DNA of 64,000 nucleotides from Botryllus schlosseri (taxonomy: Eukaryota), in contig CM119371.1 of assembly GCA_051294905.1 (NCBI GenBank), positions 5,768,001-5,832,000 on the forward strand, read 5' to 3'. How positions within the stretch are numbered: the first letter of the stretch is position 1; every line of letters starts with the position of its first letter. Below are positions 1 through 64,000 of this stretch, in pieces. The notes under the pieces were generated by a model. It made no database searches, was not told the origin of the DNA, and worked only from the letters and a program-made list of their open reading frames with translations. Made by a program: the position numbers and the translations under genes.

Positions 1-604
1 TTGCCATACGAAAGTCTGATGATTCGTTACTCCATGATGGTCGCCACTTGCTCGTCACGTATGTGCTTCTGTGTCTATGTATTAGTAGCATCTGCCAAGT
101 AAAGAAATAAGATGATACAGCTTTGGACTAATAGCACTGCACGAGGGCTGGAAAAATTCATTTTCTTTACAAACGTTAATAGGTCAAAATGTGGATTGGT
201 AGGTTTTATGACCTCATAAAAAGACAGTCTATACTCAGCATGGAGCCAGACAAGAACTCGAATTCGCACAGCTCGTTGGTAGGATGCAGGCTACAGGAAC
301 ACCCCAGCTTGACGCTTAATACGTATCACGTAATCCAATCACCACGATGCTGTATTTTGCCTAGCCTCGCTGATAATAACGTTCGAAGTCTTTGCAATAT
401 GCAGTACCTAACGCTGGCCACAATTATTCGATTCGTTTGTCGAGGGATGATTTTTTCGAGCACCGAAATGATACGATCCTTGCTACTCGACAAAAATTAT
501 AGTTTTGGTAGCACTGTCTACTAGGGTTGTTCAAAAACAAATATTTTTTCAGATTGCGGGATTCACTGATTACATTGGTAGGTTGCCTATAAAAGGCTGG
601 ACAC

Positions 605-1020
605 CAAATTTGACTCAATTCCAATCGGCCGAAGCCACAACAGAGCCAATCAAATTTTTTAAATATATGAAAAATAAAATCCTTTATTTTTCAAATTCCA
701 TACTGTCAACCCCATGTAATTGTTAAGTTGTCTACTAAAACGATGCAAAAGAAATTTGACGCAATTCTAAACTGTACAAGCACAGTTAATGAGTTTTTCA
801 TCAATAATTGTGGGATTACCCCCGTCAATGCTTATTTGCCAATCCAAAACTACGGTGACTTTGCTACTACCCGTTGGAAGTGGGAAAAATCGTCACGCAT
901 CATTTTTTTAGGCAAATTAACAGTAAAATTTGAAGGAAAAAAAATTAATATTTTTCAATATATTTAAAAATTTCAATTGGCTCCGCACGGCTTCAGCTGT
1001 TTGGAATTGAATTCAATGTG
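605..1020. mobile_element. Fold-back MITE-like element
   Basis: Imperfect inverted arms at about 610-700 and 915-1016; no clear TSD. Confidence 0.5.
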
Positions 1021-1714
1021 ATGCAGAATAGGCACTGTATTATTTTTGGTCGCGTGAAAGGTACTTATATGCACTTTCCACATCATTCATACCGTTATGA
1101 TGTCATATTGAGCGATACTCGGATATTCGACTAAAATTTGAATACGGGATTCAGAAGCAAATCACTCAAGTGCTTGAATTCTCCCAGTCCCACCACTGAG
1201 ACACTCGCGATTCCCTGTCAATAAACTTCCACATGAATGTTCTTATATACTCACAAAACACAACCCAACGACCAGGTCTCCACATCGAAACTGTGCCCAT
1301 ACTTTCTCATAACTCCAAGGGCAATATAGTTGGGAGTGTGGCAAAAAGTATTTTTTGTTTGGCCGTCAATGTCGACTTTGGTAGCCAAGATGAAATCTCG
1401 TCGAAATCTTCAAGCCTCGCCTCCGTATTCTTCAGCGAATAGATTCCAAGCTGTCAATACAGATTTTATATTCAATTACTCCGCTATACAGATTTGTATA
1501 AACTACCAACAAACTACTAACTAATGCCATTTTTAGGAATAATGGTTTCCGTTAGCAAGTTGTTCTAGTAGTAGCTGCGGATCTTGAAAAGTGAATGGTT
1601 CTACATCAAGTTGTGCATTTAAAAAAATGTAGCCGCCGACAACTAGAAAACGTATGTCGTCATGATACCAGTGTTCTGTTGCATGATATTATTGCAGCCT
1701 TTGCTAGCTCAGAG

Positions 1715-2035
1715 CAGGGTTGTAACCAAGTCACAAGTCAACCTCACTTCCATAGTTTTGACTCGAGTCAAGTCGAGTCATTTTCAATTCACCGCCGAGT
1801 CAAGTCCGAGTCCAAGTCAGCTAGGAGTGAGACGAGTATAAATCATAGTGTTTTGACTCGAGTCCGAGTCCAAGTCATTATGTTCACTATACCGCGGAGT
1901 TACAGTGACAGTCCTCGTCATGAGTCAAGTCATTTCACTCATTTGAACAAATCACACGAGTCCAGTCGAGTCACCAAAAAAACGCGACTTGAGTTTGACT
2001 CGAGTTGAGTCATGACTCGAGTCATTACAACCCTG
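1715..2035. mobile_element. hAT-type MITE, GACTCGAGTC-rich family A
   Basis: TIR CAGGGTTGTAA, 8-bp TSD GCTCAGAG; relatives at about 32736-33137, 44181-44785, 45690-48277 and 50822-51142. Confidence 0.85.
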
Positions 2036-3589
2036 GCTCAGAGTCATCACGTCAAACAGTATTATAGGCCTGGTTGAGTATTGGGGGTCGAAACCGCTCC
2101 CGTTTCAAATTCGAAACCCTGTCAATTTGAGATGCCAAATCTATCCCCGATATTTCTCAGCTCATTGGTTATTTTGTCACTAAACAATCATGAGCGAGTT
2201 GTGTATTAGTTAGTTAGAAGCATATTTTCAATGGTCGTTAACTCAAGTAGAGAATTTGCAAAAGTGAGCAGTTTTACTTCTTGTTGCGCATGTTGAAAAT
2301 CCAGTAGTTTGTACAAGTCCACTTTAGAGAGCTTGTAGTGCCATCAAACATTAGTGGTTGATAACGCGTATAGTTTTATCCCCAAATTGGCAACCAATCA
2401 TCAGTCGGCTCTGGTTCTTACATAATTTTCGAAGATTATTAACGAAAGTACGACTGCATAAAATGTTACCTTGATATCTTGTGAATGATTTTACAATTGT
2501 GGCGATAAACAACACCAAGCAGAATCTGTTGCGTGCGATAACGGGTCTCTGGTTCTGTGATGGAGCGTCTTCTTTTGAAAACTTCCATCAGCGACTGACA
2601 ACATAAATCAATGGTAATTGGTTTGCTGGGATGAGAAAAAAGCATTATTTGTCGGACACACGTAAATCAGTGGTTCTCAACCTTTCTGAGCGCTGGTCAA
2701 ATTTGACAACAGTTTTTGCAGACCGATGCACCTTCCAAACTATTAAGTTCATTTATTACTTGCTTTCTGGTACTGAACGTGTAAAAGCGCTAGGGCTGGC
2801 TAAGCTGAGTGATTTGATTCTGAATCGAGAAATGAGTTTGAGTCGCTTATGTTAACGTCACAGCAACATCACAAAGAATAAAATGCAGATTCCAGTCACA
2901 TTATGAAGATTATTTTGCACTTTTATGACCATACCTGTCCATCGCAATTCACACTACGGGACAATGCTTTTGGTTGCTCACGACTTCACAGAAATGTCAT
3001 TTTCAGTAACGCGAGTGGCTTTGTGACACAGGCTGCGATACGACCAACCGAGGTTTACAGCTTTTCACAGTGAGAAATATCATCGAAATTATAATTCCCA
3101 TTGGTTTAGTCCAGCTTATTGTTGATATAATTCTCCCTTTTGTGGCATGGAGCGTATATTGTCAGTACCCGCAACAATCATTTCCTACTACTCGACTCAT
3201 ATGATTAGAATTGATACTGGATTCAGATTTGAGTCATGAAATCATTGTGCCCAGCCATAGTGATCACAGTTGTGTCACGAGAAAATGATCACATTATCCA
3301 AAGTAGATTAAAATTTGAATTATATTAAACACATATTTCAAAATTAGATTAGAATTATAATTACCTAGTTGGGAAAAGAAATCAAGTTCAGTTCATATCA
3401 AATCGCAGAGTATTATCATAAGCATGATAATAGCTCACCAATCTTGACTTATATAGAAAAAGTTGACCAATTAGATTGGAATTACATTACAAGTATTTCA
3501 CCCTATTTAGCCAGATATATTATAGATCAATAATTAACTGGTTGGCCGAGTCTGCTATTAATCAACATTACAGATCTAATGCACAGTTA

Positions 3590-4329
3590 GGGGTACTGTA
3601 CTGTATTGGCTTGGTGTGCACGATATCTTCGTAGGCCTACACAATCGCATCTGGAATAGACCTCGTACTAAAGATATCGCTAGCCTAACTACCGCGTCTT
3701 GGGATGGGCTTTGGCTCCTATTTCTCGATGGCTTAGATAAAATGCTATCAAGTATATGCTGATTAGCGATTGTGATTAAAGAGTTACATCTCGTAACTGA
3801 ATGACATCGAATGTCCGCAATCATGTTCGACGCGTGCGTACATGCGTAACTGATTTCCACTAGTCTTCAGCTATAGTCCAGTAGGCTTGAGTTATAAGAG
3901 GTAAAGGTTCGAACCACCTGAAATCGGCTTCATTATAGCACATATTCCATAAAAACTCGTACATTTTTACTTGCCTAAATCGTCGCCGAGGCTACGTCAG
4001 ACGCAAGACGCATTGATGAGCGGGCGTATTTAATTGTTGGAAGCTTTGACAAGCGCGCGAATTTAATTGTTCAGCGCGTTGATAAGCGCGCGTATTTCAT
4101 TGTTCACGACAGATCAGGGAGTCGCTAATCAACAGCACTTCCGGACTCGTCGAAAAGCTTATCGTACGCCTATAATCGCCAACACGGGGATGTTGTATAA
4201 TCGTTATTTACGCGTCGCATGTACTTAACCCTAATGAGTCAATGCTACGTTACTAAATTCGGAAAAAATCGAAACCCCCCCCTTTTATTTCAAACCCCCC
4301 CCCTTATTTTTCGGCTGGCTACGCGCCTG
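3590..4329. mobile_element. Truncated copy of the CAGGCGCGTAGCCAG hAT family
   Basis: Colinear with 29900-30649; right TIR CTGGCTACGCGCCTG. Confidence 0.8.
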
Positions 4330-5248
4330 GGGGTACATTACATTTGTAATGAGGAAATGCTTTTACCGTTCTTTTACACAACTCGAGAACAATGTCGACA
4401 AAATCCTTGTCTTGGAAGAATCCGTGAAATCCAACGACGTGCTTGTGATTCAAACTGCGATGGAGATTGATCTCTTGAGATATTTTGTCTTTCTGATGAT
4501 TATTGTCTGAAATTGAGACTCGTACATATTACCAATCTAGTTACGTGACGAGCAACTAATTACGTCTTTCTACGACTAGTTCTATTTCTAATTGTGGACT
4601 TGGAAAAGTGAATAGTTTTAGTTGTACTTTTTGGAAAGTGAGTCGGTAGTCCTATTGCTGCGCAATACACAGTTAGAAAATCCAGTATGGTACCTTACCG
4701 ACCGACCATATATACCTAGGCTAAATAAATGCATCAAGTTACCAAGTGGAAAGCTTGTGGCTAGGACTGGGCACACTGATTCTGATATTGGAATCTGAGT
4801 TGAGTATCAATTCTAATGATTAGATTCGAGAATTAAGAGATTAGTGTTTTAGGTCTAAAATATCAAGAAGAGGAAATTTATGGAATTTATAGTTTTGATA
4901 TTATTTTCCGCTGCGAAAGCCATGAAATATCGATAGGCCGTATCGCAGCATATGAAACATGCAGTACCAAGATACGTACTTTAGTGGAAATGACATATCT
5001 GTGAAGTCGCGATCATTACACAGCATTGTGGCAAAGTGCAATGAACTAGGTATGCTTGAAAAATACAAAATCATCCTTAAACTGATGTAGAACTGTCATA
5101 ATATCCTTTGTACTCGAGTAAAAGGTAAGTATTTGAACTTTCCACAAATTTCATTATAAGTGATGCTCGGAACGAATCATAATACTCAATTTTGTCCAGA
5201 CCTACGCATTCATTAAAGTCCCAGATAAATGTTGTTGTATATACCCAC

Positions 5249-7859
5249 AAAACACAACCAGACGATTAGGTCTCCGCTTTGGAACTGTGTCCCTTCTTGC
5301 CTAGAACTTCCGAGGCAATATAGTTGGATGTGCCGCAAAAAGAATTCTTTTGTTTGGTCGACGACTTTGGTAGCTAGGGCGAAATCTCTGAATTTCACGT
5401 CCATGTTATTGTTTAGGAATAGATCTCCAGCTGTCAAAAGAAAAATTTCACGTACAGTTACACAAGTAGGCCTACATAGACTTGTGCAAACTAACAAACT
5501 AGACAGATGATGGTCAACCCTACTGCTAATAATAATAAGTTCTAGTTCCAGTTGTAGATGCGATTTTAATAAGTGAGCAGTTCTAGTTCAAGTGTAGTTG
5601 CGAACTTTAAAAACTGAGTAATTCAAAGTGAGTAAGTCTAGTTATAGTTGTAGTTGCTAGTTTTAAAAAGCAAGCAATTCAAAAGTGAGTAATTCGAGTT
5701 CTAGTTGCTGGTTTTGAAAAGGGAGTAATTCTAGTTCTAGTTGTAGTTTTTTAAAAGGAGTAATTCTAGTTCTAGTTGTAGTTGCTGGTTTTTAAAAGTG
5801 AGTAATTCAAAAGCGAGTAATTCTAGTTCTAGTTGTGGATGCTATTTTTAAAAAGCGAGTGATTAAAAAGTTGGTAATTCTAGTTCTAGTTGTGGTTGTG
5901 AGTCTTGAAAAGTGAATAATTCAAAAGGTAGTAATTCTAGTTCCATTTGTAGCTGTGAGTTTTGAAAAGGGAGTAGCTCTAGTTATAATTATGAATATTG
6001 GAAAAATCCAGTATTTTGTAGAATTATGGCACCACTGCAAGCAATATTACCTTGATATCTGTGTGAACGATCCTACAACCGTGAAGATTAACGACTCCAT
6101 CCACAATCTGCTGCTTGCAATAACGAGTCTCTGGTTGTGTATTGACGCGCCTTCTTCAGCAAACTTCCATCAGAGCCTGACAACAAAAATCAAATCTAAT
6201 TAGATTGACAATATTATTTGCTGGTACATCTAAATCAGTGGTTCACCTCATTCGAGTTAACAGGCTGGTAAAATTCAACAACAAATTTTGCAGACCGGCG
6301 AACCTTCCAAATTAAAAAGAAACTTCATTTCGTGCTGCCGTTTTCATATTAGAGTTATCCATACTTAGGGAAAAATGAAGTACCCAAGTGATGCGATTTT
6401 GAATACGGTATTAGGCTTCGAGTTGGGTGTACGAGTATCGATCATTAGGATATCAAAACAGGATGAATGAGGTGAAATTTCACATGTGTACCTTTTATGC
6501 GACCACAAACAATATACTGACTGAGATTTGAGTATGGTACTCGAATCATTGCGCTCAGCCCTATTGATCAGAGTTTTATAATCAGTTTTCGTAACTAGAT
6601 TAGAATTAGAATTATAGCTACCTTTTTTTTCAAACTACATTACAATTAGAATTATGGCTACAATTTTTTTCAAATTACATTACAATTAGAATTAGCCTAT
6701 ATCATCACATGTTCAGCTCATGAGCACAAGAATGGCAAATGTGTGTGCAGCAAGCTTGGCTCTTTTTACGTGATATAGTTCTCCTGTAGCATTTACCGGA
6801 AAAGCAGAAATTAGATTAGAATTGGATTACCGGCATTTTTCTCTAATTAGTCTAACGTGACAACTAGAATTATCTAGTTGACCAGGTCTGTTGGTATTTA
6901 ACTTACAGAACTGATGTAATTACGATCACCACATTTATACCGTTGAGACTTTATAGTAATCACAGTATTAACAAGTAAATGTTTTTACCCTTCTTTTGCA
7001 CACCTCGAGAACGATGTAGACGAAATCCTTGTCTATGAAAAATCCATGAAATCCAACGACGTGCTCGTGATTCAAACTGCGATGGAGAAGATCTCTTCAC
7101 ACATTTTGTCTTTCGCATGCTCATTCACGAGTACTGCCTGAAATTAACTACAAATTAATGCTCACAATTCCTGGCCAGCCCATTATAGGTTTGTCGATAA
7201 TATCCGATCGATGTCACTCTTTAAAAGATATAACGGCATCGGCCATGTGACAAAATATCAACAATTTCTGTGTGGCCACAACATAGAAGTAGGACGTCAG
7301 AGAGCTATCATTTGTGACTGCTAGAATGGGAATATTGATAGACTTGTTATGGCTTACAGATGTCCTTATGCAGTCTAATTAGTTTATTTCATGGCCCGGC
7401 ATAGCAATGACTGTGAAACAGTTCTAGATCTGGAAATGTGGCCCAAGCTAGAAGAATATCGAGGTTATCGGTGAAGGTGCTTGGTATCAGTTTTATCGGT
7501 CTCGGTTAAAAAATATGATATCGGTCAAGCTCTAGTATGTAAGAATGAAAACTTACAAATTCTTTTCCATGTTTTTTTCAGAGTGTATTCACAAAAAAAG
7601 GCATTCGGCTATTCTACAAATGTCTATCACATAGATTCCTTGAATCAACGAACTTGACTCACCTTTGGTATAATGTTATACACGAACGTCTGTTTTATTC
7701 TGAATTCCATGATTTCAAATCATTTCACAAATCCCCCTTTGTCAAAAAAGAGATGTCGTGTATCGTTTTCATGTAGAGTGATCGGACAGAACTTTGGTTA
7801 TTTCTTTGTAGCAAAGTCAACCTTGTCATACATTGTCGTGAAATCAAATTCAATAGAAT
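5249..7859 (-). pseudogene. PLK1 pseudogene segment B (exons 1-4 at 7663-7859, 6989-7137, 6051-6176, 5249-5430)
   Basis: Clear nucleotide homology to PLK1 exons with splice sites retained; frameshifts (exon 2 is 149 vs 150 nt), in-frame TGA stops, catalytic Lys->Asn, HRD->HTD, DFG->DFA. Confidence 0.9.
5536..5990. repeat. Degenerate AAAAGTGAGTAATTCTAGTTCTAGTT array
   Basis: Same motif at about 4575-4640, 35170-35410 and 36590-36740. Confidence 0.7.
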
Positions 7860-9483
7860 CTGTAAAAAATTTAATATCACGCATTAACACATGCACATTG
7901 ACTTTGCACAGTCACAGACAAAGTATTACAAGATTACTTTCCACGTCCAATAGGGTTGTTCAACAATAACTTTTGTCAAATATTACTGGATAGTCGAACT
8001 TGATGCATAACTTGTAGTTGGCAGAATAGAAAACTGAATAAGAGAATAACTAGAATAACAGTGAATTACAAAGCAACTCAATAATCTAAATTATTAATAA
8101 TCTAAATATTATATTAATCCGATCAGTTTTCCATACGAACATCAGTGCAAGTTTTAAATAGGAGAGGTTTCGGTCATAAAAAAACAATAGATCAACGATA
8201 ATACATCAAATAATACGCAAATTAGCCTGCATGTAGCAATGGCATAATTGCCATTGGCTTGCCAGGGGTAACCCTAAAAGGAGGGAACGCGGAAACTGCG
8301 GAAAACGCGGAACTCGCGGAAATGGCCCCTAAAACGCAGAAACTGCGGGAAACCTCGATTCCTAAAGCGCTGAAACAAGAGGAAAACGCGGAACGCGGAA
8401 CAGTCGGTCATTGACCTTTATAGATCACAAAGTAGGCAGGGCGCAGTCAAGGGCTTCCGCGAATGGATCCACCAAATTCCTTGTCGACATTTTAAGAGAA
8501 TGCATTATAAGTCAATTATTTTATGTTGTGCTTGTCAGGTCTCAATAGCAATTTAGTGTAATTGAAATTGTAATTGAGCAAAATTTTTGTCAAATTATAA
8601 TTACAATTACAATTACACAAAATAAAAATGCTTCAATTACAATTACATTACAATTACATTGAAAAATGTAATTAATTACATTCAATTACAAATTACAATT
8701 GATCCAACTCTGAACGTGAATGATCATCGCAGGACACAAGGGTGTTCAAAAAGGACTTTTTCTGTCAAATTGTACTTGCTACAATTGTTGGGTTACCTAA
8801 TGAATTTGACTAAGAACTATATTGGTAAATACTTCGGAATGTGCCAGGGTAAAAACTATTTTTTTTACATCTAAATTTCTTAATTATAAAATAACTCCGC
8901 TTCCACTAGTTGGAATTGGACCATATTCGGTGATCATTGTTTCTATAGACATGTCAATGTCAATTTCATAGATTATGAATAAAAATTTGAAATTTCTTTT
9001 TAAGTGATGAATAACTTTTGTCTCTCCTAGCAATGCGGCTATTGGATTAAATTGAACCAGCAGCCTTAAATTAGGTAACCTAACAATTCTATCAAGTGGC
9101 CACTAAAATTTAAAAAAGAAGTCATATTTGCACACTCCTTCAGAACACCCCACCTTGAATAGACTTGATCACAGTGGTGCTACAGGATGCAGGTTCACCT
9201 TCGCATCCATCAGCAGTTGATGTCTTCCCTTCATCTAATAAAGAAATCAAATAACTCAAACGTGAATGATCATCGCAGGACACAAGGGTGTTCAAAAAGG
9301 ACATTTTCTGTCAAATTGTACTTGCTACAATTGTTGGGTTACCTAACGAATTTGACTAAGAACTATATTGGTAAATACTTCGGAATATGCCAGGGTAAAA
9401 ACTATTTTATTCAAATCTAAATTTCTCAATTATAAAATAACTCCGCTTCCACTAGTTGGAATTGGACCATATTCGGTGATCAT

Positions 9484-10658
9484 TAGGGCGATTTTTTTTT
9501 GACATGTCAAAAAAAGTCAAAATTAGGTCAAAATTGTAGCGTTAGGTCAGAATTTGTCAAAATTGTTTACAAAATCAAACATTTTTTGACCTCTACATTT
9601 AGTTTGTATCGTAGATTTTGCGCTGTCTGTGAACTTATCATTTGATAATTTACAGCCTGTAGCCTACTTTATAGGCCTACCGTTGTAAACGGCCCATCGT
9701 CTGCTCATTGTGAATCATAAACGGTCAAATGAAACAAATAGTGACATGGTTTATGGTCAACGTACCGCAATATCCTAACTGAAGCAAGACTGCTTGGGCA
9801 TTGCATGGTTCTTACATCAAGAAGCGCAAGCAGAAAAATTGTGATATAGACAACATTGTCAGAATGAAGCAACACGGTGCATCACCACCAAGCAGTGTGC
9901 ACACAACTTCAGTGTTGTCAGCTAACAACTGCTGCTGTTGAACGTTCTTTCTCCATTCTTGACAAGCTACTTAGTAAGAACAGACACTTTCTACCCGAGA
10001 TAGCGCAGTGGTATAATCCGGGGCTGCAACACCAATGGGTGTGGGTTCGATTCCGACCGATGTCGACTTCGTAATTCTGATAGCTAAGTGTTGGAGGTTT
10101 ACCTAGGCTCCTCCTCGCCACCTCATCCGCGTAAGCGGTGTCTTACAAAAAAGCCTAGAGGTTGGTCGTGCTATATGTTGGCAGTTACGGAAAATAATGA
10201 AGAATATCGGCCTGGTGTAAATGACCGTAGTAGTTGACAAACACCAAGAATACCACAAAACAAACAATCGAAACAAACACTTTCTACCCGAGAATGTAGG
10301 AAAGTATCTTTCGTTGTACTACAACAAATTTTAATTATTCCACCATAATACGTAATGTAACTACTGCAATTCTTCATAGGGCCAGATTTCGTTAAAATAC
10401 TAGTTTTTTTATGTAAAAATTTGTCAGTTTTTGAGCCAGAAACGTTCTTTCAGGCCAATCTACTTTGTAAGGACAGACAGTTCCAACCAGAAATGAAGAT
10501 AAGTAGTACAATTTTAACATTATTTGCGAAAACACCTAATTTGCATACGTGAGGTCAAAATTTGGTCAAATTTCAGTTTTTTTAGGTCAAAAAAAGTCAA
10601 AATTTAGATTTTTTAGGTCAAAATCTTCCGTTTTTTTGGTAAAAAAAAAATCGCCCTA
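9484..10658 (+). mobile_element. Non-autonomous hAT element with a transposase C-terminal remnant
   Basis: TIR TAGGGCGATTTTTTTTT, TSD GTGATCAT; remnant TAAVERSFSILDKLL...FLPE/NVGKYL (dimerisation-domain ERxFS motif); related left ends at about 55449 and 61394. Confidence 0.88.
10001..10276 (+). mobile_element. tRNA-derived SINE
   Basis: A box TAGCGCAGTGG, B box GGTTCGATTCC, GCA in the anticodon position, CAAA-type tail, 17-bp TSD ACACTTTCTACCCGAGA. Confidence 0.85.
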
Positions 10659-11825
10659 GTGATCATTGTTTCTATAGACATGTCAATGTCAATTTCATAG
10701 ATTATGAATAAAAATTTGAAATTTCTTTTTAAGTGATGAATAACTTTTGTCTCTCCTAGCAATGCGGCTATTGGATTAAATTGAACCAGCAGCCTTAAAT
10801 TAGGTAACCTAACAATTCTATCAAGTGGCCACTAAAATTTAAAAAAAAAGTCATATTTGCACACTCCTTCAGAACACCCCACCTTGAATAGCCTTGATCA
10901 CAGTGGTGCTACAGGATGCAGGTTCACCTTCGCATCCATCAGCAGTTGATGTCTTCCCTTCATCTAATAAAGAAATCAAATGACTCAAACGTGAATGATC
11001 ATCGCAGGACACAAGGGTGTTCAAAAAGGACTTTTTCTGTCAAATTGTACTTGCTACAATTGTTGGGTTACCTAATGAATTTGACTAAGAACTATATTGG
11101 TAATTACTTCGGAATGTGCCAGGGTAAAAACTATTTTTTTCAAATCTAAATTTCTCAATTATAAAATAACTCCGCTTCCACTAGTCGGAATTGGACCATA
11201 TTCGGTGATCATTGTTTCTATAGACATGTCAATGTCAATTTCATGGATTATGAATAAAATTTTGAAATTTATTATCAAGTGATGAATAACTTTTGTCTCT
11301 CCTAGCAATGCGGCTATTGGATTAAATTGAACCAGCAGCCTTAAATTAGGTAACCTAACAATTCTATCAAGTAGTCACTACAATTCAAGAAACAGTCAAT
11401 CTCGCACACTTCTACATAACACAGGCACCTTGACTAGACTTGATCGAAGTGGTGCTACAGGATGGAGGTTCACCTCCGCAGCCATCAGCAGTTGATGTCT
11501 TCCCTTCATCTAATAAAGAAATCAAATGACTCAAACGTGAACGCTGATCGCAAGACCCAGGGGTTTCAAAAATGACTTTTTTAAAAATTGTACTGGCTAC
11601 TTGATAAAATTGTTATGGTTAAACCTAAAAAACGCTTCACACAAATTTTGACACAAGTGGGATTGCTATGTAGAAAAAAAGCTTACTATAATTATTGATT
11701 GTGTGAAAGAATGATGCACAACGAATTTAACTTATAATTACATAAAATAATTAAGAATTTACCACCGTAAATACTACTTAATGCAAGTCTAAATAAACAG
11801 GCACAAGCGGGTTTTTACGCAAAAT

Positions 11826-12232
11826 TTCAAAACATGACCTTAATGGGATGCGATCACAGTAGTATGCTTTCGTGTAATGCAGTTCGACAACGCATAACCA
11901 ATTACGCCACGAAGCGAGGTGGCAAAATTTAGACCGCGCGTTGATATAACATAATCGAGAACACGAGAAAAACTTTTTGCAAAATTGTTCATGTTCTGGA
12001 TTGCGTCTTTATATAGTCCAGCACATATACCTAATGCGGATAAGTACGTGCTGTGAACAGCAACAATGATAATATCTCTCGAACAAGACATCAGTGACCG
12101 TTTTGCTCAACTTATGCGATGGATACAATCTAAGTGCTGTAGAAAGTTTCACAGAAAGCCGCAGTTTGACGCCGACGATAGTAACGATACTTTACTTGTT
12201 CGTTTCGCATCCCATTAAGGTAATGTTTTCAA
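11826..12232. mobile_element. MITE with inverted termini CCTTAATGGGATGCGA
   Basis: Perfect inverted 16-mer at 11838-11853 / 12205-12220, extending imperfectly outward. Confidence 0.5.
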
Positions 12233-12273
12233 GTTTTGAAAAGTGAAGTACAATTCTTAGGAAAACCTGCCGG

Positions 12274-14752
12274 CATAGGCGCCGACTTTTATTTTTTTAC
12301 GAGGTGGCGAAGTCTTGTGACGTCATAATTGTTCCAAATCGATGACGTCATCGTCGCTCTAAAACGCACTTTACTACATGCCGCTGGTTTACGTGCAGCG
12401 TTAAACTATACGTGTGGCGTTTTAATATAGGCCCTGTGATCATTCATATCAAACCATGCAGTCGAGTTATTAAATGGAATCTTAAAACGATACGAGTACG
12501 ATCGTACGAAAATATAACTGCGCTACTAGTCTGTCCGACGGAATGCACATAACAGAAATCAGAATTTACGTCACTGAGAATTTGGAGTTGTATCAATGTT
12601 ATTCACGCGCAATGTGCTGTGATGTGAGTAACTAAATACGCGACGCACTGGCCTGGCAAGTTCGCAATTAACACATGACAACTCTCGAACATGAGGTTTC
12701 AAGCAGACAATAATGATGATTACAAACGCGAAATCGCGCAGCCAATCAATAGTTGTCTCTTGCGATTTCTGGCTTCGCGTTGATTAGCTCGCATCGCGGC
12801 AATTGTTTGTCGATTAAAACAGCGATTTTGGCGGCATTGGTACATTTCCGATTTACGTTCGCGAAGCATTTTGGGAGTACATCGGTCAATTCGTAAATTC
12901 AATTTGCATGTCGATGGCCGCCAATACATACTAATTGAATTACGTGTTGACAACTGCACAAATTTCCTTCTACGGCCGCTGGTTGGATACCCCTGGGCTA
13001 GAAATAATTCCACTTCCGTGCACATGCCGCGATCTTATCAATAGAAATTCACCGGCTACCAAATGCCCAATAGTTTAATATTCGATATTGTTATTCTCGA
13101 GACGAGTACATCCAGCAATCAAGTTGATCGTAATATAGAATGTTCCGTGTTCAAACGAATCACATAAAATAAGAATTTGTGCCACCCAGAATCTCGTTAT
13201 GCATCAATATTTGACAATGGCATGGCATCGCCTACTGCACGTTAATAACGAAAGGAACACTGAAAAATGACTTCGTGCGACAATTTCGGAGTACGAATGT
13301 ATCAAGTATAAAACAAAAAATATGGATGGTTGCAAACGAGAAAGCGTGTATTCTAATCAGTATCGCTACGAATGGGTTTTGAGTTTGACATAGTATTGAG
13401 TAGCTTTCGTCGCGTCAATTGTTTTCTCATTATATCGGTGTTTAAGCTGTATTGCTGTATTTCCCGATTAACCTCACTGGCAAAGCCTTCTTAGAGAAAC
13501 GAATATGCGCAGAAATGAATTCCAATTTGGAGGCGCACACCAACACACCCTCCAATTTCGCGCTCTGATTACGAAGACTATCGCACGAAGCTAGCTATAG
13601 CTTAAGAGTGGTTTTGTAAACGAATGTGGGCGCACATCATTTAGATTTTAGAAAAGCAGATCGTCTATTTGGGCGAATGGTCGGGAGGGAAGATCTAGGA
13701 TGGTGTTCATGTTGACGATTTTACGCGTATGATAAGCTTGCCAAAGAGTCCGGAAGTGCTGTCAATTAGAGAGTCCCTGATCTCTGGTGAACAATTAAAT
13801 ACGCGCACGTATTACGCAGCCTCAATGACAGTTTCGGCAAATCAAAATGTCCGAACTTGACGGCACTGATTTCATGTGGTTCAGACCTGTGTAGTCTTTT
13901 AGAACTCAAGCCATGATGCACATCTTCTGATCGTTACGTTCAAGTATTAGCGGGAATCAATTACGCACGTTAATGTCTCTTTGCAGCGATTCGATGTTAT
14001 TCAGTTTTGCGATGTCGCTCTTTAATCAATGTAACATAAAACAATCACCAATTAGCGTAAACTCGACCGCATTGTCTCCAAACCAGCGAGAGATAGAAGC
14101 CAAAGCATGTTAGGTCCGAGACGCGATAGGTAAGCCAGCAATGGTATCTTTCGCACCAGGCCTATCGCAGATGCTCATTGCTCATCATGTATATACCAGC
14201 GATGATATCGTATACGCCAGGCCGAAGCCGCCAATACAGATGCGATTGCGCATGCAGGCAAGCGATGGTATAGTGTGAACTGGGCCTATTGCAGATGCAG
14301 GCTTGTTCGAGACGCGATAAATCGGGCTATTAGCGATGATTGCCACGCGCACGGGAATGAATGACCTAATTTCGCAACCATCTCAGCGGGAGATCATCAC
14401 AGAATCTTCTCGCTAATTGACAACATGCTTCTCGTAAATCGACCCGCGGAACAATGATAATACAATTATTGAATTGCAGCTGAATATTAGAGTTAGAATG
14501 GTCGTTTCAAAAGGACGTGGTTTCGCGTTTCAGAAGGTTTCGGTCCCCGAAAGCCCCCTGGCTTCGCGCCTGGCACGCACGCGTATCGAACTCGACGACG
14601 TCTCTAACGAGGTCGCGTCGATTCGCCTGATTATTAATTATTGGTCACAAATGACTTGGACGTTTGGGCATTTTTACGAGGTGGCCGCCACCTCGTAAAT
14701 ATGGTCACGAGGTGGCTGCGCCACCTCGTAACCTCGTAAGTCGGCGCCTATG
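12274..14752. mobile_element. Composite non-autonomous hAT element (TIR CATAGGCGCCGACT)
   Basis: 8-bp TSD CCTGCCGG; contains a Charlie-like end (about 12980) and an inverted CAGGCGCG-family piece (about 13700-14572). Confidence 0.85.
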
Positions 14753-14760
14753 CCTGCCGG

Positions 14761-16250
14761 TATACCAATCAGTTAATGGTAAATTGGGTCTTACCTTCAT
14801 TGCTTCCGCGTATTGGAACGCTAACCTTGACGATGTCATTGTCACCGACCTTGGCATACTTGAGATCAACATATTGACCAAATGCTCTGTCGTAGCACTT
14901 GATTTTACAATCACTACCGTGCAATACATCTTCAAATACTTGATAAACCGCACTTTGTATCTTTGAAGTATCAGCAACAGAAATAATTCTATCGTGATCT
15001 AATAGCTTGACTAGCAATCTCATCATATTGTTATCTGGACTGAAGAAACAAGTTGATTAGAAGATATTTAGAAATAACTGGCATCGGAAAGACATACCGG
15101 TACAGAAGTATGCATACGGCGAGCCAATCCAGCGTCTACACAAAATCCAGCGCCAGCATTCACATTTTTTTCACAGCCGAACTTTTCAGTAATTCAATAA
15201 CCAATCAGAATCCAACAGTCCGCCAATCATTTCTCACCAAAGTGAATCAGTATGACGTAACAACACTGGCGTTCAAATATTTTTCGCAGCCGAACTTTTC
15301 AGTAATTCAACAATCAATCAAAATCCAACAGCCCGCCAATCATTTATCACCAAAGTGATCTACCTTCCGCCAGTTTAACTCGCCAGTGCAAATCGGTTTA
15401 TAGTTAATTTGATCTTACCTCCGTTTCTAAAATACCTCATAAACTGCACTTTTTATCTCCGAAGCACCAGCAACAGAAATAGTTCTATCATGATCTAATA
15501 GCTTGACTAACAATCTCATCGTATTGTTATCTGGACTGAAGAAACAAGTTGATTAAAAGCTATTCAGAAATTACTGGCATCGGAAAAACATACACAATGA
15601 TGGAGTCTTATGAATCTGGACGCACCGATTGAATATACATCGAAAGGTCTAATGTATATCAGTTCGTTTGGAGAAAATGCATTGAGCAAACCCGTTTCAA
15701 ATACAGAGTAGCAATGCATATGGCGATAAAATGATGACTCGAGTAATTTCCCAACATTTTCCATTGATTACGAATTAACAAAATGTACTCGACTTTACAA
15801 AAAATCGGACAATCATATATTCCATTGCATTGGTACCGTTCGCAACCATCGTCATACAATTTCGCACTCCCTATTTTCATTCCCTCTGGAAAACTTTGGA
15901 ACCCAAGTAAGCCAGCATAACAATCTGGTATATGACACCTAACAAATATGAATAGGAATTTGTGAAATTTTGCAAGATTTGGATGGGATTCGAATTTAAG
16001 ATGTTTTTGTAATGGTTTTGGATCTGGACTTACCGATTAGAAATCCCCTCACCGTCATCACGTCATCACGTGCATGGTGAGGTTTTGAGGTGAAACATGA
16101 GGTGGAAATACATTTACTCCTATTTGAATAGGTGGATAACGGTATCCACCCTTTAAAATGGGTGGATCTGTCGTTACACCTGTTGTTAAAGATGTAAATG
16201 ACATTTACACCCCTACTCCACCCAAAAATCCACCTTTAATTTTTACAGTG
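14761..16250 (-). mobile_element. Decayed CACTA/EnSpm-type element (transposase C-terminus plus start of a second ORF)
   Basis: Terminus CACTGTAAAAA at 16250; frameshifted PIFCKVEYILL...FYRHMHCYSV...RPFDVY...FIRLHH; second ORF MRLLVKLL...CYDRAFGQYVDL...DIVKV; family assignment from motif recall. Confidence 0.55.
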
Positions 16251-16369
16251 TAGACGTACATGTGGACTTAAACCTCGCCAAAACAGACTCTGTAAAACTA
16301 TTACCAGGAATTAGATTCGCATCATTGCTGGTTTAAGCAATAATTACACCCAAAATATCAATAATACAG

Positions 16370-16925
16370 GTGCTAGACAAGGTACCTATACCTGGAGGAG
16401 TCACCGTGTGAGAGATGCCTATACCTGAAAGTACGACTTACCAACACGAGTTTTCGAGGCACCGTGTGAGCGATCCCTATACCGAAAAGGGTTACCGTGT
16501 GAGAGACCCCATAAGACACAATGGCACCGTGCGAGAGATAGGGGGTCAAAAGGGCCACCGTGCCATCACGAGTTTCGAGGCTCCGTGCGAGCGGGTCCAT
16601 AAGCCACAATGGATCATCAAGACCGATCATATATACTACTTGCGCTCATATATTTATACATCTCAGAAAAGTCAGCGCCGGCACTCTGGGCAATGGTCAA
16701 CAGTTGTTCATGTATGCTAGAATGTAATATGTAGTCAAAAGGGTCACCGTGCCAACACGAGTTTCGAGGCACCGTGTGAGCGGGCCCATAAGCCACAATG
16801 GCGCATCACGACCGATCATATATACTACTTGCGCTCATATATTTATACATCTCAGAAAAATCAGCACCAGCACTCTGGGCAATGGTCAACGGTTGTTCAT
16901 GTATGCTACAATGTAATATGTAGTA
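16370..16925. repeat. Dispersed element with short internal repeats (GAGAGATGCCTATACC / GGCACCG) and an approx. 190-bp tandem duplication
   Basis: Homologous block at about 60230-60850. Confidence 0.7.
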
Positions 16926-17003
16926 CGTAATGCGCTTTATTTTGTTAACAACCAAAGTCATTTGCCTTTGCGCGTTAATCATTGTCTCAGAAAAGCTGAG
17001 CTA

Positions 17004-17330
17004 TCATTTACTGACGGCGCGACTTGGTTTTGAGCGGAAAAGTGATTCGAATCTCGCGGTTATATGTGACGATTTCGTGCGGCGATTTTCACTGATCGCC
17101 CCCGGCTGATCGGAGAAAATGGCCGCGTTATTTTGAACAATTTTAGCAATTCGATTAACTCCAGCTTCGCCTAAATACGTAGGCTCGTTCATGACAAAGC
17201 TGATAGGAAAAGCGTGCCTAATTCTTTCATCGGCAACACCGAGTAAAGCAGCTTCGTGCTTAACATCGTTGGCGTGACTGATTTCCGAGTATAGTACGTT
17301 CTCAGCTGGTTGCTTATTTTTACTAGCCAT
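17004..17330 (-). CDS. Possible single-exon orphan ORF, 108 aa
   Basis: True ATG in context AAATGG, non-repetitive sequence, AATAAA about 65 nt after the stop (16936-16941); no recognisable domain. Confidence 0.3.
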   Translation of the reverse strand: MASKNKQPAENVLYSEISHANDVKHEAALLGVADERIRHAFPISFVMNEPTYLGEAGVNRIAKIVQNNAAIFSDQPGAISENRRTKSSHITARFESLFRSKPSRAVSK

Positions 17331-17860
17331 TTAGACACTTTAGTAAACACTTGTCTATGGCAAATATCGATTATCTAACGACAATACAACAATAACACTT
17401 CAGAAATCACTAACACATACACAAGTCAATAGGGATGTTCGCTGTCATGATGTTTCAACAGAAATCGACAAACGTGTACCCTTCCTTGTCGTCGATAGCA
17501 GACGTCCGTATTGAAGATGTATACCCGTTCGACTGTAACTCGGTGGCGCCATGCAGGAATTAGAGCTTATGGTCTCTGGTGATCTGTATTAGAAGCGTAG
17601 GTAACCAAATATCTTGGAATTTCGGCGATACTTGAATACTTATCTCGAGAAGCTGTTCCGTGGGCGAAGTTCTTCGTAACAGATATATAATACAATGGTT
17701 TATTCAGAACGTTGCAGTATTTTGCATATAGTCTCATAATCAAAGGTAATCTCTAACGCATGTTACCTTCACTTATATAGAAGTCTCGACTCTCGAGTAA
17801 TCACAACAAGAAGTAGTTTCTTATTCGAGACATAGCGAAATATCATGGGCGAGTGATCAC

Positions 17861-18849
17861 CAGTGTTGGGATGACTCGAGTCATGACTTGACTCGAGTCA
17901 GACTCGAGTCACCTTTTTCGCATGACTTGACTTGACTCGAGTCACTTTGCTAAAATGACTTGACTTGACTTGACTCGGAGTATCAGAAATGTGGATTGAC
18001 TCGTGACTCGGAGCAAAATTCACGAGTCAATTTCAAGTCATCAAGGAATCGGTGTCGATAACAATCACTCTATCTTGCATATGTTCGGATTGTTCGCGAA
18101 ACGCTGGTGTAACCCGTGAGAGCGACCAATCATTCAATGATCGTGCGTTTCACTGAACCTGGATTGTTCTCTCACAAATATATTGACCGCAAACGAAGTG
18201 ATCGATGCTTACAGCTTACGTTGTCGTAATTCTGGTAGTAAAGTAATAAAATAGCAAAATGTCTATTTCCGTTCTCTATATGTTCTTACCTTAACCAATA
18301 AACCTATTGTTTTATTGAAATTGAATTCGAATATAGTTTATTTAGTCATCAACCATTGGCGCAAGATCGAATTGTATCATATCTATTTGTAAATGAGTAA
18401 TGTATTGCATATTATCTATTCGTTTCTTTATTCGCTATTTTGGCTGGTAACTATATAAACTGTGGCCAGGCAATTACGAAGTTTAACAGTTCTACGTATA
18501 TGTGAGTGATACATCGTCTTCTTGCGTGCATATTTAACTCTATATTCGTTCATCGGTTCGGAAACAATGACCACTTAAACTGTATTTCAGACTGCTAGCA
18601 AATTGCATTGACGTAATCATGCCTCATACATAGGCCTACTTCGAAAAATCAACTTAACTTGAAATGTGACGTGACTCGTGACTTGATTTGACTTGACTCG
18701 ACTTGACTCGAGTCACCTGCAAAAATCGAGTAACTTGACTTGACTCGAGTCACCTTTGAAAATCGATTGACTTGACTTGACTCGAGTCAAAATGTGCAAT
18801 GACTCGAAATGACTCGTGACTCGAAGGTAGTGACTTGATCCCAACACCG
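17861..18849. mobile_element. hAT-type non-autonomous element, GACTT-rich family B
   Basis: TIR CAGTGTTGGGAT, TSD GTGATCAC; copies at 46084-46906 and about 51760-52170. Confidence 0.88.
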
Positions 18850-21579
18850 GTGATCACAGCGTTATCATTGCACCAACTATAGATAACTAACCATAGGCCC
18901 TCTTTTAATAGTATTTGTTATCTTTTTTGAAAGCGTCCATGAAGGACGCCATTTTGTCCTATTTTTTGAGAATATTGATTAAATTTACGGCCAAAATCGA
19001 TTGAGATGCCATAAATCAGCACTGAAGCAACGTTCAGACGGGTATTTCGGGAGCTGATCCGGAGATGACCTTTTTTTAGCCGTCCACCTGATATATTTAG
19101 TGCGTTTCCATGCACGGCCGATGGGCCCATTTTCGAGAGATTCGGCCGACGAACGAGAGAATTTTGTTGCGCATTTACAGATTGCACACCCACGTCGGCC
19201 GACTCGTCGGCCATCGAGTGAATCCTTCGGCTTAGCCCTTCGGCCATGCTTGCGCTGTGTCTTGGACTAGCGAATTGGTGTTTGCTACTTACAATACACT
19301 TTTCGTATCGAATTAACTATGGCTGCACTCCGGACGGATCTTGGACGCCTTGAAAAACCCGGAATTTAATTACCATTGCAATGGAATTTAGTAGTACCGG
19401 TACTGCTATGAATTACCCGCAGGCTACCGAAATCTTCGCGATCTTATTACATACGCTGCTGCCACAATTCGAGGGTTTGTGTTCTGGTTCATGGGTACAA
19501 TGCAAACTATACCGTTTGACCACAAACTAGGTGAACTTATTCACATTCCCCTTGTAAGCAAATCATCAACAGGACACTGGAAGTTCATGTCTGAATCATG
19601 ACGACGAAACAGTAGTACCGGTAGACTACTGGACAAGTTACTATTCTGCACTCGAAATTATTGGACCACGATATCCCATATCCATATCCCCCACATACTA
19701 AGATATGCCACCAATTTTCATCTTTTTTCCATTTTATTTTATCTTCTGTTAGTTTTAAGCAATTGGTTCATCATGACCATTTTACATGTTGGATGGATTT
19801 AGGCCTACGTGTTCAAGGCCAAAGCGTGTTGTTCGACTGAATGACCGCTACAAATCATCTCGGCTCATTCCTACCGAGTCATTTATCGCAATCTTGTGAT
19901 TATTATGAAATTATTACATAAAGTAAACCAAAAACGTCGTTGCGATCGCTTCGCCCACCTAGTTCGGCCAAGTCACGGTCAGATTACGCCTGGTCATGGA
20001 AACACGGCCGACATGTACAACGCATGCGTCATGGCCTTTCGGCCGACCGTCGGCCGAGCATGGAAACGAAGTAATTGTGAAAGAATAGAAATCTGTATTT
20101 TGAGCGCCGAACGAGAAAGTTGACCTTTTTTTAGTCAACCGACCACGACGTGGGAAAAAATTACCATTTTTCAGGAATTTCCTCCGGATTTGCAATTTTA
20201 AAAATTTTGAAATAGAGTGTCCTCTTTTCAGATTTACAAAATATGGTAACCCAATAGTTATCGATTCACCAAGTCACTGCGCGGTCCCTTGGAGACAGAG
20301 ATGGCCACAGTCCGGTTCAGGAGCCGGAGCAGGATTTTGATCAATTTTACTGCAGCCGGATCGGAGCCGGATTCTGAAACTGCCGTATGAGCCGGATTTA
20401 AACAGGATTTGATATTCATACCAAATATTTGGTGATAAAGGTTCAAGATATCTTATAGTCAATGAAAAAAGCGGCTTCGATATTACTTCCGTAGTTAAAT
20501 GCATTCATTGCTATGGATCAAGCCCAGGCTGGTTCCGACAATAAGTGACAACGTTGAAACCGCTGATACCGGTCATATCGTTGAAATGCGTAAGCAACAT
20601 AAGTAAAGTTTCTGCAGGCACTGCTACTATTTTCGATCAATTTGTGTCTTACTTTTGAGACATTAAGTACTTGGTGAGACTAATTGGTCTTTAAGACTAT
20701 TTTTTTGTAAAAAATTGATTTGAGACAGAATGTACTTGGTAAGACTAATTGGTGTTTAAGACTTTTTTTTGTAAAAAATCGATTTGAGACCAAATTTGTC
20801 TAATTTTTTTTTGTAGTGCTGAAATTATTCAACAATTGTTCTGAATACCATACATAATAGGGAAGTGTTCCCCATTATCCCATTACTAACGCTTCAATTG
20901 GTCGAAATTGAATCAAATTTGTAATGCACCATTTTCTTCCAAAACTTCATAGGGACGGGCAGCCAGTATAATTTGAAAAAAATGTGTATACTTTTTGGTA
21001 TATTCAAAATTCGGCACTTCTTCGATGGCAGTCACCAGTCAGAGATCGAAAAGTGTTCACCATGATCACCGATGAATGTTTTCCATTAGGGTGCAGGGAA
21101 AGGGTGATATTAGGGTTGTCGGTTGTGTCATGTAGGCCCACTGTCCTGATTAGAATCGCTGGCCTTTTTGCCTGATATATCAGGTGAGCAGCGATGATTT
21201 TCCAAGTTAAAGTAATGTATTCAAAAATAATTAAAAAATAAAACATAGTGTGAGCACAGGACACCGATTCCATACAGGCCCACTGTTGTTTCGAGTGTAG
21301 GCAAACAATGGAATTACACATCTTGTTACAAACCAGAGTTATATTTCAGCGAGCCTAATTATTCTCTGTAACATGTTCTTCTGTTTTTTCAGTTATCGAA
21401 TGGGACTTTCGATTTTGAAAATATTTTTGGATCAGGATGGGATAGGACTGAATTGAAAATTTTCAGGATCGGACTTTGACCGAAAAATATCACAGTCCGC
21501 TCATCACTGGTCTCCATGCCAGCTACGTTGCAAATTGCTATGGTAGGAGTGTTACGTTATTGAGAGTACAAGAAAAGAT

Positions 21580-21905
21580 ATGGAAGAAACTACGTCTGCC
21601 AATGCAGCAGGATCTGTGTCGCCCATAGACAGAACATGCGATATGAGAATTAAAATGGGATGCCTACAATGAAAACAAGAACTACTGAAATTTTTCGAAA
21701 TCGCTGTAATCGATAATGAAAACATTGAAGGACTGATTGAATATCCGGACGGTCAGATTGATATCACTTTCCGAGAAAGAGGAATGGCGATCGAAGCACA
21801 CCGAAACATGGTACAGAAGAAAAAAGGCGTAGAGATGCCAGCAAACTGGCTCTACGTGACAGAGAACGGTATTGAGATGACTTCAAGATTGTCCCCCGTT
21901 GATAT
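21580..21905 (+). mobile_element. Possible non-LTR retrotransposon ORF1 remnant
   Basis: Interrupted frame LLKFFEIAVIDNENIEGLIEYPDGQIDITFRER resembles L1/Tx1-type ORF1 RRM-like segments (recall only). Confidence 0.3.
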
Positions 21906-22627
21906 ATGAATGAAATAGCGGTACTAATCCCAGTGCCGACTTAATTATGGTGGGATTCATCAACTAATAGTGTTGCTTGATTTTGTTGCAAATATTTGTT
22001 CTGTCATTAACTGTTATTGCCTAATTTAACCGCATGTCTGCATCCAAAAGTTTACGTTTAAATATGTTTATATGTCTGTGTAATGGGACCATGAACTCAT
22101 TATGGAGGCATACTTGAAGTCTTCTGTGTGATTACATACAATATACTGCGATGAATGTAGTCTCGAAATAAATATACGTCTCTCTCTGATACACCGCTGA
22201 ACTACAGTTGTATTAGCATTTTCAGGAAAACCAGAAACTGGATGAATAAATTGAAGGCATAGGAGCATATCGTGAATTATATTACCGGATCCAATTACAA
22301 GACTGCAGTTACCTGGACATTCAAGTCTGACTGAGTAATATAAAAAAGTTGAAGCACACCGGCACTTTAAACTACTGTATTTCACTTTTCAAAGCTGGCA
22401 ACTAGATATTTGAAGGGGCATTAGCCGCTGTAGTAGTTGGCTAGTGAAGTCTGCATGTTCTATAGAAGTTTTACAACTAGATTTCTACAGGAGAGTGTGC
22501 TGTGCAACTAGAAATAGTCAATAAACCAACAGATATTCGTCAGCTGACTAGTCCGGTACTTTGTACAAGCCTCGTCTCTGCCAAAAGCCCAGCACTGTGT
22601 CACACGATGTCAATCCGACGCATGATA

Positions 22628-22633
22628 TTTATT
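22628..22633 (-). terminator. Candidate polyadenylation signal of PLK1 (AATAAA)
   Basis: AATAAA on the minus strand about 235 nt after the stop; the UTR could extend further. Confidence 0.4.
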
Positions 22634-22865
22634 GATAAGTATTATTAACTCGCGTTACAAGGGAAAGGTAAGAAACTCCTGCCAAAGAGAGGCAGTGGAG
22701 ATAAAGTAGGAAAGAGACGTCAAGTCAAATTCAAACGCTATGCCACGCCTTTCAAACTGCTGTTCACAAAGTCCTGGTTTTTGTTCCAGCACATACGTGA
22801 TCACCCAAATCATTTCCATCGGAAATCGTACACAAAGTCAGCAAGTCGTATTTTGTCAAACATTG

Positions 22866-23060
22866 TTAGTTTTGCGCAGCAGACGAATGGTTGGACATGA
22901 GTTTTTCCAGCATGGTCCTGGCGTACCGCAAACGATGGCCCAGTTCGCGACTGCATCCGTATTTCTCAATCAGGCTCAGCTTGTACGTGCGAAAGTTTCG
23001 TTCACGGTCGATATAAGTCACGGCGCCCATCAGAGGACACAGAATCACTTTGGTGTGGTC
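22866..23060 (-). CDS. PLK1: PLK1 terminal coding exon 11 ([18 protein letters not shown]...stop)
   Basis: End of polo box 2, TAA stop. Confidence 0.95.
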
Positions 23061-26000
23061 CTGTATCATGGAAAAATACATTTAAGCAGTCGCACAAGTG
23101 TTCATAGTAGTCAGTGTTGCTACTCAAGTAGAAGTAAGCTAGTTTATTTCTAATCTATCACCATTAGAAGATGCTCAAAGTAGTCAGGGTCATAAGAACG
23201 GCAGGGAATAATAATTCAAGGACCCCAATCTGAATCAAGTGTTAAGTATAATCATTCGAGTCGCGACTCGCGAGATATGATTTTTTCGCACTGGAATTAT
23301 GCATACCTTGCCAGTAACGAGAACTATAGTTTTCATTGTGTTTACCAATGTAAACTTGATTGGTCGTATCTACGGCTGGGCAAAATCGAGTACCTGGGTC
23401 ATTCGATTCTGAATCATGTAATATGCTTCGAGTTGAGTAATCGAGGATCACTCATCATGACATCACAACAGAATGTACTTCGTCAACGATCAAATATGTA
23501 CCATTCATGCCACCGCATAGAATATAATGCCTGTTATCAATCTCATAAAGATACTTTGGTATTTTTTCGACCATACCGATTTTATTCCACTCGGTGCCAT
23601 GCTGCGGGATAATCATGACTTCCGAAATGTGCTACGTCCAGTAACCTTCGTAGCTTTGAACAATATGTTTCGTATGCCACGATACCGCCAATCAATGTCT
23701 CCAGGCTTCAACAGTGAAAATTAGTATCGAAACTATAGTTTTCGTTGATAAATTAAACCTTCAGTGGCGAGAGGTGTATAATTTCAATACTCGAAAAAAT
23801 CGTCTTTTACTACTTGAATCATTGTGCCCGGCCCTAGTCGTATCAGATCACAGCCTACGAAACATGCAGTACATAGCTATGAACGTTAGTGGAAAGGACA
23901 TGTGAAGTCGTGATCAACTTTTGCACCTTCAAGAATCTCTTGAAATATCCCATATACCAGGGTCGGGATTGCAAGCGACCCGTATACAGTTTCTGGTCTT
24001 GCATGATAATGTGGCCCGCGCCTAACTACATTCGCAATCACATATCTTCAACCATGAACATGAGCAAGGTGGTTCCAATCAAACTGAAATCCACGCGCAA
24101 TTTTACCATTTTAATTGAGGGTTTCTGCGTACAACATGTATTCGGAGCTCAAAGAACTTTCATTGACCACAGATCAACAGCTTCTGAAGAACATTATGTA
24201 TGATGATAAATTCATTGAATACTGCTTTTGTCTCAACGCTTCAAACTCAATGTTTAGATTGTCGGTAAGTGGATAAATATGCAATTAATGTATCGATTGA
24301 CTGGCCGGTCAAGTACTTAGTTTCCCGCATGCGGCCTTGCCGACTGGAGAAGTTTCCCGCCCCTGCCATATCCCGAACACAATCTCATATTACCTCGAAG
24401 AAGTTGATCTGCATGGTCCCGTTGCTGAGATGCAGCACGATGGCGCTTCTCGTCCGAAACCACGTTCTGAGGAAGGGCAGACGAGCGTACTGGTCACCTT
24501 CCTTTGGCGCCATGGACGCCCCGGCCTGAAACGCAAATCCATGGTCAAGAAAGTGTGCCGGTATTCACAGTTCAATCCTACACTTCTTAGTTGAAACGTA
24601 GCTACTCATTTCAAGTGTTGCGATGTAATCGGTACCTTCGAGTCGAACGTCATTTCGAGTGACTCTGGACATTAGATTTTTTAGCAATACAGTTTGTTTT
24701 TAAAATTAGAACGATTACTAGCTTTTTCCAAATTATACAAGAATTATAATTATAGCTACACAGTTTTTTTCAAATTAAATTAAATTTATAGCAACATGGT
24801 TTTTTCCTAATTATATTACAATTAGATTGATAGATGTACTGTTGATTTCTGAATTAGATTAGAATTAGAATTGTAGCAACACTGTTTTTCTGACAACGTT
24901 GATTATAATTACCGAACCCACGAAAACTTGAACGAGAGTGGCAAATATTTGTATAGCAAGCTTGGTTGGCTTCACACTATACCGTTACCCTGTAGCATTT
25001 TCAGGAAAAACATAAATTAGATTAGAATTAGAGCAAATCAACATTTCACAAATTAGACTAGAATTAGATTTCCAGCATTCCGCTCTATTCAGTCCAATTT
25101 AACAACTAGAATTATCCAGTTGTATAAGTCTGCTAGAAAGGCAGTATTGAAGAAAATCATGCTTGAGCGTGTAGACAAAATTTGTCACCCTATCTTGTCA
25201 AAATTGCCAAAAGACACTAACTTGAGAGTTTTTATGCGCCTGATTTACGAATGGTTGTAAATACACTTTTATTCCAACTCAACCCACCTTGAGCAAATGC
25301 TCGCACATGTAGTTGCGAAAATACTTGAGCAGGGTTACTTTCTTGGTTAGCGTGTTCGGATATTGTTGAAGCGTGTAATAAGATTCTGCCATGTCTCTGT
25401 CAATGTACTCCACCTGCTCGTCGTTGGCGTACAGAAGTATTCGCGTGCTATCGTTGAACAAAACCCCATTGCTGTTGTCACATAGTTGGTAGCCTGAAAT
25501 TTGAAGCGAATTTATCAAAATTTGTACAATATTTTGGACCACAACAAGTTCTATATCGTTGCTGGCAAGCTTATCATACGCTTAAAATCGTCAATACGAA
25601 GAGATCATATGATCGTCATTTACACATGTGCTTGACCAGAATTGAATTAATGCTATATTGGTAAATTGAAAAAAATCAAAATCCCAATAATTTTTCGACT
25701 GGCTACTGACTAGCACCATCCTAGATCTCCTCACCCAGCCAGGCGCCGACATAGCTAGCTAGCTAGCACGTGATAGTCTTGGTAATCGGAGCGCGAAGTT
25801 GAAGGGTGTGTTGGTGTGTGCTTGCAAATTGGAATTCATTTCTGCTCAGATTCGTTTCTCTAACAAGGCTTCGCCAGTGACATTTATTGGAAGATGCAGC
25901 AATACAGCTTAAACACCGATATAATGAGAAAACAATTGTCGCGACGAAAGCTACTCAATACGCTGCCAGTCTAAACCCATTCGTGGTGATACTGATTAGA

Positions 26001-29000
26001 ATACACGCTTTCTCATTTGCAATCATCCATATTTCTTGTTATCTACTCGATATCTTCGTACCCGGTACTAAGAAATTGTCGTGCAAGGTCATTTTTCAGT
26101 GTTCCTTTCATTATTAACGTGCAGTAAGCCATGCCATTGTCAAATATTGATGCATCTGAAGATTCTGGGTGGCACAAATTCTGATTATATTCGATTCGTT
26201 TGAACAGGGAACCTTCTACATTCCGACAAACTTGATTGCTGGATGTGCTCTTATCGAGATCAACAATATCAAATATTAAACTATCAGGAATTTGATAGAT
26301 AGTCGATTTCTATTGATAAGATCGCGGCATGTGCCCGGTAGTGGAATTAATTCTAGCCCAGGGGTGGCCAACCTGCCGCCGTAGAAGGAAATTTGTGCGG
26401 TCGTCAACACGAAATTCAATTTGTATGTATTGGCGGCCGTCGACATGCAAATTGAATTTACGAATTGACCGATGTACTCCCGAAATGCTTCGCAAACGTA
26501 AATCGTGAAATGCACCAAATCGCTGATTTAGCGTAGTTACGCTTCCGAATGATCGTTCCGTACCGTCTTAAGATTCCATTTAATGACTTGACTGCATGGT
26601 TTGATATTCAATAGTGCAATATTCAATAGTGCCGATATTAAAACGTCACGCGAATGGTAGCGGCATGTAGTAAAGTACGTTTTAGTGCGACGATGACATC
26701 ATCAATACGGAACAATTATGACGTCACAAGACTCCGCCACCTCGCAAAAAAATAAAAGTCGGCGCATATGGTGAAGTGGACATATGAACTTCCATTTTCA
26801 AGGTAAATTGAAAACAAAACTGGTTTAGGTCCAAAATGTATGGTCAAAGCCAAAATTTCCAAAAATGGACATAAGATATAAGGACCATTGTTGCACAGCT
26901 AGAAAACTTTTTCCAATTTACATTACAATTGGAAAGACCTTCAAAGTTTCAGTTTTGTAAATTAAATTAGAATTAGTACTGCCGGCAGTGAATTTGCAAC
27001 AACTTGGCAATTGAATAAAATTTCGAGTTAGATTAAAATTGGATTAGAGCAGCGATTCTTAACCCTTTGCGACCGGCGGTCTAGTATACTAGACCGCGAC
27101 TGTTTAAGGCAGAGGAGTCGATATTTAATCCGAGATAGCTAAACCTGTGTTGGTCATAAACGATTGCAATCGGTTTGTATGTATAGCTCTTATAAATACG
27201 AATGCATCAGACCATGTATAACCTAATGTTGCAATGTATATCCTGCTTTAAATGCAGATTGAACACGCAAAAATGTTTCCCGCAAAATCGAATTTGTAAT
27301 GATGTTCGCGTGAGTGACCGCCTGAAATATAAACCATTGTATCTTCCGTTCTAGACGCCATATAACCGATTACAGTTATCTTCTATGACTTGTTGTTGGT
27401 CATACTATTCTATGAAAGTCCTTATATCGAAGATTAGCACGTAGAAGATGTTTCAAATTGACGTGAAAGAAGCATACCTTATTACGTAAAAATCATGGCT
27501 GCGTAAGATGACCTGACTCGTTGCGGTTTCAAACAGATGTACAATTGCTTCAGGCAATAGCAAATTATACATATGATTAGAATTAAATAGTATATTCATA
27601 TTGAAATGAACCCGAATATTTTCGGCTGACACTCGTCAGGGGTAATCGTCAGCAACTAGTAGAGAATTGGAAAGAACATTGTATATCAACAATCGTATCA
27701 CAAAATATGACGTCACCAGCATGAAATTTCGAATGAGAGAGCGTTCAATGTACTATTTTTAGGTGATACGATTGACGTCATATTTTGTGATACGATTGTT
27801 GATATACAATGTTCTTTCCAATTCTCTACTAGTTGCTGACGATTACCCCTGACGAGTGTCAGCCGAAAATATTCGGGTTCATTTCAATATGAATATACTA
27901 TTTAATTGTATATTGAAGTTCTGTACCTCCAAGAAGCTCTTCACATATGATTAGCCATTATCCTGGCATATCCATCAATATCCCTATCATGGAGCTTAGT
28001 ATTGTATATGAAAGCCGACACCAGCCCTAACAACGCACAAATAAGCGTGCAAGTTACGCTATTGTGGTACCCGAGCCTGTGATAACAACATCATATAGAG
28101 GCAGTTATATATCTGTTTTAGATGGCACACGAAGTTACTGTTGGCTTCTATGACTACTGTTGATCATACATAGAACATTAGCCGTGTAGAATACAGTTCA
28201 AATTGATGTGAAATGAAACAATGTATCACGTGAAATGACTTCCCGAGCGTCACATATGGGCACTGGGCAGTTTCGAATAAGGCAATATGTGTATACTTAC
28301 GGATCCCTTGCAGTTGCAAGTTACATATAACAAGCAATTGGGGTTGATAACACTTCAATAGTATGGAGATGTATACTAACGGCAAAATTGCCAAGGCAGT
28401 TACTATGTTATGTAGAACTGGACGCGCGTTGCCTTCAGCGAGAATACGAGATTACGTAATCGATCACTCATCGGCGGCGGCCGCGTGATTGTGCTTATCA
28501 TCTCTACCTTTCTAAGATCGTAGCGCTGGGCTATGAAGCGCTATAGTAGCATGTAATGTCTCGTTGAAACGTGGAGATTCATGCGGAATGCAATCAGGTG
28601 GTCATATACTAAGAGAGGGCCTAGGTATGACGTCAGGAGAAATAGAAGAACAAAATTGTATTTTATTTTCAAGAAATCGAGAACATTTTCTCGCATAACA
28701 CTATTCCCTCTGGCGTCTGAGCCGTAAGAGTATCTCAGACCGCTAGGCGGCTACTTCAGGTTTACGGCAATATATTGGGCGTCGATTTAAGCCATATGGA
28801 TGACATTTTATCGTTTTCTATGTGGATGCAGTACAATTTTGGTCAGTAGGCCGGCCGGTTACAAAGGGTTAACCTTGTAGCCAAAACTCACTTCGTACCA
28901 CAAGTCATCAATATATGACAAAAATTCAAACTCATTTTCTGAAATTGGGTGTAAGAACCCAAAATCATGATAGAAATATTAGAGTTGCCACTTCAGGCCA

Positions 29001-32000
29001 TATTTTAGAGACCAATTATTTTCATTTTTCAGCCATTTTATTATATACAGAAAAGACGCATCCGGCATCGCTACTGTGCATACAAGCAGGGATATTTAGG
29101 ATTCCAAGATTTCCATACCTAGGCCGTACTTATCCGTATAATCCACCCATTTGCTAATCCAGAGCACCGGGACAGCTGCTGGGTCTTCCGCCTCATCTGT
29201 AAAACAAAAATATTTGTAAGAAATTTCACATGTAAGCAGATTATCTGAATGCTATAGTTTCCTATTCAATTTTTCAAATATGCCAAAACCTTGTCTTCTC
29301 ACGTTAGATCAGCAAACACCGTCAAATCTTAATTACATTATTTCATACCCATAAGTAAGTGCCATAAAGTACAATCCCGTGCTCACAATAAATCGTCATT
29401 TTGATTGGAGCAAACATTGGACTGTATTTTTTACATGCCTTAAAATTGGAATTTATTCCGATCGTAATGACTCGAGTCGCGATTTTTTGGTGACTCGACT
29501 TATTCGAGTCACTTTTGGTATTGACTCGGCTTGTACTGAAGTCAGGCGCGTAGCCAGAGGGGGGGTTTTGGGGGTCGAGACCCACTCCTTTAGAAACGCG
29601 AAACCCCCTCCTTTAACGCGAAACCTCGCCCTATTGAAATGACCGCTCTGACGCTAATACTCGGTTGCAATTCAATAAGTCGTATTATCAGTATTGCGCG
29701 CGGCCAATTAACGAAAGGCGTGTTGCTAATTAGCACTGCACAATGTAAGGCGACACGATCTCCCGCTGAGATGATTGCGAAATCAGGTAATTCATTGTCG
29801 CGCATTGGGCAATCATTACTAGAGTGATTTACCGCGTCTCCAACAAGCCTAATTCCGCTGGCTTGAATAATCACATCTGCAATAGGCGCTGTGCGCACGA
29901 TATCGTCACTGGCCTTCACAATCACATCTGCATTGGCTCGGAGTGCACGATATCTTCGCTGGCCTACACAATCGCATCTGCAATAGACCTAGTACTAAAG
30001 ATATCGCTACCGCTTCTTGGGCATACCATGCTTTGGCTCCTATTTCTCGATGGCTTGGATAAAATGCTATTAAGTATATGCTGATTAGCGATTGTGATTA
30101 AAGAGTGACATCTCGTAACCGAATGACATCGAATGTCCGCAATCATGTTCGACGCGTGCGCACATGCGTAATTGATTTCCACTAGTCTTCAGTTATAGTC
30201 CTGTAGGCTTGAGTTATAACAGAGGTAAGGTTTGAACCACCTGAAATCGGCGTCATTATAGCACGGATAAAGACTCGAACAATTTTACTTGCGCGAATCT
30301 CGATGCTACGTAAGACGCATTGATGAGCGGGCGTATTTAATTGTTGGACGAGCACGAATTTAATTGTTCCACGCGTTGATAAGCGCACGCGTATTCAAAT
30401 GTTCGACGCGTGCGTATTTCATTGTTCACGACAGATCAGGGAGTCGCTAATTAACGGCACTTCCGGACTCGTCGACAAGCTTATCATACGCCTATAATCG
30501 CCAACACGGGGATGTTGTATAATCGTTATTTAAGCATCGCATGTACTTGACCCTAATGAATCGATGCTACGTTACTAAATTCGAAAAAAATCGAGCCCCC
30601 CTCTATTATTTAAAACCCCTCCCTTATTTTTTGGCTGGCTTCGTGCCTGACTGAAGTCAATACCAAAATAGGGCCAGAAACTGTCAGGACTGAGGAACAC
30701 TACGATATTATGAATGCGAGCCATTTCATATCACTCGAGCAGAATTGAAAAAGTGGGTTGGAACGGATTCAACTCAAAACAATCAGCGGTAAAACTATGA
30801 AAACCAACCCATATTTATAGCCGACTTCAAAGTTGGATTGGTATCGATCAATTTCTTGAGTTGTGCTTCCAATTCTGCCATGTGGAAGTCTGGCGATTCG
30901 TTACTGCATATGCCGGTAGCCTGTGGTTTGTCACCCACTGTTTTCTGTGACTCCGTATTAGCGCCACCTGGAAAATGAATAAAGAATAACAAGGTTTAAC
31001 AGCTCGACAATATTGCGGTGTTTGTATTGAAAGGTTGAACAAATACATTTTATTCGCAGCGTAGGCCTATAATAGATTGAAGTTTGAAATATTGGGTTCC
31101 CTTTTACTTTATAACATTACAAAAAATTGTACACTATACTCGGAATGAAACAAATTAAGCATTCGAACCGGCTACTCAGAGATGTGGTGCAAAATATTGC
31201 TGATATAAGATCATCGATAGTGCTGGACAAAATGGAGTACCTGGGTCGTGCTAAAAAGGCATTACTACAACGGAGATTCTCAGTTACCGGGGACATGAAG
31301 CTACACTGCATCACTGGTACTATCTAGTTTGGCAAGGCCCAACGTCACTTGAATACAAAAAAAATTAAAAATCTTGATCAAAACATTTATTTAAAATTCA
31401 GACTCTCCTATCAATTGAGATGTTCCTACTGTAGATTACTAACCTACGTAGAGATACGCAACTCGCGATGGTCACGCTTGGGCAAGCAGTGTCTCTTATT
31501 GCTGATTAATCTATGAAGTAGCATAATTGGTGGTGCTATAGTTGGCGATATGAGCGCTGAAATTTAATATAATTGGTCTTAATCGAAAGCTTGTGGCAAA
31601 CTGACTAACTGATTTCGCAAATACAAACAAAATCTTTTCAGGGCAATGAAATCAACCCGAAATAACCCTCAAATTCTGAAAAATGCCATTGTTCCAACAG
31701 TGGCACCGTCACAACACAACGAACATAACAATGGCCAATTTCGTCAAGCGATCGTGTAGAACAATGTCGATTTTCATACTTTGAGGGCTGTTTTAAGGTG
31801 GTTCCATCTTCTTGACAAGATTTAATTGGTATTGTCGGAATCAGTGTGACGCTAGCTTTCTATCAAGACCAGTTTTATTAAATTGCAGCCCTCGGTTTGC
31901 CAGCGATAGCACTAGCAATTATGATGCTTTTAGATTGCTCAGCAATATGAGACTGCGTGCTCGAGCGTAACAATGGGTTTTGCGAGAGTTGCGTATCTAT

Positions 32001-35000
32001 CTCGGTAGGTTAGTAATCCATACTACCACATACTAGTGGTAAACTTACCACAGTTTGGAAACCACTGATTTATACCGTCATGATGAGTGGTAATCGAATA
32101 CTCAAAGTCTACATGATCTAGAATACAATCACGCAGGCACTGGATTTTGCCCGGGCAGACCCTGTGACGCAACGTTTGCGTCAAGTACAAATATCTCACT
32201 GTTCAGACTCTGCAGCGGACGTCTCTGTTGTAGTTGGCTTTCCGAGAACCTGGGCGCCATGGTCAAGCAGGTTGTGGGCAGTTTCTGTGGGATGTAGCCG
32301 TTGAAGAACTCGCTGGCCAGCACTTCCTTTACAGAGGGTCGTTGGGACGGGTCGCTCGCCAACATTCTGGTGATAAAACCACAGATATTAACTCACATTT
32401 TAAAAAGATTGTTTGGGAATCAGGATTTTTGGATAAAAAACTATATTACAAATTAAGATTTGAATTAAATATATCAAAATATTACCGGGCGTGGATGAGA
32501 AGAGGTTCATGTATCAGGATAAGCCTATTTTCACACTTGCAAAACTAGAAATTGTCAACTATTCCAAATTACATTAGAATCATAGATAAACAATATTTCA
32601 GATTAGATTAGAATTATATTACTGTCATCTTGTTCTGATTAACAACTAGAATTATTTAGGTTTCCAAGTCAGCCTATTTCGATTTGAAATTATTATACAA
32701 ATGAAGATAATGATTTGAAAAATCAAACCACTCAGCAGGGTTGTAATGACTCGAGTCATGACTCTACTCGAGTCACGATTTTATCGTGACTAGAACCAAA
32801 TCATATGACTCAGGACTCAAAACGGCCAAGTCTATTGGTACTGGTACTTGAAAAACTGCTAAAAGTTAGGAAAATTAGTATATTATAAATGCGAACCATT
32901 CAATATCGCCAAACAGAGTTAGAAAAAGTGAATTTAACAAGACTTTAACTGGAAACTTGGAAGTCAACACAATGACTCGGACTCGAGTCATAATACCATG
33001 ACTTGAACTCGACCCGCTGCTCGCTGACTTGGACTTGACTCAGTGGTGAATTGAAAATGACTCGACTTGACTCGAGTCAAAACTAGAAAAGTCAGATTGA
33101 CTTGCGACTCCGAGCCTTGTGACTTGGTTACAGCCTATGGATTTTGGGGTCCTCATTTTTTGGATTTTCAAATCTAATATGAATCAATATTGTGATTTGA
33201 AATAATTGAATCGATACCGAATATGTGTTTTACACTAGATTTGGACTATATAATTCTAGTTGCTGAAGTGGACTAATTGGAGCGAATTGCCGGCAATCTT
33301 TTCAATTCTAATCTAATTGCTGCTTGTCCTGAATATGATACAGGTGAATTGTATCGTGTGTCAAGCCAAGCTTGCTGTGCAGATATTTGCTATCCTCGCT
33401 TATGGCGATCAAACTCTGGTTTGATATTAACTGAAACTCATTCAATTTCCAAGTTTTTCGCAAATTCAGTAATTCTTATTCAAATCTAGTTGAGAAAAAC
33501 CTATGTAGTTATAATTCAATTTTAATTTTGAAACACTGAAAGTTGTCTCGTTGACGATGTCTGTCTGATGTGACCAGAATCACCTCACTTTTTGATAAGC
33601 ACACACGCAGCAGGCGACACATAAGCCGGGACTCTGTAGTCGTTCTTCTTGATTCTCGAGTAGGTTTCCTTCAACGTCTGAGTCTCAAACGGAGGCTTGC
33701 CCACTAACAAAGTATACCTGAAATATGAAATAACATGCACGTTCAACTTGACATGCAAAAGTCTCACTGGTCAGCAAACGTTAACTTTGAACTATTTACA
33801 CTTGTACGAATCACCTGTCTGATTGGTTGATGTTTACCTTAAGGGGGGAGACTACCCCTCGAATTGAAAAATTAGTAAAATGGTTCTTACTTGAAAACTA
33901 ATAGAGCTATCTATCTGAAAATTGGGCACAACGTGTTTTAGTTGACATCCTAAATTTGACAAAAATTTCGCGTTATATGGTAAACGATTTTTTGATTTTC
34001 ATCGAATTTTGTGATTTTTCGGGCTAATTTCTAGGAAAAATTTTCACATCAACATTTTTCAATAAATTCGTTCCTTAATGCTCTTTAGGGATTAAAATAG
34101 ATCTAATGCACCAGACAGGACTTTTTTTCTAGCCCTACAAGGAGTAACATATGACAAAACAATCATTTTTTTGAAAAAAATTGAAAAAATAGCATTTTTC
34201 GACTTTTACAGACAATCGGGGATAGACCCCTTATCAATACCACGAAAAAAAAAGTCCTGTCTGGTTCAGCATCCCAAGATATGTCTATCTTTTTTCTGCC
34301 TCAAAAATGATCACCAGTACTCATAGTTACGCAAAATCAAAATTTCGAGAAAAAGCCATTTTAATTTCGCAACACATAAACGTAACAGTTATACTTTGAA
34401 AACTTCATTTTAGCATAGTTTATATTCTCAAACACTCCCAGGAGCATATGTTTTATTTCAGCATTTTCAAGTTTTATGGTTTTGATATCGTTATTCATTG
34501 TTGCACTGATCTGAGCTAGTTGATTTCCATTCTTTGAAATCCATTTTCCCTCATGATTTCACACGATTTGCAGTAGTTGCTCCGGTAGTCGACAATAAAA
34601 CGTGAGTGGCTAGTTTCAAAATCCAATGTTTCTTGCTTGTATATGTTCTTTCATGCCATGCAGCATGGCATGGATTGAGATTGTGATATCTGTAAAGCAC
34701 TAATCCGGAATCTAACAGTCTTCAAACCTATCATTTCATCGCCAAAATACAGTAACCAAACCCTGTCTCTAAGCACACAGGAACCACAAGCTACGAAGTG
34801 CCAAGCTCTGAATATGGTTTGTTTACATGTGTTGTAACGCATCATTGATCAAACCATAGATCTCGCAAATAACACTAGATCTTCACGATCAAGCCTTGGG
34901 ACCAGACACTCGGGTTATTGATTGTTGTTGCGCCGTGAGTTGATAATTAGGGGGGGGGGTGACTGGATAGGGTCATAAAATGTTAAATTTTACATACTTA

Positions 35001-38000
35001 GGCTTATCCAATCCTTACAAAACTTGGGTAGATGAAAGATAACATCTAATGGTACAAATATCAACAAAAATATAAATTTTGAATTTTTTTCATTTCCAGG
35101 GGTAGTCTCCCCCCTTAACCAGTTTTTTTCGGTAGTGTTAGTTGTAGATTTTCAAGTGTGGAGAGAGTTCGGAAAAGCGAGTAGTTCTAGTTCCGCCTAT
35201 TTAAAAGTCAGTAGTTCTATTTCTAGTTATGGCTCTTGAAAAGTGACTAGATGTAGCTGCTAGTATAGAAAAGTGAGTAGTTCTAGTCATGGCTATTGAA
35301 AATTAAATAGTTCTAGATGTGGCTTCTAAAATGCGAGTAATTCTAGTTAAAAAAAGTGACTAGTTCTAGTTCTCGTTGCTATTTTAGAAAAGTGAGTACC
35401 GGTGGTTGTAGTAGATATTTCACAATGCAGTAAGCGCAGATTATAGTTTTCTGCCCTTCTACTACCACGCTGGGACGTCACGAAAATGCCCCAGCAGATA
35501 TACTCAGGTATGACTCTGCTTTATATGTCTGGCGGGTGTTCACCTGTGTATGTGGTTCTGGCACCCCCATATCAAGTCTGCGGTGTGTTTGATTGCCGCA
35601 TGGCAGCAAATGCAGGATTTCAGGCAATTCGATAGCTGGCGTCACGGAGCGTAGAATTTAAGAAACCGAATTGATTGAGAGATATCACCGCATTAATTCG
35701 AGAAATACAATTTAAAATAGAATCAGGGCACTAGAACCACCCCAGCGTCTGACATATAGGCATTGTCCAAACAATCGGAGTGCCGCAACAGGTCATTGTG
35801 TCACGACAATCTGATAGTTCTGAAATATGCAGGTTTTTGATGTCAAGGATAAACTTGAACACGCCCCGGAAACGCTCCAGAGATGATACACGAGTTCTAG
35901 AACAACGTGAACACACCCCAGACACCCTCCAGATATGATGCAGAGTGATGTCCGGTGATATCCGCAGGGCCCAAGAAAATACACGATGTTTTCTTTACCC
36001 GTACTGGTCGATAGCATTTCTTACAAAATGTCATGGCTTGATTTGATATTACTGGCGATTACGATCTAGCTACAACTCCGCCTCATACTTACAAAACGCA
36101 ACCCAGCGACCAGGTGTCCACTTCGAAACTGTGGCCCTTCTTTCCGAGAACTTCCGGGGCGATATAGTTGGGTGTGCCGCACAGAGTGTTCTTTCTTTCC
36201 CCGTCAAAATCGACTTTGGTGGCCAGGCCGAAATCTCCAATCTTCACCTCCATGTCGTTGTTAAGGAATAGATTACCAAGCTGTCAATACAAAAAATTCA
36301 TATTCAGGCTCAAACAAACACAAGCATCTACAAACCACCAATCTAATTGCTCGACGTAACTAACTACTGCTATTTTGAGTACTTCTAGTACCGGGGTCAC
36401 CATCACGGGTCATATTTTGCGGCTTTGAAACGATGAAATTAATTTCAGTTTCAAAATATTCTGGTATTTGTTCGAAACTCAGCTATTCTCTTGTGCCCAA
36501 CATCACTACTAGCTGAATATTGTATTATTGCGGCTCAAAAGTGTCCCGATACTCATTTTGAGTTGGCAACTTCTGTTCTAGGATCATTTCTAGTTGCACA
36601 TTTTGAAAGGTAAGCAGTCCTAGTTCCAGCAGTCAGTATTGGAAAGTGAGTGATTGCGAGTCTTGAAAATGAGTAGTTCTGGTTGTAGTTGCGAATTATA
36701 GAAAATTAAGTAGGCTGCCGATAGTTCCAGTTGCGAGTTTAAAAATTAATCAGTGACATTCACATGAAGCCAATCGGTTTAACCACTACTTGCTATTAAA
36801 AACAGGCCCACTCTTTGCATCATGTAAACTTGGATTATAATACATCTAGGCCAATCATCTGCGCACACCCATAAATTCACGGCGCAGGCCCTCGGAAAAC
36901 AGTGCGTAACGGTTAAAAAAACGTAATCACTCCAGATTTTATTTGCGCAACTTGGATTTTCTGTGCGCAGAGACCGTTTCAGCTCTGCGCATTTGCGCAC
37001 ATTCGCAGCTTAGAGTGAACATTGCTCGCAGGCAAGTTCTAATCTAAATCCTAATGTTACCTTGATATCCCTGTGAATGATCTTACAATCGTGAAGATAA
37101 ACGACTCCAAGCAGAATCTGCTGCATGTAGTAACGAGTCTCCGGCTCTGTGATGGCGCGCCGTCTTTTGTAAAGTTCCATCAGCGACTGGCAACAAAAAC
37201 CAAAGCTAATTGGATTGATAAAATAGGAAAAACAACAATATAGGCTAATATTTGTTGGGCACATTTAAATCAGTCATATATATTATAACCAAACTTCGAA
37301 TATGCCAAGGTAACAAGCTCGATAACTACATGGAAAATACTTCAACGCATGGCCTCTTAAAACAGGATATATTTATGATGTCTTGCTACTCAAAAGGTCT
37401 AAGCTGTGCGCAATAAGACTGTTAAAAAATGATTTTTGGCGACTATTACTGGCTCGATGATAAAATTGCCAGGTTGGCTAAAATAATGATAAACATCAAA
37501 TTTGGCGCAATTCCAACTCATAGAAGCAAGGATTATGAAGTGAAAATTCTGAATTAAAAAATGGTATATATATGATTAGGGTAGAAAATGCAATCTTATC
37601 AATTAGCCTATAGAATCAACCACCCTTAATTCACGATACTATGCTAGCAGATTCATAATCGGTTCAAGAATCAGATCAAAGGTAATTAGGAACAAAGACT
37701 TGGTACTTGAAATAGGCTTTCAAGTAGGCTGCCTGGAACAGTGTCCTGTGACCAAGTATGCTATTATAATTCTATGTTTATGCAAGGATATAAGGGTCGT
37801 GGTTGTGGTTGAAAGCTTAGACAGGATATCTCTGGCGCAATATAACTGTCTAACATGGTGTAGCCTAAATTTCAACACTCGGATTTAAATTTCAATGTAA
37901 GAAGTGTTCAATTTACAATTCTCATTCATAAATCTATTCTTAGTACTTAGTAGCAAGGGAATATAATTTCAGTAGGCCTTCTCCAAAATTACCTCGATTC

Positions 38001-39146
38001 AGATACACAAGCTCAAACCATTTTGCTAAGACCTTACCAGCACCGAAACAGTCAAGAGATGCAGTACTGTTTTTACCCTTCTTTTGCACAACTCGAGAAC
38101 GATGTAGACAAAATCCTTGTCTTCGAAGAAACCGTGAAATCCAACGACGTGTTTGTGATTCAAACTGCGATGGAGACTGATCTCTTGAGCCATTTTGTCT
38201 TTCTGATGCTGTTTCACGAGCAGTGCCTGAAATTCAAAGAGAATTGACACTAGTGACACAAATTTTGCAATAGCTTAAACTACAATGTTGACGTATGCAA
38301 TTGTATTAGCCTAATACTTGGGCTATTGGGCTACAAACAACTAGGACCGTTAGGGTGCTATACTTTTTTTACATAATATGGCAGTAGGCCTATCATGGTT
38401 GTATTTTTATTGACATTTCATTTCTAAAACATATGGTCCACAGATTTGTATGATTTTGTTTAATAAATATATATGCTATTTTGTAGCACCTTGGAGGTAC
38501 AAAACTTCAATATACAATTGAATAGTATATTGATATTGAAATGAACCCGGATATTTTCGGCTGACACTCATCGGGGGTAACCGTCAGCAACTAGTAGAGA
38601 ATTGGAAAGAACATCGTATATCAACAATCGTATCATGCTGGCGACGTCATATTTTGTGATACGATTGTTGATATACGATATTCTTTCCAATTCTCTACTA
38701 TAGTTGCTGACGATTACCCCTGACGAGTGTCAGCCGAAAATATTCGGGTTCATTTCAATATCAATATACTATTCAATTGTATTTTGTAGCAATGTACGCA
38801 TAATTTGCGTTCACATCAATTTTTGTAGCCTGACTTGTTATAGCACATTTTTCTAGTTAAGTAATACTAACTAGGAACTAGAACTACTAAAAAACAGTGT
38901 AGTTAGTTGACCGTCAACCAACTATAGACCGGTAGCTAGTTCAAGTCTGATCTATCAACAAACGTAGCTTACCTTTGGTACAATTTTACCGGCTAAAACT
39001 TGCTTCGTTCCCACTTCGGTGATCTCAAAGCATTTTGCGAATCCGCCTTTGCCAAGGAATCGTCCTCTCGTGTATCGTTTCCCAGTCGAGTCATCGCACA
39101 GGACTTCAGGGATCTCTTTCGTAGCGACGTCAACTTTTTTAGACAT
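22866..39146 (-). CDS. PLK1: Polo-like kinase 1, spliced gene, 11 coding exons, 1704 nt / 567 aa
   Basis: Exons 38973-39146, 38077-38226, 37061-37186, 36093-36280, 33589-33717, 32200-32366, 30809-30967, 29119-29196, 25288-25493, 24394-24525 and 22866-23060 are all GT-AG with matching phases. Motifs: [29 protein letters not shown]-box-like RRPLQSLN, polo-box KWVDY, and DHTK (phosphopeptide pincer His/Lys). Confidence 0.96.
24394..24525 (-). CDS. PLK1: PLK1 coding exon 10 ([11 protein letters not shown]...[23 protein letters not shown])
   Basis: Polo box 2, 132 nt. Confidence 0.95.
25288..25493 (-). CDS. PLK1: PLK1 coding exon 9 ([14 protein letters not shown]...YMCEHLLK)
   Basis: Polo box 1, 206 nt. 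Confidence 0.95.
25715..26770. mobile_element. Inverted, deleted copy of the 12274-14752 hAT element in PLK1 intron 8
   Basis: Reverse-complement homology to about 12274-13700; TIR AGTCGGCGCATATG. Confidence 0.8.
27610..27643 (-). ncRNA. Minimal hammerhead ribozyme motif (inverted arm; PLK1 pre-mRNA sense)
   Basis: Exact reverse complement of 27845-27878. Confidence 0.72.
27845..27878 (+). ncRNA. Minimal type I hammerhead ribozyme motif
   Basis: ACCC-CTGACGA-G(TGTCAGC)C-GAAA-ATAT-TC-GGGT: full core, palindromic stem III loop, 4-bp stem I. Confidence 0.75.
29119..29196 (-). CDS. PLK1: PLK1 coding exon 8 ([26 protein letters not shown])
   Basis: Start of polo box 1, translated by hand; TTTTACAG acceptor, GTATGG donor. 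Confidence 0.95.
29543..30649. mobile_element. Non-autonomous hAT element (TIR CAGGCGCGTAGCCAG)
   Basis: 8-bp TSD ACTGAAGT; internal repeats of about 45-50 bp. Confidence 0.88.
30809..30967 (-). CDS. PLK1: PLK1 coding exon 7 (inter-domain linker, [16 protein letters not shown])
   Basis: TTTTCCAG acceptor, GTTGGT donor, phase 1/1. Confidence 0.88.
31434..32019. mobile_element. MITE with TIR GATTACTAACCTAC...GATACGCAACTC
   Basis: Inverted termini; partial copy at about 40955-41430. Confidence 0.65.
32200..32366 (-). CDS. PLK1: PLK1 coding exon 6 ([10 protein letters not shown]...RRPLQSLN)
   Basis: End of kinase domain plus D-box; GTGAGA donor gives phase 1, matching exon 7. Confidence 0.9.
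33589..33717 (-). CDS. PLK1: PLK1 coding exon 5 ([12 protein letters not shown]...VLIK)
   Basis: 129 nt, phase 2/2. Confidence 0.94.
33843..35114. mobile_element. Kolobok-like non-autonomous DNA transposon
   Basis: TTAA TSD; TIR GGGGGGAGACTACCCCT (purine start, unlike piggyBac CCC). Confidence 0.75.
36093..36280 (-). CDS. PLK1: PLK1 coding exon 4 (LGNLFLN...DFG...[12 protein letters not shown]...WSLGCV)
   Basis: Translated by hand (not in the ORF track); 188 nt, GACAG acceptor, GTAAGT donor. Confidence 0.95.
37061..37186 (-). CDS. PLK1: PLK1 coding exon 3 (SLMELYKRR...IIHRDIK)
   Basis: 126 nt, catalytic-loop HRD. Confidence 0.95.
38077..38226 (-). CDS. PLK1: PLK1 coding exon 2 ([16 protein letters not shown]...LELCKRR)
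   Basis: 150 nt, TTTCAG acceptor, GTAAAA donor. Confidence 0.95.
38489..38779 (-). mobile_element. Second Penelope-like fold-back pLTR insertion (PLK1 intron between coding exons 1 and 2)
   Basis: Same arms and tail as the 27.6-kb copy; 12-bp TSD TATTTTGTAGCA. Confidence 0.8.
38716..38749 (+). ncRNA. Minimal hammerhead ribozyme motif
   Basis: Intact ACCC-CTGACGA...GAAA-ATAT-TC-GGGT; the opposite arm (38545-38578) has two core mutations. Confidence 0.72.
38973..39146 (-). CDS. PLK1: PLK1 coding exon 1 (MSKKVD...GKGGFAKC...GKIVPK)
   Basis: ATG at 39146, donor GTAAGC; acceptor TTTTCCCAG 26 nt upstream of the ATG (exon starts 39172). Confidence 0.93.

Positions 39147-64000: not shown

Follow-up and report, generated by a model that had tools for sequence, protein, structure and literature searches.

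A head-to-head pair of truncated copies with hammerhead motifs, probably of Penelope type, in an intron of a Botryllus schlosseri Polo-like kinase gene

The window analysed here is a 64-kb stretch (64,000 nucleotides) of the Botryllus schlosseri assembly GCA_051294905.1, contig CM119371.1. It contains a Polo-like kinase gene on the minus strand (25282-39191), with both kinase and polo-box exons (Table 1). Four of the six exons were supported by Pfam matches, and the other two carry motifs that we take to be those of this gene. A hairpin-shaped insertion of 362 bp, copy A, is located in the intron between the exons at 29.1 and 25.3-25.6 kb, the position at which the original prediction had placed it. 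A related insertion, copy B, is also intronic and lies after the first kinase exon found. With A and B both in introns, the Polo-kinase pre-mRNA carries long hairpins. Two further repeats occur in the window. At 62041-62750, a GC-rich inverted repeat consists of telomere-like, TTAGGG-related units with tandem periods of 23 and 70. The segments 12274-13582 and 25772-26770 form a long inverted pair, approximately 88-92% alike and 12-14 kb apart, and are probably two copies of another repeat family.

The anatomy predicted for copy A was confirmed throughout. The two arms are complementary at 135/135 positions and separated by a 57-nt interval (the spacer), a 35-nt tail is present only 3' of the right arm, and the whole is enclosed by a TSD of 12 bp, identical on both sides. 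The inverted copy, approximately 182 nt long, covers the left arm and extends through most of the spacer. The claim that copy A is recent also holds, with 0/135 differences between the arms (95% upper bound 2.2%). The downstream flank (27955-28200) is itself a diverged repeat, with many contigs carrying other letters and a short direct match 745 bp away; copy A was thus inserted into an older repeat. No partial-tandem or direct pLTRs were found within the 64-kb window, nor was a host-site paralogue spanning the insertion point; the match of one contig of sequencing run X5 begins exactly at 27943. There is no tandem array at any of the four family copies in the window, and a non-LTR retrozyme at these loci was rejected on the absence of head-to-tail units from all four.

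Table 1 Features of the Polo-like kinase gene and of the repeat family in the window.
Feature	Position	Strand	Remark
Kinase exons, Polo-like kinase gene	38958-39191, 37013-37264, 36092-36283, 33588-33770	-	
Polo-box exons, Polo-like kinase gene	29099-29251, 25282-25581	-	
Left TSD, copy A	27569-27580	.	12 bp, same letters as 27943-27954
Inverted 5'-truncated copy of linear parent	27581-27762	-	~182 nt, without tail; 27762 end approximate
Left arm (inverted pLTR-like part)	27581-27715	-	135/135 complementary to right arm
Hammerhead core in inverted copy	27610-27643	-	Descriptor match at 27639 minus; strand of host Polo-kinase transcript
Insertion-specific junction	27763-27772	+	Begins 12-nt repeat of 27787-27798 (repeat D12)
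Right arm (direct pLTR-like copy, 5'-truncated)	27773-27907	+	
Candidate pseudoknot strand upstream of stem I	27835-27840	+	Complementary to loop II 27858-27863
Minimal type I hammerhead	27845-27878	+	Predicted cut after C17 = C27874
One-sided 35-nt tail	27908-27942	+	
Right TSD, copy A	27943-27954	.	
Copy B, second head-to-head insertion	38489-38779	-	291 bp, junction unlike that of A, older
Copy C, tail-bearing fragment	43844-43919	-	Whole hammerhead deleted
Copy D, diverged fragment (~72%)	58467-58607	-	Degenerate hammerhead: broken stem I, internal duplication

BLASTN and nhmmer recovered three family members beyond copy A, in agreement with the four originally counted. Copy B has a perfect 12-bp TSD of its own (38477-38488 and 38780-38791), as had also been claimed. 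Both complete copies (2/2) therefore consist of a 5'-truncated copy next to an inverted truncated copy, and their junctions differ. In copy B, 6-7 upstream bases are present on the inverted side and the direct copy begins at the equivalent of 27788, while the inverted arms of A and B end no more than 1 nt from the same point. The tail of copy B comprises 26 nt plus one base, so that tail lengths are 35 nt in A and 26-27 nt in B and C. The arms of copy B have diverged from each other by 6 changes. At 3 positions both A arms agree and both B arms differ from A, from which it follows that each pair was copied from one template. Copies C and D adjoin, at 43920 and 58619 respectively, sequences resembling the beginning of hAT-type MITEs. 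A search over 3 kb did not detect a corresponding second end, the scan for C having begun two bases off.

An index of 24 sequencing runs from 11 studies, 20 of which contained at least half of the query words, was used to place copy A in the context of its family, and four of the 24 (X5, X9, X22 and X24) were compared with 27716-28200. Matching sequences amounted to 112,393 contigs in X5, 8,155 contigs in X9, 4,833 reads in X24 and 15,837 reads in X22. In all four runs, arm depth is hundreds to thousands of times flank depth. Although depth does not measure copy number and is subject to edge effects, the family can reasonably be taken to number thousands of copies; the window alone holds four. 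The variants, joints and loose ends described below are those among the 40 of 181, 15 of 466 and 24 of 1,311 listed, respectively.

The best-supported joint in 4/4 runs connects 27716 to 27773 on opposite strands, and the loose ends found before 27773, again in 4/4 runs, are the reverse complement of the spacer start. Together these demonstrate that the parent is linear. Approximately 47 of the 57 spacer bases hence belong to the inverted copy, as the antisense continuation of the parent. The protein-database match P0001 continues past 27773 in the same way as the loose ends. A second, short match of P0001 (residues 120-129, E 0.06) corresponds to the 27697-27726 region, approximately 360 nt after the first copy, and could either hint at a tandem unit or be due to chance. 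Depth over the junction of copy A (27770) is only 0.01-1.1% of hammerhead depth and 0.2-16% of the depth of the upstream part, showing that the fold-back of copy A does not represent the family as a whole. P0003 appears to contain a third head-to-head junction, shorter than the other two, as judged from protein letters only (E 0.001).

At the other end the family has two 3' boundaries. One lies at approximately 27907, with loose ends at 27897/27902, and the second at 27941-27943, where loose ends with mixed flanks occur in 4/4 runs; beyond both, consensus agreement in the flanks is mostly 0.4-0.5. The similarity of all four protein-database matches (4/4) also ends at the tail end. Depth decays in the 5' direction, reaching 6-16% in the upstream part, whereas tail depth is 0.34-0.55 of that at the pLTR end, as would be the case with the tail present on roughly half of the arms. 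Among the 15 of 466 joints listed, a few single-contig joints, of a kind not stated, link the tail end to approximately 27790-98, and no go-back joint is present, although a monomer longer than the compared stretch would escape such a comparison.

These observations bear on how the head-to-head arrangement arose. The original prediction regarded copy A as a fold-back mini-element, and movement of such an element as one unit is not supported, as most of the spacer derives from the linear parent and each insertion has a junction of its own. A defined non-autonomous element of arm-spacer-arm-tail structure, copied as one unit, would account for A and B both having the order arm, junction, arm and tail within a 12-bp TSD, with the first 6-7 spacer bases in common; B could then have arisen from A by a deletion, 3 nt being shared at the break. 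The common spacer bases are, however, the parent's own upstream sequence, as evident from the loose ends at 27773 in all four runs (4/4), tail lengths vary among A, B and C, and the depth over the junction of A is far too small a fraction of either the hammerhead or the upstream depth. We consider this explanation improbable. Alternatively, a single copy could have inserted first and acquired its inverted arm later, via DNA repair, inverted duplication or gene conversion in the hairpin. Conversion could yield both the identity of the arms and the private variants they share, and a 12-nt duplication at the junction is typical of template slippage. Against such a two-step history, the TSD encloses both arms exactly in 2/2 complete copies, the inverted arm of each ends at one and the same family boundary, and the arms of B, 6 changes apart, have not been re-homogenised. 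A later origin of the second arm is thus very unlikely.

Copy A contains a hammerhead motif in each arm, as predicted, the two being identical and mirrored. In the right-arm motif, a 4-bp stem I (27845-48 with 27875-78) is followed by the core from 27849, a helix II consisting of the single pair G27856-C27864 with a 7-nt loop, and a palindromic stem III (27868-27873). A strict type I descriptor (core, G-C pair closing helix II, palindromic stem III and at least 4 bp of stem I) matched the window three times, in both A arms and in one B arm. It matched neither in the window after dinucleotide shuffling (40 shuffles, both strands) nor in 20,000 shuffles of the 170-nt unit (0/20,000). The hammerhead core is beyond chance. 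The earlier description of copy A as carrying two ribozymes is correct in that there are two motifs, yet misleading: they lie on opposite strands, so that one RNA carries only one of them and there is no double hammerhead in cis. An Rfam search of the window (E<=1) returned no hammerhead family and two weak, unrelated matches, both originating from the telomere-like repeat at 62041-62750.

An intact core is kept in 3/4 arms of A and B, and in 2/4 window copies. The exception among the arms is the tail-side motif of copy B (within 38489-38635), on the host-transcript strand, which has two core changes, at U4 and U16.1; the motif on the other strand is intact. The chance of the damage falling on the host-transcript strand is approximately 0.06, in this one case. 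Across the family, 27835-27878 is without variants among the 40 of 181 listed, as is 27787-27834. One-base insertions occur at 27856 (helix II) and at 27899, in approximately 6% of X22 reads.

The original prediction had also warned that the element is easily mistaken for a MITE, and justly so. A MITE is a uniform unit whose terminal inverted repeats directly abut the TSD on either side. If the insertion were a MITE or fold-back DNA transposon, with subterminal palindromes that happen to look like a hammerhead, this would explain the long perfect inverted repeat, the TSD, the lack of an ORF and the high copy number. Such an origin would be compatible with the absence of an Rfam match and with the best fold of the motif, a pair of small hairpins that are not unusually stable (z -0.58). 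This model is at odds with the tail that stands between arm and TSD in copy A, the right TSD being 35 nt (A) and 27 nt (B) from the arm, with the variable junctions and ends, with the one-sided 5' decay and two 3' boundaries, and with a descriptor that was never matched in shuffles. It was rejected as highly improbable.

Copy A is non-autonomous: no ORF in the window exceeds 177 aa, and copy A lacks a single ORF with both a telomerase-like RT and a GIY-YIG endonuclease. Neither domain was detected in the 41 ORFs scanned (0/41, out of 88 ORFs of at least 85 aa), and weak searches with two protein probes produced only singleton ORF calls over other copies of the repeat, without RT/GIY-YIG domains (4/4 matches). 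As no RT/GIY-YIG parent was found, we can only infer membership of the Penelope family; the locus would work like a Penelope insertion, without assignment to a clade. For the parent, the odds are about even between an autonomous 3-kb element and a short non-autonomous master, and a retrozyme-like master may be present elsewhere in the genome. Between helix II and the tail end (27853-27942, 30 codons), one reading frame is free of stops. Over approximately 69 codons the only stop in this frame is the TGA of the core, and two of the three commonest variants within it are silent. It was nevertheless rejected as the start of an ORF: 6,630/20,000 shuffles have such a frame, which is not significant, and the probes gave spurious ORF calls only.

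We propose, with a probability of roughly 80%, that the locus is one integration product of Penelope-type machinery, consisting of two 5'-truncated cDNAs joined head to head. The Penelope-type anatomy invoked by the original prediction is present, with inverted pLTR, one-sided tail in the 30-40-nt range, TSD and a type I core with palindromic stem III. An RT + GIY-YIG protein would have bound RNA of the linear parent, and the target would have been nicked on both strands, 12 nt apart. From each nick cDNA could have been primed, at two internal starts approximately 35 nt apart that correspond to the tail end and the pLTR end. Both cDNAs would have stopped early, at approximately 180 nt, and a short template slip, leaving the 12-nt repeat at 27763, would have connected them head to head. 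Such joining would give perfect arms, a one-sided tail, a private junction and a 12-bp TSD. A single self-primed, fold-back cDNA might alternatively lead to a similar product. Either way, copy A would have been dead on arrival, lacking an ORF and with its hammerhead locked in a duplex. The scheme combines published marks of Penelope insertions with the behaviour of the anole protein. According to the available parts of that study, the purified protein cuts and extends both target strands, and two internal RT start sites bound the tail (PMC11167929).

Similar insertions have been described. In the available sections of PMC8557442 and PMC8969392, insertions of EN+ Penelope-like elements are strongly 5'-truncated, have an inverted truncated copy next to them and carry a tail of 30-40 bp. 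Penelope-like examples in the accessible text of PMC3846280 have an inverted pLTR, a 31-bp tail and TSDs of 8-10 bp, and self-priming was proposed there. As far as these sources describe them, Penelope/Poseidon, Neptune and Nematis insertions resemble the locus in combining a truncated and an inverted truncated copy with a one-sided 30-40-nt tail, a TSD around the whole unit, a hammerhead upstream of the tail and an AT-rich target. In contrast to the EN+ insertions as presented there, an RT/GIY-YIG ORF was neither found nor linked to the family and both halves are shorter than 200 nt, and the TSD of copy A is 12 bp as opposed to 8-10 bp in the rotifer examples within the text at hand (PMC3846280). 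Animal non-LTR retrozymes, in the portions of PMC7229834 and bioRxiv 10.64898/2026.07.22.740005 available, consist of head-to-tail tandem units with canonical hammerheads and give rise to circular RNAs. The present family is similar to those described in being short, non-coding and pLTR-derived, with a type I hammerhead, and retrozymes are thought to use Penelope enzymes. It differs from them as portrayed in that copy A is arranged head to head, with no tandem unit and no dominant go-back joint among the joints listed. The head-to-head truncated Penelope-type pattern has thus already been described, and only the shape of the hammerhead motif looks unusual. Head-to-head Penelope-type ends resemble MITEs, a lesson for annotation in view of a family very abundant in the genome, and the many private junctions and two sharp 3' boundaries offer a good data set on the origin of Penelope inversions and tails.

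The minimal hammerheads of metazoan Penelope elements occur in pairs on opposite strands, at distances of 100-700 bp, and have a helix I of 4-5 bp, a palindromic 15.2-16.2 and a helix II of 6-8 bp; they are believed to function as dimers and cut slowly (Cervera and De la Pena 2014, PMC4209133, parts available). The core, G10.1-C11.1, 4-bp helix I and palindromic stem III of this class are present in 3/4 A and B arms, and type I topology and opposite-strand pairing are likewise shared with the hammerheads in the accessible part of that work. Unlike those depicted there, the motif has a one-pair helix II with a 7-nt loop, possibly complemented by a 6-bp pseudoknot, and no unpaired base between A9 and G10.1. 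The long helix II and the unpaired base after A9 are absent from the motif, one G-C pair standing in their place, and no longer form of helix II is found among the six indels listed at a frequency of at least 5%. From the sequence, it is possible that helix II was long in an ancestor and disappeared through a deletion between the two occurrences of the core heptamer.

The candidate pseudoknot would join a strand upstream of stem I to loop II by 6 Watson-Crick pairs (27835-27840 with 27858-27863), the duplex having a calculated energy of -8.1 kcal/mol. Equal pairing is reached by 472 of 100,000 random 20-mers from the window and in 96 of 20,000 shuffles, for a pairing that was picked post hoc. 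The upstream strand may be a duplication, since it repeats the core heptamer, and the bases of loop II have the catalytic core as an alternative partner. In copy D, a pseudoknot-like pairing of 5 bp was discounted as probably fortuitous on a rough estimate. There is precedent outside Penelope elements for a design of this kind: a naturally occurring hammerhead in which stem II is a single pair, combined with a pseudoknot of six pairs, cleaves rapidly, according to the available text of Perreault et al. (2011, PMC3088659). The construct described there is of type II and metagenomic, whereas the motif reported here is of type I, with a dimer-type stem III, at the end of an animal retroelement, and its pseudoknot is a candidate. 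The accessible literature, including PMC10085705, yielded no Penelope hammerhead whose helix II is a single pair with a pseudoknot, although Lunse et al. (PMC5785218) or the figures and supplements of PMC4209133 may describe one. If real, the pseudoknot would be a new structural variant of Penelope hammerheads and a simple reason for ribozyme silence in host transcripts.

Computed folds do not favour the active state. The active nested fold of the monomer was calculated at +5.2 kcal/mol, compared with -10.5 for two hairpins that bury the core, and the dimer stem III contributes only -0.2 as compared with -11.2 kcal/mol for a misfolded dimer. RNA reading through copy A folds into a hairpin of -244.8 kcal/mol. 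These models make cleavage of copy A RNA unlikely, and its hammerhead is predicted to be silent because it would be locked in the 135-bp duplex when the host intron is transcribed. For parent RNA, the motif would most likely cut weakly after C27874, as a dimer or with the assistance of protein, and we give this about even odds; the anole ribozyme required its protein. Taken jointly, a hyper-abundant short non-autonomous Penelope derivative and a hybrid pseudoknotted hammerhead might constitute an on/off switch, a reading that we regard as doubtful. It would combine a Penelope-like dimer-type stem III with a one-pair helix II clamped by the 6-bp pseudoknot. Through the competing pairing of loop II with the core, the ribozyme would be off by default, doing no harm in host introns, and on when the element protein or a second copy refolds the RNA.

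Motif pattern scans of viral contigs and of prokaryote genomes gave no matches (0 in each), and the scan of metagenome contigs gave two loci, L001 and L002. L001 was rejected as a hammerhead, being an apparent coding stretch without stem I pairing.

RNA of the family is present in the sequencing runs. No pile-up of RNA ends was seen at the predicted cut site C27874 or anywhere on the compared stretch, the libraries being fragmented; the active anole element likewise has no RNA reads ending at its cut site, in the accessible parts of PMC11167929. Places with A>G plus T>C changes are commoner in the RNA runs (38/115 and 43/121) than in the DNA runs (9/45 and 11/48). A-to-I editing was rejected as the cause, as the excess is not significant (p 0.06-0.5) and the RNA and DNA runs are without a matched individual. 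Reads running into unlike sequence make up 98% in X24 and 65% in X22, which fits host read-through. With the second mate taken as sense, the sense strand of the element dominates in X22, by approximately 22:1 in the upstream part and 2.7:1 at the hammerhead, a bias of the kind that single loci can drive; X24 appears unstranded.
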